Of a stretch of DNA of 64,000 bases, positions 1-64,000 are shown piece after piece. Made by a program: the position numbers and the translations under genes. Every line of letters starts with the position of its first letter. The stretch's first letter is position 1. The DNA is from Desulfobacterales bacterium (lineage in GTDB: Bacteria > Desulfobacterota > Desulfobacteria > Desulfobacterales > UBA5852). The stretch is from assembly GCA_963674755.2 (NCBI GenBank), contig CAXXVS010000002.1, positions 800,001 to 864,000 of the forward strand, written 5' to 3'. The notes beneath the pieces were generated by a model that saw only the letters and a list, made by a program, of their open reading frames with translations, made no database searches and was not told the origin of the DNA.

Positions 1-711
1 CGGGATGTCCTGCTCTTCCAACACGGCTTCCATGAGGGCGTCGGAAAACATGGTGGCGGCATCGATGAGTTCCTCACGCCGCTGGGCAGCTTCTTCCTGC
101 AGGGATTCCGGAATGGCATCCAGGTGGAGGGTTTCGCCGTTGTCGCCATCGAAGTAAATGGCCTGCATGCGCACCAGGTCGACAACCCCTTCGAAATCCG
201 CCTCCAGGCCGATGGGAATCTGGAGCGCGATCGGTTGGTGGCCCAGTTTGTTGCGCAATTGGTCGATCACGCGGAATGGATTGGCCCCGCTGCGGTCGCA
301 CTTGTTGATAAAGGCGATCGAGGGCACCTTGTAACGCTTCATTTGCTGATCGACGGTGATGGACTGGGATTGCACCCCGCCCACGGCGCACAATACGAGG
401 ATGCCGCCGTCGAGCACCCGCAAAGACCGTTCCACTTCGATGGTAAAATCCACATGGCCCGGGGTGTCGATGATGTTGATCTCGTGACCCTGCCATTCAC
501 AATAGGTCGCCGCCGAAGCAATGGTAATTCCGCGTTCCTTCTCGAGCTCCATCGAATCCATGGTGGCGCCCACGCCGTCTTTGCCCTTGACGTCGTGGAT
601 GGCGTGGATGCGCTGGGTATAGAACAGGATGCGTTCCGTGAGCGTGGTCTTGCCGGAATCGATGTGAGCGCTGATGCCGATATTCCTAACCTTTTGAATG
701 TCCGCTTTCAT
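1..711 (-). CDS. fusA: Elongation factor G, 5' part (runs off window start); mtEFG1/spdEFG1-like subtype
   Basis: Not in the ORF track; translated by hand from ATG at 711: [69 protein letters not shown]...[23 protein letters not shown], with G1/G2/G3 motifs of EF-G. Confidence 0.96.
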
Positions 712-801
712 CTTGCAATCCTTTTGCAATCCTTATGGTATTGGGTGGTCAGGCTATCCCTCGGCGGGCAGGGTACGATCCCGCTCCTCCGAGAAGACCA
801 T

Positions 802-834
802 AAAAAAATCACCCGGACCAAGGATCCGGGCGAT
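802..834 (-). terminator. Intrinsic terminator-like hairpin in the fusA leader
   Basis: Minus strand ATCGCCCGGA-tccttgg-TCCGGGTGAT followed by a T-run (plus-strand A-run 802-808). Confidence 0.55.
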
Positions 835-867
835 GCATAACTGACATATCAATATTAGAAATAAATT

Positions 868-895
868 AATATATAATAAAAATAATGTTTGTCAA
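868..895 (-). promoter_or_regulatory. Sigma70-type promoter candidate for fusA
   Basis: Minus strand TTGACA (895-890), 16 nt, TATATT (873-868) in a very AT-rich patch. Confidence 0.5.
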
Positions 896-1192
896 TCAAA
901 ATTTGGGAGGGACGTTAGCCTTGATGTATAATTGTCGCATTGCGGACCACACTCTGCCGTCGCCGCTTTCGACAAGTTACAGTAACTGGCGCCTAAGACC
1001 GCCGCTTCCAGTCGCATTGCGGTCACATCCGCTTGCCTGATTTGTGCGGCTGCGCAGAAGAACGTAGGTCGCTCGGACGCCCCCGTCACAATGGCGAGCG
1101 CTGGTGCAGGCCAATACCCCTTTGCGCCACCTCCCCCGATTCAGTCATTGGACGAGCCGTGATTTAAGAACCGGTTCATCCGGCGTAGGCTT

Positions 1193-1546
1193 TTAGAGCT
1201 CCGGTGCGCCGGACGGAATCAGGCAGGCAAATACCAGTTTTTTGGCACTGCGATTGCGGACCTGATGCAATTCATTCCCCGGGATAAACACGACCGAGCC
1301 CGGTTTGACCGTTTGCCATTCGCCGTTCTGGTAGACGTCTCCCTCACCGGAATGGAAAAAGATTTCGTGCTCCCATTCGTGCTGGTGGCGAGGGGTAAAG
1401 CCCTCAGGAGAAAGCTCGAAGACCCGCATACAGAAATTGGCCGCTCCGTCAGCCTGTCCTATGACGACGCGACCTGTGACGCCGCGTACCTGCTCGCCAT
1501 CAAATGATTGCGGGGTTGCATCGGTATAATGGACGATTTTCATCAT
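1193..1546 (-). CDS. Cupin domain protein
   Basis: Cupin motifs TPRHQHEWEHEIF and FIPGNELHQVRN; 117 aa. Confidence 0.9.
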   Translation of the reverse strand: MMKIVHYTDATPQSFDGEQVRGVTGRVVIGQADGAANFCMRVFELSPEGFTPRHQHEWEHEIFFHSGEGDVYQNGEWQTVKPGSVVFIPGNELHQVRNRSAKKLVFACLIPSGAPEL

Positions 1547-1911
1547 GGGTTTCCTTTGCGAAGCAATCAGGGGTATGAGATTATCCTCGGCTCGCCCGCC
1601 GCCCCCTGGGGCAGCCGGGACGCTTCGTGGATGATGCCGCCGGCAGAGTGCTCATTTCATCTACGGTACCCATGGTAACCCCTTGGGCTTGGCTTGGCAA
1701 CGGTTATGACGCGATCGGTGGAACTCTTCCTAAAGTTTGAGGTGCAGGCAACCGAATAGATTTTCTGCCCCCAGATGATGCTTTGGTGCTCCCAGCGAGG
1801 ACGACCGTCGCGCGCCCTGTATTTGGAAGGCAGGCATTGCTTGACTAAGCTACGGTTTTGGGATCAAATAATGCTCATCTCAGTCCGGTATTGATGACTA
1901 AGGAGCCTGGC

Positions 1912-3783
1912 ATGGATATCAATGTTTGTTGTCCCGAAAAAGTGGTCTCGGCCGAAGAGGCCATTGCTAAAATCAAGCGGGGCAGCCGTGTGTTTGTCGG
2001 TACCGGATGCGGTGAACCCCAGCATCTCATTCGGAGTATGGTAAAAAACCCCCAATTACAGGACATCATGCTCTATCAGATGCTGTCTTACACCTTTGCG
2101 GACTACGTGGATGATCCAACCTTCGCGAATCGGTTCAATCTCAAGCTGTTTTTTATCAGCAAAATCATGCGCAAGGCCGCTTTCGAAGGCAAGATCGATT
2201 ATATCCCGGCCTATTTATCCAAGATTCCCCGTCTGTTTGCCAGCCATCGCATCGGTCTGGATGTCGCCTTGGTGCAGGTCAGCCCCCCCGACCATTTCGG
2301 TTATTGCAGTCTGGGCGTTTCCATCGATATTACCCGCTCGGCCATGGAACATGCCCATCTCGTCATTGCCCAAGTCAACCCTTGCATGCCGCGCACCTGG
2401 GGTGACAGTTTCGTGCATGTTGACGAGATCGACTATCTGGTTCCGAAGGACGAGCCTCTGGTCGAAACGATGGTCGATGTCGGGGATAACGAGATATCCA
2501 AGCGTATTGGCCATTTCGTCTCGGAGTTGGTAGAGGACGGCGCCACACTGCAAATCGGGTTCGGCTATTTGCCCAATGCTATTCTGCGCTATCTGGATCA
2601 TAAGCATGATCTCGGCATTCACACTCAGCTCATTACCGACGGTCTCCTGCCGCTTTTTAATAAAGGGGTCATCACCAATAAGAAGAAGACGCTTTTGCCT
2701 GGGAGAGTGGTTGCCTCCCTTTGCATGGGGTCGGAACAACTTTATCAGTTCGTGGACAACAACCCGGCCTTTTATTTCCGATCCTCGGAGTTCGTGAACG
2801 ATCCCACTGTTATTGCCCGTAATGATAACCTCGTTTCCATCAGTAGTGCCCTCGAAGTGGATCTCACCGGACAGGTCTGCTCGGATTCCATGGGCCACCT
2901 CTTTTACAGCGGTATCGGTGATCAGGTTGATTTCTTACGTGGTAGCGCCATGTCCAAAGGAGGGTTCTCCATCATTGCAATGCCCTCCACGGCTTGCAAC
3001 GGCAATGTATCGCGTATCGTTCCCTATCTCAGCGAAGGTTCCGGGGTGGCCACGACACGTGCCGATGTGAATTTCGTTGTTACTGAATACGGTATTGCCG
3101 AACTTCAGGGAAAAAGTATTTTTCAGCGTGTAATGGAACTCACCCAGATTGCCCACCCCAAGTTTCGTGATCAGCTAATCCAGACGGCCAAGGGCCGACA
3201 CTATATTTTCGCCGATCAATTGACGCCTACCCAAGAAGACCTTTTGTTTCTGGAAGGTTACAAATCGACGTTGAAGATTAAAAATGGAAAAACGTTGCAT
3301 TTTCGTCCGTTGCTGCCATCAGATGAATTTGCCTATCGCAATTTCTTCTACTCACTTCAGGAAGAGACTATTTATTACCGTTTCTTTTACCAAATGAAGT
3401 TGTTTTCCCATGAAGTCATCCAGAAGCAATGGGCTAGTGTCGACTACCGAAAAAATATGTCGATGATCGGATTGGTTCAAAGGGGTGGTCATCAGGAGAT
3501 TGTCGCGATCGGCACCTATGCCCAGGAAGACGCTACTAGCGCCGAGGTGGCTTTTGTGGTGCGCGAGGATTTTCAAGGTATGGGAATCGCGTCTTATTTG
3601 CTCAAAATATTGGAGGGGATTGCTAAGGAAAATGACTATGCGCGATTTACTGCAACGGTTTTGCAGGATAACCCGGGCATGTTGTCCGTATTCCGAAAAC
3701 GTTACCCGAAGGCCGAATTGAAAGCCACCGGAGGCAACGAGATCGCTGTCAAAATGGATTTCACACCCAGCGAGGAACCATAA
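1912..3783 (+). CDS. Acetyl-CoA hydrolase/4-hydroxybutyrate CoA-transferase family domain fused to a C-terminal GNAT acetyltransferase
   Basis: ALVQVSPPDHFGYCSLG, DGATLQIGFG, VVTEYGIAEL in the transferase fold; AEVAFVVREDFQGMGIASYLL in the GNAT. Start moved to ATG 1912 after an AAGGAG RBS. Confidence 0.9.
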   Translation: MDINVCCPEKVVSAEEAIAKIKRGSRVFVGTGCGEPQHLIRSMVKNPQLQDIMLYQMLSYTFADYVDDPTFANRFNLKLFFISKIMRKAAFEGKIDYIPAYLSKIPRLFASHRIGLDVALVQVSPPDHFGYCSLGVSIDITRSAMEHAHLVIAQVNPCMPRTWGDSFVHVDEIDYLVPKDEPLVETMVDVGDNEISKRIGHFVSELVEDGATLQIGFGYLPNAILRYLDHKHDLGIHTQLITDGLLPLFNKGVITNKKKTLLPGRVVASLCMGSEQLYQFVDNNPAFYFRSSEFVNDPTVIARNDNLVSISSALEVDLTGQVCSDSMGHLFYSGIGDQVDFLRGSAMSKGGFSIIAMPSTACNGNVSRIVPYLSEGSGVATTRADVNFVVTEYGIAELQGKSIFQRVMELTQIAHPKFRDQLIQTAKGRHYIFADQLTPTQEDLLFLEGYKSTLKIKNGKTLHFRPLLPSDEFAYRNFFYSLQEETIYYRFFYQMKLFSHEVIQKQWASVDYRKNMSMIGLVQRGGHQEIVAIGTYAQEDATSAEVAFVVREDFQGMGIASYLLKILEGIAKENDYARFTATVLQDNPGMLSVFRKRYPKAELKATGGNEIAVKMDFTPSEEP

Positions 3784-4184
3784 AAGAAGGCGCTTTGGTC
3801 AGCTTCAATTTAGCATGAACGGGAGGGAAGCGGCGCTGATTTGAATCGGGTTTACCCTGTTGAGGGGGATGAGAAATTTGAGTTTTTCCTTGATAAAGCG
3901 CTATTTTTTCTGCTATTTATGAAAAATCATGCGTCAATTTGGCATTTGTATCAGGTTTGGAAAAAAGGCCTGTAGGCCTTTTGACAGGCATAAGCCAAAA
4001 CGTGACCACGTTCGCATGCAATGCAAGATGCATGCGAAATTTCGCCAGCGTAGGTTATTCTTGAAACCGAAACCGCAGGATACCATGGATTTGCTTAAAA
4101 GGCTGGCCGTCAAAAGATCGATCGAACAAAAGATTACGAACCCTTACAGGGCGTGACCCATACATATTTAGGGAGGTACTTCAA

Positions 4185-4589
4185 TTGTCATATACGCTTG
4201 GGCAGAAACAGCTTGATAGTATAGACGAAATCCTTCAGACCGATTTGGTGGATATTGGCGTGCATTGCGTTTTCCTTATCGATATGTCTGGCAATATTAT
4301 TGCCAGTTTAGATGATGGTGAGAATAGACACGATATTTATTCGCTCGCGGCTCTGGCGGCCGGTAACTTTGGTGCGGTGAGCGCGATGGCCAAGATCATC
4401 GGTGAGGGCGAATTTTCATTGCTGTTTCATAAAGGTAAAAAAGAAAATATCCACTTTAGCAAGGTTTTGACCGAATTTTTATTGATTACGCTTTTTGGTA
4501 ATGACCTTTCGCTTGGTTTCTTGCGGTTGAAGGTTGCCGAATCGGTTGAAAAAATAAAAAAGATTTTAGAACCGATTCACACCCCATAA
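4185..4589 (+). CDS. mglB: Roadblock/LC7 protein, MglB-like GAP
   Basis: LIDMSGNII, SLAALAAGNFGA, GEGEFSLLFHKG, SLGFLRLKV; GGAGG RBS before the TTG start; adjacent to an MglA-like GTPase. Confidence 0.85.
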   Translation: MSYTLGQKQLDSIDEILQTDLVDIGVHCVFLIDMSGNIIASLDDGENRHDIYSLAALAAGNFGAVSAMAKIIGEGEFSLLFHKGKKENIHFSKVLTEFLLITLFGNDLSLGFLRLKVAESVEKIKKILEPIHTP

Positions 4590-4644
4590 CGCGCCGTTCT
4601 ATATCAATATAAATGACCGACCGCAAACGCTAGGTATAATCTCA

Positions 4645-5250
4645 ATGGCATTCGTCAATCTAAAGAAAAAAGAAGTTCAGGTTAAAATCGTCTATTATGG
4701 TCCCGGTAGAGGCGGAAAAACGACAAATCTTGAGTATATCTATGCAAAGTTCAATGAACGAATTCAGACTGAGATGGTGACCGTCAAGACACATGGTGAC
4801 CGAACGTTGTTCTTTGATTTTTTGCCGATCGATATCGGTAAAATTAATGGATATACCGCTAAGATGCAACTCTATACCGTACCGGGACAGGTCAAATACA
4901 ACGCAACGCGGCGGTTGGTTTTAAGAGGCGTCGATGGAATAGTGTTTGTGGCTGACTCAATGGCGGTGAGAAGAGAAAAGAATATTCTTTCGCTCAAGAA
5001 TCTTCATGAAAACTTAAAAAATTATAAAAAAAGTATTTTTTCCATCCCCTTGGTTTTTCAATACAACAAGGTCGATTTGGCCGAACAGGGGATACCGTTG
5101 CTGCCGTTTGCGACCATGGAAAAAGATCTCAACAGTCAACTCAAACGCCCTGCTTTCGAAGCCAGCGCGGTAACGGGATCAAATGTTGTTCCTACCCTGA
5201 AAAAGATTATTACAATGACCATGGCCTCGATAAAGGACGAATTAAAATAG
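4645..5250 (+). CDS. mglA: MglA-family small GTPase
   Basis: KIVYYGPGRGGKTTNL, DRTLFFDFLP, YTVPGQVKY, QYNKVDL, FEASA: MglA-type G1-G5 motifs. Confidence 0.93.
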   Translation: MAFVNLKKKEVQVKIVYYGPGRGGKTTNLEYIYAKFNERIQTEMVTVKTHGDRTLFFDFLPIDIGKINGYTAKMQLYTVPGQVKYNATRRLVLRGVDGIVFVADSMAVRREKNILSLKNLHENLKNYKKSIFSIPLVFQYNKVDLAEQGIPLLPFATMEKDLNSQLKRPAFEASAVTGSNVVPTLKKIITMTMASIKDELK

Positions 5251-5260
5251 GAGGATACTG

Positions 5261-5950
5261 TTGAAGAGCGATGCCAAACAAAGCAAAGTAGATAGCGATT
5301 TGGCGGATCGACTTGATACCCTTTTTGATGAAACCGATTCAGATGAGAGTTCCGCCCACAAAAAAGGCCAATCGAATGATCCTCTGGATGAACTCAAGTC
5401 GCTGGTCATGTCGATTGAATGGGAAATTACCGATGAGGTGATGGAGCGCTTCCTATCCCAAATTGATTTCCTTAAAACGCGTTTTGAAGAAGACCGCATT
5501 CTGGTCATGTTCCTTCAGTTGTTGGGCTCGCTTGGGTTGTATATCAAGACGAATAAGGGCAAGGCGCATCCCAACGCTTTCAAACTATTGAATTCCGTGT
5601 ATTCAGGTTTTGAAGATGCCACCTCGCCGGGGAAATTGTCCCCTTCGGAAAAGAAGAAACTGCTTTATGTCGAGCTGAACAAATACAAAGAACTAAAGGA
5701 ACAGATCGAATCAACGCGGAGCCCTGAAAACGAACCGCCGCGAATACCAGAGACGGTTGCCGGACGAGGCAGTGGACAAAAAGCAGCTGCCAATGAAACC
5801 CGTCAAATGGCCAACGTTAGCGAATCAGCACATAGTGGCCTGCTATCCCAAGCACATTTCGATGAAGTTGTAGATGCGATGAAAGCATTGATTTTGAAAG
5901 AACTATCCGGAATACGCGAAGATATAGCACGTTTGGCTAAGTCCAAATAA
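5261..5950 (+). CDS. Hypothetical helical protein in the mgl locus
   Basis: 229 aa ORF, GGAGG RBS, 10 nt after mglA; no motif recognised. Confidence 0.75.
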   Translation: MKSDAKQSKVDSDLADRLDTLFDETDSDESSAHKKGQSNDPLDELKSLVMSIEWEITDEVMERFLSQIDFLKTRFEEDRILVMFLQLLGSLGLYIKTNKGKAHPNAFKLLNSVYSGFEDATSPGKLSPSEKKKLLYVELNKYKELKEQIESTRSPENEPPRIPETVAGRGSGQKAAANETRQMANVSESAHSGLLSQAHFDEVVDAMKALILKELSGIREDIARLAKSK

Positions 5951-6058
5951 ACGCATGCGATTTTGTGAGTGTTATAGCGATTAAGTTCATAGACATAGGA
6001 GGAGCTAATAACGACTGGCAATTGCGACGCGATGTTGAAGAATATAGGGAGGTAAACG

Positions 6059-6529
6059 ATGGATTTTGCGTCCGGTGATATTTCTGTGCTCGTTTTCAAA
6101 CCAGTCGTAAGGGACGATGTAGGGAATTTTTCCCTCGATGGCCACATGTTGAGCGTCCTCATGGCGTTGGATGGAGAAAAAACGCTTGGCCAAATTGCCC
6201 AGCAGGCCAACCTAAACATGGCGACGATCAGGGAGGCTGTCAGAAAACTTTTCGAGCTTAAACTGGTCGAAATCATAAAACAAGATATTCAGTTTCTCGA
6301 CCAGGATTTTATATCGTTTTTAATTTCCGAAATGTCGCTCGCCATCGGCCCCCTCGGAGAGGTGATTGTCGAGGATGGTATCGAGGATCTGGGGTATAGC
6401 AAAACCACCTTTCCAACGAACCGCGCGGCCGAGTTAATCAACATGCTGGCGCGAGAAATCCAAAGGGATGAAAAGAGAACCGAATTCAAGCAGAGCATGG
6501 TAAACAAAATTAGAGAAAAAGGCTACTGA
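6059..6529 (+). CDS. Hypothetical protein with a probable N-terminal winged HTH
   Basis: LSVLMALDGEKTLGQIAQQANLNMATIREAVRKLFELKLVE fits a wHTH pattern; GGAGG RBS. Confidence 0.7.
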   Translation: MDFASGDISVLVFKPVVRDDVGNFSLDGHMLSVLMALDGEKTLGQIAQQANLNMATIREAVRKLFELKLVEIIKQDIQFLDQDFISFLISEMSLAIGPLGEVIVEDGIEDLGYSKTTFPTNRAAELINMLAREIQRDEKRTEFKQSMVNKIREKGY

Positions 6530-6673
6530 AGAGAATGTATCTAAAATCCGAACTGATAGTACAGGGCACTGACGGTTGTCTGGAAAATGGAGAAACGAAA
6601 TTTATTCCGAGAAATGTAAAAAATGTTCTGCTATGTTGTCGATACAGCGATACCGTAGATAAGGAGTGCGGCT

Positions 6674-8029
6674 ATGATCGTTATTTGTGAAGAGTGCGGA
6701 AAAAAATATAAAATCGACCCCGCGAAAATTAAAGGCGAACAAGCACGATTCAAATGCAAAGCGTGCTCGCATATTATTACCGTAAAAAAGCAAGAACCAG
6801 TTGAACAGAGCGTACCCGAACTGGAACCTGTATTCGAATCCCAACCGGTGCTTGAAGATGTCGACAAAAGTAGTGGTTATCAGGCCGAAGAGACAACGCC
6901 GGACCAAGCCGCGGAGCCGTCAGCACCTTCAACCGCTAAGCGGGTCGCGCGTCGCAAAAAAAAGACGGGCATGGGACTCACCAGCAAGGTCATTCTGTTG
7001 ATGCTTCTGGTCAGCTTGGTGCCGGGCGCGATTTATTTTATCATTTCCTTCAAACAGACCAATGATCGCATCGTGCAAGACACCACGCGTTTTGGTACCC
7101 AAACCACGAATGCCTTGGCCAATGAAGTCAGCGAATGGGTCGATAAGAATGTTCGCGTCCTTAATACTGTGGCTCAGCTGCCAGGTATTCAATCAATGAA
7201 TCGATTCGAGCAAGAGATTCTTCTCAAGGCCGTGCAGAAGGAATACCCCTGGATGTATCTTGTTTTTACGACGGATATCAATGGAATGAATATCGCCCGT
7301 AATGACGACAAGGACCTTAGAGACTATTCCGACCGGCAATATGTTCAAGACATTACCTCCGGCAAGGCACTTGCCTGGCAGAATTTGATCGGGAAAACAT
7401 CTAAACAGCCAGCTTTGGTTATCGCTGTTCCCATTCAAAAAAACGGCCAGACGATCGGTGTAATGGCCGCGGCAATGACACGTGACACCATCAGCAAAAG
7501 AATTGCGAACTGGCGTGAAGGTAAAACCGGATATGCGTTTTTGGTCGATCAAGACGGCAAGGCGTTGGCTCATCCTAAAAAGGCATTTGTCGAGCAGCAG
7601 AAAGATTTAAGCCAGGATCCTCTGGTTAAGGCTGCGCAAGCCCGAAAGAGCGGCCTGATAGAGTTTACCGATGCCGACGGACAGGCCGAAATAGGCTTTG
7701 CCCAGAAAACCCCCCTGGGATGGACACTTGCCATTCAACAATCGAAGGCAGAGGCTTTTGCTCTTCTTAAAGAAGCACAAATATTTGCGCTTATTTTGAT
7801 GGGGGCCACTTTCATCATCGTTGTGGCGATCGCCTATATTGCGAGCCGTGCTATAGTAATGCCCATCCGCAAGTTGACGGATGCCGCGAACCGCATCAGT
7901 GTCGGCGAGTTAGGGGTTGAAATAAAAACGACGTCGAAGGATGAAATCGGTGATTTGGCGGAAGCTATTACGCGCATGCAGGATAGTATCCGCTTGTCCA
8001 TTGAAAGGCTTAGACGTCGTCGAAGGTGA
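6674..8029 (+). CDS. Membrane sensor: MJ0042-type zinc ribbon, TM, dCache, TM, HAMP; no output domain
   Basis: MIVICEECGKKYKID...FKCKACSH; two hydrophobic segments; Cache motifs DYSDRQYVQ and GKTGYAFLVDQDGKALAHP; HAMP PIRKLTDAANRISVGEL...DEIGDLAEAITRM followed closely by the stop. Confidence 0.88.
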   Translation: MIVICEECGKKYKIDPAKIKGEQARFKCKACSHIITVKKQEPVEQSVPELEPVFESQPVLEDVDKSSGYQAEETTPDQAAEPSAPSTAKRVARRKKKTGMGLTSKVILLMLLVSLVPGAIYFIISFKQTNDRIVQDTTRFGTQTTNALANEVSEWVDKNVRVLNTVAQLPGIQSMNRFEQEILLKAVQKEYPWMYLVFTTDINGMNIARNDDKDLRDYSDRQYVQDITSGKALAWQNLIGKTSKQPALVIAVPIQKNGQTIGVMAAAMTRDTISKRIANWREGKTGYAFLVDQDGKALAHPKKAFVEQQKDLSQDPLVKAAQARKSGLIEFTDADGQAEIGFAQKTPLGWTLAIQQSKAEAFALLKEAQIFALILMGATFIIVVAIAYIASRAIVMPIRKLTDAANRISVGELGVEIKTTSKDEIGDLAEAITRMQDSIRLSIERLRRRRR

Positions 8030-8126
8030 CGTTATCGGTCGATTACGGGATACTCATGAAACCCAGCCCAATTTATAAAATACAATCAGGCTGGGAAACG
8101 ACCCCACCAATTGGAAAGTGTAGTTA

Positions 8127-9128
8127 ATGATTGTAATACCTAAAGAGAACCCTGTTATCGCTAACTTAAACAGTTACTATGTTCAGGTTGATCGGCTTAT
8201 CGAGCACTTTCAAGGCGAAGTCGGGTGCGGTTGCTTGCATTTTCACTCACTATCGTCGGAAGGGATTTTGTTTTTTGATAAAGACGAAGTCCTCAACGGA
8301 CTATTTTTACAGAAGAAAGGAACAATATCAGGTAAGCCAGCTATTGACGCCCTAATCAAATCGTCTGCAGAAACCAATTATGCTTTAAACGTCTATATTC
8401 TACGGTCAGAAGATATCTACTTCTGGTCGACGATTCCGGAGGCTAAGAGAATTTATCAGGACCTTACCACGGAATTTACCGATCTAGAAGGTTTGATAAA
8501 AAAAATGACCTCCGAAGGGCTAACCGGGTTTATTGAAGTGGTTATTAAGGAAAACAATGGGGGCGGGCTCGTTTTTTTTAACAATGGCGGTATTTCCGGT
8601 GGCTCCTATTCATGGGGCAGAGGTGATAGTACCAGGGGAAAAGCTGACCATGACAGACTAATCCAATTAACCAAGGACTATGGCGGTGCTTTTCATGTGA
8701 GCCGTATATCGATGACCGGAAACGATAAGCCTCTTGAAGAAGACGTTGATCTGGAACCAGAAGAACTTAGTGAAAAGCCTTCCAGCAGGATTGTAACCGC
8801 AATGGGAGAAATGATTGCCATATTTGAACGCACTGTCAAATCTATGAAAAATGTGAATTCTGATTTTGCAACTATGTTAAATCGCAAATTTGTTGAGAAA
8901 GCAGATCGTTATCCTTTTCTAGATCCTTTTGCCGCCGAGTTCAAATATGCAAACGAGGAAATTGTTTTTGATGGTGTTACAACCGACGAGGAATTGACGA
9001 GAGGCATCCTGGAGTCTATTGCCGAACTATCCGTTGAGTTAAACGTCTCGCAACAATTCAAAAATAACCTCATCACATGGATGAAGAAATATAAGGAAGA
9101 GGTCCAAACCTACGGCATTAGCTTTTAA
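8127..9128 (+). CDS. Hypothetical protein with two DUF4388/PATAN-like repeats
   Basis: Internal repeat: NLNSYYVQVDRLIEHFQGEVGCGCLHF..EGILFFDKDEV vs DLTTEFTDLEGLIKKMTSEGLTGFIEV..GGLVFFNNGGI. Confidence 0.6.
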   Translation: MIVIPKENPVIANLNSYYVQVDRLIEHFQGEVGCGCLHFHSLSSEGILFFDKDEVLNGLFLQKKGTISGKPAIDALIKSSAETNYALNVYILRSEDIYFWSTIPEAKRIYQDLTTEFTDLEGLIKKMTSEGLTGFIEVVIKENNGGGLVFFNNGGISGGSYSWGRGDSTRGKADHDRLIQLTKDYGGAFHVSRISMTGNDKPLEEDVDLEPEELSEKPSSRIVTAMGEMIAIFERTVKSMKNVNSDFATMLNRKFVEKADRYPFLDPFAAEFKYANEEIVFDGVTTDEELTRGILESIAELSVELNVSQQFKNNLITWMKKYKEEVQTYGISF

Positions 9129-9412
9129 TCGTCAGTCCAAAATCAGCTGTCTTTCGCTTCTTCATTGATATCCGAAATCCATAAAAGGGTTTTGGACCTC
9201 ATCCTTACAGAAGCCAATTATGATTCTGTTAAATGCTGAGGAAGGGGGCCGGAATGACCGGCTTAAAAAGTCTACAACCTTTTTACGGCAGTTTCCTTTC
9301 CAGTGGTTTGAAACGCTTCATCAATAAGGGAGTGCCTAAAAGGAATTGGCTCTATTTGCGACGTTTATGAGAATGGATGCTTCTCTCAGCTTACGCCAAG
9401 TGCTAGGACGCC

Positions 9413-10444
9413 ATGGACAAGACGGCATTTTCTAAAATAGATGCTTCCCTGAGAAGCTACGCGGAATTCGTAAGGAATTTACCGGTTGCCGTATATCGGA
9501 CCACACTTGAAGGCAGAATCGCATTTTGCAACGACCCCTTTGCACGTATTTTCGGTTTCGACTCGGTAAACGATGTCATCGGTTTTCCAGAAATTAAACT
9601 TTACCGCAACAAAAAGGACCGGGGAACTCTGGTGCAATCCGTCATGCAGCGCGGAATCATCAGCGAAATGCCAGTTGCTTTTACAAAACGCGACCACATG
9701 CCCATTTGGTGCGCCGTAACGACTAAAGCCACCATCGATGACGATGGTGAAGTGGCCTTTTTAGATGGACTTGTCAGAGATATTACTGGAGAAATTGAAG
9801 AAACGCAGCGTCATGATAACGGCATTGATCATATAAACGCGATCAATGTCCCGGCGTTCATTTTCGACGCACAAGGAATTGTTCTGGACGCGAATAAATC
9901 CGGAGCACAAATTCTTGGATGCCCTGCAAGCAATTTAAAAGGGAAATCCTTCGCTGATTATCTAACCAACGATGACCAACAGCTATTTTTCCTTTTTTTA
10001 GGTGATACAATCCGTATCGGCGGGGAAGAAATTATCCTTCAAATACCAGTCGATAGGAAAGAAAGGAAATATGTACGACTACATGCCGCTGTTGTAAAAT
10101 CGGATGGTGGCACGAGACAGATCAATTGCATCGTGAATGATGTTACCGAGCGTATAAAAACGATCCGCGAAAAGACTAACAGGGATAAATTTCAGGGCGT
10201 TCTCGAAATGGCTGGGGGTGTGGCCCATCGCATTAACCAGCCTTTGACCATCGTTAATAACATAATTAACGAAGCCTTCACAGGGCTTACGGCCGAAGAT
10301 CATCTTTATGATAGCCTTGTTAAAATGCGCACTCAAATACAGAAGCTGAATGAGATTACTAAAAAAGTCGGTAGTATAAAAAAGTATGAAGCGATCGATT
10401 ATGTCGCCGGGGTCAAAATTGTCGATATCGATAAGGCTTCTTAA
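9413..10444 (+). CDS. PAS-PAS protein with a HisKA-like H-box but no HATPase domain
   Basis: PAS motifs (GRIAFCNDPFARIFGFDS; GIVLDANKSGAQILG); H-box EMAGGVAHRINQPL; protein ends about 70 aa later with no N/G1/F/G2 boxes. Confidence 0.82.
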   Translation: MDKTAFSKIDASLRSYAEFVRNLPVAVYRTTLEGRIAFCNDPFARIFGFDSVNDVIGFPEIKLYRNKKDRGTLVQSVMQRGIISEMPVAFTKRDHMPIWCAVTTKATIDDDGEVAFLDGLVRDITGEIEETQRHDNGIDHINAINVPAFIFDAQGIVLDANKSGAQILGCPASNLKGKSFADYLTNDDQQLFFLFLGDTIRIGGEEIILQIPVDRKERKYVRLHAAVVKSDGGTRQINCIVNDVTERIKTIREKTNRDKFQGVLEMAGGVAHRINQPLTIVNNIINEAFTGLTAEDHLYDSLVKMRTQIQKLNEITKKVGSIKKYEAIDYVAGVKIVDIDKAS

Positions 10445-10455
10445 AACAATTTAAG

Positions 10456-11487
10456 GTGAAATTAATGATACGCAGTGTCCTTTTTGTAGATGACGACAGG
10501 GAAATGCTGCAGGCCCTGAAAGAGGGCCTGGAGAAGTATCGCGAAACTTTCAGTGTCGTATTGGCCGAGGACGGCACGGATGCGGTTGGCAAGCTTAAAA
10601 ACAACAAAATTTCGCTTGTCGTAACGGATCTAAAGATGCCGAACATGGACGGCTTTAGCCTGCTTGCCCACGTTATGGAAAAATATCCCGATATCCCTGT
10701 AATTATTATTACAGGGTACAGTACGTCAGAAATGAAAAGGCTGGCGCAAGAGGGAGGGGCCGTAGGCTATATCAGCAAGCCTTTTCTTATTGAAGACCTT
10801 GCCAAGCAAATTATGAAAACCTTACGGAAAGAGTCTGACGGTGGCACGTTGCACGGCGTATCCTCAGGCATGTTTCTGCAGTTGATGGAAATGGAAGAGC
10901 GAACCTGTACGATTCGCCTGACTGATCGCACAAGTCAAAAATCCGGCGTATTGTTTTTTCGCGATGGAACTCTTTTAGATGCACGGGCTGGTGACATGCA
11001 GGGTTTAGATGCCGCCTATGTTATTTTCAGCTGGGAAGAAGTGACCCTGTCCATACAGAATGAATGTCTGCAAAAGGATAATAAGATTAACTCCGACCTG
11101 CAACCGATCATCTTGGAAGCAATGCGGTTGAAGGATGAAGCCGAAGATGATGAGAATGAATTGGGCATAGATGAGACGATTGAAGAAATCGAGATTGTTG
11201 ACGCTGAGGAATCATTCGTTGACAAAGTAAAAGGGCTTTTAAACAAGAATGTTGGCGATCGCTGCGGGCTTGAAGATATTTACCAAGATAACAGTATGCA
11301 AAAAGTCGTCAATGCCGTTGCAGAACTGGGACCGATTTTCCAAATTGGTATGTTTAAAATTGGCTACCTTGATCATGGTGCCAATACCGACACCATCGTT
11401 TTGAACGGGAATCCGGCGACGACTATAAGCGTCAACCCGAAATGCCCTCGCGATAAAATTATTCAAGTGTTGAATGACGCCTTATAG
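10456..11487 (+). CDS. Response regulator receiver fused to a DUF4388/PATAN-like domain
   Basis: VLFVDDD, VVTDLKMPNMDG, ITG, SKPF; then GTLHGVSSGMFLQLMEMEERTCTIRL..GVLFFRDGTLLDA..ILEAMRLKDE. Confidence 0.88.
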   Translation: MKLMIRSVLFVDDDREMLQALKEGLEKYRETFSVVLAEDGTDAVGKLKNNKISLVVTDLKMPNMDGFSLLAHVMEKYPDIPVIIITGYSTSEMKRLAQEGGAVGYISKPFLIEDLAKQIMKTLRKESDGGTLHGVSSGMFLQLMEMEERTCTIRLTDRTSQKSGVLFFRDGTLLDARAGDMQGLDAAYVIFSWEEVTLSIQNECLQKDNKINSDLQPIILEAMRLKDEAEDDENELGIDETIEEIEIVDAEESFVDKVKGLLNKNVGDRCGLEDIYQDNSMQKVVNAVAELGPIFQIGMFKIGYLDHGANTDTIVLNGNPATTISVNPKCPRDKIIQVLNDAL

Positions 11488-11547
11488 ACCGAACATTGCG
11501 AATCGAAAATGGTGGTTTCGTCTATGATCTAGTAAAAAAGGGCTAAT

Positions 11548-11895
11548 ATGGAAGCGCATTTCAAAGATATTATGGCGATTAAAGGTGTTCAGGGTGTCAT
11601 TTTACTGGATGCCGACGGAAAGGTTGTTTTTGAGTCTGTGCCCTCTTTGCGAACGGAAATGAGACAACGCTATACGAACTGGAAAAAGCTCATCGATACG
11701 CTTGGAAACATACGGGAAGCCGATTTTGTATTTGATAACGGAAGAGTGTATCTACGACAGAGCGAAAATGGCTACTTGATTATCAGCATGCAATCGTTCG
11801 CTTCCATTGCGATGGTAAAGTTAAACTGCGATATTTTGCTTCCTCAGTTAAAATACGACAAGAGCAAAGGCTTGAAGGCTCTCTTTCGAAGATAA
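11548..11895 (+). CDS. Second roadblock/LC7-like small protein
   Basis: DIMAIKGVQGVILLDADGKVVF and SIAMVKLNCD; 115 aa. Confidence 0.6.
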   Translation: MEAHFKDIMAIKGVQGVILLDADGKVVFESVPSLRTEMRQRYTNWKKLIDTLGNIREADFVFDNGRVYLRQSENGYLIISMQSFASIAMVKLNCDILLPQLKYDKSKGLKALFRR

Positions 11896-12031
11896 TGATT
11901 GTTATTACAATGAATTTAGCCGGATAACATTGCAGAACATATTCGATGTATTTTCGATAATGAGTTGATGATAGTTACTATTGCCAGTGACGCATCAAAT
12001 TGCACTGGTCTTCAATTGTTGAGAGTGAAAA

Positions 12032-14413
12032 ATGCCTAAAGCGGAACAGTCCATAAAATCTGATACGAATGCTAAAATCAATGAAGCGGAAGTATGCTTC
12101 TCGATGGGGCTTCTTGATGAGGCATTAGCGATATTTAATAAAGTCCTTCAGGAAGCTGCTGATCTTGATGAAAACAACAGAGAAAAAATTGTTGCCAAGG
12201 TTGCGGAAATTAGTAAGCAAATCGAAGAACAGAAAAACGATGAGGCCGTGAGCGTTTCAACTGAAGAAATATCGATGTTGAAAAAGTCGCTATCCGGTGA
12301 GGAAGATGCAACCGCAATAATAGATAGCGCATCGGCTTTCAAGGATTTGGGACTCTATGAAGAAGCATTGTCGGAGTACGAAAAACTGCTTGTTTTAGAA
12401 AAACCGACGGAAAAAGTTGTCCCGGACATTGTTGACTGCCTTCTGAAATTATTTTCACCTAACGATTTATTCGATAAAATTCTTAAGATCGTGGGCGACC
12501 AGAGATTGGAGGCGGAAAAACGGGGAATTGCCAAATACTATTTTGGCCTTGAAATGGAAAAGCGTGACTATCGCGACTTAGGGTTAGACCTCTATGAAGA
12601 AGCAGAAAAAGATATTCCGGATGACCCTGAGCTACAGAAACGAATAGAAACGCTACGATCCCGGCTATCTAGTGGATCCAAGTATGATTTCCTTTTGCGT
12701 CAGCAGATGGTCACAACTGAACAACTTCAAAAAGCGGCTTCGCTTTCCAAACAGACGCGTAAAAGTGTCGAAGCGGTTCTGATTGAAAATTTTGGAATTA
12801 AAAAGGAAGATATCGGAAAATCCTTTGCTCAATTTTACGGCTGCACCTTTCACCCTTATGCGGAAGATTTGGTAACACCATACGAGCTTTTAGGAAATCT
12901 GAAAAAAGCCTTTCTGCTACATGAACTCTGGGTGCCGCTGAATTGGGGCAAAGATGGCGTCGAGGTGCTCGTAGACGATCCGCGTGATCTAAACAAGACC
13001 GATAACATCAAGGCCTTGATGAAAACCGGTAAAATCAACTTCTGTGTTGCGATCAGAGAAGACATAGAAGCTTATATCAAGCGGTTTTATTCAACTGATC
13101 AGTATAGCGATATGGGGCAGGGGGGGGAAGCCCTCGACAATTTCGACGACATCCTAGATGTGTCTTTTGAAGAAGAGGACGAGGTCGACGAAGCGATTGA
13201 CGAGCTTGATGAAAGCTCTAGCAAAGTCGTCAAGCTTGTTGATCAATGCCTCATTGCGGCCTATCGCAAAAATGCATCCGACATCCATATTGAGCCCTCA
13301 CCCCAAACCAAATCGACAAATATTCGGTTTAGAATGGACGGCGTCTGCCAGGATTATATCAAAGTTCCCAATTCGCTTGCCAGAGGTCTTCTGAGTCGAA
13401 TCAAAATTATGTCGAATCTTGATATCGCCGAGCGGCGATTGCCGCAAGATGGCAAAATTAAATTTAAAAGAAAGGGCATTCCGCCTTTTGAACTCCGTGT
13501 GGCTACCCTTCCAACCGCAGGCGGCTATGAGGACGCGGTTTTGCGAATTCTAGCTACGGCCGGAGCTATGAAACTTGAAGATATGGGTTTGGAAGACCGC
13601 AATTATAAAGTTCTCACCAGCGCCATCGCCAAACCATACGGTCTTGTATTGTGCGTGGGTCCCACCGGTTCCGGTAAAACAACCACTCTGCACGCCGCCT
13701 TAGGGCATATCAACAAACCCGGAGTTAAAATATGGACCGCTGAAGACCCCGTAGAAATTACACAACTCGGGTTGCGGCAAGTTGAAGCCAAACCGAAAAT
13801 CGGGTTGGATTTTGCGAGAATTATGCGCGCGTTCCTGCGTGCCGACCCCGATGTGATCATGATCGGTGAGATGCGTGACGAGGAAACCGCCTCCATCGGT
13901 GTAGAAGCTTCCCTTACCGGGCATCTCGTATTTTCAACCCTTCATACGAACAGCGCCCCTGAAACGGTTACACGGCTGCTCGACATGGGGCTCAACCCGC
14001 TCAACTTTTCAGATGCTTTCCTGGGGGTGTTGGCCCAAAGGCTTGTTCGGCGACTTTGTACATGTAAAAAAGAATATCATCCCACCAAGGATGAGTTCGA
14101 ACAAATTGTGGAAGACTACGGATCCGCTTATTTCCCGAAATCGGGCATTGAGTACAGCGAAGACCTCACGATCTATCGCGCGGGGAGCTGTGAGAAATGT
14201 TCCGGAACCGGATACAAAGGACGCATGGGAATCCATGAATTGATGGATGGCAGTAAAACCATCAAAAGACTCATCAAACAGGCCGCTCCCACAGACCAAC
14301 TTTTTGAACAAGCCATCGAGGAAGGCATGTCTACCTTGAAACAGGACGGCATCCATAAGGCCTTCAGAGGCATTACTGATTTGGTGGAGGTGAGACGCGT
14401 GTGCATCAGTTAG
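12032..14413 (+). CDS. PilB/GspE-family secretion/pilus ATPase with an N-terminal TPR-like extension
   Basis: ASDIHIEP, LDIAERRLPQDG, Walker A GPTGSGKTT, TAEDPVE, LRADPDVIMIGEMRD, STLHTN; N-terminus has TPR-like helices (FSMGLLDEALAIFNKVL, FKDLGLYEEALSEYEKLL). Confidence 0.92.
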   Translation: MPKAEQSIKSDTNAKINEAEVCFSMGLLDEALAIFNKVLQEAADLDENNREKIVAKVAEISKQIEEQKNDEAVSVSTEEISMLKKSLSGEEDATAIIDSASAFKDLGLYEEALSEYEKLLVLEKPTEKVVPDIVDCLLKLFSPNDLFDKILKIVGDQRLEAEKRGIAKYYFGLEMEKRDYRDLGLDLYEEAEKDIPDDPELQKRIETLRSRLSSGSKYDFLLRQQMVTTEQLQKAASLSKQTRKSVEAVLIENFGIKKEDIGKSFAQFYGCTFHPYAEDLVTPYELLGNLKKAFLLHELWVPLNWGKDGVEVLVDDPRDLNKTDNIKALMKTGKINFCVAIREDIEAYIKRFYSTDQYSDMGQGGEALDNFDDILDVSFEEEDEVDEAIDELDESSSKVVKLVDQCLIAAYRKNASDIHIEPSPQTKSTNIRFRMDGVCQDYIKVPNSLARGLLSRIKIMSNLDIAERRLPQDGKIKFKRKGIPPFELRVATLPTAGGYEDAVLRILATAGAMKLEDMGLEDRNYKVLTSAIAKPYGLVLCVGPTGSGKTTTLHAALGHINKPGVKIWTAEDPVEITQLGLRQVEAKPKIGLDFARIMRAFLRADPDVIMIGEMRDEETASIGVEASLTGHLVFSTLHTNSAPETVTRLLDMGLNPLNFSDAFLGVLAQRLVRRLCTCKKEYHPTKDEFEQIVEDYGSAYFPKSGIEYSEDLTIYRAGSCEKCSGTGYKGRMGIHELMDGSKTIKRLIKQAAPTDQLFEQAIEEGMSTLKQDGIHKAFRGITDLVEVRRVCIS

Positions 14414-14439
14414 AATTTCTGCACATCCGGCAATCGTTC

Positions 14440-14490
14440 AACGGCGAAGGTCTTCGGCACTATCATCAAACCCTTCGCCGTTTATTATTT
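14440..14490 (+). terminator. Hairpin closing the mgl-PilB locus
   Basis: AACGGCGAAGG (14440-50) pairs with CCTTCGCCGTT (14472-82), followed by TATTATTT; the 21 nt loop is large for a terminator. Confidence 0.45.
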
Positions 14491-14500
14491 GGGATTAACG

Positions 14501-15229
14501 ATGACCGCCACCCCCAGTCTCCTGATGGACACCTCGCTTGATATTTTAAAATGGCGCCGCCTTCTTGAAGAGAGCGCATCCGTTTTCGATTTGCAGTTTT
14601 CCGAAACGCAGATCGCGTGCTTTTATCAGCATATGACCGCTTTGATGGCGTGGTCCTCGAAAATAAACCTTACGGCCATTGACGATCCCTATGAGATGGC
14701 CCTTAAGCACTTCGTAGACTCGATTGCGCCTATCCGATATTGTAATCCCATGTCACGCGTTCTTGACATGGGGGCCGGGGCAGGCTTCCCAGGGTTGCCG
14801 CTTAAAGTCTGGCATCCGGATATTGAGTTGACCATGGTGGACGCCGTTCGCAAAAAGGTTAGCTTTCTCAAGCATGTCGTTCGGCTACTGGGTGTGAAGA
14901 ACACCCGGGTTTTTCATGCACGTGTAGAAGATATCACGCACGATCCGACCTTTAAGGCATTCGACACCATTGTCTGCCGCGCTTTTGGCAGCTTGAAGTA
15001 TATTGTCGAATGCGCGCTGCCCCTGTTAGCGGGAGATGGGCAGATTCTCATCTGGAAAGGCCATAAACCTGAGAAGGAATTGCAGGTGCTGAGCCCCTTA
15101 TTGGAACGGTCTCCAGGCGGATTGTCGCTTCGAATGAAATTCTATCGATTGCCGCTTATTGAAGCGCAAAGAACCCTAGTGATAATAAGCGTTCAGCAAA
15201 AAGAAGCGAATCCCACCGCTATTTCTTAA
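14501..15229 (+). CDS. rsmG: 16S rRNA m7G527 methyltransferase
   Basis: KINLTAI, KHFVDS, VLDMGAGAGFPGLPL, KKVSFL, CRAF; start uncertain (14489, 14501 or 14525). Confidence 0.93.
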   Translation: MTATPSLLMDTSLDILKWRRLLEESASVFDLQFSETQIACFYQHMTALMAWSSKINLTAIDDPYEMALKHFVDSIAPIRYCNPMSRVLDMGAGAGFPGLPLKVWHPDIELTMVDAVRKKVSFLKHVVRLLGVKNTRVFHARVEDITHDPTFKAFDTIVCRAFGSLKYIVECALPLLAGDGQILIWKGHKPEKELQVLSPLLERSPGGLSLRMKFYRLPLIEAQRTLVIISVQQKEANPTAIS

Positions 15230-15252
15230 CACCATCACCCGGAGAACCATTT

Positions 15253-16203
15253 GTGACAATGCCCCGACCTCACCAACAGCCCTATCCTCCCCGCAAGCCA
15301 TCGGCTCTGTTTCCCAGGAAAGCGTTGACCCTTTTTGCCAAGGGATTTTGTATGGGAGCCTCCGATGTCGTGCCCGGAGTATCCGGTGGCACCATGGCTT
15401 TAATTCTCGGCATCTATGAAGAGCTCATCGCCGCCATCAAAGCTTTCGATGCCACCTTTGTGCGCGACCTTCTGCAAAGACGTTTAAAAAAAGCCCTGGG
15501 CGCGGTGCCCTTTGCTTTTCTGATTTCTCTCGGCCTTGGCATCCTGACCGCTATTTTTACGCTTGCCCGAGGTCTGAGCTGGCTGTTGGTGCATCACCCC
15601 ATTGCGATATGGTCCTTTTTTTTCGGACTTGTGTTGGCCTCCGCCGTGGTGGTCGCCCGGCGCATTCAGCACTGGTTGCCGACAACCTTCATCAGTTTGT
15701 TGCTTTTCACAGCAGGGGCTTACCTGCTGGTGGGGCTGGTACCGGTCCATACGCCCGAAACGCTGCCGTTCATCTTCCTATGCGGGGCCATTGCCATCTG
15801 TGCCATGATCCTGCCCGGCATATCCGGTTCTTTTATTTTGGTTTTGTTGGGAAAATACCAATATATCCTGGATGCGGTCGGGCGGTTCGATTTGGTCGTA
15901 CTGAGCGTTTTTGCAGCAGGCACGGCTGTCGGCATAACGTTGTTCGTGCGCCTGCTCAACTGGATGCTCACGCATCATCATGACCTCGCAATGGCGGCTC
16001 TGACAGGCCTAATGATCGGTTCGCTTAGGAAGATCTGGCCATGGAAAGCCATACGCCATATGGCGCCCGGCAATTTGAGCGAGCCCCATGTGTTCGTCAA
16101 TATTCTCCCTGATCATGTGTCGACCGAATTGTTTGTGGCTGTAGGGCTGGCGATAGCGGGCGGGATGCTGGTGTTGCTTTTACAGCGGATTGCCGACCGG
16201 TAG
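15253..16203 (+). CDS. DUF368 family membrane protein
   Basis: KGFCMGASDVVPGVSGGTMALILGIYE and AICAMILPGISGSFILVLLG. Confidence 0.92.
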   Translation: MTMPRPHQQPYPPRKPSALFPRKALTLFAKGFCMGASDVVPGVSGGTMALILGIYEELIAAIKAFDATFVRDLLQRRLKKALGAVPFAFLISLGLGILTAIFTLARGLSWLLVHHPIAIWSFFFGLVLASAVVVARRIQHWLPTTFISLLLFTAGAYLLVGLVPVHTPETLPFIFLCGAIAICAMILPGISGSFILVLLGKYQYILDAVGRFDLVVLSVFAAGTAVGITLFVRLLNWMLTHHHDLAMAALTGLMIGSLRKIWPWKAIRHMAPGNLSEPHVFVNILPDHVSTELFVAVGLAIAGGMLVLLLQRIADR

Positions 16204-16353
16204 CCATTTGCAGGATGAATTGACGTGCTGATACCCTGACGCCGGAGCCTGCGGCAGGGTTATGGTATTCGGACCAACCATATCGGCGAATGCATTCGCA
16301 AGGATCAAGGGGCATGCTGTTTGCGGGATGGGCGCCTTGGGACGGCGGGGCAT

Positions 16354-16920
16354 TCAAAGGGATCGTTTGGAGGGCGCCGATCGCCGGATCTCATTGGCGT
16401 GCTCAAAAGCCATAATCGTTTTCAGGCCGGCATCATCAATACCCGGTACGGCGATGACCGGTCTTATACGCCGTGTCCAGCGTTTGAAGATGCCTGCACT
16501 GCCTTGCGTTTCGACCTCCAAAATCCCCAGCAACGTATAGGCGGATCTTGCGGCGCCGAGCAACTTCAGGATATCGGGAGAGCAGCGCAACGCATTGATA
16601 AACAAGTCAAGTTCATTACGGGTCCATCGCGGGCTGAAGACAAGCTGGCTCATTTTTCCGAAATAGCCCCTTAACAGCCAATGCCTGGCGCGGCGATTGT
16701 TCAACAACGCCACGGCCGAAAAGGCTGTTTGCACGGTGTCATCTTCAACGACCTGTCGGTTGTAGCTCAGATAGCGCAGATTCTGCGTTTCTTCCGGCAT
16801 GCCGCTGATGATAAGAATTTCCTTGAGAGAAGCCCCATCAGGTGTGAAGACACGATGAACCGCTTGGAGGAGATCGTCTATGAAATTCGCACCCATAGTA
16901 GTAAAAAATTCCTCCTGCAA
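16354..16920 (-). CDS. Hypothetical protein
   Basis: 188 aa ORF co-directional with its minus-strand neighbours; no motif recognised. Confidence 0.6.
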   Translation of the reverse strand: MQEEFFTTMGANFIDDLLQAVHRVFTPDGASLKEILIISGMPEETQNLRYLSYNRQVVEDDTVQTAFSAVALLNNRRARHWLLRGYFGKMSQLVFSPRWTRNELDLFINALRCSPDILKLLGAARSAYTLLGILEVETQGSAGIFKRWTRRIRPVIAVPGIDDAGLKTIMAFEHANEIRRSAPSKRSL

Positions 16921-16968
16921 ATGGTTTGCCTTCTATCTGAAGGATCTCAACCGCTTGGCTGAGCACGG

Positions 16969-17469
16969 TTAAAAATGAATATGACGATATGCAAAACGGT
17001 CACCTACGATTTCGATCTGCGCCATGCTGGGCTTATGCCCATCCCGCGGGAAGGAAGGGCTTCCGGGGTTTAGGTAGAGCACCCCATTTTGTTGCACCGC
17101 GGCCGGGCGATGGGTATGGCCGCTGATGACAATGCGAACATCGGCACTCGCCGGGTCGATGCTGATCCTATGCAAGTCATGAATCACATAGATGAGGATA
17201 TCACCCGCCTCCACAAATTCTTCATAAGGCAGCCCTTGCGACCATTGGCCCAAGTCCATGTTGCCACGAACGGCCTTGACCTTATCGGGTTTGCCAAGAG
17301 CTTGCAGGATCTCCGGTCTGTCAATGTCACCGGCGTGGAGAACAAGATCCATATGGCATAGACAATCCATCACGTTAGGGGCAAGCCGGCCGTGCGTATC
17401 GGATAGCACGCCGATGGTCAGCGGAGAGGGGCGGCCACTAGGATCGGCGTGGTGGTCTTTAAGGCGCAT
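16969..17469 (-). CDS. Metallophosphoesterase, YfcE/MJ0936 family
   Basis: SDTHG, HAGD, RGNMD, SGHTH, LNPGS; start set at ATG 17469. Confidence 0.9.
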   Translation of the reverse strand: MRLKDHHADPSGRPSPLTIGVLSDTHGRLAPNVMDCLCHMDLVLHAGDIDRPEILQALGKPDKVKAVRGNMDLGQWSQGLPYEEFVEAGDILIYVIHDLHRISIDPASADVRIVISGHTHRPAAVQQNGVLYLNPGSPSFPRDGHKPSMAQIEIVGDRFAYRHIHF

Positions 17470-18574
17470 GGTAGAGATTATCGGCAAAAACAAGCAGCAA
17501 CCCGCTTAAGTGCGGGGGCATGCTGTTAAATTCAATCCCAACCGCCTGGGAATCGCGGCCCTCATTGGAGATGGTTTGCGACCAAACAATCGTGCCCTTT
17601 ATGCTCAAAGCCATGACATCGTTCGGCGGCCCCATCAAAATGTTGACCGTTTTCCCGATCAGCAAGTGGGATGGTGGTGATTGGGAACTCTCTTCAAGGA
17701 CGAGACAGGCACCACCGATGGACAGGTCCCGGGTAACCCCATAGAGGTCGGCCATCGGCGTTATGCCATCATCCTCAAACACTTTTAGTGAAATCTGCAC
17801 CGGGATAGTGTGCCGACGCATTTTCCGCTCGACAAACGGGGCGGGCGCCAATTTGCGGCAGTTTTCAAACAATTCCCTGACAGCGGTTCCTACCGAAGGA
17901 AACGCCTTACTGATTTCCAACAGATTTTCGCGCCCTATCTTGGCCAATTCCACCCGGGTCGCTGTTTCCGTATAGGATTGCGAATAGCGCTCTTTATCGA
18001 GAGGGCACACATCACCAAAGACCTCTTCTGCGATGTTTTCAATGATAGGATTCTGATCCTCATCGCTACGAACGGAAGGGTAGATACGGCGATGGAGCCT
18101 ACCGGAAACCACCATGAAAAGGGTGTTTTCGGGGTCCCCGAATTTTTTAACCATTTTCCCCGCCGGCAGAACGATGCGTTCCAGGCGGGTCACCACCGCA
18201 ATAAATTCCCGGAATGAAAGCCCGGCAAAGAACATGTTTAACGGTGTTGAGCGTGGGTTGTTTTCGATGAGGCTATGATAGAACGTCTTGATGGACTTGA
18301 AGGAAGGTTTAACGATTTGCCATTGAAGCATTTTGGCGACAACCGCCTGGAGGACGTGCCCCGATTCCACGAATAGACCGGCGGCTTTTTTAAAATATTC
18401 AGCGGCGGCGGAGGACTTGCGTTTGACCAATAAATCGGCCAAAGCGCGGTGGAGATGCGGGTTGCCCGGAAAAATCTTCAGCATGCTCTGGAATTCACCG
18501 ATCGAATCAATGGTGATTGAGCCGTCGATAATTTGCTTCACGATGCTGCTTTGCATTTTAACGGGTTCGGTCAT
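17459..18574 (-). CDS. Cyclic-nucleotide-binding-like domain plus PilZ domain protein
   Basis: cNMP-like KKFGDPENTLFMVVSG..EVFGD; PilZ RKMRR (RxxxR) and DLSIGG (DxSxxG), GIEF. Confidence 0.8.
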   Translation of the reverse strand: MTEPVKMQSSIVKQIIDGSITIDSIGEFQSMLKIFPGNPHLHRALADLLVKRKSSAAAEYFKKAAGLFVESGHVLQAVVAKMLQWQIVKPSFKSIKTFYHSLIENNPRSTPLNMFFAGLSFREFIAVVTRLERIVLPAGKMVKKFGDPENTLFMVVSGRLHRRIYPSVRSDEDQNPIIENIAEEVFGDVCPLDKERYSQSYTETATRVELAKIGRENLLEISKAFPSVGTAVRELFENCRKLAPAPFVERKMRRHTIPVQISLKVFEDDGITPMADLYGVTRDLSIGGACLVLEESSQSPPSHLLIGKTVNILMGPPNDVMALSIKGTIVWSQTISNEGRDSQAVGIEFNSMPPHLSGLLLVFADNLYHAP

Positions 18575-18585
18575 GGCTCCCTGAT

Positions 18586-19164
18586 CTAACGACGTCGCTT
18601 TTTCTTCTTCCGATGTGGCTTGGCCTTCTCCAGTTTCTTGGCCAGATTGATTTTCTTCTCTTCAAGTTTGTGCTGAATCGAAGCGCGGTATTCGACAATC
18701 GTTTTAAGCGCAAAAAAATAAGCTGCGGCGGCCAGCGGCAGCCCTACAACGACGCCTCCCACCAGTAAAATACCGATGATTTCCGGTGCGCTGCGAAGGG
18801 TGTATAACAGGGCATCGAGGTTGAACTCCGTGGGCAGCTTATAACCGTTCTGGATAAATAATACCTTCTCGCCAATATAGTAGGTAATGCCGTATACGAC
18901 GGGCGCCGATAAAGGATTGGAAATCCAGACGGCCAAAGCGGCCGAAAACTTATTCCACTTCAACAGTGCCGCCAGCGGTACGGCGATTGCCGTATGCAAT
19001 CCCATAAAGGGCGTCATGCCCACAAAAATACCCAATGCGAAACCCAGCGCAATTTCCCGGGGATTCCCGCGGATTTTGAGAAACCGAAAATAAGCTTTTT
19101 TTATAGGTTCCGTCCAGCGGCTAAAGTTGCCGCGCGGTTTGTTCTGAGGCAGATCTTCCAACAT
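18586..19164 (-). CDS. DUF2062 family membrane protein
   Basis: PREIALGFALGIFVGMTP, WISNPLS; basic C-terminal tail. Confidence 0.88.
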   Translation of the reverse strand: MLEDLPQNKPRGNFSRWTEPIKKAYFRFLKIRGNPREIALGFALGIFVGMTPFMGLHTAIAVPLAALLKWNKFSAALAVWISNPLSAPVVYGITYYIGEKVLFIQNGYKLPTEFNLDALLYTLRSAPEIIGILLVGGVVVGLPLAAAAYFFALKTIVEYRASIQHKLEEKKINLAKKLEKAKPHRKKKKRRR

Positions 19165-19435
19165 AGATCGATATCTGGACCTGATAATTGCGGTTACAAT
19201 GCTCCATGGGCAGATGGAAAATCTAAAAACGCCTTGTTAGAACCGCGGAGCTGTCGACGTACGAAGTTACAAAGCCGCCGATGGGTTTAACAACCCTTTT
19301 ATCAAACGCCGAATCGGCTTTTTATTGAACCATTTCACCCCCGATTTGTAAAGCAATTACCACAAAATCATTGGAGGCAAAAGCACCATGGAAGCACGCG
19401 AAGATGGCGAAAATAACGACGCCATCCGGAATCGA

Positions 19436-20389
19436 TCAGGCGGATGTCGAACGTAACGGTTTCGGGCGAGGGGAGCATCCAATGGTCGTCAGCTTGACGA
19501 GTGCCCAGAGGGTGAACAACGGGATGAGGATGGTCTGGAGGATAAATACGACCATCAGGCGAACGGTATCTTTCGTGAAGTGCTCCAACTTAGCACTCAG
19601 ATGGTCGATTTTTTGGCGAAGATCGAACCACTTCTGGGTTTCGGTCAGCCAGCGGCGCACTCCGGCTAATTTGCCGGTTGTTGACGGTGCCGTCTCATTG
19701 GTGGCGGTGGGATCCACCTGTTTGAGCTCGTCATTGATGTGCGTGAGGGTCTGGGTCGCTTCCTCATATTGAATGTTCAGAAAGCGGTCATAAATCGTTT
19801 CACTGGCCAGGGCCACGGCTGGGATCAGCAGCCGTACCACGATCGCCAGTAACACCAGACGCGCGCCCAACGCGTGTAGATCGACGGCGCCCCAAAACCG
19901 TTTCCAGACGGATACGGCCAACAGGAGCATACCGGCGGACAGAACCACCTGCAACCCCAGCCAATCGCTCATTTCCATCAGAATGCGTTGAATCCCCAGA
20001 GAGGTCGTGCTGACGAGCATGACCCACGAAAAGCGTTCGGCAAGATCGTTGATCGGGTCCAATATTTCCCCGACTGACAATGTCAGTCCGATACCGGCGG
20101 GCGAAACCGCAACTTCCGTACCCTGGATCACAGAAATCATGCCGTTGAGTCCCCTGACCATGGCAAAGGTATAAGCTGCCCTGGCCATGGTTTTTTCAAC
20201 ATAGGATTCTGCACGCCGGTCCAGTCGGACGAGCGGTGTTTTTGTCAAAAGGACACCCAATGTCGAGCTGCCGGCCAAAATCGCCACAACAAGCCAGATC
20301 AGAGTGGCGGCGCCTTTACGCTGTAAGGGGGATAATTTTCGCAATGCTGGAAGGCCTTTCGATAAATGAGGCCGCGTCTTGGCAGCCAT
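19436..20389 (-). CDS. Hypothetical multi-pass membrane protein
   Basis: Several hydrophobic segments; RGLNGMISVIQGTE..GEILDPINDLAERFSWVM core; start uncertain. Confidence 0.7.
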   Translation of the reverse strand: MAAKTRPHLSKGLPALRKLSPLQRKGAATLIWLVVAILAGSSTLGVLLTKTPLVRLDRRAESYVEKTMARAAYTFAMVRGLNGMISVIQGTEVAVSPAGIGLTLSVGEILDPINDLAERFSWVMLVSTTSLGIQRILMEMSDWLGLQVVLSAGMLLLAVSVWKRFWGAVDLHALGARLVLLAIVVRLLIPAVALASETIYDRFLNIQYEEATQTLTHINDELKQVDPTATNETAPSTTGKLAGVRRWLTETQKWFDLRQKIDHLSAKLEHFTKDTVRLMVVFILQTILIPLFTLWALVKLTTIGCSPRPKPLRSTSA

Positions 20390-20690
20390 TGTGAGCAGGC
20401 ACGCATTGCTATCTGCGTCCTGCAATGGGGCATTATAAGGAAATCCACTGTCTGTCGTCAATCGTGGCGCCTTTAACGGCATTATGCACTGATACGATGA
20501 CATCCTTCCGCCAATCCAGCCTGCCGGCGGCCGACGCGAAGACCCGGAATATTCCAGGATAAAAGATGGATAGGGGGTTGGAATTGTGCTATGAACCCGT
20601 CGACGTAAAAGGCGCTGCCGCGTTCATCTCGGCGTTAAGGCGGGTTTTGCTCCCCACTTCGTTGCCGCAAGCGATTCAACGCAGAACGAT

Positions 20691-20885
20691 TTGGACTGTC
20701 AGACCCATCTGCTGATTCGAGGGATTGACGCCGGTGAGGATGTGGTCCGTTTTGCCGCCGATCACAATGTCGAAGAAATTGTCATTGGGGTGCGCCGACG
20801 GTCCAAAGTGGGGAAGCTGATTTTCGGATCCACCGCCCAATATGTCATTCTGAATGCGCCGTGCCCGGTGGTGACCGTTCGCTAA
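20691..20885 (+). pseudogene. Universal stress protein (USP), C-terminal half only
   Basis: EEIVIGVRRRSKVGKLIFGSTAQYVILNAPCPVVTVR is a USP C-terminus; the upstream in-frame sequence is not USP-like and reaches TGA at 20592. Confidence 0.7.
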
Positions 20886-21019
20886 ATACCGATACGTCAA
20901 TGAGTTATAGCAAAAGGCTTCCCCTCGGCGGGGACCACTGAAAGCCAGGATACCGGACAACATGCCGTGGCTCGGTTTTCGGGTTGCTGACATTCTCCTG
21001 GGTTGAAAGGAGCTTTGCC

Positions 21020-21985
21020 ATGAAAAAAAGGATTGCTTGCGCTGTACTGCTGATGTTGACATGGACAGCGGCCGCGCTCGGCGCTGAGAGCTACCGTATT
21101 TCGGTAAGTCAGTTTGTGGAGCATCCGGCCCTGGATGCCGTTTTGAAAGGGTTTCAGGATTATCTGGCCGAAGAGGACCTCGCTGCAACTTACATGGTTC
21201 ATAATGCCCAGGCCAATATGGCGACCGCCGGGCAGATCGGCACCCAGATCATGGGCGAGCAGCCCGATCTCATTCTGGCCATTGCCACGCCCACGGCCCA
21301 GGCAGTGGCCCAGGCCTTCAAAAAAGCGCCCCACATGAAGACCACCCCCTTTCTGTTCACAGCCATCACCGATCCCGTCGAGGCGGGGCTGGTCAGCGAT
21401 TGGCAGCACCCCGGAGGCCATACGACTGGTGTTTCGGACCGCTTGCCCCTTGACGCGCACATGGGGATGGTGCTGCGCTTCTATCCGAACCTAAAGAAGC
21501 TCGGTGTCCTCTATAATGCGGGGGAGGCCAATTCCAAAACCACGGTGCAGGGAATGCGCGCCATCGGGCAAGCGCAGGGCTTTGAAGTCATCGACGCGAC
21601 GGTCTCCAAATCGAGCGATGTCTACCAGGCCACCAAGAGCCTCGTGGGGCGCGTCGATGCGGTCTTCGTTCCTACGGACAACACGGTGGTATCCGCTCTG
21701 GAATCCGCTGTTAAAGTCTGCACGGAGGCCAAGCTGGCCCTGTTCTGTGCGGATGTGGACAGTGTCAAACGGGGCGCCGTAGCGGCCATGGGGTTCGACT
21801 ATTACCAACATGGCCGTCAGACCGGTGCCATGGCCAAACGTATTTTTGAGGGGGCCCGGCCCGGCGATATGCCGGTGGAAACCCAAAAAGAACTGGAACT
21901 GCATCTCAACCTGGTGTCGGCGCGACAAATGGGCGTCACCGTCCCACCGGCTTTGGTCGAAGAAGCCGACAAGATCTATGAATAG
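21020..21985 (+). CDS. ABC transporter substrate-binding protein (putative aromatic amino acid, TrpX-like)
   Basis: Signal peptide MKKRIAC..; QFVEHPALD, IATPTAQA, FTAITDPV, VPTDNTV; AAGGAG RBS. Confidence 0.9.
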   Translation: MKKRIACAVLLMLTWTAAALGAESYRISVSQFVEHPALDAVLKGFQDYLAEEDLAATYMVHNAQANMATAGQIGTQIMGEQPDLILAIATPTAQAVAQAFKKAPHMKTTPFLFTAITDPVEAGLVSDWQHPGGHTTGVSDRLPLDAHMGMVLRFYPNLKKLGVLYNAGEANSKTTVQGMRAIGQAQGFEVIDATVSKSSDVYQATKSLVGRVDAVFVPTDNTVVSALESAVKVCTEAKLALFCADVDSVKRGAVAAMGFDYYQHGRQTGAMAKRIFEGARPGDMPVETQKELELHLNLVSARQMGVTVPPALVEEADKIYE

Positions 21986-22000
21986 GGCGGCGCGGTTTTC

Positions 22001-22891
22001 ATGATTTCCTGGTATGCGGCGGTGGGTGCCGTGGAGCAGGGGCTGCTCTACGGCATCATGGTGGTGGGGGTCTTCTTGACCTTTCGGGTGCTGGATTTTC
22101 CGGACCTTACCGTGGACGGCAGCCTGCCGTTGGGCGCGGCGGTTTCGGCCGTGGCCATTACCCACGGTATCCATCCCCTGGCGGCGCTCGTTCTGGCGAT
22201 GGCGGCCGGTTTCATGGCCGGAATGGTTACGGCCCTGTTGAATACGAAGCTTAACATCCTGCATTTGCTGGCTTCGATTCTCACCATGATCGCGCTGTAT
22301 TCGATCAATATTCGCATCATGGACGGCCCCAATATCTCTCTTCTCGGCGCCCGTACGCTGCTGGACCTGCTGCCCGAAACGGGATTGGTTGGCTATGGCG
22401 CCGCGGTTGTGCTTTATGGCGTTCTGGCCACCGGTGTTACCGCATTCGTTATCTGGTTTCTGCACACCGAACTGGGATTGGCGGTTCTGGCCACCGGGGA
22501 CAACCCGCGCATGATTACCGCCCAGGGGGTCAACACCCATTCCATCATTCTGCTGGGGGTCGGGCTGTCCAATGCGCTGGTCGCCTTGAGCGGCGCCCTG
22601 GTGGCCCAGAATCAGGGGGCTGCCGACGTCAATATGGGCGTCGGCACCATCATCGCCGGCCTGGCCTCGGTGATTGTGGGGGAAACGGTTTTCGGCCGGG
22701 GCGGTATTGCTCGCGGCTGCATTGCCGCTCTGTTGGGCTCCATCCTCTATCGGGTGGCCATCGCCCTGGCCCTGGGCCTCAAATGGGGCGCCTTCGCCTT
22801 TACGCCCAGTGACCTGAATTTGATCACGGCCCTCATCGTGGTGGTGGCGCTGATGACCCCTTTCATCAAAAAGCGGTGGGCCCGGTTATGA
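22001..22891 (+). CDS. ABC transporter permease
   Basis: RVLDFPDLTVDGSLPLG, ATGDNPRM, GLASVIVGE. Confidence 0.92.
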   Translation: MISWYAAVGAVEQGLLYGIMVVGVFLTFRVLDFPDLTVDGSLPLGAAVSAVAITHGIHPLAALVLAMAAGFMAGMVTALLNTKLNILHLLASILTMIALYSINIRIMDGPNISLLGARTLLDLLPETGLVGYGAAVVLYGVLATGVTAFVIWFLHTELGLAVLATGDNPRMITAQGVNTHSIILLGVGLSNALVALSGALVAQNQGAADVNMGVGTIIAGLASVIVGETVFGRGGIARGCIAALLGSILYRVAIALALGLKWGAFAFTPSDLNLITALIVVVALMTPFIKKRWARL

Positions 22892-23682
22892 TTCGGATTG
22901 AGGCCTATACCCAGTATTTCCACCGGGGGAGCGTCAACGAGGTCCGCGCCCTCCAGCACATCGATCTCGATCTTGCCAAGGGGGACTTCGTAACCCTGAT
23001 CGGATCCAACGGCGCCGGCAAGTCGACGCTGCTCAACGGGCTGGCGGGGGTGCACCGCCCGGATGCCGGGCGTTTCTATATCGGCGATCGCGATGTGACC
23101 CAATGGCCGGAGCACCGGCGGGCCGCCTGCATCGGGCGGGTGTTCCAAGACCCCTTGGTGGGCACCTGCGCCACGCTTAGCATTGAGCAGAATCTGGCCC
23201 TGGCTGTCAAACGGGGGCAGCGCAGGGGGCTGGGGAAGGGCGTCAGAAGACGGCAGCGGAATTTTTTTGCCGACCAGCTTCGCATTCTCGATCTGGGGCT
23301 TGAAAAGCGGCTCAAGGCATCCGTCGGTTTGTTATCCGGCGGCCAGCGTCAGGCTTTGACCATGGTAATGGCGACCCTGATGGAACCGGAGGTGCTTCTG
23401 CTGGATGAGCACACGGCCGCCCTGGACCCTAAAACAGCCCGGCAGATCATCGACCTGACCGAACGGCTTGTCGCCGCCCGGCAATTGACCACCCTGATGG
23501 TCACCCATAACATGGCCCAGGCGCTGGCCCTTGGCAATCGTCTGATCATGCTGCATCAGGGACGCATCATTCTCGATGTCAGGGGCGAGGAAAAGGCGGG
23601 TTTGACGCTGGAGGATCTCCTGGAACGCTTTTATACCGCCCAGGGAGAGGCCTTTAGCATGGATCGTGCGCTCCTGTGTTGA
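22888..23682 (+). CDS. ABC transporter ATP-binding protein
   Basis: GSNGAGKST, LSGGQRQ, LLLDEHTAALDP; ATGA overlap with the permease stop. Confidence 0.94.
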   Translation: MIRIEAYTQYFHRGSVNEVRALQHIDLDLAKGDFVTLIGSNGAGKSTLLNGLAGVHRPDAGRFYIGDRDVTQWPEHRRAACIGRVFQDPLVGTCATLSIEQNLALAVKRGQRRGLGKGVRRRQRNFFADQLRILDLGLEKRLKASVGLLSGGQRQALTMVMATLMEPEVLLLDEHTAALDPKTARQIIDLTERLVAARQLTTLMVTHNMAQALALGNRLIMLHQGRIILDVRGEEKAGLTLEDLLERFYTAQGEAFSMDRALLC

Positions 23683-23750
23683 AGCAAATCGGCTGCGCGC
23701 CATTACAGGGGGATGACATTTCCCTTGAACCTGCTGGCCTGGTGTGCGGG

Positions 23751-25124
23751 CTAATTTTTCAGGCTGTGAATCGGGGCCGGAATTCGGCCGCCGTGCAGGA
23801 CAAAGGGATTGCCTCCGCGGGCGTTGTTCACCGGCATGATGACCGACTGGCCCAGCAGGCCGCCGAAATGGGCGTTTTCACCGGCCTGCTTGCCCGGTAC
23901 CGGAATGAGCCGGGTGGCGGTGGTTTTGCAGTTGATGACGCCGATGGCCATTTCGTCGGCAATCATGGCGGCGATGGTTTCGGTGCTGGTATCTCCGGGG
24001 ATGGCCACCATATCGAGCCCCACCGAGCAGACGCTTGTCATGGCCTCCAGTTTTTCGACGGTCAGGTGCCCCTGCCGGGCGGCTTCGGCAATGTTGAGAT
24101 CCTCACTGACCGGTATGAAGGCGCCGCTCAGCCCCCCGACATGTGAGCTGGCAAACGCCCCTCCTTTCTTGACGGCATCGTTGAGCATGGCCAGGGCGGC
24201 CGTGCTGCCGGGCACACCGATGTTCAACAATCCAAGGCTCTGGAAAATTTCTCCGACGCTGTCGCCCACATTGGGGGTCGGTGCCAGGCTGAGATCCACT
24301 GCCCCGAATTCAATGCCCATATTATCGGCCACTTCCCGGCCGATGAGCTCCCCCACCCGGGTGACCTTATAGGCCGTCTGCTTGATCAATTCGGAAATCT
24401 GGCCCAGATCCCAGCCGGGGTGCTGGGTAAGGGCCCGGTCGATGGCCTTGCGCACTACGCCAGGTCCGCTGACGCCGACATTGATGACCGCATCCGGTTC
24501 ACCGATGCCTAGATAGGCCCCGGCCATGAAGGGCACATCCTGGGGGATGTTGGCAAAGACACATAGTTTGGCCGCCGCCAGACCGTCCTGGGCGGAGGTC
24601 TTTTCCGCTGCGGCTTTGACCACTTCACCCATCATCAAAACCGCGTCCATGTTGATGCCGGCCCGGGTGCTGGCCACGTTTACCGAGGCGCACACCCGCT
24701 CGGTGGAGGCCAGGGCCTCGGGGATGGCCTCGATCAGGGCGCGATCCCCGCGTGCCAGACCTTTTTCGACCAGCGCCGAGAAGCCGCCGATGAAATCCAC
24801 GTTGACTTCGGCGGCCACCTCGTTAAGGGTCTGCGCCACCGTGACCATTTGGCGGGCATCGAAGGGGGCCGCCACGATGGCAATCGGGCTCACGGAAATG
24901 CGCTTGTTGACCACGGGGATACCGTATTTGTCGCCCACCCGGTTGCAGGTGGACACCAAGTGACGTGACAGGGTGGTAATCTTGCTGCGAATATTGCGGC
25001 ACAACCTGACGGGATCGTCACTGGTGCAATCCATCAGATTGATGCCCAGAGTGACGGTGCGCAGGTCCAGGTGTTCGCTTTGCAGCATTTCCAGGGTGGT
25101 GACGATTTCGCGGCTTGTCAGCAT
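23751..25124 (-). CDS. DUF711/UPF0210 (PFL-like) family protein
   Basis: HLDLRTVTLGI, IPVVNKRISVSPI, GGLSGAFIPVSED, MTSVCSVGLDM, GRIPAPIHSLKN. Confidence 0.93.
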   Translation of the reverse strand: MLTSREIVTTLEMLQSEHLDLRTVTLGINLMDCTSDDPVRLCRNIRSKITTLSRHLVSTCNRVGDKYGIPVVNKRISVSPIAIVAAPFDARQMVTVAQTLNEVAAEVNVDFIGGFSALVEKGLARGDRALIEAIPEALASTERVCASVNVASTRAGINMDAVLMMGEVVKAAAEKTSAQDGLAAAKLCVFANIPQDVPFMAGAYLGIGEPDAVINVGVSGPGVVRKAIDRALTQHPGWDLGQISELIKQTAYKVTRVGELIGREVADNMGIEFGAVDLSLAPTPNVGDSVGEIFQSLGLLNIGVPGSTAALAMLNDAVKKGGAFASSHVGGLSGAFIPVSEDLNIAEAARQGHLTVEKLEAMTSVCSVGLDMVAIPGDTSTETIAAMIADEMAIGVINCKTTATRLIPVPGKQAGENAHFGGLLGQSVIMPVNNARGGNPFVLHGGRIPAPIHSLKN

Positions 25125-25186
25125 GCTATGCCTCGATGACGTGATTGAAAAAATGCCGAATTTTTAGATGATTTTCCCAAGCGGCC

Positions 25187-25741
25187 TCAGATGCGGTTCA
25201 AGGTCATGAAAATTTCCCGGTGCTGAATGCTGACACTGAGGTTCAACTCGGCTCCCCCGGCTCTGAGGTCCTGAAACAATGCCTGCTGTTGGGTCTGGGG
25301 CGGGATGTCCACTTCATAGATCATGATATTGTCATGGGGGTCATCGCCCCCCTTGAACACGGCCTGGCAGTTGGTGATGTTGACCTGGTGGCGGGCGATG
25401 ATTTCGGTAATGCGGGCCACCAGGCCCTTCTGATCGGGGCCGCGGGTGGTGATGACAAAGGATTCGACGCCTTGGGCATTGGATTCCTCATGGCGGGGCT
25501 CCACCGGTTTGACATGCACCTGGAGCTCCATGGGCGCCAACGTTGCAGCGAGTTTTTCCTCCAGTTCGGGCAGCGGCATTCGTTTGGGAATGGTAGCGAT
25601 GAAAATACCGGCGAACTCGGATTGCAGACTGGTCTGGCTGACATTTTCAATGTTGCTGTCATTCTCGTAGAGCAGCCGCGAAACGGCCGCGATGATGCCG
25701 GGGCGGTCATTACCCAGGACGGAGATAATAATTTTTTTCAT
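25187..25741 (-). CDS. Tandem ACT domain protein (GcvR-like)
   Basis: ISVLGNDRPGIIAAVS and ITTRGPDQKGLVARIT; a usual neighbour of DUF711. Confidence 0.88.
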   Translation of the reverse strand: MKKIIISVLGNDRPGIIAAVSRLLYENDSNIENVSQTSLQSEFAGIFIATIPKRMPLPELEEKLAATLAPMELQVHVKPVEPRHEESNAQGVESFVITTRGPDQKGLVARITEIIARHQVNITNCQAVFKGGDDPHDNIMIYEVDIPPQTQQQALFQDLRAGGAELNLSVSIQHREIFMTLNRI

Positions 25742-25768
25742 GGCGTCCTTGTCTCGAAGCGCAATGGG

Positions 25769-26788
25769 TCAGGCCGCCGGCGACCGCAAAATATCCGGGC
25801 GAACGGCCGTTACATCCGGGCAGCCGGTCAAGACCATGGCCGATTGCAGCTCGTTTTTGATCTGGTCGATATAGGTGGTCACGCCTTCCACGAGGCCGCC
25901 CATGGTGGCAATGGAAAAGGGGCGGCCGATCAAGACGGCGTTCGCTCCCAAGGCGAGCATCTTGAGGATGTCGACCCCGGAGCGGATACCACCGTCGGTC
26001 AGGATGGCGATTTGCCCCCGCACGGCGGCGGCAATTTCCGGCAGCACCTCGGCCGCTCCCGGGGCATGATCCAGGACGCGGCCGCCATGGTTGGAGACCA
26101 CAATGGCCCGGGCGCCTACATCGACAGCCAGACGCGCCTGATCCGCGGTCATGATGCCTTTGAGGATAAAGGGCACCGGCACCCGTTCGATGATGACCTT
26201 CATCTGGGCCGGGGATTTCGGGCTCACAGGACGTCCCATTTGCCGCAGGGTCACCAGTCCGGCAGCATCGATATCCATACCCACAGCCGGAGCACCAGTG
26301 GCCACGGCCGCCTCTAACTTGGCGAACAATTCCTCGTCTTCCCAGGGTTTGATGAAGGGGATGCCGTGTCCCTCAAGGGCGCGTATGGCGGCAAAGGCCG
26401 CTTCATGGATAAAGGCGGGGACACCGTCCCCGGTGGCGCCAATGATGCCGCGTGCCCGGCAGCCCTCCAGTTTGGACCGGATATAGTCGTCTTCCGATAG
26501 GGCCCCGCCCATGTTGAAGGAGACCCCGCCGATGGGGGCCGCCAGAACTGGCAGGTCCAATGTCAGGCCGAGGAGGGAAACAGCGGTTTTGGGGGTTGTG
26601 ACTTCATGGAGGAGGCGCATCTCCAGCCGATAGGCCGCCAAGGCCTCGAGGTTGGCGCGAAATGAGGCGCCGCTGCCGAGCCCGCCCATTCCCGGGACTT
26701 CTCCGGCGCAGGCCACGCCATTGCAAACCGGGCATACCCGGCAATGACCTTTCATGGACTTTCGGGCAGCAGCGCGGATGGTCTTCAT
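25769..26788 (-). CDS. FMN-dependent alpha-hydroxy acid oxidase/dehydrogenase with an N-terminal Cys motif
   Basis: LKGIMT, VVSNHGGRVLD, DGGIRSGVD, IGRP; N-terminal CRVCPVCNGVAC; start set at MKTIR. Confidence 0.9.
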   Translation of the reverse strand: MKTIRAAARKSMKGHCRVCPVCNGVACAGEVPGMGGLGSGASFRANLEALAAYRLEMRLLHEVTTPKTAVSLLGLTLDLPVLAAPIGGVSFNMGGALSEDDYIRSKLEGCRARGIIGATGDGVPAFIHEAAFAAIRALEGHGIPFIKPWEDEELFAKLEAAVATGAPAVGMDIDAAGLVTLRQMGRPVSPKSPAQMKVIIERVPVPFILKGIMTADQARLAVDVGARAIVVSNHGGRVLDHAPGAAEVLPEIAAAVRGQIAILTDGGIRSGVDILKMLALGANAVLIGRPFSIATMGGLVEGVTTYIDQIKNELQSAMVLTGCPDVTAVRPDILRSPAA

Positions 26789-26929
26789 CGTAATCGTTCT
26801 CCATTTTAATCGAGGTGTACAGTCCCGCGGCCTTGTGGTATGGAATCCACTTCGGCCCGCCAGCCATTGCCCGGTGTGGGGCGCCGGCCGGAAGAAAACA
26901 GCGCACCATACAACCAGAAGGGCCGTCAA

Positions 26930-27817
26930 ATGTCAAAAAAAAATCTCATGACGATTATCAGGGAGCATCGCTCCCTGTTCATCGTGATCGCCGTGGGGTT
27001 GTTTCTGATCGAATTGGAGATCTTCGTCCTGGCGGCCATGAAGTCGGGCCGCAAGTCCGTCATTCAGGTGAAGAACGCCGCCGGTGATGTTATCTACGAA
27101 TCCGACGGGAATAATCTCAGCCAATTCGACCGCTACTACTTCGAACAGAACTTCGGCCCCCTGGAAAACTATCAGCTCGGACTGGTGACGCGCGAGGTGC
27201 CCTTTCCCTTTCGGGCCTGGTTCGTGGCCGCTTTCGGGCTGCCGGTGGGCGGGGTTCTGCTGTTTGCCTTTGTGGTACGGGCCTATTTGGCGATCTTCTA
27301 TCCCGATCAACTGAACGCGGCTTCCCGCACGGCCGATTCGGACGGCGGATCAGGGCTGGAACGGTTTCTGCTGCGGGTCAGCCGCTACAATGTCTTCATT
27401 ATCGGGTTTCTGGTGCTGATGGGCATCCTGGCCTATTGGGTGGTACCCAACGTGATCGTCTACGTCGGCCGGGTGAGCGTGGAGACCATTGTCCGCTACA
27501 AGTGGTTTTTTATCGCTGCCGCTGCCATCTGCCTGGGGCTTCTGATCTGGGTGATCTATCTGCGCTATCTTCTGGCCCGCAAAAGCATCGAAAGCCGGAC
27601 GGAAGTGGAAAAACACCGTCTTGAATTGGCGTATAAATATGACGGCAAAGCCCCCCCAGGCCTGACGCACGAAAACCACGCCGGACTTGTGACCTGGGAA
27701 GGCGAGATTATGGCGGAGCGGCCGGACGAGGAGGAGGGCGATGGCCCGGAAGAAACAATTCCTGAAGCATTAGACAACCGCACGATGCGACCCGATGCAG
27801 ATCGTCACCACCCATAA
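26930..27817 (+). CDS. Hypothetical membrane protein (about 4 TM)
   Basis: Four hydrophobic segments and an acidic tail; overlaps the next gene start. Confidence 0.72.
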   Translation: MSKKNLMTIIREHRSLFIVIAVGLFLIELEIFVLAAMKSGRKSVIQVKNAAGDVIYESDGNNLSQFDRYYFEQNFGPLENYQLGLVTREVPFPFRAWFVAAFGLPVGGVLLFAFVVRAYLAIFYPDQLNAASRTADSDGGSGLERFLLRVSRYNVFIIGFLVLMGILAYWVVPNVIVYVGRVSVETIVRYKWFFIAAAAICLGLLIWVIYLRYLLARKSIESRTEVEKHRLELAYKYDGKAPPGLTHENHAGLVTWEGEIMAERPDEEEGDGPEETIPEALDNRTMRPDADRHHP

Positions 27818-29093
27818 GAACTGTGATTTCGACGGCCTGGCCTCGGCCATTGCCGTCACCCTGCTGCACCCCGGCACGGTCGTGGTCATCCCCAAGGCCG
27901 TCAATCCCAATGTGAGGGCCTTTCTTTCCATGCATAAGGACGTTTTCGACGTCCGCCCACCGGCCGAAATCGATCTGGAGGCAGTGACCGCGCTCTTTGT
28001 GGTCGATGTAGCCCAGTGGCACCGCCTGGACGGCCTGGCCGCGTTGCGGGAGAAACCGGATCTCGCCATCAAGATCTGGGACCATCACCCCGGCCAGGAG
28101 AACATCGATACCGCCGCTATCTGCCAGGAACCGATGGGGGCCTGTATCACCCTGCTCATTCGGGAGCTCATGGCCTGCCGGACCATCCTGACCCCTATCC
28201 AGGCCACTTTGTTCATCACCGGCCTTTATGAAGATACCGGCCGCTTGACCTTTCCCTCCACCAGGGCCGAAGATGCCCGGGCGGCCGCCTACCTGCTGGA
28301 AAACGGCGCCGATTTATCCATCGCCGGAAGGATTTTGCGGCCTTTTTACGGTGAAAAGCAAAAGGATATCCTGCACGCCATGCTGCAGGAGACCCGACGT
28401 TTGAAAATCGACGGCTACAGCATCGGTATCGGGCGAATCGAGATCCGCGGTCATGTAGACAGCCTGGCCTTGGTGGTGCGGCTCATTCGGGAGCTGTTGA
28501 ATGTGGACGCCGCCATCGGGCTCTTTCATCATCCGGAACGGGATCAGTGCATGGTGATTGGAAGAAGCGCGGTGGAAGAATTGAACATCGGCGCCATCAT
28601 GCGGCATCTGGGCGGTGGCGGACACCCGGGCGCCGGATCGGCCCTGCTGAAGGGCGTCAATCCGCGCGCCATCGAAGAAATGGTACTGGGGCTGATCGAG
28701 GGTAACCAGCAGGCCTCTGTCCGGGTGAGCGACCTGATGTCGTTTCCGGTGGCCAGCGTCACCTCGACCACGCCCATGGAAGTCGTGGCCCGAATCCTGC
28801 GCACCAAGGGCTGTACGGGGCTGCCGGTCATCGATGACGGCCACCTCAAGGGCGTTATTTCGCGGCGCGATTTCAAACGGGTGCGCAAAAAAAAGCAGCT
28901 CGCGGCCCCGGTCAAGGCCTTCATGACGGACCAGGTCCATACCATCACGCCGGACAAAAGCCCGGGCCAGGCCGTCGGTCTGATGATCAAACACGATATC
29001 GGCCGTCTGCCGGTGGTGGAAAACGGGAAAGTCATCGGTATTGTGACCCGCACGGACGCCATGCTCTATTTTTATGATATGCTGCCCGACTAA
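27795..29093 (+). CDS. DHH/DHHA1 phosphoesterase with a C-terminal CBS pair
   Basis: THKNCDFDGLAS, VVD, DHHP, YEDTG, GGGGHPGAGS; two CBS repeats (VSDLMSFPV.., IGRLPVVENGKVIGIVTRTD). Confidence 0.88.
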   Translation: MQIVTTHKNCDFDGLASAIAVTLLHPGTVVVIPKAVNPNVRAFLSMHKDVFDVRPPAEIDLEAVTALFVVDVAQWHRLDGLAALREKPDLAIKIWDHHPGQENIDTAAICQEPMGACITLLIRELMACRTILTPIQATLFITGLYEDTGRLTFPSTRAEDARAAAYLLENGADLSIAGRILRPFYGEKQKDILHAMLQETRRLKIDGYSIGIGRIEIRGHVDSLALVVRLIRELLNVDAAIGLFHHPERDQCMVIGRSAVEELNIGAIMRHLGGGGHPGAGSALLKGVNPRAIEEMVLGLIEGNQQASVRVSDLMSFPVASVTSTTPMEVVARILRTKGCTGLPVIDDGHLKGVISRRDFKRVRKKKQLAAPVKAFMTDQVHTITPDKSPGQAVGLMIKHDIGRLPVVENGKVIGIVTRTDAMLYFYDMLPD

Positions 29094-29197
29094 ATTCCCG
29101 GGAGATTTCCAAGGGCTGTGCAAACCGTCACCCTGCTAGACCGCTAACCGATCGTGCTGCGTGCAGCGCCTATCGCCGACCTAAATGAGGATTGCCA

Positions 29198-29803
29198 ATG
29201 AACGCCGAAGAAACCTACCCTTTCTATGAAATGGTCGAATTCCCAAACATCCTGCTGGAAACGCCTGGTTTTCAGGAAACCCTGGAGCACCTGACGGAAT
29301 TGTGCCGGGTACCCCGTTTCCTGGCCGGAACCGGACTTACGCTGACCCCCGAGGCGGAACGCCGGCTGCGGCTGAAACTGGTGGCACACCTTCTGGACCA
29401 GATGACCACCGACCGTGTGGATGCGCCTTATATTTCGGTGTGGGAAAGCGGGCGCCACCAGGAAGTCAAGATGGTCTACATCAATCCGGCCATCGCGAAG
29501 ATGACCGGGTTCAGCGCCCAGCAGGTCCTCAAGGTGGGCTTCAGTATCTTTGTGCCGGATGATACCATTACCCGCTTCGACCGCAAGGACGGCGCCCTGG
29601 CGAAGGTTGACGTGCCTATTGAAAAGGCCCGCCAGGACCGGCAGCGGCGGCAGATCGGCGGGCGTTGGGAGCGTGTCTATGAGATCCTGAAAAAAGAGGG
29701 CAGCGGGTATGTCCGGGATGTCGCCGTGATCGAGGAAGTCGGGAATCTGTGCATCTCCACCGGCATTCTGATGGACGCCAGCCTCGAATTCGAGTCCCGT
29801 TGA
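29198..29803 (+). CDS. Hypothetical protein with a PAS-like domain
   Basis: KMVYINPAIAKMTGFSAQQVL..FSIFVPDD; GAGGA RBS. Confidence 0.6.
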   Translation: MNAEETYPFYEMVEFPNILLETPGFQETLEHLTELCRVPRFLAGTGLTLTPEAERRLRLKLVAHLLDQMTTDRVDAPYISVWESGRHQEVKMVYINPAIAKMTGFSAQQVLKVGFSIFVPDDTITRFDRKDGALAKVDVPIEKARQDRQRRQIGGRWERVYEILKKEGSGYVRDVAVIEEVGNLCISTGILMDASLEFESR

Positions 29804-29924
29804 CCGCCGTCTCGCGCAACTGGCTTGGCGCGTCGGCCCTGACATGACGCCCCACGGGATCCGGCAAGGCGCCGACCCATGGGGTTCGCTCCTCCATGAT
29901 CCGGACGACTCGATGGGGATGGGA

Positions 29925-30431
29925 TCAGGCCTGGTGCTCCCTGATCATGCGGTCGATCTCACCGGTAATGAAGTCCGCCAGGCTTTCGGCTTCAGCGCGG
30001 GTGATGGTGGCTACGCTTTGGGCCAGTCCGGCGATTTTCTCTTCCGGAAGGTCGGTGGTTTTGTTGATCATGAATTCATCGACTTCACCTTCTTCCAAGA
30101 GCCGGCCGCAGCCCCCGGCAGCACCGATGAATTCCCCCTGGAAGAAAATCGGCACCACCACTTTGATCAGTCCGGCATCACATTCCTCGATAACGGGAGC
30201 CCGGTCGTTCTTGGCCATGGCTGCCATGTTCTGATGGGCCACCGCGCAGATATAGGTCTGGCCCCTGCCGGTAGCCCGGAGGGCGGAGCACAATTCGTTG
30301 GCTTGGCGGGATTGGCCGGTAATACCGATGCCGTTCACATCGTAAATGCTGGCGCGCATGCCTGAGCGCTGACGAATGGCTTCTTCCAGGGCGACCCATT
30401 TTTCAAGCGGTTGCAGATCGGTCAGCTTCAT
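29925..30431 (-). CDS. Stand-alone PocR ligand-binding domain protein
   Basis: NELCSALR..YICA..ECDAGLIKVVVPIFFQGEFIG, the three-Cys PocR pattern; AAGGAG RBS. Confidence 0.82.
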   Translation of the reverse strand: MKLTDLQPLEKWVALEEAIRQRSGMRASIYDVNGIGITGQSRQANELCSALRATGRGQTYICAVAHQNMAAMAKNDRAPVIEECDAGLIKVVVPIFFQGEFIGAAGGCGRLLEEGEVDEFMINKTTDLPEEKIAGLAQSVATITRAEAESLADFITGEIDRMIREHQA

Positions 30432-30594
30432 TGCAAATGACTCCTTTTAAGCGAGATGAGATGGATAGAATTCCCGGGTTACAGGGTCGGGCAAGCAGGC
30501 ATTGGCCGTCATCTTTCAGATCGACTTGCCGCTCCGCGGCGATTGGCAGTTTTGCCCTATACGCGGCTGATTTTGAACACGGTTCTCTGCTTTT

Positions 30595-31599
30595 TTAGCG
30601 GTTGTCGCCATCGATCAGGCCGCCCAGGGAGCCCAGGATCGACCCTTCGCCCTGGCTGCCGCCGCGCTGGGGGGCGGCCTGGAGCATGCGGCCCGCCAGC
30701 CGGGAAAAGGGCAGGGATTGCAGCCAGATTTTGCCGGGTCCCTGCAGGACTGCGAAGAAGAGGCCTTCGCCGCCGAACAGCGCTGTTTTGATATTGCCGG
30801 CCTGTTCGATATTGAAGCCGACGCTGGATTCGAAAGCTACGACGCAGCCCGTATCCACATGAACCACTTCACCGGGCGCCAGTTCGCGTTCCACCACCGT
30901 GCCCCCGGCGTGCACGAAAATATGCCCGTCGCCCTCCAGTTTCTGCATCACGAAGCCTTCCCCGCCAAAAAGCCCTGTAAGAATACGGCGTTGAAAATAG
31001 ATGCCGATGGAAACGCCTTTGGCGGCGCACAGGAAGCTGTCCTTCTGACAGATCAGGCAGCCGTTCACGCTGGGCAGGGCAATGGGGATGATATTGCCGG
31101 GGTAGGGCGCCCCGAAAGCCACATGGGCCTTGCCGCGTCCGTTGTGGGAGAAAACGGTCATAAACAGACTCTCGCCGGTCAGCAGGCGTTTGCCGGCCCC
31201 CAGGAGCTTGTCCATGAAGCCGCCGCCGGCGCTGGCGTGGGAGCCGTCGCCGAAGACCGTTTCCATGACGATGGAGGGATCTTTGTACATCATGGCGCCG
31301 GCTTCGGCCACCGCACTTTCGCCCGGATCGAGTTCCACTTCCACAAACTGCATCTCTGCGCCGAAGATTTTGAAGTCGATCTCATCGGCCAACCGGCGCC
31401 GGCTGCGGGGCGGAGGCGGTGCCGCCGGCGAGGTTTGCGGCGAGGAGGCTAGTTCGGCGATCTGGGAAATGGGCACCCAATCGGCAAACCCCTCGCGCCA
31501 GGCATAACCGTTGGGGTCAAGCTGGGCCTGGGCGGCCGCCCGGGCCTGGTCCAAGGGACCGCTTTGTTGACCGTCGTAGCTCAGATACCATTGGGCCAT
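30595..31599 (-). CDS. GYF_2 (DUF4339) domain fused to an AIM24/TIGR00266 domain
   Basis: WYLSYDGQQSGP..WREGFADWVP; MQFVEVELDPGESAVAEAGAMM, GLFGGEGF, LQSLPFSRLA. Confidence 0.9.
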   Translation of the reverse strand: MAQWYLSYDGQQSGPLDQARAAAQAQLDPNGYAWREGFADWVPISQIAELASSPQTSPAAPPPPRSRRRLADEIDFKIFGAEMQFVEVELDPGESAVAEAGAMMYKDPSIVMETVFGDGSHASAGGGFMDKLLGAGKRLLTGESLFMTVFSHNGRGKAHVAFGAPYPGNIIPIALPSVNGCLICQKDSFLCAAKGVSIGIYFQRRILTGLFGGEGFVMQKLEGDGHIFVHAGGTVVERELAPGEVVHVDTGCVVAFESSVGFNIEQAGNIKTALFGGEGLFFAVLQGPGKIWLQSLPFSRLAGRMLQAAPQRGGSQGEGSILGSLGGLIDGDNR

Positions 31600-31600
31600 G

Positions 31601-32299
31601 TCAAGCTCCTTTTGCCGATGCGCGACCGCCTGAGGTGATCGAGCGGAGTTTATTCTCGATACTGTCGACCGTTTGGGAGTCTAAATGCAGCGCCTGAGCG
31701 AGGCCCTGCAAATACTGTCGCTCGGCCTCACTGTCGACCGTCATGACCAGCCGTGACAAGGCATAGACCTGCAAGGCTTGCTTCCGGTCTGCCACCCCCT
31801 GCGCAATATCCTCCAGCGCGGCCGGTGAAAGCAGTTCCCGGGACAGAAACGCCTGTTCCTCGGCGTTGAGGTCGACGGCCCGCCATTGCTTTAAAATGCG
31901 TTGGCGCTCCTTTGCGTCCATATGGCCGTCCGCATGGGCGGCGGCGATCATGGCGCGGATCAGCAGCACGGACGGGTTGTTGCCTTGGCTCCGGGCTGAT
32001 GGGCTGAGGTCTGCCACCGGATCAGGGCCCGCATTGGGCGGTGGCGGGGGCACGGCAGTGCCGGGATTTGGCGCCGGCGGCCGGGGCGCCAAAGGCGGCG
32101 GCGCTGGCGGCTGTCCGCCGTCCCGGGGTTGGGAGGTGGACGGCGGCGAAGTCGTTTTCATATGATGCTCCGCCGCTTCGAGGGCGACGCCCAACAATGC
32201 CATGGCCGCACCCCCCTTAAGCAGCCGGCCGGTTCTACGGTTGCCAAAGCCCGATCGAAGAAGCCCTCCCAATAACTTTTCAGGATCGAACATCGTCAT
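31601..32299 (-). CDS. DUF533 (YebE/TerB-like) protein with a proline-rich linker
   Basis: LLIRAMIAAAHADGHMDAKERQRI, ERQYLQGLAQAL. Confidence 0.88.
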   Translation of the reverse strand: MTMFDPEKLLGGLLRSGFGNRRTGRLLKGGAAMALLGVALEAAEHHMKTTSPPSTSQPRDGGQPPAPPPLAPRPPAPNPGTAVPPPPPNAGPDPVADLSPSARSQGNNPSVLLIRAMIAAAHADGHMDAKERQRILKQWRAVDLNAEEQAFLSRELLSPAALEDIAQGVADRKQALQVYALSRLVMTVDSEAERQYLQGLAQALHLDSQTVDSIENKLRSITSGGRASAKGA

Positions 32300-32402
32300 G
32301 CTCTCCTATAGGTGGTCGTGCAATTCCGGCACGCATTGGTGTGACGGCAGCTCAGTTCCGAAAGGGGGCGCAAGAGACCGGGGCGCATTTGATCGGCACT
32401 GC

Positions 32403-33419
32403 TCACCGCTTCTTCTCATTCGTAAGCCATTGACGCAGACGGCGCAACCCCTCTTCGGTGGAAACGAGCGGGCGATAGCCGAGGTCTTCCCGGGCGGCCC
32501 GGATATTGAACCAGTGCGCCGTGGCCAGTTCCTCGGCCACGAAACGGGTCATGGGCGGCTCTCCGGGCAGGTGGCCGATGCGGTAGATCCATTCCAGCAG
32601 GGCGCCGAGGCGGTGGGCGGCATGCTTCGATATGGTTCGCGTCACCGGCGGGAGGTCGGCGGCCGCCAGGATGGCATTCACCATGTCCCATAGCGGGATG
32701 GGCGCGTCCTGGCTGATGAAATAGACGCGTCCGGAGAGTTCGGGGCGTTCGGCCAGTTTCGCGGCCGCCAGAAGGTGGGCCTGGGCCGCGTTGTCCACAT
32801 AGATGGTATCGACCTTGTTGTAGCCCGGCCCCACTTGGCGCAGGCGGCGGGCGCGCTGGATGATCCGCGGGACCAGATGGTTGTCCCCCGGCCCCCAGAT
32901 CAGATGGGGGCGCAGGGCCATGGTGCAAAACGTATCACTGGCGGCCTTCCGCACCAATTGTTCGGCAATCGCCTTGGTGCGCGGGTAATGGGTCGGATAG
33001 TTCTCCGCGTAGGGGACGGATTCATCCACCCCCTCCATATCCCGGCCGTCGAAGACCACACTGGGGGAGCTGGTGTACACCAGACGGCCGACGGCTTGGG
33101 CGCGGCAGGCCTGGAGCACGTTGCGGGTTCCCACGACATTCGTCCTGTAGTAGGCCTTATAGGCCCCCCAAACCCCGGCCTTGGCCGCCACATGGAAGAC
33201 CAGATCGACACCGTCGCAAGCGCGCTGCAGGGTATCGCCATCCGTGAGGTCACCCTGGATTTGCTCGACGCCCATGGCCTCCAGGGCGGGATAACGGGAA
33301 CGGGAGAAACTGCGTACGGATTCGCCCCGGTCCACGAGCATGCGCACCAGCGCCCCTCCCAGGAAGCCCCCGCCGCCGGTCACGAGGATGGTCTTTAAAG
33401 ATAGGGGGCGGTCGGTCAT
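32403..33419 (-). CDS. oleD: OleD, 2-alkyl-3-oxoalkanoate reductase (extended SDR)
   Basis: VTGGGGFLG, HVAAKAGVWG, TSSPSVVF, YPRTK, RPHLIWGPGD; last gene in oleABCD order. Confidence 0.9.
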   Translation of the reverse strand: MTDRPLSLKTILVTGGGGFLGGALVRMLVDRGESVRSFSRSRYPALEAMGVEQIQGDLTDGDTLQRACDGVDLVFHVAAKAGVWGAYKAYYRTNVVGTRNVLQACRAQAVGRLVYTSSPSVVFDGRDMEGVDESVPYAENYPTHYPRTKAIAEQLVRKAASDTFCTMALRPHLIWGPGDNHLVPRIIQRARRLRQVGPGYNKVDTIYVDNAAQAHLLAAAKLAERPELSGRVYFISQDAPIPLWDMVNAILAAADLPPVTRTISKHAAHRLGALLEWIYRIGHLPGEPPMTRFVAEELATAHWFNIRAAREDLGYRPLVSTEEGLRRLRQWLTNEKKR

Positions 33420-33446
33420 GACGGCCGCCTGTCGAACACCGAAAGG

Positions 33447-35156
33447 TCAGTTTTCACGAGGCGCTTCCCTGTTGTTTACCCGTTGGGATGCCCATACCGC
33501 CAGCTGCTCCCGGAAGATCTTGGAATTGTGACGGATGTCCACCGGAAAACCGGGATGCAGGAGGAAGGTGTGAATGGGCTGCGTCAGAGGCGAAGTCCGC
33601 GCCAGTTCTTGAAGTTCCGCCAAAAAATCCTGCTTTTTCATTTGCCGGCCCGCGGGAGTACGCTCGATGCAGATCACGGGCATCTGATGGCCCGGGGCGC
33701 CGACCCCCACCAGCGCACTTCGAAAAACCCCCGGATGGTTGTTGAAGATGGCCTCGCAGGGAATGGTGAACATGTCGCCCTTGGGTGTGGTGACCCGATG
33801 GCTTTTACGGCCGCAAAACCAGATCCGGTTTTTGCTGTCCCGCCAGCCCAGATCGCCCATGCGGTGCCAGAAGGTATCGCCGTCCTGGATTTTGGCCTGG
33901 GCATTGGCCGCTTCGTTGCGGAAGTAGCGTCGGGTGACCAGTGCCCCGCGGACGACGATTTCACCGATGTCGCCGTCCGGCACCACCAAATCATCGGACC
34001 AGCGGGGAATGGGGTCGTCCGCGATGCGAATGATGCGGACTTCGGTGTTCCGCAGGGGGCGGCCGACGCACATGCCATAGCCCTGTTCGCTCAGGGCACG
34101 GGTTTCGTTGAGAATTTCGCTACTTCCCAGGGAAACGACGGGAACCGCCTCGGTGGCGCCGTAGGGGGTATGAATTTCACTGGTGTCACCCAGCATGGTG
34201 GCAAATTGTTCGATATTGACCGGCGCAACCGGTGCCCCGGCCGAGACCACCCGCCGCAGGGACGGCAGCTTGACCTGGCGCTTGCGGCCGAAGGCGCCCA
34301 CCCGGTTCAGCAGGGCCGGCGAGGCGAACATGTTGGTCACGCCCTGGGTCAGAATGGGTTCGATAATCTTTTCCGGATTCACATAAGCGGGTTTGCGGGG
34401 GTCCATGTCCGGAATCACGGCCGTCATGCCCAGAGCCGGATCGAAGAGGGCGAACAGGGGGAAGGTGGGCAGATCGATTTCATCGTCGCCGATGTTAAAA
34501 TGCCCTTGGATCTGTTGGATCTGGGCATCGAAATTACCGTGGCTATAGATCACCCCCTTGGCCGGGCCTGTGGAGCCGGTGGTAAACAGGATGGCTGCGG
34601 TTTCGTCGACGGTCGTGGGCGCCATCTCAAAGGCCTGCCAGGGGCGGACATAGAGTTTTTCCAGCGAGGCACCGCCCCACAAGAGCCGTCGGCCGACGGT
34701 GACATTGATGAGCACCGACCGGAAATAGCGCGGGCAGCCGATGCGCAACAGATGGGCCAGGGGCAGACCGATAAAGGCTTCCGGCTGGGTGGAGGCCAGG
34801 CAGCGCAGCATGCGGCCAATCCCCATACCGGGATCGACGACCACCGGAACAGCGCCGCATTTGAACATGGCAAAAATCAGGACAAAGAAGTCGATACCCG
34901 GTTTGACCATCAATACGGTTTTGGTCCCGCGCTGGATGCCGATGGTGACAAGCCCTGCGGCCAGACTGTCGGATTCCCGGTCAAGCTGTTCGAAGGTCAG
35001 GTGGGCATAGGCCACACGGCCGGAGCGGTCCCGGCCGGCCGGGCAGACCACGGCACGCTTGTAGGGCATGCGTTGTGCGGATTTTCGCAGCCGGTAGGCA
35101 ATGTTGACGACGGGAAGGGTTTCGAGCGGAGGAGGCGATCCCATGGTGAAGGTCAT
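33447..35156 (-). CDS. oleC: OleC, olefin beta-lactone synthetase (AMP-binding)
   Basis: FTTGSTGPAKG, DLPTFPLFALFDPALG, TPYGATE, WHRMGD, FPVDIRHNSKI. Confidence 0.93.
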   Translation of the reverse strand: MTFTMGSPPPLETLPVVNIAYRLRKSAQRMPYKRAVVCPAGRDRSGRVAYAHLTFEQLDRESDSLAAGLVTIGIQRGTKTVLMVKPGIDFFVLIFAMFKCGAVPVVVDPGMGIGRMLRCLASTQPEAFIGLPLAHLLRIGCPRYFRSVLINVTVGRRLLWGGASLEKLYVRPWQAFEMAPTTVDETAAILFTTGSTGPAKGVIYSHGNFDAQIQQIQGHFNIGDDEIDLPTFPLFALFDPALGMTAVIPDMDPRKPAYVNPEKIIEPILTQGVTNMFASPALLNRVGAFGRKRQVKLPSLRRVVSAGAPVAPVNIEQFATMLGDTSEIHTPYGATEAVPVVSLGSSEILNETRALSEQGYGMCVGRPLRNTEVRIIRIADDPIPRWSDDLVVPDGDIGEIVVRGALVTRRYFRNEAANAQAKIQDGDTFWHRMGDLGWRDSKNRIWFCGRKSHRVTTPKGDMFTIPCEAIFNNHPGVFRSALVGVGAPGHQMPVICIERTPAGRQMKKQDFLAELQELARTSPLTQPIHTFLLHPGFPVDIRHNSKIFREQLAVWASQRVNNREAPREN

Positions 35157-35164
35157 GCCATGTC

Positions 35165-36058
35165 CTATCTTACGGTATGCCGTTTAAGAAAATGGCGGAT
35201 GGTTTCCGTTACGGCCCGGGGCTCGTCCTCCAGGAGATAATGCCCGGCATCCTCGAAAAGATGGGCCTCGGCTCCGGGGAAGCGGCGCCGCCACTCCGCA
35301 TAATAATCCAGATCGAAAACAAAATCATGCTTGCCCCAGCAGATCAGCATGGGCAGATGACCCAGCCGATGCAGGTTGTCGTCCACCGTTTTAACGATCG
35401 GGTAACTGGGATCCCCCTCGGAAAGGGGAATGTCCTGGACGAAGCGGAGTGTGGCGATGCGGTGTTTGGGGCGGTCATAGGGGGCCAGGAGCCCCTGGCG
35501 CACCGCGCCGGTCAGGCGGCGCCGGGGCGCCATGACCACCGCCGCTCGTGCAAAAAGATTGAGTCCCAGGACGGCCGGTTCGGCAAATCCCTTGAAGTTG
35601 CGGAGCAGCCGCAAGCGGATGGGAATCGGTTTGCCGGCCGGCGGCCGAAAACCGCTGGTGTTGGTGATGACGATGCGTCGGATACGGTCCCGGTGGCGCA
35701 GGGCAAAGGCCAGCCCGATCATACCGCCCCAATCGTGAACCACAAGGGTAAGGGGATCGTCGTTAGCAACGTTGCTTACCAGGGCTTCCAGATCGGCGAT
35801 GCGGTCGGCCAGCCGGTAGCCGTAAGCGTGGCGGTCCGGCTTGTCCGAGAGGCCGCACCCGATGTGATCGGGGGCGATCACCCGGTAGTCAGCGGCCAGA
35901 TCGGCGATCAACTGCCGGAAGTAGAACGACCAGGTGGGGTTGCCGTGCAGCATCAGGACCGGCTCACCACGGCCCTCGTCCACATAGTGGCAGCGATGGC
36001 CGTTGATGGGCAGCCAATGGGACCGGAAGGGATAGAGCTGACGGAACGCTGATTTCAA
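35165..36058 (-). CDS. oleB: OleB, beta-lactone decarboxylase (haloalkane dehalogenase-like hydrolase)
   Basis: HGNPTWSF, DHIGCGLSDKP, HDWGG, FVQDIPL, AGHYLLED; TTG start. Confidence 0.9.
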   Translation of the reverse strand: MKSAFRQLYPFRSHWLPINGHRCHYVDEGRGEPVLMLHGNPTWSFYFRQLIADLAADYRVIAPDHIGCGLSDKPDRHAYGYRLADRIADLEALVSNVANDDPLTLVVHDWGGMIGLAFALRHRDRIRRIVITNTSGFRPPAGKPIPIRLRLLRNFKGFAEPAVLGLNLFARAAVVMAPRRRLTGAVRQGLLAPYDRPKHRIATLRFVQDIPLSEGDPSYPIVKTVDDNLHRLGHLPMLICWGKHDFVFDLDYYAEWRRRFPGAEAHLFEDAGHYLLEDEPRAVTETIRHFLKRHTVR

Positions 36059-36128
36059 TATTAGACCGATTTCCTACAATATAGGGATGTTGATATTAAT
36101 ATATAAAGTATAGCTCGAAGAAATTGGG

Positions 36129-37169
36129 CTACCATTCAATGCCCAGCATGAGGCAATTCAACCCGCTGCCGATACCCAGGAAACCGACCCTGTCACCCTG
36201 AACGAGGAACCCCCGCTCCGATGCCAGGGCTGCGGTCACCATGAGGGAAACCGTACCGATGTTGCCCAGGTAGCGGAAGGTCGTGAAATCCCGGGAAGCG
36301 GGCAGGCCGATGGCCTTGAGAATGGCCTGCTGGTGGGAAGAGCCCACCTGATGGCAAATGATCTTGTCCGGCTGGTCTTCGTTCCATTGCAGTTCGTCGC
36401 GAAAGGCCCGGAAGGTCTCCACCCCCAGCTGGACACCGTTTTGCAGCACCCCCACCGAATCGGTGTTCATGACATGGGAGGCGCTGGCCGGGATGCCCGT
36501 ATCCGGGCCCCAGGTGCAGAGCCGGTGGTGGCGCACGGCATTTTTGACCATGCCCCCCAACAACCGGTGGCCGCCGTTGCCAAAGGAGCCGTCGGACAGG
36601 ACCACGGCCGCAGCCCCGGACCCGCCGGTCAGGGTGGCCACGCAATGCTTGAAACACTCCATATCGCCGGATGCGAGCATGCGTTCGATAGTGCTGTCCA
36701 CAATCTGGCGACAGGATTCGCAGGCCACCACCAGGCCGGCCCGGATCTGGCGCAGTTCGATGGCATTGGCCACCTGGAGGATGCCGTTCAGGATGCCGAT
36801 GCAGGCATTGGAAATATCGAAGACCTGGGCTGAAGATCCTACCCCCAGGCCGTCGGCCACAGCGCAGGCCGTGGCCGGTTCCAGGTTTTCCCGGCAGACC
36901 GCCCCATAGATCAGCATTCCGATCTGGTCGGCCGGAACCGCCGTTGCTTCCAGGGCCTTGCGACCGGCCCGGACGGCCCCTTCGGAGAGCCTGAAATCGG
37001 GATCCCAGTAGCGGCTTTCCTCGATGCCGGTCAACTGCTCAAGCTGGCCCGGCTTCAGGTGCAGCTGCTCATAAAGGGGGATCAGGCGGCTTTCCAGATC
37101 TTCGGCCGTCACCACATTGGGGGCCAGTTCATAGCCGATGGATTCGATGGTCACATTCCGGTAGCGCAT
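36129..37169 (-). CDS. oleA: OleA, FabH/thiolase-family acyl-CoA condensing enzyme
   Basis: LEPATA (Glu), DISNACIG (Cys), CHQVG (His), GNIG, GIGSGLNC. Confidence 0.92.
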   Translation of the reverse strand: MRYRNVTIESIGYELAPNVVTAEDLESRLIPLYEQLHLKPGQLEQLTGIEESRYWDPDFRLSEGAVRAGRKALEATAVPADQIGMLIYGAVCRENLEPATACAVADGLGVGSSAQVFDISNACIGILNGILQVANAIELRQIRAGLVVACESCRQIVDSTIERMLASGDMECFKHCVATLTGGSGAAAVVLSDGSFGNGGHRLLGGMVKNAVRHHRLCTWGPDTGIPASASHVMNTDSVGVLQNGVQLGVETFRAFRDELQWNEDQPDKIICHQVGSSHQQAILKAIGLPASRDFTTFRYLGNIGTVSLMVTAALASERGFLVQGDRVGFLGIGSGLNCLMLGIEW

Positions 37170-37189
37170 GGGGCGTCAATCTCGCATGG

Positions 37190-40100
37190 TCAGCGCGGGG
37201 GTTTCCGCGGTAGCAGGCCAAGGCCAAAGTTCTGCATCTTATATATATAAAGGCCGTCGCATTTCAAGTAACCGTCCGCCGTTATCGCGGGGTGGGGCCG
37301 GCTGCGGCGTTCGGTGATAACGGCTTCCACTTCCACCCGGCGATGGGTCGGCAGGATTTGGCCGCGGTAGCGCCAGATGTGGGTCGCCGGGGTCCATAAG
37401 GCCATGGCGTGGGTTCGGATTTCTGCCGGCCATATAGCGCCGGCCGCATATTGCAGCAATTGCACCAGGGATTCGATGCCCAGGGAACCGGGACAGACCG
37501 GGTCCTGGTAAAAATGGGCCTTAAAAAACCATTCCTCCGGATCGACGGTTTTCGAACCGCGGACATACCCCAGACCATGGGGACCGGCCTGGGGATCGAA
37601 ATCCTCGATGCAGTCGATCATCCGCAGCGCTTTGGAAGGCCAGGGCGCAGCGTTTTTCGGTCGGAGATGCGCATCTCCCGGGGTCAACGGCACCATGTCT
37701 TCCAGATGCTGCACCGTGCCGCCGGGCATGGCCGGTGTTGACGGACGATCGGCTTGCGGCAGGCCCACCTGGTTGGCCAGGGCCTCGGGGGTGAAAAAGC
37801 CGAAAGAGGTCTGGCCCTCATAGATCCGTCGATCCGCCTGCCGGACCTCGAAGGCATAGTGTTGGATGAGCATATCACCGGCCGCGCTGGATTGCAGGAG
37901 GCGTGCCCGTGTCCGCACCGGACCGTCCTGGCTGAAGACGTTGGCATGCAGGGTGGCTTCGCCGTCCAGATTGCGGAAATGGAGGTCTTTTTCACTCTGC
38001 AGGGCCGATCCCATGTAGGCCGCTAGAAACCCGCAGGCCTGCAGGGCAATTTCCATCAGAACGGCGATGGGCATAAACGCTCCGCTGTTGCTGCGGAAAT
38101 ACCAGTCTCCGGGGTCGGGGTGATAGACCGCCTCCACCCATCCGTCCGGGGCCACGACCCAGGCCGGCGGCTCGATGTGCGTGACGGCATCGATAAAGGC
38201 ATAGGGCGGCCCGGGCAGGCGGGCGATGAAGCGCTCCCGATCGAAAGGCCGGTAAGGGGGGCCGAAGGCGTGGGACGGCCGGCCGGTGGCAAATTCGATC
38301 AGTTGTTCGCGGGAAAACAGAATAGGGTTCGACTTGCCAGGAGCCTGGTTCCGCTCCCGGTCGGTTTGGGGCGTCATCGGCCGCCGCCAGAAATTGTCCA
38401 GGGCCGCGCGGTCCATCCCGCTCATTTTCATGGTCATGCCCCGGAACAGGACAATGCGGTGGCCGTCGGCATACATATGGGCGTCGGCGATCACGTAGGG
38501 CTCGGGGTTGAAGCCGATCTCACTGAGTTCCACTTCGTAGACCACCTGGCGCGTTTCCGGAGTGACCGGTCCGCGGCATTTCAGGACGGCCGGGCGTCCG
38601 ACCACGGGCTCGTAGACCACGTCGGGCCGATCGCTGATCCAGCCCATGCGCTGGAGCAAGATGCGCAGGGTGTGGGCGCAGCACTCGTACATCAGGGTTC
38701 CCGGCATCACCATGTCGTCTACGAAATGGCAGGTCAGAAACCAGTCATCCGGATGGATGTCGGCCTCTGCCCGGATCATGCCGAGACCGTAACGGCCGCC
38801 CGCCGGATCCAAGGCCTGGACCCGATGGATCAGGGCCATCCGTCCACTCGGCAGGCGCTGGCTTTCCGGCAGGCGCAGGCCTTCAAAAGCCGGACCGAAG
38901 CAGGCCCCTAAATCGCCCTGCCGGAGAGCCTCCAAACCGGCTTCGTCGTAGGCTTCCCGGACCATGGCAACCGGCGGCTGCCAGTCTTCCGGGGCTACCC
39001 CCGTTAACGGCCTAGTGTCATCGGCGGTGAGGATGATGCCGCCGGAACGGCGCACTTCCTCCTCGGTGAAAAAACCGGCGCAGCCGTTGCGCATGGTGAT
39101 CAGGGGCTGGCCGTCGATGGTGCCGTCGAATCGGAAGAAGAAAAGCCAGGTCGCCCCCTGGCGGATGAATTTTTCAATCCGGATGTCATAGCGGATGACC
39201 TCGCCGGGCCGCGGCAGCCCCCGATGAAAGGTGACCGTCGCGTCCAGCAGACGATAGGTGCGCTCGCCCTTGACCTCCAGGTCGATCCCCAGGTAGGCCG
39301 ACAGAAACAGATCGGCCTGGCCCGCTTCCACCGCAATGCAGACCGGTGCCCGGCCTCCGTCCAGGTACCAGGCATCCGGATGCACGTCATGCTCGGTCAC
39401 GAGACGACCCGGACCCAGAACGCCTTTGGGGCCTTCCACGCTCAGGATGCGGTCCACCAGCATCAGCGGTTCGTCAGGCAGCCGCACCCGGGCCGGAAAC
39501 CGGTCCACCGGTGCGAATTCCGGCCCCAGGACCATGGCCACCGAGCCCACGGCGAATTCCAGGCACATGGCGCGGTCAAAGGCCACCGGCGGTAACGGAT
39601 CTTTGGGATAAGTCTGTTTTGGTGCTTCGCCCGGAGCGGCATCATCCTGGGAGGGGCGGATCAGGGGCTGCTCCGGCAGCCCATCAGCGAGGAGGTCTTC
39701 GTATTGGGCCTGGTGCATCAGGCGGGTGTGCAAATCGACGATCTGGGCGTACTGCCGGCCAAGATCCTGGGTCAGATCCAGAAAATGCTGGTGGGCCGCG
39801 CCGGTGGCGGCCAGGTGATCATTCATGCCGCGGATCAGGGCGCTGGTCTGATCGAAGAACAATTGGCCGGCCGACACCTCATTATCGACGGACTCGGGCG
39901 TTGGATCGATCCCTGTTGGAGTGGGATCCTGTTTGATGGCCGGCGGCGGTGACGGATTCGGGCCCACGGGATGTTCGCGCTGCGGCGGACGGGGCGGATC
40001 GAGGGGCATGCCGCCGCAGCCGATCGATACGATGCGGGCTTCCCGGGAAGCGGATCCCGCCCGGGTCGGCCCAAGGGCCTCATCCGGCGGGAAAAAGCGG

Positions 40101-43100
40101 TCCAGCCGGACCGGCAGGCGTTCGGCCGCCAGCACCCCGAGGGCTTTGGCCAGGCCGGCCACCTCGTTTTCCGGATCAGGGGCAACCGTCAGGGCCAGGT
40201 GGGGGCGGTCGCTCAAAATGCGGCGAATCATGCGCGTGCAGGACCCCCGGGGGCCGACTTCCAGAAAGAGCCGGGTCCCGTCGCGATAGGCCTGCTCGAC
40301 GGTGGCCGGAAAGTCAAATCCCGCAATGGCCTGCTTTAAAAGCGATTCAGCGGTCGTCTCCGGGGTCAGATCGATGCGTCGGCCGGCGGCACAACTGTAA
40401 TAAGCCATGCCGGCCGGCGGGGTCGTGGGAAACCGGTGAAGCGCACGGTAGGCCTCGGCAACGGACTGAACCGCCTCCCAGTGGACCGCTACGACGCCCT
40501 CCAGATAAAAGGCCTGGCAATCCATACGGCCGATCAGATCGGCCACCGCCGGCCCATGGCCGCCGATGACGCATTCTTCAGGGGTGTTGATCATCAACAG
40601 GCGCACCGCCGGAGCATCCTTCAGGAATCTCCGAACAGCATCGGTCGGCCGGTTGACCACGGCGACGCGCCAGTCCACCGGAACCTTGTCCGGAATGGGG
40701 AGATGGCCCCGGGCGGCTTGGCAGGGGCCGGCCAGCTGGGTGCGGAACAGGTCCGAGTTTTCCATGCGTGCCAGCATCTGGCCGCGGTCCGGCCAGGCGC
40801 CGGTGGCAAAATAACCCACGGTTTCCCCGAGGCTGTACCCGAGAACAGCCGACGGCCGTACCCCCAGGAAGTGCAGCAGGTCGGTGGTCAGGCAGCCGAA
40901 CAAGACCTGTCCGTAAATGGCCGTCACCGGGTCGGCGTCGAGGGCGGCCTGGGCTTCCTGGCGCCAGTTTTCAGGCCAACGGGCGCGATAGGGCATCAAC
41001 ATTGCGGCACGGCCCTGGGCTGCGAAACGATCCGTCGATCGGCTGGCGGCCCGCCAGATTTCAGGCCACTGCAAACTCAACTGACGGCCCATGCCGAGGT
41101 AGTGGTTGCCGGATCCCGGATAGACCAGGGTCGGCTGCGTTGTCGGACCCAGGGGGTGCGGGGAAAAGTGGCAGCCACTCATACCGTGGAAGGTGATTGG
41201 ACGGCGTTGCTTCAACGCCTCGAGGGCATCGTGGTGGACCCGGTCAAGGTCGCCATAATCTGACAGACAGATGGCCAGGGCGCAGGGCAGCTGCGGATTC
41301 GATCCATGGCGGTGAAACCATTCCAAGGCTGCCGTCCCGATGGACCGTCCGGAGCGGCGGCTTTCTTCCAGGTGTTCGGTCAAGGCGGACAGCCGGTCCG
41401 GCAGCTGCTTAACAGTGGGGCTTTCCAGCATAAAGAGGCCATGCTCGGGGATGCCGGCCGGGGCGGTGAGCAGGGGATCGGTCTTGGGGGTATCTTCAGA
41501 AACAAACTCTTCCAGGAAGACCGACATGGCGTTGCCGTCGGCCGTAAGGGCATTGAGGCAGGCCCGTCGAGGAAGGTCTTCGCGGTCGGCCGACCAGAAA
41601 AGAGGCCGCATCGGAACATGGAAAAAGTCTTCACCGGTTGAAATGTCAGGAGGTGCCTGATAACGGGGCAGGGGGGGGAGAATCTGATGAAAGAGGCAAA
41701 GGGCGGTTTTAACCAAACCGGCCAGGCCCGCCGAGGCACCGGTGTGCCCCAGGGCGGCCTTTACAGCACCCAGGGCAAGCGGGGTTTTGCGGCGGCCACC
41801 GAACACCTGCCCCAAGGCATGGTATTCGGCCTGATCTTCGGTGGGAACGGCGGAACCGTGGGCCTCCAGGTAGCCCACGGATTGGGGCGCCACATCGGCT
41901 TCATCGAGGGCGTTAACAAGGGCGGTCTCGAGCGCTTCCCCCAGGTCATCGTTTTCAAAGGTCCGGCTCCGTCGCGCCGCCCCCAGGCCGCGCACCACGG
42001 CGTATACGCGATCCCCGTCCCGGCGGGCGTCCGCTAGGCGTTTCAGCACCACGGCCGCCGCTCCCTCGCCCGGCAGGGTGCCGTCGGCCCGCTTGCCCAG
42101 GCAGTCAGGGGATGCCCCCGCGGCATAGGCCTGACGGCTGTGGGCTTTGATTAAGCGTCGCAGGTCTCCGGGCAGATCCACCGCGCCCACCAGCATAGTG
42201 TCGACTTCCCGGCCTTGCAGGGCCTGCATCGCAATGGAGAGAGCTTTGAGACCGGAGGCAGCCTCGTCGGAAACCGTGAAGCTGGGGCCGCCAAAACGGA
42301 ATTCGCGGGCGATCCGGCTGGCGATCACGCCCCCCAAAGCCCCCAGCGTGCGGGTATGGGTCAGCGGGGGGGCGAATGTATCCGACATGGCGTGGGCCCA
42401 ACCGCTCAACTGGTCCGGGGCAAGGCCCAAACCGTAGCGTTCGTTCCATCGGGCCACCCATTGATCTGTATTCCAGCGGAGATGAAAATTCGTATTTTCA
42501 AGATCGAATTCCATACCGACGATGCAGCCCATCCGGGGGCGTTCCTGATGGGGCGCCAGACCGGCGTCCTGCATGGCCCCCAGGGCAACCTTGAGCATCA
42601 GCAGGTGTTGGGGCAGGAGGTCCGGGATTTCCTTGGGGGGGATGCGGAAATCGGCCAGGGCGATGGAGAAATCCTTCAAGAAGGCGCCCTGCAATGCCTG
42701 GGAGCGCTGCAAATAAGATCTTAGAAGGGCCCCACAATTTTTTGAACGCGGCGCTGTTAGCGGTTCAAAGGCGGCGTCGCCCCTGAAAACCATTTCCTGA
42801 AACGCTTTCAGGTTGGCGGCCGGGCCGAACAGCACGTCCATTCCCACAATGGCAATGGGATCCGCGTTGGGGCGGGATGCGCTGACCACATGGGCGGTCC
42901 CGCGCCGGTCAGGGGCACCGGTGGGGGCATCCCCGGGCGGCCATTCTTCCACCAAAACATGGGCATTGATGCCGCCGAATCCAAAGGCGCTGACGGCGGC
43001 CCGGCGTGGTGTGCCGTCATTGCGGCGGGTCCAGGGCATGGCCCGGGTCGGGACGCGAAAGGGGCTGTCCGACAGACCGCTCTCAGGCGTGGGTTCCTTA

Positions 43101-44296
43101 AAGTTTAGCGAGGGCGGTAAGGTGGCATGACGGAGTCCCAGCAGCACTTTGATGAGTCCGGCGGCGCCGGCGGCCGTGAGGAGGTGGCCGATCATGGATT
43201 TGACGGTACCGATGGCGCATTGACCGGGGTGCCAGCCTGCCGGTCCCCAGAGGGATTTCAGACTGCGGATTTCCGTCGCATCGCCGACGGGGGTCCCGGC
43301 GCCGTGGCATTCGATCAAATCGACGTCCGAAGGCTGCCAGCCTGCCGCCGCATAGGCCATTTGCATGGCCCGCAACTGGCCTTCCGTATCCGGTGCCAGC
43401 AAATTACCGCGCATGTCATTGGAAACGCCAGCCCCCCGTATCAGGGCCTGGATCGTGTCGCCCTGCTTAAGGGCGTCGTCCAATCGTTTCAAAACCACGA
43501 TACCGCAGCCCTCTCCGACGACAAGGCCGTCGGCGGAACGATCGAAGGGGGCGCAACGGCCTGAACGCGACAGGGCCTGTAACTGGGTAAAACCGATCTG
43601 GGTATAAAGGGTGTCGGGGCGGGCGACCCCCCCGGCCAGAACCGCATCGGCCCGACCGGCTTGGAGCGCATCACAGGCCAATTTGACGGCGAACAGGGAA
43701 GACGCACAGGCGGCATCAAGGGTAAAGGTATTGCCGCCCAGACCGAGCGCGGCGCCTAAAAGGGCGCCCGGAAACCCGGTGACACTGCTGGCCAGGGCTT
43801 CGTTGCGGTGCAATGATGCCGCCCTGCGGGGTACTTGGGGGAAGAGTTTGTCTTCGACCGCCTGCAGGAAGATCCGGCGTGTCAGCCGCGAGGCCGCATC
43901 CGTGGGCAGCGCAATGGCGGCCAGGATGACATCCACCCGCACCGGATCGACGGCGGCGCTGCAGCAGCTCTGCCAGGCGGACCGCCCCGTTTCCAGGACA
44001 AGGTGATGCATGGGATCCAGCCGCGTAAGGAATTGGGGCGCAATTTCAAATCCCTCGCTATCGAAAGCAAAGTCTTCGATCCATCCGGCTGTTAAGGAGC
44101 GGGCTTTGTCAGGCTTCCCCGTGGGATCCAGGATGCTGGCGGGCGCCACCGGCCATCGTTCCGGTGCCACAGGACGGATCGCACTTTGGGCCCGCGCGAT
44201 ATTCTCCCAGAATTGGGTGAGATTCGGCGCACCGGGGAAAATGCCGGCCGCGCCGACGACGGCAATGGCGGGGGCGTGACGGTTGTGCATATACAC
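37190..44296 (-). CDS. pfaC: PUFA-synthase PfaB/C-type fused subunit: KS-CLF-AT-(pseudoDH-DH)x2
   Basis: KS DAACASS/ECHGAGT/GHLLTAAG; CLF with Cys->Glu (SDEAASG); AT YPGSG..GYSLGE; FabA-like DH WFLTCHFVDDMVMPG and WFFKAHFYQDPVCPG, each preceded by a His-less copy. Confidence 0.9.
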   Translation of the reverse strand: MYMHNRHAPAIAVVGAAGIFPGAPNLTQFWENIARAQSAIRPVAPERWPVAPASILDPTGKPDKARSLTAGWIEDFAFDSEGFEIAPQFLTRLDPMHHLVLETGRSAWQSCCSAAVDPVRVDVILAAIALPTDAASRLTRRIFLQAVEDKLFPQVPRRAASLHRNEALASSVTGFPGALLGAALGLGGNTFTLDAACASSLFAVKLACDALQAGRADAVLAGGVARPDTLYTQIGFTQLQALSRSGRCAPFDRSADGLVVGEGCGIVVLKRLDDALKQGDTIQALIRGAGVSNDMRGNLLAPDTEGQLRAMQMAYAAAGWQPSDVDLIECHGAGTPVGDATEIRSLKSLWGPAGWHPGQCAIGTVKSMIGHLLTAAGAAGLIKVLLGLRHATLPPSLNFKEPTPESGLSDSPFRVPTRAMPWTRRNDGTPRRAAVSAFGFGGINAHVLVEEWPPGDAPTGAPDRRGTAHVVSASRPNADPIAIVGMDVLFGPAANLKAFQEMVFRGDAAFEPLTAPRSKNCGALLRSYLQRSQALQGAFLKDFSIALADFRIPPKEIPDLLPQHLLMLKVALGAMQDAGLAPHQERPRMGCIVGMEFDLENTNFHLRWNTDQWVARWNERYGLGLAPDQLSGWAHAMSDTFAPPLTHTRTLGALGGVIASRIAREFRFGGPSFTVSDEAASGLKALSIAMQALQGREVDTMLVGAVDLPGDLRRLIKAHSRQAYAAGASPDCLGKRADGTLPGEGAAAVVLKRLADARRDGDRVYAVVRGLGAARRSRTFENDDLGEALETALVNALDEADVAPQSVGYLEAHGSAVPTEDQAEYHALGQVFGGRRKTPLALGAVKAALGHTGASAGLAGLVKTALCLFHQILPPLPRYQAPPDISTGEDFFHVPMRPLFWSADREDLPRRACLNALTADGNAMSVFLEEFVSEDTPKTDPLLTAPAGIPEHGLFMLESPTVKQLPDRLSALTEHLEESRRSGRSIGTAALEWFHRHGSNPQLPCALAICLSDYGDLDRVHHDALEALKQRRPITFHGMSGCHFSPHPLGPTTQPTLVYPGSGNHYLGMGRQLSLQWPEIWRAASRSTDRFAAQGRAAMLMPYRARWPENWRQEAQAALDADPVTAIYGQVLFGCLTTDLLHFLGVRPSAVLGYSLGETVGYFATGAWPDRGQMLARMENSDLFRTQLAGPCQAARGHLPIPDKVPVDWRVAVVNRPTDAVRRFLKDAPAVRLLMINTPEECVIGGHGPAVADLIGRMDCQAFYLEGVVAVHWEAVQSVAEAYRALHRFPTTPPAGMAYYSCAAGRRIDLTPETTAESLLKQAIAGFDFPATVEQAYRDGTRLFLEVGPRGSCTRMIRRILSDRPHLALTVAPDPENEVAGLAKALGVLAAERLPVRLDRFFPPDEALGPTRAGSASREARIVSIGCGGMPLDPPRPPQREHPVGPNPSPPPAIKQDPTPTGIDPTPESVDNEVSAGQLFFDQTSALIRGMNDHLAATGAAHQHFLDLTQDLGRQYAQIVDLHTRLMHQAQYEDLLADGLPEQPLIRPSQDDAAPGEAPKQTYPKDPLPPVAFDRAMCLEFAVGSVAMVLGPEFAPVDRFPARVRLPDEPLMLVDRILSVEGPKGVLGPGRLVTEHDVHPDAWYLDGGRAPVCIAVEAGQADLFLSAYLGIDLEVKGERTYRLLDATVTFHRGLPRPGEVIRYDIRIEKFIRQGATWLFFFRFDGTIDGQPLITMRNGCAGFFTEEEVRRSGGIILTADDTRPLTGVAPEDWQPPVAMVREAYDEAGLEALRQGDLGACFGPAFEGLRLPESQRLPSGRMALIHRVQALDPAGGRYGLGMIRAEADIHPDDWFLTCHFVDDMVMPGTLMYECCAHTLRILLQRMGWISDRPDVVYEPVVGRPAVLKCRGPVTPETRQVVYEVELSEIGFNPEPYVIADAHMYADGHRIVLFRGMTMKMSGMDRAALDNFWRRPMTPQTDRERNQAPGKSNPILFSREQLIEFATGRPSHAFGPPYRPFDRERFIARLPGPPYAFIDAVTHIEPPAWVVAPDGWVEAVYHPDPGDWYFRSNSGAFMPIAVLMEIALQACGFLAAYMGSALQSEKDLHFRNLDGEATLHANVFSQDGPVRTRARLLQSSAAGDMLIQHYAFEVRQADRRIYEGQTSFGFFTPEALANQVGLPQADRPSTPAMPGGTVQHLEDMVPLTPGDAHLRPKNAAPWPSKALRMIDCIEDFDPQAGPHGLGYVRGSKTVDPEEWFFKAHFYQDPVCPGSLGIESLVQLLQYAAGAIWPAEIRTHAMALWTPATHIWRYRGQILPTHRRVEVEAVITERRSRPHPAITADGYLKCDGLYIYKMQNFGLGLLPRKPPR

Positions 44297-44621
44297 CTTG
44301 GCGGGGTATGGACATCATCCTTGCACGGCGATGCCCAAACCCAGGCGGGTAATGGTTAAAAAACTAGATTTATTACTACCTTTGGGAGAACAGGGCAATA
44401 AAATTTCGATGTCGGCCCGACCCTGGGCAGGCCTGTCGAATGGTTCCCGGCGGGGGCATATCGGTCATGGTTCTCTTGACATTGGTGCGGCGTTTTCTTA
44501 TTTAGAAAATTTCGTAAAATTGCCGACGTGTCGAGATCTTGATTCCGCACGAACTGCTGCGGTGCCTATCGGGCGAACAGCGGTCATTTGGAAACGACCC
44601 CCTGGGGGCTTGGAGGAAGCA

Positions 44622-45215
44622 ATGGGAAAAGAAGAAGCAGGCCAGGTACGTGACACCGCCATGGTGCGTTCCATGCTGCGCGATGCCGGCTATTCCGAGA
44701 AGGCGGTGAACTATTATCTGGAGACGCCCCATATGGGCGTCATTGAAAATGCGGATCAGGTATCTGAGATGACAGGAACCTGCGGCGATACGATCAAAGT
44801 CTATCTCAAGATCGAAAATGATCGCATCAGCGATGTCAAATATCAGATCATGGGGTGTCCGGGGTCCATCTCCGCCGCCATGGCGGCCGGCGACCTGGTG
44901 CGTGGCCGAACGGTCGATGAGGCGTTGGCCCTCAACGACGGCGATGTCTTCCAGTTTCTGGAGGAAATTCCCGTCAAAAAGCATCATTGTATTCAATTGG
45001 CCGTGAAAGCCCTGCTTGGGGCCATTAAGAGTTACCGCGACGGCAGCGCCAGCGGCGACCAGGTGGTCAAAGCGGCGATTCCCACGGGACACGGTCGGCG
45101 TGAGCAAGGCGGGGACGATAACCTGGCGTGCTGCGGGGCCCCCAAAGGCCAGGGCGATTGCGAAACCGCAGGGGCCTGCTGCGGCAAGACCATTTCCGAA
45201 ATGGGGAACAAATAG
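44622..45215 (+). CDS. IscU/NifU-N family Fe-S scaffold-like protein with a Cys-rich tail
   Basis: GTCGDTI, MGCPGSI, KKHHCIQLA; tail ACCG..C..ACCG; start ATG 44622 after GGAGG. Confidence 0.82.
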   Translation: MGKEEAGQVRDTAMVRSMLRDAGYSEKAVNYYLETPHMGVIENADQVSEMTGTCGDTIKVYLKIENDRISDVKYQIMGCPGSISAAMAAGDLVRGRTVDEALALNDGDVFQFLEEIPVKKHHCIQLAVKALLGAIKSYRDGSASGDQVVKAAIPTGHGRREQGGDDNLACCGAPKGQGDCETAGACCGKTISEMGNK

Positions 45216-45339
45216 CCGGGATCCCGGCGCCAAATGCAACCATACAAATGGAGGTCCGGAGATCGCCGCATGCATCGGCCGCCGGCCTCCATTTCTGTTG
45301 GCGAGGTCTTTGCGAATCCATCCCACGCGAGGGGCGGGG

Positions 45340-45969
45340 ATGCCTGAGGAGTCGTCCCTGATGGACTACCGTGCGGAACAATTACTTAATCAGGAAAGCA
45401 TTCAGGACTACTTCTTCCGCTACGGTGAAGAAGAAAGAATGCTGATCAAGAGGTGGTGCCGCGGCTATTTCTTGTTCAGGGAAGATGTGGCCGCCTTTCA
45501 AACCCGTTATTTCCAATCCCTCTGCAATGCCGCCTGCTTTCAGGCCCAACGCAGCGCCTGCTGCAACAAGGACGGTATCATTACCTTTTTTGCCGATCTC
45601 GTCGTGAACGCCATCGCCAGCGAACCCCAGGAATTGACGGCTCTTGTGGCCGGGCTGCGCCGAGCCCGTACGGATATGAAATGCATCTATCTCGGGCCGG
45701 AAGGCTGCCGCTGGCGCGTGAAGCCCATCGTGTGCGAGATGTTCCTGTGTGATCGCGCCCAGGGAGAGGTTTTCAATGCTTCGCCGGAGGCGGCGGAGAT
45801 TTGGGACGGAATGAAAAAACGGGAACGGGGATTCCGCTGGCCTGATCGGCCGGTGCTGTTCGATCAGATCGAGTCGCGGTTTATGGCTGCGGGCGTGAGT
45901 TCTTCTTTAATGTACCTGCATAACAGCCCGGGTCTGATCCGCATCAAAAGAAAAGCCGGGCTGCTCTGA
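45340..45969 (+). CDS. Cys-rich hypothetical protein, YkgJ/CxxCxxCC-like
   Basis: CNAACF..SACC; CIYLGPEGCRWRVKPIVCEMFLC; start uncertain. Confidence 0.6.
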   Translation: MPEESSLMDYRAEQLLNQESIQDYFFRYGEEERMLIKRWCRGYFLFREDVAAFQTRYFQSLCNAACFQAQRSACCNKDGIITFFADLVVNAIASEPQELTALVAGLRRARTDMKCIYLGPEGCRWRVKPIVCEMFLCDRAQGEVFNASPEAAEIWDGMKKRERGFRWPDRPVLFDQIESRFMAAGVSSSLMYLHNSPGLIRIKRKAGLL

Positions 45970-45983
45970 ACGCGGCATCTCCG

Positions 45984-46232
45984 CTAGACCGTATCGTATA
46001 CTTCTTCCGATACGGCGGCTGGTTGCGACGATCCAATCTTGACGACATTCTTGGCGGCCGGACCGCGTTGGCCACGTTCGATATCAAACGTCACCTGGTC
46101 GCCTTCCGCCAGCGTTTTGAATCCTTCCATTTGAATTGCTGAAAAATGGACGAAAACATCGCCCTCTTCTTCCTGCTCGATAAACCCATAGCCTTTTTTG
46201 TCACTGAACCACTTTACGATACCATTTGGCAT
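45984..46232 (-). CDS. Cold-shock domain protein
   Basis: [39 protein letters not shown]. Confidence 0.96.
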
Positions 46233-46407
46233 GGTCAAAATCTCCCCGTGTAAAGCAGGTCGCGGTGAAAGTCATTGCTCGTGTTCGGGTGGAAGCAGCA
46301 ACGGCCTTTCACGCAACCGGCCCGCAGCCAAAACCGGGATTTGAACCTTATTTTTGTTAGACTGAAAGGGGATCCAAAGTCAAGCGAAACCTATCATGGC
46401 GGATGCC

Positions 46408-47862
46408 TCAGGGGGAGGGCAGGGGCTGGCTGTGCCGCATGGTAAAACGGACCAGAATACTATTCGCCTGTCCGGGCGCCAGACGAAGGGATGCCGGCGT
46501 CAACGCTAAGGACGTGCGCAGTTCGCCGGAATGCTTTAGGCCGTCAACCGGCACTTTGACCGTATAGATGGTATCGATTCCGGCCAAAAGCAATTCTCCG
46601 CCGATGACCTCGACCGTGGCCGGTTCGAGCAGAACGTCCTGGATCAGAATGCCGGGGGGTAGGGTCCCGCTCCAGTCCACCTGCACCGGAAGCGTTTTTT
46701 TGCCGATGGTATCCACCATGATGTCGACGGTGTTCGGCTCTATTTTTTTCAATGAGGTGCCCGGAGGCAGGGTGACATCGTCTTCGGTGATGGAGAAGCT
46801 GTTGAGCCCCGGAACGGCTTTGCTGATATCCAGGCGTACGCGGATCTGGTTCGGATCAAGCCGGTTGATCAATTGCAGCGAACCGCTTAGTTGAATCTTA
46901 ACCGATGACGTAGAGCTCTCGATGATCTCCATGCGGGAATCGCCGCGGATGTATTCGATGGGAACTTCGAGCGTGGTCAGGCTGCGGACAAACCCCAGCG
47001 AAAAACTGTACCAGACACAGCTGACCACAATCAGCGACATCATAAAGGCGATGGCGGCGAACCAGCGGTCCCGATGCGCTTTTTGGGGGGTATCCACCGA
47101 CATGCCGGTGTGCTGACGCAGACGCATTTCCAACGAAGCTGCATCCGCGACAGGTTCGATCTGTCCCATGCTGGCCAGCGTCACCTCGCCGCGCTCCTCG
47201 GATACGATGATCACGAGGGCGTCCGAATGCTCCGTCAGGCCCATGGCGGCCCGGTGACGTGTGCCGTAGCGCATGGGCAGGTCGGCCCTTTCGGTGAGCG
47301 GCAGAATGGCTGACACGCGGTTGATACGATTCCCCCGAATCACGGCCGCGCCGTCATGGACCGGATTCCCGGGCCAGAAAATGCTCTCGATCATCTGGCG
47401 GGACACCTGACCGTTCCAGGGAACACTACTCTGGATCGCCGCATCCACCGGCTGCCGTCCGGGAACCACGATCAGCGCACCGATTTTTCGCCGTGCCAGC
47501 TGATAAACGCTGGCGGTGATGATTTCAACCGGTGTAACAACCGGTTTCGGGGTTACGTACCAGAGGATGTCTTTAATCCCCTTGGTCTGGAACAGGCTGC
47601 GGATTTCGTAGCGGAAGACAATCAGGACGCCGATGGCGGTCAGGGCGGCCAGCCCCTGAAGGACGAAGTGGGTTAGAATCATGCTGGCGGAGGAAACGAT
47701 CTGCTGGACGATCAACAGGACAAAGATGATGACGACCACCATAAAAAGGCGGGTACCGCGCAGGATAATATAGAGTCGAAAGAGAAGGTAGCTGTTGAGC
47801 AGGATGTCCAAAACATCCTGCCATCGGAGGACCTCGAACAGCTTGTCCAGGAAGACCGACAT
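46408..47862 (-). CDS. Diadenylate cyclase: CdaA (TM + DAC) fused to CdaR/YbbR-like domains
   Basis: N-terminal TMs, KIGALIV, IFWPGNPVHDGA (DGA), YGTRHRAAMG (RHR), IVSEERG; a further TM, then beta-rich YbbR-like repeats; start set at MSVFLD. Confidence 0.88.
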   Translation of the reverse strand: MSVFLDKLFEVLRWQDVLDILLNSYLLFRLYIILRGTRLFMVVVIIFVLLIVQQIVSSASMILTHFVLQGLAALTAIGVLIVFRYEIRSLFQTKGIKDILWYVTPKPVVTPVEIITASVYQLARRKIGALIVVPGRQPVDAAIQSSVPWNGQVSRQMIESIFWPGNPVHDGAAVIRGNRINRVSAILPLTERADLPMRYGTRHRAAMGLTEHSDALVIIVSEERGEVTLASMGQIEPVADAASLEMRLRQHTGMSVDTPQKAHRDRWFAAIAFMMSLIVVSCVWYSFSLGFVRSLTTLEVPIEYIRGDSRMEIIESSTSSVKIQLSGSLQLINRLDPNQIRVRLDISKAVPGLNSFSITEDDVTLPPGTSLKKIEPNTVDIMVDTIGKKTLPVQVDWSGTLPPGILIQDVLLEPATVEVIGGELLLAGIDTIYTVKVPVDGLKHSGELRTSLALTPASLRLAPGQANSILVRFTMRHSQPLPSP

Positions 47863-47866
47863 GGGA

Positions 47867-48292
47867 TCAGTCCGTAATACTGAAGCGCAAGGTGCGGAGG
47901 AGGTTTTCGTCCGCATCACGAATTTCCACCCGCCAAGGTCCCTTGTCGGCTTCCCGCAGCTGAATGCTGCTGACCGAAGACCAGCTCGGTGGCTTTAGAA
48001 CCAGTTTTTTTCGGAAGATCAGTTTATCCTGCCGGATCCAATCGTGAAAGATGCTGGTTTGTTGCGGAACACGGTCAAATTCAGTGAAGCACATGACGGA
48101 GCCCGTACCGACCGAAAAAACCACACTCGGATTGATGGGTTTGAAATTTTCGAGTCCCTCGCAGATGACCGCTTCGGAGAGATGCAATTGATCCGCGTTG
48201 GCACGGCCTGGTGCTTCATTGTCGGCCGCGAAGGCGCCGGGCAGCAGGCTGCTCCACAGCACCAGGGCCCATATGGTGTGGTTTAGTGACAT
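47867..48292 (-). CDS. Exported DUF2914-like protein
   Basis: Signal peptide (..LPGAFA), CFTEF..IFHDW..WSSVS..DKGPWRVEI; ends 4 nt before the cyclase start. Confidence 0.75.
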   Translation of the reverse strand: MSLNHTIWALVLWSSLLPGAFAADNEAPGRANADQLHLSEAVICEGLENFKPINPSVVFSVGTGSVMCFTEFDRVPQQTSIFHDWIRQDKLIFRKKLVLKPPSWSSVSSIQLREADKGPWRVEIRDADENLLRTLRFSITD

Positions 48293-48407
48293 GCGATATT
48301 CATGAACAGATTATCGACGATGTCAACCCCAATTTCACCGGCGGTCGCGGCGGCAAGCTTCGTCCTTACATGAAAACGCCAACCACGACAGGCCCGCATA
48401 GCTGTTT

Positions 48408-51400
48408 TCAGCCACCGGCGGCATAGTGCTGCGGCTTGAAGGCGCGCATCAAACGGTCCTCCATGACGGCCTCATAGCCCGTGAGTTCCGCCAACACCCG
48501 GCCCTCCTGGTCGAGAAAGCTGAAATCCCCGACCAGCTTGTAGCGGGAAGCGTCTTTGACCACCAGAACGACCTGAATCGCCGTGGGCGGGAATTTGCGG
48601 CAGTACTGGCGGTAGGCGGCCGTGTAACTGGGCAGCGAAACGCGCCCGGTTTGATCGTAGCACCAGAGACTTGCCATTTGAAAGGCACCGTCCATCACCA
48701 GTGGGTCGGCGATCCAGCGGTTGCGCGGCGGTTTTTGAATCCAGGCGGCCGGTTCCGGGGCAGTCAGTAGTTCGGCCCGCATGCCGTGGGCATTGCAGAC
48801 ATGCACCTGCCGGATGGCCTGGAGAGCGCCGCCATGGAAAAGAATGTCACGATAAACCTGGGCGACATCACGTTGGTCGTTATCATCCTGCAGGGCGGCA
48901 GGGATGGTGAAGTCCGGTGGCGATGGCAGGTGGTCAGCCAAAAGGGCCGTGGCGCGGGAATGGATGACTTCGGCGCCCTCTTCGAGACCGTCGCGGAGTT
49001 CGAGGTCGATCATGACGCCGCCGCCATTGGAACGGGCCGGGGAGGCCAGCACACGGATGGGACGACGCTGCCGATCACCAAGAACGATGCCTTTCAGCAG
49101 GCGCATGTCGTCCAGCCCGGTCAGCTGCAGGCCGGGGTTGTTGTGCAGGGCGCCATGGCCGAACCACTCGGCCATCAGGGCGAAGGGCACCACCGGTTTG
49201 CCATCCAGGCGATGATGGTCCAGAATCGGATAGCGTTCGAGATTCAGTTCGCTGATGAAAATGGTGCTCAGCCCGCGGCTGTTTTCCGCTTCGGCAGTCC
49301 CTGATGGGATGGCCGCTGTCGATAAGGGGTCTTGATTCCCCTGGGCAGCGGACAGCTCCGATCCGATGACGATTTCCACACCCTCACGGTTTCCGGCATC
49401 CATTTCAGCGACAACGGCTTGCGCACCCTGATCCAATGGGATCAAGGCAATCCTTTTCTCTAAAAATACTTTTTTGAGAAAAGCATCGACCATGCCGCCG
49501 TCCCAGGGTCCCCAGTTGATGGCCCGTACCACACAGTTCGCCCGCCGGGATGCCTCGGCCACCGCCATCTTGTTGAGGACTTCATTGGCGACGGCATAAT
49601 CCACCTGGCCGATGTTGCCGAAACGGGCGGCCACCGACGAAAACAAAACGATATGGCTGAGGGGGTCCTCCTGGGTGGCGGCCAGGAGGTTTTCCAGTCC
49701 CTCCACTTTGGTTGTAAAAACCTCGTGGAATTCTTCCGGTGTTTTTTCAGCGATCAACCGGTCGCGCAGGACACCGGCGCCGTGGATGAGGGCTTTGATG
49801 GGACCATGCACCAGACGGACATCGTTCAACACGGCCCGGACACGGTCCGCATTGCGGATATCCAGGGGAAAATAGCGGACGTCGGCACCCATGGATCGGA
49901 TACGCTCCAGATGGGTTTTAATTTCGCGGTTGGCCCTGTAACGGCGGCAGGCTTTTTCAACCGCTTGGGGCGTAGGGCGAACCGATTCGAAGTCATGGGC
50001 GATGACGGCCTTTTTAAGCTCGCTTTCCACGGTGATTCCGTTCAGCCATTCCGGTTCCACAAAGGGCTCGGGAGAGCGTCCCAGAAGGATCAGGGTCGGC
50101 TTCCAGCGGCGGGCCAACGCTTCGGCGGCGGCGGCCGTCACACCGCGCGCACCTCCTGAAATCACGACCACATCGCCGCTTTCAAGATTCCGGCCGCTAT
50201 CGTGGCGGCTGCCGAGCGGCGCGGAGGCGAGTGCCAAAGTCACGCGATCCTCCGGTCCCAAACCCACTTCCACGGGCGCATCAGGGGCCGGATGGAGCAA
50301 TTCGGCCACAACCCGGCGCGCGATGGCCGGGTTATCCCGCCAGCCACTGGCGATATCCAGGGCATGGCAGGACACCCCGGGCCATTCGATGGCCGCTGTC
50401 TTGGCAATTCCGGCCAGGCCGCCCTGTTGGGGGGGCTGGTTCGACAAGCCTTCCACACCGAAGGTGCCGTCCAGGCGGCTGACCGTAGCCAGAAAGGCGC
50501 CGCCTGCAGCGGCACTGGCCTGGAGGGAAGGTGCGAGATAATGCGTCAGGCCGAAAGCATCTTCCAGGAAGGCTTTGCTGCGGGCCGCGGCGCCGACGGC
50601 CTCATCGACATCAGCGAGCAGGATCAAGCCGGCGGCTTCCGGCAGCTGTTCGCGATGCTTAAGGATGTCGATCGAGATCTGGACCGTGGACAATCCCTGG
50701 GCCGACAATTGATCGGCCAACGCATGGGACAGACCGGTTTTGTCCGTTGTGATGAAAACCTTGCGGTCCCTCGGGAGGGCAAGCGGCTGGCCTGGATGGT
50801 GAGCCGTTTTGACAGCCGTCAGCCTGCGGCGGCTGAGGGTGGCAACCGGAAGGATTTCGGTTTCACCCGCAGGGGTGACAGATAGCGGTTCCGCGGACGT
50901 CTCCTTGGGAGGGGAGGGTGTCGGTGAATGGGGTGCACTGCCGGCAAGGACGGCCGCGATCTGGCCGAGGGTTTTGAGGCCGGCCATCTCGTCAGGAGCG
51001 ATGGCCGGCCGGTCCGGCAGCCGGTCCTCCATGGCCGAGAGGATTTCCACCCGTTTGATGGAGTCGATGCCCAAATCCGCCTCGATGTCCATGTCGCGCG
51101 AAAGCATTTCTACGGGATAGCCGGTGAGGTCGCTCACCACGGCCAGCAAGGCGGCGTGAACCTGTTCTGAAAGCGCTCCGGCAGCCGCGGAGGGCGCGTT
51201 TCCGGTTGCGTCCGGTGCGGCCGTCTGCGACGGATCGCCCACCGATTGCAGGCGATTGGCGATCTGCTCCAGGGTTTTGAGCTCGGCCATCTCATCGGGG
51301 GCAATGGCCGGGAAATCCGCGATCCGATCTTCGAGGGCCGAGAGGATTTCCACGCGTTTGATGGAGTCGATGCCCAGGTCGGCTTCCACATCCATGTCAA

Positions 51401-54400
51401 GGCTGAGCATTTCCGTCGGGTAGCCGGTCAGTTCGCTGACCACGGACAGCAGGGCGGACGCGATCTCGCCCGAGGCCGCCGGGCTGTCGGCGCTGATGGT
51501 GACGGCCGTAACGGTTGTATTCGCAGGGGAGGGCTGGGGTGTCACCGGCCCGGCCAGATAGGCCGCCACTTGCCCAAGGGTCTGGAATTCGGCGATCATG
51601 TCCGGCGTCACCGCTGGCAAGCCCGGCAGCTTTTCTTCCACCCGGGACAGGATTTCCACGCGCTTGATGGAATCGATGCCCAGATCGCGCTCGATATGCA
51701 TGTCCATTCCCAGCATATCGACCGGATAGCCGGTCAACTCGCTGATCACCGCCAGCAATGTCCGGGATACATGCGCGCTGTCAACACCATCATCCATGGT
51801 GCCGTGGCCTGTCTCTCCGGCAATGCCGGCGTCCGGTTGATCGACATTATCCGCAGAAGACGGCGTGGAAGGTTCTTCCCGGACGGGCGGCGGAGCAGGG
51901 ATTGGGACGGAAGGCGACCGGCCGGGCTCAGCCGGAGCAGGCGCAGCAACACTCATCAGGGCGGTCCCGCGACCGCCCAGGACGGTTTCCGCAAAATGGC
52001 GGGAGCTTTCCATCATCTCCTGCAGAGTCCGGCTGGCCTGCTGCTGGGTATCCAGAAATTTCTGATGGGCTTCAACGGTTTGGGTCTGCAGGGCCTGCAG
52101 GGACTGCAAGCCCTGTTGCACCACTTGAAGGGCCTTTAAAACAGGGTGGTTGGAATCGTTCACAGGGTTGCTCACAGCGATCGGGTTAGCGCCGCCTGAC
52201 GGGGCGGCGGTATGATTCGTTAATAAGGCATCCCGTCTGTCGCGGAAAGCTTGGGCCGGAAGACTTCCTGTTTCGGAGAGAACGGGGGCATCTTCCGACG
52301 GAAGCGAAAGGGGCTTCGCCTGTACCGCTTTGGGCGGCGGGTTGACGGGTTTGGCGGACGAAACGTTCGACCCGGAAGGCCGAAAATTGGCGCCCCTGAC
52401 GGGGACCCGCATTTTGTATTGGGGCGGCGGATCGCCGGGCGCTTCCCATTCATCCCAATTGATCGGGCAGCCTAAAGCCGCCAGCTGGCACAGCAATTGG
52501 GCGAGATCGAACAGGCCGAATTTTTTACCATTGCTGGCATCCATGGCCAGGGCATGAAATTCGCGTCCTCTCAGGATGGCACGCACCAGTCCGGAAAGGA
52601 CTGTTTTAGGTCCGACTTCAACAAAGATGCGACCCTTCTCCGCATAGAGATTCTCGATCTCCCCGATGAAATCGACCGGGTTGCGCAGATGGTGTCCCAG
52701 CAGGGTGCGAATTTCAGCCGGATCTTCAGGATAAGGCTTCCCGGTGGTATTACTGTAGACCGGAATTTCGTTCGGGCGGATAGGAACGGATTGAACCGCC
52801 GCGGCAAAGGGTTCCCGCGCGTTTTCCACCAGCCGGCTGTGGAAGGCGGCGGAGACGGGCAGGCGCACCGTTCGGAGCTTTTGGTCTTGGCACACCGCTT
52901 CCGCTTGTTCGATGCTGGCGACATCGCCGGAGAGGATGCCCTGGTTGGGACTGTTGCGGTTCGCCAGGACCACATCGAGTCCCTTTTCCTCTATCAAGCG
53001 GTCCAATTGTTCCAGGGGCGCTTTGACGGCTACCATGGCCCCATTGGGTTGGCCGGGACGTCCCCCGGCCTCGGCCATCAAGCGCCCTCTCAGGGCGGAC
53101 ATGGCATGCAGGGTATCTTCGTCGATCCAACCGGCACCGTAGAGGGCGGTCAACTCGCCGTAGCTGTGTCCGCAGGTGGCTTCTGGGGTGAGGCCGAAGC
53201 GTTGCAGGATTTTTTCCATGGCCACGCTGAGTGCGCCGATGGCCGGCTGGGCAACGGCCGTATTGCGGAGGGCTTCCTCGTGATCCTGGGAATTTTCCGC
53301 ACTGTCGGGCAGAGGATAAATATAGTCCGTCAGGGCCTGCGCTTCGGAAAAATGGGTGTTGGCTGATTCCATGGCCGCCATGGCTTCTGGAAACCAGGCC
53401 ACCAGGTCGCGCCCCATGTGAAGGTATTGGCTGCCTTGACCGGGGAAGAGGAATACGACAGCGCCCGGGCATTCGCCGCTGCCCAAAAAGCTGGCGGCGG
53501 TTTGGCGGGCGGCGGCCTTTTCTTCAAAGGCCGGGGCGGCTTCGTTGAAGACGGCGTTTGTATTCCAGCAGGGTCCGGCGGTGTCTTCTTCGCGGCTCAG
53601 GATCAGCAGCAGACGATAGGGGGCCGCGGCGTCAAACGCCGTGCGGCTTTGGCGCGCCATGTGGGGCAGGGATTCCGGAGGGACGTCGGTCAACGTGCGG
53701 CGCATGGCGTGAAAGGCGGATTCCAGTTCCTCCTGTGAGGAAGCCGAAAGGGCCACGATTTCAAGGGAGCCGTCCCAGGCCACGGCGGTTCGTCGGGTTT
53801 CATATTCTTCCAGCACTACGTGGAAATTGCTTCCGCCAAAGCCAAAGGCGCTGACGCCGGCCCGGCGGGGGTGCTGTTTGGTGCGAAACCAGGGACGCGC
53901 CTGGGCGTTGAGGTAAAACGGACTCTTATCGAGCTCCAGGTCGGGGTCGGGAATGTCCGTTTTGAGCGTCGGCGGAAGAACCTTGTTGTAAAGTGCCAGA
54001 ACCGTCTTGATGAGACCGGCGGCGCCTGCCGCGGCTTTGGTGTGGCCGATCATGGATTTTACCGATCCCAGCGCGCAATGGCGCGTGGTGTCGGACGGGC
54101 CGAACAGCTCGCGGAGGGCCTGGATTTCGATTTTATCACCGACCCGCGTCCCGGTTCCGTGGGCCTCGATCAGATCGACGGAATCCGTCGTGACATGGGC
54201 TGCGGCGTAGGCCTTGTGCAAGGCCTTGATCTGGCCCTCGGCCCGGGGCGCATAGATGCCCTGGGATTTTCCGTCGCTGCTGGATCCGATCCCTTTCAAA
54301 ATCGCCAGGATGCGGTCGCCGTCCGCTTCGGCATCGGTCAGCCGCTTCATGATCAGAATGCCGATGCCTTCACCCAGAACCGTGCCGTCCGCCTTCTGGG

Positions 54401-55202
54401 AAAAGGGGCGCGCGTCACCGGAAGGAGAAAGAATCTGCGTGCGGGCAAAGCACATATGCATGAAAATATCGTTCAGGGTGTCCACCCCTCCGGTGACCAC
54501 CATGCGGGCGCGTCCGGTATACAATTCCATCAGGGACAGATTGATGGCGCTCATGGAACTGGCGCAGGCCGCATCCACGACACAATTGGTGCCCCCCAGG
54601 TCGAGACGGTTGCAGATGCGGCCGGCCACCACATTGCCCAGCAGTCCTGGAAAGGAATTTTCCTGCCAGGCCGGGTATTCGCCTGAAAGCCGCGCCATGA
54701 CGTCTTCTGCCTTCTCAGGATCGACTCCGGCAGCTTCCAAGGCACGCTTCCATTTGGGCCAGCTCAGCCGGGAGCTCAGTGGGATGACGAGTTCCTGGGT
54801 ACCGGTAACCCCTAAAATAACGGCGGTTTGATCGCGATCGAAATCAGCGCCATCACCATAACCGGCCTGTTCGAGGGCGGTTTTGGCGGCCATGAGTCCC
54901 AGGATCTGCGAGGTGTCAGTGGCTTCCAGGTTGGAGGGCGGGATGCCGAAGGCGGTGGGGTCGAAGGGCACCGGAGAGAGGAATCCGCCGCGACGGCAAT
55001 AAACGTGGTCGGGCTTACGGGGATCCTCGCTAAAATAATCCTCTAACGACCAATGGGACGGGGGAACTTCCGCAATGGCGTCCTTGCCGTGATAGAGCAG
55101 GTGCCAAAAGGCTTTCAGCCCGGAGGCATGGGGAAAGAAACAGCCGATGCCGATAATGGCGACCGGCGGCGCGCTGAAGAATTGCGTTTCATTGACATCC
55201 AT
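48408..55202 (-). CDS. pfaA: PUFA-synthase PfaA: KS-MAT-ACPx3-KR-DH
   Basis: WQENSFPGLLGNVVAGRI, DAACASS, EAHGTGT, GHTKAAAG; FPGQGSQY, GHSYGE, SAAFHS; three LGIDSIKRVEILS; SGGARGVTA, YAVANE; LDHHRLDGKPVVP. Confidence 0.95.
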   Translation of the reverse strand: MDVNETQFFSAPPVAIIGIGCFFPHASGLKAFWHLLYHGKDAIAEVPPSHWSLEDYFSEDPRKPDHVYCRRGGFLSPVPFDPTAFGIPPSNLEATDTSQILGLMAAKTALEQAGYGDGADFDRDQTAVILGVTGTQELVIPLSSRLSWPKWKRALEAAGVDPEKAEDVMARLSGEYPAWQENSFPGLLGNVVAGRICNRLDLGGTNCVVDAACASSMSAINLSLMELYTGRARMVVTGGVDTLNDIFMHMCFARTQILSPSGDARPFSQKADGTVLGEGIGILIMKRLTDAEADGDRILAILKGIGSSSDGKSQGIYAPRAEGQIKALHKAYAAAHVTTDSVDLIEAHGTGTRVGDKIEIQALRELFGPSDTTRHCALGSVKSMIGHTKAAAGAAGLIKTVLALYNKVLPPTLKTDIPDPDLELDKSPFYLNAQARPWFRTKQHPRRAGVSAFGFGGSNFHVVLEEYETRRTAVAWDGSLEIVALSASSQEELESAFHAMRRTLTDVPPESLPHMARQSRTAFDAAAPYRLLLILSREEDTAGPCWNTNAVFNEAAPAFEEKAAARQTAASFLGSGECPGAVVFLFPGQGSQYLHMGRDLVAWFPEAMAAMESANTHFSEAQALTDYIYPLPDSAENSQDHEEALRNTAVAQPAIGALSVAMEKILQRFGLTPEATCGHSYGELTALYGAGWIDEDTLHAMSALRGRLMAEAGGRPGQPNGAMVAVKAPLEQLDRLIEEKGLDVVLANRNSPNQGILSGDVASIEQAEAVCQDQKLRTVRLPVSAAFHSRLVENAREPFAAAVQSVPIRPNEIPVYSNTTGKPYPEDPAEIRTLLGHHLRNPVDFIGEIENLYAEKGRIFVEVGPKTVLSGLVRAILRGREFHALAMDASNGKKFGLFDLAQLLCQLAALGCPINWDEWEAPGDPPPQYKMRVPVRGANFRPSGSNVSSAKPVNPPPKAVQAKPLSLPSEDAPVLSETGSLPAQAFRDRRDALLTNHTAAPSGGANPIAVSNPVNDSNHPVLKALQVVQQGLQSLQALQTQTVEAHQKFLDTQQQASRTLQEMMESSRHFAETVLGGRGTALMSVAAPAPAEPGRSPSVPIPAPPPVREEPSTPSSADNVDQPDAGIAGETGHGTMDDGVDSAHVSRTLLAVISELTGYPVDMLGMDMHIERDLGIDSIKRVEILSRVEEKLPGLPAVTPDMIAEFQTLGQVAAYLAGPVTPQPSPANTTVTAVTISADSPAASGEIASALLSVVSELTGYPTEMLSLDMDVEADLGIDSIKRVEILSALEDRIADFPAIAPDEMAELKTLEQIANRLQSVGDPSQTAAPDATGNAPSAAAGALSEQVHAALLAVVSDLTGYPVEMLSRDMDIEADLGIDSIKRVEILSAMEDRLPDRPAIAPDEMAGLKTLGQIAAVLAGSAPHSPTPSPPKETSAEPLSVTPAGETEILPVATLSRRRLTAVKTAHHPGQPLALPRDRKVFITTDKTGLSHALADQLSAQGLSTVQISIDILKHREQLPEAAGLILLADVDEAVGAAARSKAFLEDAFGLTHYLAPSLQASAAAGGAFLATVSRLDGTFGVEGLSNQPPQQGGLAGIAKTAAIEWPGVSCHALDIASGWRDNPAIARRVVAELLHPAPDAPVEVGLGPEDRVTLALASAPLGSRHDSGRNLESGDVVVISGGARGVTAAAAEALARRWKPTLILLGRSPEPFVEPEWLNGITVESELKKAVIAHDFESVRPTPQAVEKACRRYRANREIKTHLERIRSMGADVRYFPLDIRNADRVRAVLNDVRLVHGPIKALIHGAGVLRDRLIAEKTPEEFHEVFTTKVEGLENLLAATQEDPLSHIVLFSSVAARFGNIGQVDYAVANEVLNKMAVAEASRRANCVVRAINWGPWDGGMVDAFLKKVFLEKRIALIPLDQGAQAVVAEMDAGNREGVEIVIGSELSAAQGNQDPLSTAAIPSGTAEAENSRGLSTIFISELNLERYPILDHHRLDGKPVVPFALMAEWFGHGALHNNPGLQLTGLDDMRLLKGIVLGDRQRRPIRVLASPARSNGGGVMIDLELRDGLEEGAEVIHSRATALLADHLPSPPDFTIPAALQDDNDQRDVAQVYRDILFHGGALQAIRQVHVCNAHGMRAELLTAPEPAAWIQKPPRNRWIADPLVMDGAFQMASLWCYDQTGRVSLPSYTAAYRQYCRKFPPTAIQVVLVVKDASRYKLVGDFSFLDQEGRVLAELTGYEAVMEDRLMRAFKPQHYAAGG
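50950..51760 (-). repeat. Three tandem ACP-coding repeats within pfaA
   Basis: Three copies of (E/D)LTGYP..ML..DM..E.DLGIDSIKRVEILS separated by Ala/Pro/Thr-rich linkers; boundaries approximate. Confidence 0.9.
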
Positions 55203-55453
55203 GGATCGATTCCTGAAAACCCAAGCGGATGCATCGATTCCCGAACAGCCGTCATCGCCACCGGCGATGGTGCCGAAGGTCGCTCTTGACGGGCCGGCTG
55301 GCGTTGATTCGCTGTCAGCGGCCGCTTATGGCATATCGGTGTACGATGCAAGCGGGTATGCCCCGCCCATTGTCTCCTGCCGTTTGGCGGGAACAATGCT
55401 TAGCTCGATTCGGATATACGCCGTGTGCGTATGTGAATTCAATTCAAAGCTTT

Positions 55454-55507
55454 ATTTTATAAGGTAAAATGCTAAAGATTGCAAGACCCTATCGGTAGTG
55501 GTATGGT
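55454..55507. promoter_or_regulatory. Divergent promoter pair sharing a palindromic -35 (TTGCAA 55479-55484)
   Basis: Plus: TTGCAA-17-TATGGT (55502-07). Minus: TTGCAA-17-TATAAA (55461-56), or -19-TAAAAT (55459-54). Confidence 0.55.
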
Positions 55508-55540
55508 TGTTCTATTGGCATAACAAGAGGACAAGATATC

Positions 55541-56098
55541 ATGCTGAAATACTTTCTAAATCGCGAATTGGCGATGCGCCTTGACATCCCGTTGAGCCGC
55601 TGGAAGCGATGGTCGCGGGAATTTTTGCCGCCGGATCCGCTGGGGGGGCTTCAGTCCGGTTTTGCGCGTCAATACAGCATCCGGGAGGCTTTTGTGGTTT
55701 ATCTGGCCGGCTATCTCGTATCGTCCCAGGCCTATTCCATTCCCGAGGCCCGGCAGATTTTGCATGACCTCACCGCCTGGCTGCAAAAAGAAGTCATCGA
55801 TCCTTGTTGCGCGGCCGCGGAGACGGGATCTGAACCGACATCGCAAGGATGCTGTCTTGAGTTGATGATCATTCCGGTCCAGCGCAACGGCTTCCCGGCC
55901 TTCAGTTACAGGGCCCGCCGGCTGCTGGATCGCAGGCGACTTGGTGTCGCTGACGAAGCGGAACTCTGGCAGGAGCAATACCGGGAAAGCATTTTAAAGC
56001 CAGGCAAGCCGGCGCCGTCAGGATGTTATCCGATTTGTGGCGGATGGGTGGCGCTATCGGTCCTGGCCGACCATTTTTTCGAACGACTGTCCCCTTGA
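55541..56098 (+). CDS. Hypothetical protein with a MerR-like N-terminal HTH
   Basis: YFLNRELAMRLDIPLSRWKRWSREFLPP..GFARQYSIREA resembles the MerR HTH/wing pattern; GAGGA RBS. Confidence 0.6.
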   Translation: MLKYFLNRELAMRLDIPLSRWKRWSREFLPPDPLGGLQSGFARQYSIREAFVVYLAGYLVSSQAYSIPEARQILHDLTAWLQKEVIDPCCAAAETGSEPTSQGCCLELMIIPVQRNGFPAFSYRARRLLDRRRLGVADEAELWQEQYRESILKPGKPAPSGCYPICGGWVALSVLADHFFERLSP

Positions 56099-56231
56099 TC
56101 GATCCTTTCGGCCGGACCATACTTGTTGGGTTGTTATATGAAGAGGACAACTAAACCTGCTATAACCTGCTGGTATAAATCGCTATTGTTCCAGTGAGAT
56201 TAATCTCGCCTGAGCCCGTTCGGTCCGCTGT

Positions 56232-57914
56232 TCAACGATCAGAGATTACTGTTTCTTCCAGAAGACCGGCAAGTTGGGCACGGGTCTGGGGGACGTATTT
56301 TTCGACCCCGGCGGGCAGCACCACCCCCTGCAGTCGAATCCAGTTGGCGCGCAGGGTGACGGCGGCTCCCAAAAGCAGGTTCTGCGCCACACCGACACAT
56401 TCCCGATTCTCCGGCTTTTCCAGGATGGAGCCTTTGGTCCATTGGTTGAAGGCGCCGATGGCCGGTCCGCACCAGATCTGGAAGTCCATCTGGCGTGAGG
56501 GGTCGCCGGCATTGGCCCATTTGGATGATTTCCCCAGATAGGCGCGAAACACCAGGGCCAGCCGGTGGTGGGGATCCTGTTCGGCGCGTGTGATCTGATG
56601 GGGATCGCGTACGGCGAAAAACTGGCGGGTCTGGTCCCACTCTGTCTCAAAATCGCATTTGAAATAATCCCGTTCCAGCATCTTGCGATCGGACGGGGGT
56701 ATCGCCTCCCATGACAGGTACTGGCGATAGTAATCGTAAAGCTTCTGCGCACGGAGGGCGAACATCGTACCGCGTTTCAAAACCTGCACACGAACGCCCA
56801 TTTCGAACATATCCGCCGAGGGGGCCATGGTTACATCGGCCTGACGGGCTTCAGCCAGCATCTGACGCACCAGATCCGAGCTTCCCGACTCACGACAGGC
56901 CTGGTTGACAGTGCCGGTGAGGATGTAGGCAGCGCCCATGGCAAAGGCCGCCGCCGCGGATTCCGGGGTAGCGATTCCGCCCCCGAGTCCAACGCCGATC
57001 GGTGTGTCGTATCCCTGTTGGACCGCGATGTCATCCCTGAGGTTCATCATGATGGGCAGCAGGGTGAGCGCCTGGCGATTATCCGTGTGGCCGCCGGAGT
57101 CGGCTTCGGCCGTAAGATCGGAAGCCATGGGGATGTGGCGCGCCAGTTGTGCCTCCTCCTCGCTGATGGCCCCTTCCTGGCGTAAGGCGGCCAGCAGTTT
57201 CTCGGGCGGCGGTGCGAAGAACTGGCGGGCCACTTCGACCCGGGATACCTTGGCAAGCACTTTGTTGGGGCAGACAATATGGCCGGCGGGGTCGCGATGG
57301 AGGCCCTTGACGCGATAGCGCACCAGGGGTTTGGTGAGCCGCAAATAGGCGGAGGCACTGATGCAGCGCACCCCGCGCCGCAGATAGAGGTCCACCACGG
57401 CCGCTTCGTGGTCGGGTTCGTGGGGGCTGTGGATCAGGTTGAATCCATAGGGGCGGTCCCCGAGGGCGGATTGGATCTGGTCGATGGCCTCTTCGATGGC
57501 GGCCAGGGGCATTCCGGCCGCGCCAAAGAAAGCGATCATGCCGGCCTTACCGGCGGCCGTGACCATTTTGACCGAGGTGATACCGTTGGCCATGGCGCCC
57601 ATGACATAGGCGTAGCGCAATCCGTAACGCTCACGAAAGATGCGGCTGCCAAGGCCGGCCGGCGGCAAGGGGGGCACATAGGCCTTGAGGGGATAGCTGC
57701 CGACAGGGTCCGGCGCTGTTCCAGCCTGGGGATGGAGCACAACCTGACCGTCGTGACTGACGGCCAGGCCACCATCTTTCTCGACGATGTAAAGGGGTCT
57801 TTGCACGTCTAAGAGAGCGGCCTCAATGGCATAGCGGCTGTCTTCCGGTTCTTGGCCCGGCGAGGGGCGCCACCAGCCGCTGATGGACGGCAACGGATCA
57901 CAGAGCGGTTGCAT
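56232..57914 (-). CDS. pfaD: PUFA-synthase enoyl reductase PfaD
   Basis: GAMANGI, FNLIHSP, AKVSRVEVA, EADSGGHTDN, MAPSADMFEMG, FQIWCGPAIGAFN; start set at MQPLC. Confidence 0.95.
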   Translation of the reverse strand: MQPLCDPLPSISGWWRPSPGQEPEDSRYAIEAALLDVQRPLYIVEKDGGLAVSHDGQVVLHPQAGTAPDPVGSYPLKAYVPPLPPAGLGSRIFRERYGLRYAYVMGAMANGITSVKMVTAAGKAGMIAFFGAAGMPLAAIEEAIDQIQSALGDRPYGFNLIHSPHEPDHEAAVVDLYLRRGVRCISASAYLRLTKPLVRYRVKGLHRDPAGHIVCPNKVLAKVSRVEVARQFFAPPPEKLLAALRQEGAISEEEAQLARHIPMASDLTAEADSGGHTDNRQALTLLPIMMNLRDDIAVQQGYDTPIGVGLGGGIATPESAAAAFAMGAAYILTGTVNQACRESGSSDLVRQMLAEARQADVTMAPSADMFEMGVRVQVLKRGTMFALRAQKLYDYYRQYLSWEAIPPSDRKMLERDYFKCDFETEWDQTRQFFAVRDPHQITRAEQDPHHRLALVFRAYLGKSSKWANAGDPSRQMDFQIWCGPAIGAFNQWTKGSILEKPENRECVGVAQNLLLGAAVTLRANWIRLQGVVLPAGVEKYVPQTRAQLAGLLEETVISDR

Positions 57915-57957
57915 GATATCGATTCCCTTTCGGCCTGATCGTTTCGGAAAGTTGCGC

Positions 57958-57987
57958 AATCTAATGGAAAACGATTTCTCCTGTCAA
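57958..57987 (-). promoter_or_regulatory. Sigma70-type promoter candidate for pfaD
   Basis: Minus strand TTGACA (57987-82), 18 nt, TAGATT (57963-58). Confidence 0.45.
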
Positions 57988-58031
57988 GGGACGGGGCAAG
58001 GCGCCTTATTAGCGATCACCCGTGGGAGAGT

Positions 58032-58952
58032 TCATGAACGGGGGTGGTATTGATGATGAATACTCTGGAGGCGTTCCATGGAAACATGGGTATAGATTTG
58101 GGTCGTGGCGATATCGGCGTGGCCCAGCATTGTCTGAACCACACGCAGGTCGGCCCCGCCCTCGAGGAGATGGCTCGCAAAAGAATGGCGCAAAGTGTGG
58201 GGGCTGACCGGATGTCGAATACCAGCCTGCAGGGCGTATTTTTTGAGAAGCTTCCAGAAGCCCTGGCGCGACAGAGGGTGACCGCGACGGGCCACAAACA
58301 GGAACACGCTGGTTTCCCCCTTCAGCATCAGGGGGCGGGCCTGGTTCAGGTAGCGGGTCAAAACGCTTAGCGCCGGCCGGCCGATGGGGACCACCCGTTC
58401 CTTGCCGCCTTTGCCGAAGACCCGAACGAAGCCGGCATCGAAATTGAGATCCGGAATCTTCAGGCGAATGAGCTCCGATACCCGCAAGCCCGCCGCATAG
58501 AGGAGTTCAAGCATCGCAGCATCCCGCAGTCCGGCGGGACGGTCCACGGGGGGAGCGGCCAAAAGGGCCTGAATTTCATGTCCGGATAGAACATCCGGTA
58601 AATGGCGCCCGGATTTGGGAAGCTCGATCAGGGCGGCCGGATCGTGGGGCAGGATATTTTCCTGGTGCAGAAAGCGGAAAAACCCCCGCAGCGTGACGAG
58701 ATGGCGCGCCCGGGAGGTCGGGATAAGCCCGCGGTTGCGCAGATGGATCAGGTAGCCTAGAATAGCCGTTGCGTGGATGTCCTCCAGCCCTAAGAGGCCC
58801 TGATCCGCCAGATAGCTCATAAAGCCGTGCAAATCACGGCTGTAGGATTCCAGCGTGTTAGGGGAGAGCCCCTTTTCAACGGTGAGGTAGGACAGGTAGT
58901 GGTCGATCCAGCGATCGCATTCTGAAAAACGAGACGTATCCTTCTGGTTCAT
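58032..58952 (-). CDS. xerD: Site-specific tyrosine recombinase XerD
   Basis: EKGLSPNTLESYSRDL, RDAAMLELLYAAGLRVSEL, GKGGKERVVP, SRQGFWK, PHTLRHSFASHLL, LGHADIATTQIYTHV. Confidence 0.92.
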   Translation of the reverse strand: MNQKDTSRFSECDRWIDHYLSYLTVEKGLSPNTLESYSRDLHGFMSYLADQGLLGLEDIHATAILGYLIHLRNRGLIPTSRARHLVTLRGFFRFLHQENILPHDPAALIELPKSGRHLPDVLSGHEIQALLAAPPVDRPAGLRDAAMLELLYAAGLRVSELIRLKIPDLNFDAGFVRVFGKGGKERVVPIGRPALSVLTRYLNQARPLMLKGETSVFLFVARRGHPLSRQGFWKLLKKYALQAGIRHPVSPHTLRHSFASHLLEGGADLRVVQTMLGHADIATTQIYTHVSMERLQSIHHQYHPRS

Positions 58953-59013
58953 AGAGCTGATCCATCCGGCTTTACAACCACTTGTTTTTTGCGGCGGGTT
59001 GCGGTGGGCATCC

Positions 59014-60153
59014 TCAGGGGAGTGTCAGGCTGAAGCCGTCGAGATCAAGCCCGTTGAGGATTTCAGCACCGCCGGCCGCCACCACCGCCTGATTCTCCAG
59101 GCGGATGCCCCCCCAGTCGGGCAGATAGATGCCGGGTTCGACCGTGACGATCATGCCCGCCTCCAGGACGTCTTCGCTATGCGGGCCCAAACGCGGCGCT
59201 TCGTGGATCATCAGACCGGTGCCATGCCCCAGACTGTGGCCGAAATGGTCGCCGAAGCCCGCATCCTGTATAATCTGGCGTGCGACCGCATCCACCGTCT
59301 TACCGTGGGCACCGGCTCGGAGGGTTGCGGCGGCCGCAGTCTGGGCTTCCCGGACGATGGCGTAAAGCTTGATGAACTGCTCGTCGGGGTTTCCGAAGAC
59401 GACGGTTCGGGAAATATCGGAGCAATAGCCATCGACCCGAGCGCCCCAGTCCACCAGCACCGGCTCACCGGTTTGGATCGGTCGATCGCCCGGAACGGCA
59501 TGGGGCTTGGCGCTGTTGGGGCCCGCCGCCACGATGATCGGAAAGGAGGGGCCTTCGGCGCCGCCCTGGCGCATCAGATCTTCGAGCTGGCGCGCCACGG
59601 CGGCTTCTGTCATACCCGGGCGGATCCATTGACACAATTCCCGGAACGCCCTTTCGGCGCAGGCGATCGCCCGTCGGGTCATGAAGATTTCTTCGGGATC
59701 CTTGCATGCGCGCAGGGATTCGACCTGATTTTCAGCGGCCACCAGGACGATCGCAGCAACTTCCTTTTGGAGGCGGGTCAGCAGTTCCTGGTGGAGCTTG
59801 ACAGTCATGCGGGCGCTTTCAAACCCCACCCGCCGGGCGCCTGCCTGTCGCAACAACTGGGGCAGGGCTTCGTATAGGCTCTTGCGGTAGCAGACGACCT
59901 CAAATCCCGGTGCTTCCTGACGGGCCTGCAGATCGTAGCGCGAATCGGTGGCCAGGAGGCAGGCCGAGCTGGTGATCAACAGGGCACCCGCGGTTTCATC
60001 GAACTGGCCGTCCTCGGCATTGTAGCCGCTCAGATAACGGCGGTTGGCATCGATCAGGACCAGAAAGGCGTCCAGGTCCAAATGGTGCATTTTGGCGCGC
60101 AATCCTTCTATGCGCTGCTCGTTGGGGGACAATGGGGATGTGTTTGGCGTCAT
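59014..60153 (-). CDS. Xaa-Pro aminopeptidase (M24 family)
   Basis: NRRYLSG, TDSRY, PHAVP, DWGA..GYCSDISRT, HSLGHGTGLMIHEAP, TVEPGIY, GIRLEN; start set at MTPNT. Confidence 0.93.
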   Translation of the reverse strand: MTPNTSPLSPNEQRIEGLRAKMHHLDLDAFLVLIDANRRYLSGYNAEDGQFDETAGALLITSSACLLATDSRYDLQARQEAPGFEVVCYRKSLYEALPQLLRQAGARRVGFESARMTVKLHQELLTRLQKEVAAIVLVAAENQVESLRACKDPEEIFMTRRAIACAERAFRELCQWIRPGMTEAAVARQLEDLMRQGGAEGPSFPIIVAAGPNSAKPHAVPGDRPIQTGEPVLVDWGARVDGYCSDISRTVVFGNPDEQFIKLYAIVREAQTAAAATLRAGAHGKTVDAVARQIIQDAGFGDHFGHSLGHGTGLMIHEAPRLGPHSEDVLEAGMIVTVEPGIYLPDWGGIRLENQAVVAAGGAEILNGLDLDGFSLTLP

Positions 60154-60430
60154 GGCATTACCGTGTTCTTCCTTATTCAATGGGGGCGGTATCGTCTCCG
60201 CTGGGGTTGCTCCTTCTTTACATGGAACCCGCAGGAAAAAGCAAGCGGGGACACCGTTTCCCAAGGCGGAGAACCGCTTGAAACATTGTATGACGCGCAA
60301 TGTCCCATGGCAAAAGAGCTTGACAGTTAATACCAATTATCAAATAACCTGATCGATGCTGGACGCTTGCCAGGCTTACCAACCGATCCGGTACGAACGT
60401 GTCAACCATCAGCGCGGCGAGGTAGCGGTC

Positions 60431-63403
60431 TTGACGAAATCAATCGAGCAACTCATGGACGCCTACGAGCGGAATGTGAACAACTATCATCTGCTGATGT
60501 CGCGGCGGGTCAAAGATATTCTTCTGATTTCCAATCTCTACGATGCTTGCATCATCAATGAAGAATGCCGCTTGTCGGAGCGCATCGTACGGGAATACGC
60601 GGGATTGAACCTCAGTCGGCCGCCCCGCGTGACCTGGGCCGAATCGGCGGATGAGGCCATGCGCCTCCTGGGTCGCAACGATTTCGACATGGTCATCACC
60701 ATGTACCGTCTGGCGGACATGGATGCCTTCAACCTGGGGCGTAAAATCAAGTCGCTGTGGCCCAATCTGCCGGTGCTGATGCTGACCCACAATCCCGTGC
60801 CACCTTTATACTGTACGCCTGAAATGGGACGCATCCCGGGCGTCGACCACATCTTCAATTGGACGGGCGATGCTGATTTGGCCATGTCCATGATCAAGTG
60901 TGTGGAAGATTTGCAAAACGTGCCCCTCGATACCGAGAGGGCCGGCATTCGTGTCATTTTGCTGGCGGAGAGCTCCCAACAGCAGCTTTCCGTCGTGCTG
61001 CCGATATTGTATCGCGAAATTATGACCCAGAACGAAGCTGCGCTGGAGGAGGGCTTGGACGAAGAGGACCGCCTGATGATTCGTCAAACCCGGCCGAAAG
61101 TCATTATCGCCGATCACTACGAAAGCGCCCTCAGGCTCTACGAACGCTATAAACCTTTCTTGATGGGAGTGATCGGCTCCTCCCTGCTGGGCCAGGAATG
61201 CCGTCCCGAGGCGCATATGGGATTCTCCCTGCTCGAATCCGTGCGCGCCGACAATCCCCAACTGCCCTTCCTGTTTCTCGCGGCGAGCCCCGAGGAACGC
61301 CAACAGGCCCAAAACCTGGAGGCCGTTGCCGTCAATGCCGCTGAAATTCATCTGAAAGACATGCTGGTGGACTATGGCCGCCGGTTTTTCGGTTTTGGCG
61401 ACTTGGTTTTCCAGGACCAGGGTCACAATGAAGTCGGGCGGGTCCGGTCTTTCCATCAGTTGACGGCCATCCTGAAACAGATCCCGGACGCAACCCTTTT
61501 GGCGGCTGCGCAAGGCCCGGCCCTGCCGCGCTGGCTTTATGCACGGGGAGAGATTGTCCTGGCGGATTACCTCCGGCAAAACTTAAGCGAACAGCGGGAG
61601 GAGGGGCCGCTGAAAGTTCGCCAATTGTTGAACGAAACTTTGGAAATCCGCCGCATTGTGCGTCAAAAGCGAATCGTCGTTGATTTCGACCGGCAAGCGG
61701 TCGACCCGTTGCAGGGTTTCGTCAAGATCGGGCACGGCTCATTAGGGGGCAAAGCCCGGGGATTGGTGTTCCTGGCTTCCCAGGTGAACCCGGAATCCGA
61801 TCTCGTCAAGCGTTTTACGGATGTGCGCATTTTTATCCCCGACACGCTGGTCATCACTACCGAAGCTTTCGAAGCCTTTATCGAAGCCAATCAACTGGAC
61901 ATCTATTCCCGCACTACCATGACGGATCGGGAAATCGCAGAACAGTTTCTGGCGGGGCGGCTTCCGGAAGAGATTCATGACGATCTGAAGGCCTTTGTTG
62001 CCCGCGCGACGTTTCCCCTGGCGGTGCGGTCCTCCAGCCTGCTGGAAGATTCGCAATCCCGCCCCTATGCCGGTATCTACAAGACCTATATGCTGCCCAA
62101 CAATCAGGAAGATGCCGAAGAACGGCTCCAGGCGCTGGCCCGCGCCGTAAAGCTGGTCTATGCGTCCACTTTTTTTGAAGAGCCGCGGGCCTTTTCGGCC
62201 CGCGCGCTGCAAAAACCGGACGAAGAGAAGATGGCTGTCATCATCCAGCGCCTGGTCGGGCGCCTGTATGGCGACCTTTTCTTCCCGGCCATCTCGGGCG
62301 TGGCCCAGTCCTACAATTATTATCCCATGGAGCCCATGAAGCCGGAGGACGGGATTGCCAACATCGCCGTCGGGCTGGGCAAAACCGTGGTGGACGGCGA
62401 ACGCTCGTTGCGCTTCTGCCCCCTGTATCCGCAGCGCTTACCCCAGTTTTCCATCGTCGAAGATATCCTGGAGAATGCCCAGCGGGAATTTTATGGGCTG
62501 CGAATCCCGTCGCCGGACGCCCATCCGGCGCGGAATGAAGATGCAACTTTGGAAAAAAGAGATATCACGGATATTGCCGATCCCGCCTTGAAACAGATGG
62601 TCGCCAGCACCTATCAACCCCAGGAGCACCGCATCAAGGATACCGTTATTGCCGGTGGTCATCCGGTGGTGACCTTCGCCGCCATTCTTAAATACGGCGC
62701 CTTGCCCCTGCCGGAAATATTGTCCGAAGTGATGATCATGGGCCAGAAGGGGATGGATTGTCCGGTGGACGTCGAATTTGCCGTCAATCTGCCCGAAACT
62801 CCCGGTGAAGCGCCGGAGGTGGCCATCCTGCAGATCCGTCCCATGGCCGCACGGGGTGACATGGCCCATGTGGATATTCTTCCGGAGGAGACCAAACGCT
62901 GTTTCTGCTATTCGGAAAATGCCCTTGGCAACGGTATCAGCCGCGATCTGACCGATATCGTTTACGTCAAGCCCCAGGATTTCGATTCGGCCAAAACCGT
63001 GGAGATCGCCAAAGAGATCAGCATCCTGAACGCCGAGCTTGCCAACGCCGATTGTTCCTATATCCTGATCGGCCCCGGACGTTGGGGATCGGCCGACCCC
63101 TGGCTGGGAATTCCGGTACGCTGGGCGGATATCTCGGCGGCCAGCGTCATTGTTGAAACGACTCATGTCTCCTTTACCGCCGACCCGTCCCAGGGATCGC
63201 ATTTCTTTCACAACATGACGTCTCTGGGGATGAGCTATCTCAATATAACCGACGGGGGGCGGGATTTTATCAAACCCAGCTGGTTCAGCTCACAGCCCGT
63301 CATGCGGGTCACCCGCTTCCTTTCGCACATTCGCCTGAATCGACCGGTGGTGGTGAAGGTGGACGGCCGACGATCCCTCGGCGTGATCCGTGACTCACGT
63401 TAG
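60431..63403 (+). CDS. PEP synthase/PPDK nucleotide-binding (PPDK_N)-like protein with N-terminal receiver-like domains
   Basis: GSLGGKARGL, PLAVRSSSLLEDS, EKMAVIIQ, GLGKTVVDG, DVEFA, LQIRP, GPGRWGSADPWLGIPV, PSQGSHFFHN; start set at TTG 60431. Confidence 0.85.
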   Translation: MTKSIEQLMDAYERNVNNYHLLMSRRVKDILLISNLYDACIINEECRLSERIVREYAGLNLSRPPRVTWAESADEAMRLLGRNDFDMVITMYRLADMDAFNLGRKIKSLWPNLPVLMLTHNPVPPLYCTPEMGRIPGVDHIFNWTGDADLAMSMIKCVEDLQNVPLDTERAGIRVILLAESSQQQLSVVLPILYREIMTQNEAALEEGLDEEDRLMIRQTRPKVIIADHYESALRLYERYKPFLMGVIGSSLLGQECRPEAHMGFSLLESVRADNPQLPFLFLAASPEERQQAQNLEAVAVNAAEIHLKDMLVDYGRRFFGFGDLVFQDQGHNEVGRVRSFHQLTAILKQIPDATLLAAAQGPALPRWLYARGEIVLADYLRQNLSEQREEGPLKVRQLLNETLEIRRIVRQKRIVVDFDRQAVDPLQGFVKIGHGSLGGKARGLVFLASQVNPESDLVKRFTDVRIFIPDTLVITTEAFEAFIEANQLDIYSRTTMTDREIAEQFLAGRLPEEIHDDLKAFVARATFPLAVRSSSLLEDSQSRPYAGIYKTYMLPNNQEDAEERLQALARAVKLVYASTFFEEPRAFSARALQKPDEEKMAVIIQRLVGRLYGDLFFPAISGVAQSYNYYPMEPMKPEDGIANIAVGLGKTVVDGERSLRFCPLYPQRLPQFSIVEDILENAQREFYGLRIPSPDAHPARNEDATLEKRDITDIADPALKQMVASTYQPQEHRIKDTVIAGGHPVVTFAAILKYGALPLPEILSEVMIMGQKGMDCPVDVEFAVNLPETPGEAPEVAILQIRPMAARGDMAHVDILPEETKRCFCYSENALGNGISRDLTDIVYVKPQDFDSAKTVEIAKEISILNAELANADCSYILIGPGRWGSADPWLGIPVRWADISAASVIVETTHVSFTADPSQGSHFFHNMTSLGMSYLNITDGGRDFIKPSWFSSQPVMRVTRFLSHIRLNRPVVVKVDGRRSLGVIRDSR

Positions 63404-63510
63404 GCAATGGCCAAGCCGACCATTTCATCGGTATCGCACTTGCCGACAGCCCGGTGGCCGTTAGTTGCATCGGGCGGCCTTCGGTCCACACCTAACCTCG
63501 GAGGGCCGCG

Positions 63511-64000
63511 ATGATCACCCTATCCGACATTGCAGCGGCTTCCGACCGTATCAAAGGCCGAATTCTCACCACCCCGCTGGTGTTTTCCCCCGCCTTAAGC
63601 CGGATGTTCAACGGCGATATCTACCTGAAGATGGAGAATCTCCAGAAGACGGGTTCCTTTAAAATTCGCGGCGCCATGAATCTCATCAAAGCCTGTCAGG
63701 AGAAGATTCCTTCCTCCGGAGTTGTGGCTGCTTCAGCCGGCAACCACGCCCAGGGCGTGGCCCTGGCCGCCCGACAGGCAGGGATCCCGGCCACCATCGT
63801 CATGCCGGTGGGGTCTTCCATTTCCAAGCAGGAGGCCACCCGGAACTACGGCGGTAACGTCATTCTCGAAGGCCGGAGCGTCTCCGACAGTTTGGTCTAT
63901 GCGAAGCAATTGGCGCGGGATGGGCGGATGTTCATCCATCCCTTCGACGATCCGCTGATCATGGCCGGTCAGGGCACCATCGCCCTGGAAATCCTGGCCT
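63511..64000 (+). CDS. ilvA: Threonine ammonia-lyase (IlvA/TdcB family), 5' part; runs off window end
   Basis: Not in the ORF track; translated by hand: MITLSDIAAASDRIKGRILTTPL..YLKMENLQKTGSFKIRGA..VVAASAGNHAQGVA..FIHPFDDPLIMAGQGTIALEI. Confidence 0.93.
   Translation, partial: MITLSDIAAASDRIKGRILTTPLVFSPALSRMFNGDIYLKMENLQKTGSFKIRGAMNLIKACQEKIPSSGVVAASAGNHAQGVALAARQAGIPATIVMPVGSSISKQEATRNYGGNVILEGRSVSDSLVYAKQLARDGRMFIHPFDDPLIMAGQGTIALEILA

Follow-up and report, generated by a model that had tools for sequence, protein, structure and literature searches.

A Desulfobacterota gene cluster linking a Group 1 MglA switch and a separate MglB-tail-like protein to a TPR-PilB-family ATPase

The closest described counterpart of the locus studied here is the polarity module of Myxococcus xanthus with its T4aP branch, which several studies describe as comprising MglA, MglB, MglC, RomR/RomX, RomY, SgmX and PilB (PMC7519303; PMC9481161; PMC11580455). 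In Myxococcus, recruitment of PilB by SgmX, an effector of MglA, is attributed to an "unknown mechanism" (PMC11580455), and the C-terminal helix of MglB blurs GAP and GEF roles, its purpose remaining open (10.1101/2024.10.31.621274). The same helix is bound by the zinc ribbon of GltJ (PMC11135422). Group 1 MglA proteins are defined by features that include an intrinsic arginine finger beside the G2 threonine (PMC4316618). Supplementary table rows of the latter study list Group 1 mglA-mglB loci in Desulfatibacillum, Desulfobacterium and Desulfobulbus, with a 201-aa MglA, an MglB and a PATAN neighbour. Two further groups of systems bear a partial likeness to the present locus: the cyanobacterial PatA-type (PATAN-REC) regulators of PilB1, in the presence of DUF4388/PATAN and a receiver beside a PilB-type ATPase (10.1101/2021.06.11.447907), and the actinobacterial conservons (CvnA-D, with a Group 2 MglA), as operons of a membrane sensor, a roadblock, a small winged-helix protein and a small GTPase (PMC4316618).

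The MglB-MglA-g3 core and a possibly relocated tail motif

The window, i.e. the whole stretch of 64,000 nt that was analysed, contains the following features.

4185..4589, + strand: g1, MglB-type roadblock, predicted GAP, 134 aa (roadblock/MglB domain calls)
4645..5250, + strand: g2, small GTPase of MglA Group 1, 201 aa (match to M. xanthus MglA at E 2e-50)
5261..5950, + strand: g3, no known family, 229 aa (directly after mglA in 80/80 loci)
5297..5332, + strand: short motif of g3, residues 13-24 (family consensus EVExRLDxLFGE)
6059..6529, + strand: g4, winged helix and DUF8082, 156 aa (Pfam wHTH matches below cut-offs; DUF8082 from Atlas)
6674..8029, + strand: g5, zinc ribbon, acidic linker, TM, dCache_1, TM, HAMP and short conserved basic tail (domain calls; TM by eye)
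8127..9128, + strand: g6, two PATAN/DUF4388-like repeats, then a C-terminal domain unassigned to any family, 333 aa (homologue matches, repeat alignment)
9413..10444, + strand: g7, PAS-PAS-DHp without catalytic ATP-binding domain (PAS calls; DHp profile)
10456..11487, + strand: g8, intact receiver, PATAN/DUF4388 and cryptic C-terminal roadblock (REC-DUF4388 calls; fold of the C-terminus)
11200..11484, + strand: residues 249-343 of g8, third roadblock domain (AF2 model and structure searches)
11548..11895, + strand: g9, divergent roadblock, 115 aa (weak profile matches)
12032..14413, + strand: g10, TPR (1-215), degenerate MshEN and PilB/GspE-family ATPase (domain calls)
14440..14482, + strand: terminator-like hairpin after g10 (11-bp stem, 21-nt loop, T-rich tail)

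The open reading frame list of the window confirms the ten co-directional genes of the original prediction, all on the + strand between 4185 and 14413 and separated, from g1 to g10, by 55, 10, 108, 144, 97, 284, 11, 60 and 136 nt. The hairpin said to end the cluster is likewise present, and a comparable stem with a T-run lies 3' of g10 in 4 of the 12 relatives examined; against shuffled sequence it has a z of -2.05 (6/200 shuffles), and the terminator scan of the window did not list it. Conservation was followed in 80 GTDB loci at order level (Desulfobacterales-type), 50 of which, those with at least 9 kb downstream, are informative for the distal genes.

The locus resembles the Myxococcus module in its Group 1 MglA with R53/Q82, MglB roadblock, extra roadblocks, receiver-containing regulator, and TPR plus PilB as the likely output. 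In contrast to the scattered Myxococcus genes, however, those studied here are clustered, MglB lacks the Ct-helix while g3 carries a look-alike, TPR and ATPase form a single chain, and g8 has a REC-PATAN-roadblock architecture unlike RomR. No orthologue of RomR, RomX, RomY or SgmX was identified among the ten cluster genes, none of which has the architecture described for RomR. The supplementary table rows mentioned above hold MglA, MglB and PATAN only; they describe neither g3 nor the receptor nor TPR-PilB.

The g1 protein has an MglB-type roadblock fold with the MglA-binding surface matched, and its alignment with M. xanthus MglB (6h5b_B, E 1e-19) runs to about residue 131, the protein stopping four residues further on. 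It lacks an acidic C-terminal helix like that of Myxococcus MglB, and none of 79 order-level g1 homologues has an I[DE]xLF terminus. In g2 the catalytic residues are intact, with R53, T54, TVPGQ (78-82) and NKxD (141-144) invariant across 38 homologues, and judged by these motifs it is a Group 1 MglA with an intrinsic arginine finger; an MglB dimer is predicted to stimulate its GTPase activity.

The N-terminus of g3 forms an acidic amphipathic helix, followed by a five-helix bundle (41-153), a low-confidence linker and a C-terminal helix (197-228); domain-family searches with g3 matched no family. Its motif, EVExRLDxLFGE, resembles the MglB tail consensus EITDDDIDNLF. L18 and F22 are invariant in 60 homologues, the strict pattern occurs in 70/80 loci, and distant homologues carry up to four copies of the motif helix, while the window copy taken alone does not rise above shuffles (107/500). 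The comparison with the described allostery of the MglB Ct-helix (PMC6785124; PDB 6IZW) is close in that both helices are acidic and amphipathic and have a D and an F at a spacing of three residues, and in that g2 retains the K181 and L64/I67 positions of MglA. It differs in that the helix stands here at the N-terminus of another protein and that K185 is replaced, being basic in 0/80 order-level MglAs, 71 of which have K at 182. Position 181 is K/R in 77/80 order-level loci. It is also K/R in 20/20 tail-less loci, despite a report that the basic MglA residues are not conserved where MglB has no helix (PMC6785124).

Distribution points in the same direction as the motif. In a sample of 20 low-scoring and 20 high-scoring MglBs, picked by score, all 20 low-scoring proteins end in I[DE]xLF and g3 is absent from all 20, whereas none of the 20 high-scoring ones has this tail; the gene following these 20 tail-less mglBA pairs begins with the motif in all 19 cases in which its start is visible (16 strict, 3 variants, 1 cut off). 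A profile built from g3 picks the MglB tail as the best window in 19/20, with individually weak matches (24-103/300 shuffles). The regulatory MglB tail thus appears, from these sequence patterns, to have been transferred to another protein, g3, although the tailed and tail-less MglBs are two clades and not independent, so that a single event may account for the swap. The g3 family is present in 51 of 301 sampled Desulfobacterota genomes. As modelled, the g3 core resembles a CheA-P1/HPt-like five-helix bundle without a phospho-histidine: its best natural structural matches are CheA P1 domains (1i5n, Z 12.3, rmsd 2.9, 111 aligned, where Z below 13 is common for helical bundles), and a phospho-accepting His is neither present in helix 58-74 of g3 nor conserved there in 60 homologues, the position of helix B having been set by eye.

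The TPR-ATPase and the pilus question

The g10 protein retains intact Walker A/B, Asp-box and His-box motifs together with the zinc cysteines, and carries an N-terminal GspE_N/MshEN. It scores 497 and 462 bits, below the PilB and GspE cut-offs, and by the TIGR02538 (PilB) cut-off of 675.65 it is not a canonical PilB. A c-di-GMP-binding MshEN was also rejected (21 bits against a cut-off of 38 for NF053729), with the RLG of RLGxxL missing from the family consensus. Comparison of the g10 TPR with SgmX revealed no specific likeness. In a quick tree, the g10 clade is separate from canonical PilB (SH-aLRT 100), beside it in an unresolved fork, and shares a long branch with a GAF-ATPase paralogue.

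These features leave some room, in our view limited, for a switch as described whose TPR-ATPase would power a T2SS/MSH-like machine, or act as a sensor-fused (TPR, GAF) PilB-like signalling hub, instead of serving type IVa pili. Besides the sub-threshold scores and the long-branched clade, this would fit the five pilC/gspF genes and six secretin-family matches of the source genome, the PilQ matches above cut-off in only 5/10 genomes, and the TPR proteins without ATPase that end in a PilZ-like domain (by eye) in 6/50 informative loci. However, each of the four T2SS/MSH-like clusters of the source genome has an ATPase of its own, the motor motifs of g10 are intact, and canonical PilB is mostly not found alongside TPR-PilB: in a count that scored only four candidates per genome, a PilB match at 1e-190 is lacking in 15/20 TPR-PilB genomes and present in 188/281 other genomes, with canonical PilB in 3/20 and sub-cut-off matches in two more. 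In all 10 checked TPR-PilB genomes without canonical PilB, a T4aP-type pilC is present and neither pilB nor pilT lies within 1.5 kb of it. A link of g10 to the pilus is also favoured by one genome in which the sole other ATPase of this type sits near its own secretin. The source genome encodes pilM, pilQ, pilC and two pilT with no linked pilB, together with three other orphan PilB-like ATPases potentially able to serve the pilus.

Conserved order and dispensable inputs

The neighbourhood analysis proposed for the MglA homologue shows that gene order is kept across the 80 loci more than expected by chance, although the proteins are only 30-45% identical. All ten genes occur in 19/50 informative loci, the TPR-ATPase in 38/50 and a TPR in some form in 44/50, which upholds the proposed tie between an MglA/MglB module of Desulfobacterota and a TPR-PilB ATPase. 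It is g3 and the TPR domain that are conserved best as partners, ahead of the receptor. A module of MglB, MglA and g3 with a general role in polarity or positioning, in which ATPase, receptor pair and PAS gene would be independently recruited neighbours that have a transcript or a stretch of chromosome in common but no single pathway, is an improbable reading that draws on the loss of g4-g5, g6, g7 and g10 each from some loci (with g1-g3 alone in 4/50), on the recurrence of g4-g5 elsewhere in the genome, on the canonical PilB that replaces TPR-PilB in many g3-bearing genomes, and on the 284-nt gap dividing the cluster. It accounts poorly for an order maintained at such low identity and for a link between mglA and TPR that recurs at a second mglA and holds across families, reduced forms included. 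Five genomes at a greater distance have the order mglB-mglA-g3-TPR-PilB with no gene between, at another locus mglA lies directly 5' of TPR-PilB, and all three mglA genes of the source genome adjoin a g10-type TPR or PilB-like gene.

The receptor pair is dispensable, being absent from 9/50 informative loci, four of them otherwise complete. The g5 N-terminus carries a CxxC...CxxC ribbon, with zinc ribbons in 52/52 homologues, and its best PDB matches are 7zok (GltJ, E 7e-4) and 2nb9 (E 5e-3), so that by sequence it is a GltJ/ZitP-type ribbon. Like GltJ (PMC11135422) and Caulobacter ZitP, g5 is a membrane protein with an N-terminal ribbon of this kind; it differs in having no GYF domain and a TM-sensor-TM-HAMP body. 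A domain search found no output enzyme domain after HAMP. The sensor is variable, reaching dCache size in only 11/52 homologues and with almost no periplasmic domain in 8/52; the dCache of g5 is a local swap. The g4 protein, whose DUF8082 clusters at a score of 0.97 (Atlas), accompanies g5 and always stands before the receptor gene; two g4 paralogues elsewhere in the source genome each lie 5' of a HAMP membrane protein gene, so that the pair recurs twice.

The two DUF4388-like units expected from the original prediction exist, as two repeats within the single gene g6 and not as two genes. They align with each other and with the DUF4388 of g8; the window g6 protein had no Pfam match, and 11/38 homologues match DUF4388 at E<=0.1. 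For g7, expected to be PAS-HisKA, PAS domains and a DHp helix pair were found, the latter by a profile matching solved kinases (best E 2e-6), while a Pfam search returned neither HisKA nor HATPase. In histidine kinases the residue at H+1 is acidic; in g7 His272 is kept and the 20 homologues matched, among 25, all carry R, K, N or S at that position, and g7 is predicted to be a phosphatase or phosphotransfer partner of g8. It is dispensable, occurring in only 20/50 informative loci. The g8 receiver retains D12/D13/D58/T86/K108, with D58 in 47/53 homologues. Its C-terminus, which Pfam did not detect as a roadblock and the original prediction overlooked, is modelled by AF2 with a pLDDT of 90 and matches 9jue (VIA Z 8.7, rmsd 2.5, 88 aligned, with roadblock-fold proteins filling the first 16 rows; Foldseek prob 1.0, E 1.5e-3). 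The g9 roadblock match is weak (Pfam E 0.048; 12/39 homologues match). The gene always follows g8, the g8-g9 pair is duplicated in one locus, and g9 is the probable dimer partner of the g8 roadblock. The cyanobacterial PatA-type systems differ from this arrangement, which has the order REC-PATAN-roadblock, no chemosensory cluster and a GTPase coupling.

The cluster indeed holds no complete kinase, cyclase or MCP. Its description as self-contained with a periplasmic input is nevertheless not supported, because some loci do without the receptor pair or the PAS gene and the receiver needs an outside kinase; phosphorylation from such a kinase is likely since the receiver is intact, which also argues against signalling by protein contacts only. 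Very little speaks for a conservon-like transcriptional output running from the receptor through the GTPase to a DNA-binding g4: g4 has weak wHTH matches and its place before the receptor, and conservons likewise combine a sensor and a roadblock with a small protein and a GTPase, but g4 is dispensable, the sensor comes without a kinase, a motor ATPase is included, and DUF742, the family of CvnC, is not among the best 25 of 32 families for 42 g4 homologues. A Group 2 conservon GTPase (no arginine finger, GTPGQ) is ruled out for g2 by R53 and TVPGQ, which weakens the analogy drawn originally, and a CvnA histidine kinase with ATPase domain by g5 ending after HAMP and g7 having no ATPase domain.

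A candidate route from switch to motor

We regard it as fairly probable that the cluster, made from recut Myxococcus-like parts, uses a Group 1 MglA switch to gate the extension ATPase of a type IV pilus. Parts, folds, synteny and distributions are its observed basis, from which we infer every protein contact. The tail-less MglB would be a plain GAP. Probably, g3 would serve as a separate tether and exchange factor, its N-terminus supplying in trans the Ct-helix that in Myxococcus inserts from the MglB tail into the alpha5 pocket of MglA and stimulates nucleotide exchange. We lean slightly towards MglA-GTP then binding the g10 TPR, for which the SgmX-MglA contact is a precedent, and thereby recruiting or licensing the motor at a pilus apparatus whose genes lie elsewhere; the fusion would let one chain do the work of two, SgmX and PilB.

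Optional inputs would tune the GTPase cycle. The cognate MglB of g5 has no helix and the ligand of its zinc ribbon must therefore be another protein; that this is the g3 helix, by analogy with GltJ and the MglB helix, is possible, if short of probable. As the cytoplasmic partner of g5, g4 would complete the pair. An outside kinase would phosphorylate g8, opposed by g7, and so control a PATAN contact with the motor, for which PATAN-PilB1 is a precedent, as well as a g8/g9 roadblock heterodimer that would be either a further GAP or an adaptor of the MglC type. Docking of the histidine-less g3 bundle onto the g8 receiver, in the manner in which RomX links the RomR receiver to MglA, is a rather unlikely addition. 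More doubtful still is the full picture of a Desulfobacterota branch in which MglB was split into a pure GAP and pseudo-HPt trans exchange/tether factors (g3, sometimes multivalent), a kinase-less zinc-ribbon/HAMP receptor sequesters the helix, a phosphorylation-controlled roadblock heterodimer is the second GAP, and MglA-GTP directly licenses a TPR-ATPase replacing canonical PilB.

New here are the tail-less MglB with the g3 motif, the P1-like core of g3, the g8 roadblock, the GltJ/ZitP-type ribbon, and TPR-PilB genomes mostly without canonical PilB yet with pilC. With the TPR fused to the motor and the helix on its own protein, the cluster resembles a natural experiment addressing both the SgmX-PilB and the MglB-helix question, which become approachable with small soluble domains in a simpler system for how switches turn pili on. 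The full picture, if true, would place a receptor-to-GEF-to-GTPase-to-motor pathway within one bacterial operon. The cluster would also give a function to the unnamed family of g3 and offer a first handle on the control of pili, and with it of attachment, movement and partnerships, in abundant sediment sulfate reducers.

Layout and base composition of the cluster

An ORF reading of the window recovered the ten predicted + strand genes (g1–g10) where they had been placed, flanked by an acetyl-CoA hydrolase/GNAT gene on one side and rsmG on the other. The features are as follows:

4002-4058: hairpin 5' of g1 with a near-palindromic arm (z -2.89, 2/200 shuffles)
4185-14413 (+): MglB (g1), MglA (g2), g3, wHTH protein (g4), receptor (g5), DUF4388-like (g6), PAS-DHp (g7), REC-DUF4388 (g8), roadblock (g9), TPR-PilB (g10)
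14440-14482: terminal hairpin (z -2.05)
17459-18574 (-): gene 3 kb 3' of the cluster, encoding cNMP-binding and PilZ domains after an N-terminus that looks TPR-like by eye

The gene labels of the original prediction hold overall, with corrections for g6, g7 and g9. The supposed pair of DUF4388-like genes is a single gene, g6, containing two weak repeats; a DUF4388 match at E<=0.1 was obtained for 11 of 38 homologues and not for the g6 protein of the window. In g7, labelled PAS-HisKA, the DHp helix pair was found but the ATPase domain is absent, and the roadblock label of g9 is tentative (12/39 homologues match). The terminal hairpin is present but modest, and a similar one recurs in 4/12 relatives examined. 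A hairpin 3' of g6 is weak (z -1.69), and apart from this and the hairpin 5' of g1 the remaining intergenic regions fold no better than shuffles. Counts from the promoter and terminator scans stayed close to chance expectation (20 vs 22.7 and 30 vs 21.4, respectively). Of the sampled words, 15% were present in one metatranscriptome, whose short contigs (longest among the matches listed 265 nt) do not bear on co-transcription.

The GC content of the cluster is 44.7% compared to 59.9% in the window beyond 16 kb. Orthologous clusters in three close relatives are likewise AT-rich. Recent horizontal transfer is unlikely as the source of the low GC, since close relatives carry the same flanking genes and the cluster lies below its upstream DNA in GC in 10/10 relatives examined.

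An apparently displaced MglB tail in g3

By its sequence g2 is assigned to Group 1 MglA, which is defined by an R finger/TVPGQ-type residue set (PMC4316618), since R53, T54, TVPGQ and NKxD are invariant across 38 homologues. MglB of M. xanthus carries an acidic C-terminal helix (D150-D152, D154, F157) that promotes nucleotide exchange and occupies a pocket on MglA comprising K181, K185, L64 and I67 (PMC6785124). In contrast, g1 lacks this helix: its alignment to M. xanthus MglB runs to about residue 131, shortly after which g1 stops. A search with g2 against GTDB genomes yielded 136 relatives, of which the best 80 were retained, mostly from Desulfobacterales, Desulfobacteraceae or deltaproteobacterial MAGs. 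None of 79 MglBs from these order-level loci has the I[DE]xLF ending, 8 of the 79 have another tail of 30-31 residues, and the close homologues retrieved in an MglB search are all tail-less. MglA position 181 is K or R in 77/80 order-level loci and in 20/20 distant tail-less loci; K185 is kept in 19 of the latter, and position 185 is basic in 0/80 order-level MglAs.

Directly after mglA, g3 is found in all of these 80 best loci. Its acidic N-terminal helix resembles the MglB tail and has the consensus EVExRLDxLFGE, with L18 and F22 invariant in 60 homologues. The pattern [LIV][DE]x[LFMI]F is present in 70/80 g3 proteins, at a density of ~3.6 per 1000 residues vs 0-0.55 in neighbour proteins. 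The relation between helix and tail was followed in a 301-genome phylum search, from which 20 low-scoring and 20 high-scoring MglB loci were taken, the latter picked for an absent or merely weak g3 match. Each of the 20 low-scoring MglBs carries an EITDDDIDNLF-like C-terminal tail, and 0/20 of their loci (one cut by a contig end) have g3 nearby. That tail is absent from all 20 high-scoring MglBs, and the gene following mglA begins with the motif in 16 of these loci and with a leucine variant in 3, one being cut off. Distant g3 homologues carry the motif as IEDTIDDLF or AFSAIDELFSE, in up to four copies. With a profile of 41 g3 motifs the tail is the best window in 19/20 tailed MglBs, at scores equalled by 24-103/300 shuffles; the motif score of the window g3 is equalled by 107/500. 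Conversely, the tail profile places its best window, ending in F, within the first 60 residues of 64/80 g3 proteins and of 2/79, 5/58, 10/49, 0/66 and 18/50 members of five neighbour families. Taken together, these distributions suggest a transfer of the MglB tail to g3, possibly in a single event, since the tailed and tail-less sets are two clades, and we infer that the g3 N-terminus would bind MglA.

In a structure prediction the g3 core (residues 41-153) reaches pLDDT >95. Its best natural match is CheA P1 (Z 12.3, rmsd 2.9, 111 aligned; Foldseek probability 0.94, E 0.33), no Foldseek match reached E<=0.001, and helix B of the core lacks a histidine. A CheA-P1-like bundle is therefore offered as a lead, such scores being common for helical bundles. 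In the Atlas, g3 matched unnamed clusters only. RomY, whose conserved part is described as an N-terminal 89-residue globular domain, is set apart from g3 by that description, the two layouts being unlike. In five loci (L136, L141, L143, L146, L147) the g3 homologues reach 790-1350 aa; they repeat the P1-like domain in tandem and have several LDxLF motifs within acidic linkers.

The candidate TPR-PilB motor

The ATPase motifs of g10 are intact and its TPR domain is N-terminal, the TPR profile matching generic TPR structures only. Its c-di-GMP motif is degenerate (21 bits vs a cut-off of 38), it scores under the PilB and GspE cut-offs, and in a quick tree (39 rows) it falls in a clade of its homologues plus a GAF-fused paralogue, separate from canonical PilB. 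The source genome (G000) has eight PilB/GspE-like genes, four of them beside their own pilC/gspF, and no pilB is linked to its T4aP-type pilC, pilM, pilQ or two pilT genes.

A TPR domain in an ORF of 728-850 aa was found in 20 genomes of the phylum sample, G000 included, with the ATPase confirmed by alignment in 14 including G000 and assumed from length in 6. With four candidates scored per genome, a PilB match at 1e-190 is absent in 15 of these 20; two of the rest have sub-cut-off PilB matches and three a canonical PilB. Such a match is found in 188/281 other genomes and in 19/20 genomes with tailed MglB. Ten of the 15 were examined for pilC, PilQ and further ATPases. All ten have a T4aP-like pilC, scoring 487-582 bits against a cut-off of 700, without pilB or pilT within 1.5 kb; in 12/16 fetched canonical pilB loci, pilC lies at most two genes away. 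PilQ is above cut-off in five of the ten, and all ten encode one to four further ATPases (39-48% identity), three of them also a 59-61% identity paralogue. Because of these ATPases and the PilQ counts, g10 is the best rather than the sole candidate for the extension motor. That its ATPase instead serves another machine or a signalling role seems unlikely.

The TPR protein SgmX of M. xanthus is a binding partner of MglA-GTP and brings in PilB by a mechanism that the papers do not give; MglA and PilB were not found in direct contact with each other (PMC7519303, PMC11580455). Elsewhere in G000, a second mglA (L004:5953-9190; G000:C2:983950-987190; 60% identical, no mglB) is preceded by a g10-type TPR protein and followed by a DUF4388-cNMP-cNMP protein and a PilZ protein. 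A third, orphan mglA (L005:8771-13239; G000:C2:1735770-1740240; 39% identical) sits in a cluster of genes for kinases, HD-type proteins and receivers, and a REC-fused PilB-like ATPase follows two genes later. The closest g10 paralogue is an orphan GAF-fused PilB-like ATPase (L117:6950-9265; G000:C2:894950-897265; 49% over the core), with similar paralogues of 766-776 aa in G225, G278 and G282. At the operon end of L070, L072, L074, L079, L081, L086 and L104, a PilZ-like domain replaces the ATPase after the TPR (RxxxR and NxSxxG motifs by eye; no Pfam PilZ match at 1e-3).

Conserved core, with proposed regulatory arms and switch

A check of the neighbourhood around mglA showed the ten-gene order kept in 19 of 50 informative loci, i.e. 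those with >=9 kb downstream. A further 12 lack g7 alone, six are without g6 and g7 and close with an ATPase-free TPR protein of 343 aa, four lack g4, g5 and g7, four are reduced to g1-g3, and five show other patterns, each single. In the phylum sample MglB is present in 124/301 genomes and g3 in 51/301; mglA lies within 1.5 kb of g3 in 29/29 fetched relative loci and 22/29 phylum-sample loci. Five distant genomes (L181-185) have mglB-mglA-g3-TPR-PilB alone, and in L226 TPR-PilB immediately follows mglA. Gene-loss patterns and these reduced loci point to MglB, MglA, g3 and TPR as the conserved core, with the receptor, originally read as a periplasmic input, as an add-on that some loci lack together with g4. 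A merely loose gene cluster around a polarity core is quite improbable.

The zinc ribbon begins 52/52 g5 homologues >250 aa and a strict RMQxSxRxSxERL tail ends 38 of them; the periplasmic part is dCache-sized in 11, intermediate in 33 and nearly absent in 8, and g5 of L047 and L053 gave no Cache match. The best PDB matches of the ribbon are GltJ (7zok) and 2nb9, which we take to be ZitP. The GltJ ribbon of M. xanthus attaches to the C-terminal helix of MglB and increases GAP efficiency fourfold (PMC11135422), whereas g1 offers no such helix, so that by analogy g3 may be the natural ligand of the g5 ribbon. A link between g3 and a receptor is supported by L089:10616-11683 and L102:3491-4540, in which g3, two TM segments and HAMP form one chain directly before TPR-PilB. 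Gain and loss of g4, a wHTH-DUF8082 protein, parallels that of g5; conservon-like transcription control is very improbable. G000 has two more wHTH-DUF8082 and HAMP membrane protein modules without enzymatic output (L119:7058-10390, L120:7058-9138), of which one has a zinc ribbon and lies ahead of two probable solute-binding proteins; the modules may be a receptor family of their own that lacks a kinase. The same type of ribbon is fused to a ParA/MinD ATPase (L121:8950-9909) that belongs to a chemotaxis cluster and has a REC-DUF4388 gene nearby.

The original proposal that signal would pass by protein contacts is not borne out as stated, and the cluster does not appear free of phosphorylation, since the g8 receiver is intact (D58 in 47/53 homologues, E in 5/53) and g7 keeps its histidine. 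The H+1 residue rule guides the reading of g7, in which H+1 is R, K, N or S in 20 matched homologues of 25. Lacking the ATPase domain, g7 cannot phosphorylate itself and more likely acts as phosphatase or relay. Its ending, a DHp plus short tail (window 10160-10444), recurs at G000:C2:1371076, C3:2600458, C1:621540 and C1:654895, so that DHp proteins lacking an ATPase domain may constitute a family. The C-terminal 95 residues of g8 (pLDDT 90) are predicted to fold as a roadblock (VIA Z 8.7, rmsd 2.5, 88 aligned; Z 7.4 for MglB itself; Foldseek probability 1.0, no match at E<=0.001). Profile comparisons of g9 with g1 and of the g8 C-terminus with g9 gave probabilities near 1%. Constant adjacency of g8 and g9 and their joint duplication in L108 suggest a heterodimer. 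PATAN domains of Synechocystis bind PilB1 (10.1101/2021.06.11.447907).

The component parts are not new, and the supplementary table of PMC4316618 records PATAN genes in the neighbourhood of mglA-mglB for this lineage; no 'Desulfo' entry was found in those supplements of PMC6785124 that were covered. The part of the literature that was covered yielded no description of the cluster, g3, a trans-encoded MglB helix or a TPR-fused PilB (further literature: PMC9481161, 10.1101/2024.10.31.621274, PMC11656802, PMC11343762). The most likely mechanism, which we regard as reasonably probable, is an MglA switch whose folds, residues and distributions are observed and whose contacts are all inferred. In it, g3 would load or tether MglA, g1 and perhaps also g8/g9 would turn it off, and MglA-GTP would engage the g10 TPR and license pilus extension, with the receptor pair and a phosphorylation arm of g7/g8 as tuning inputs.
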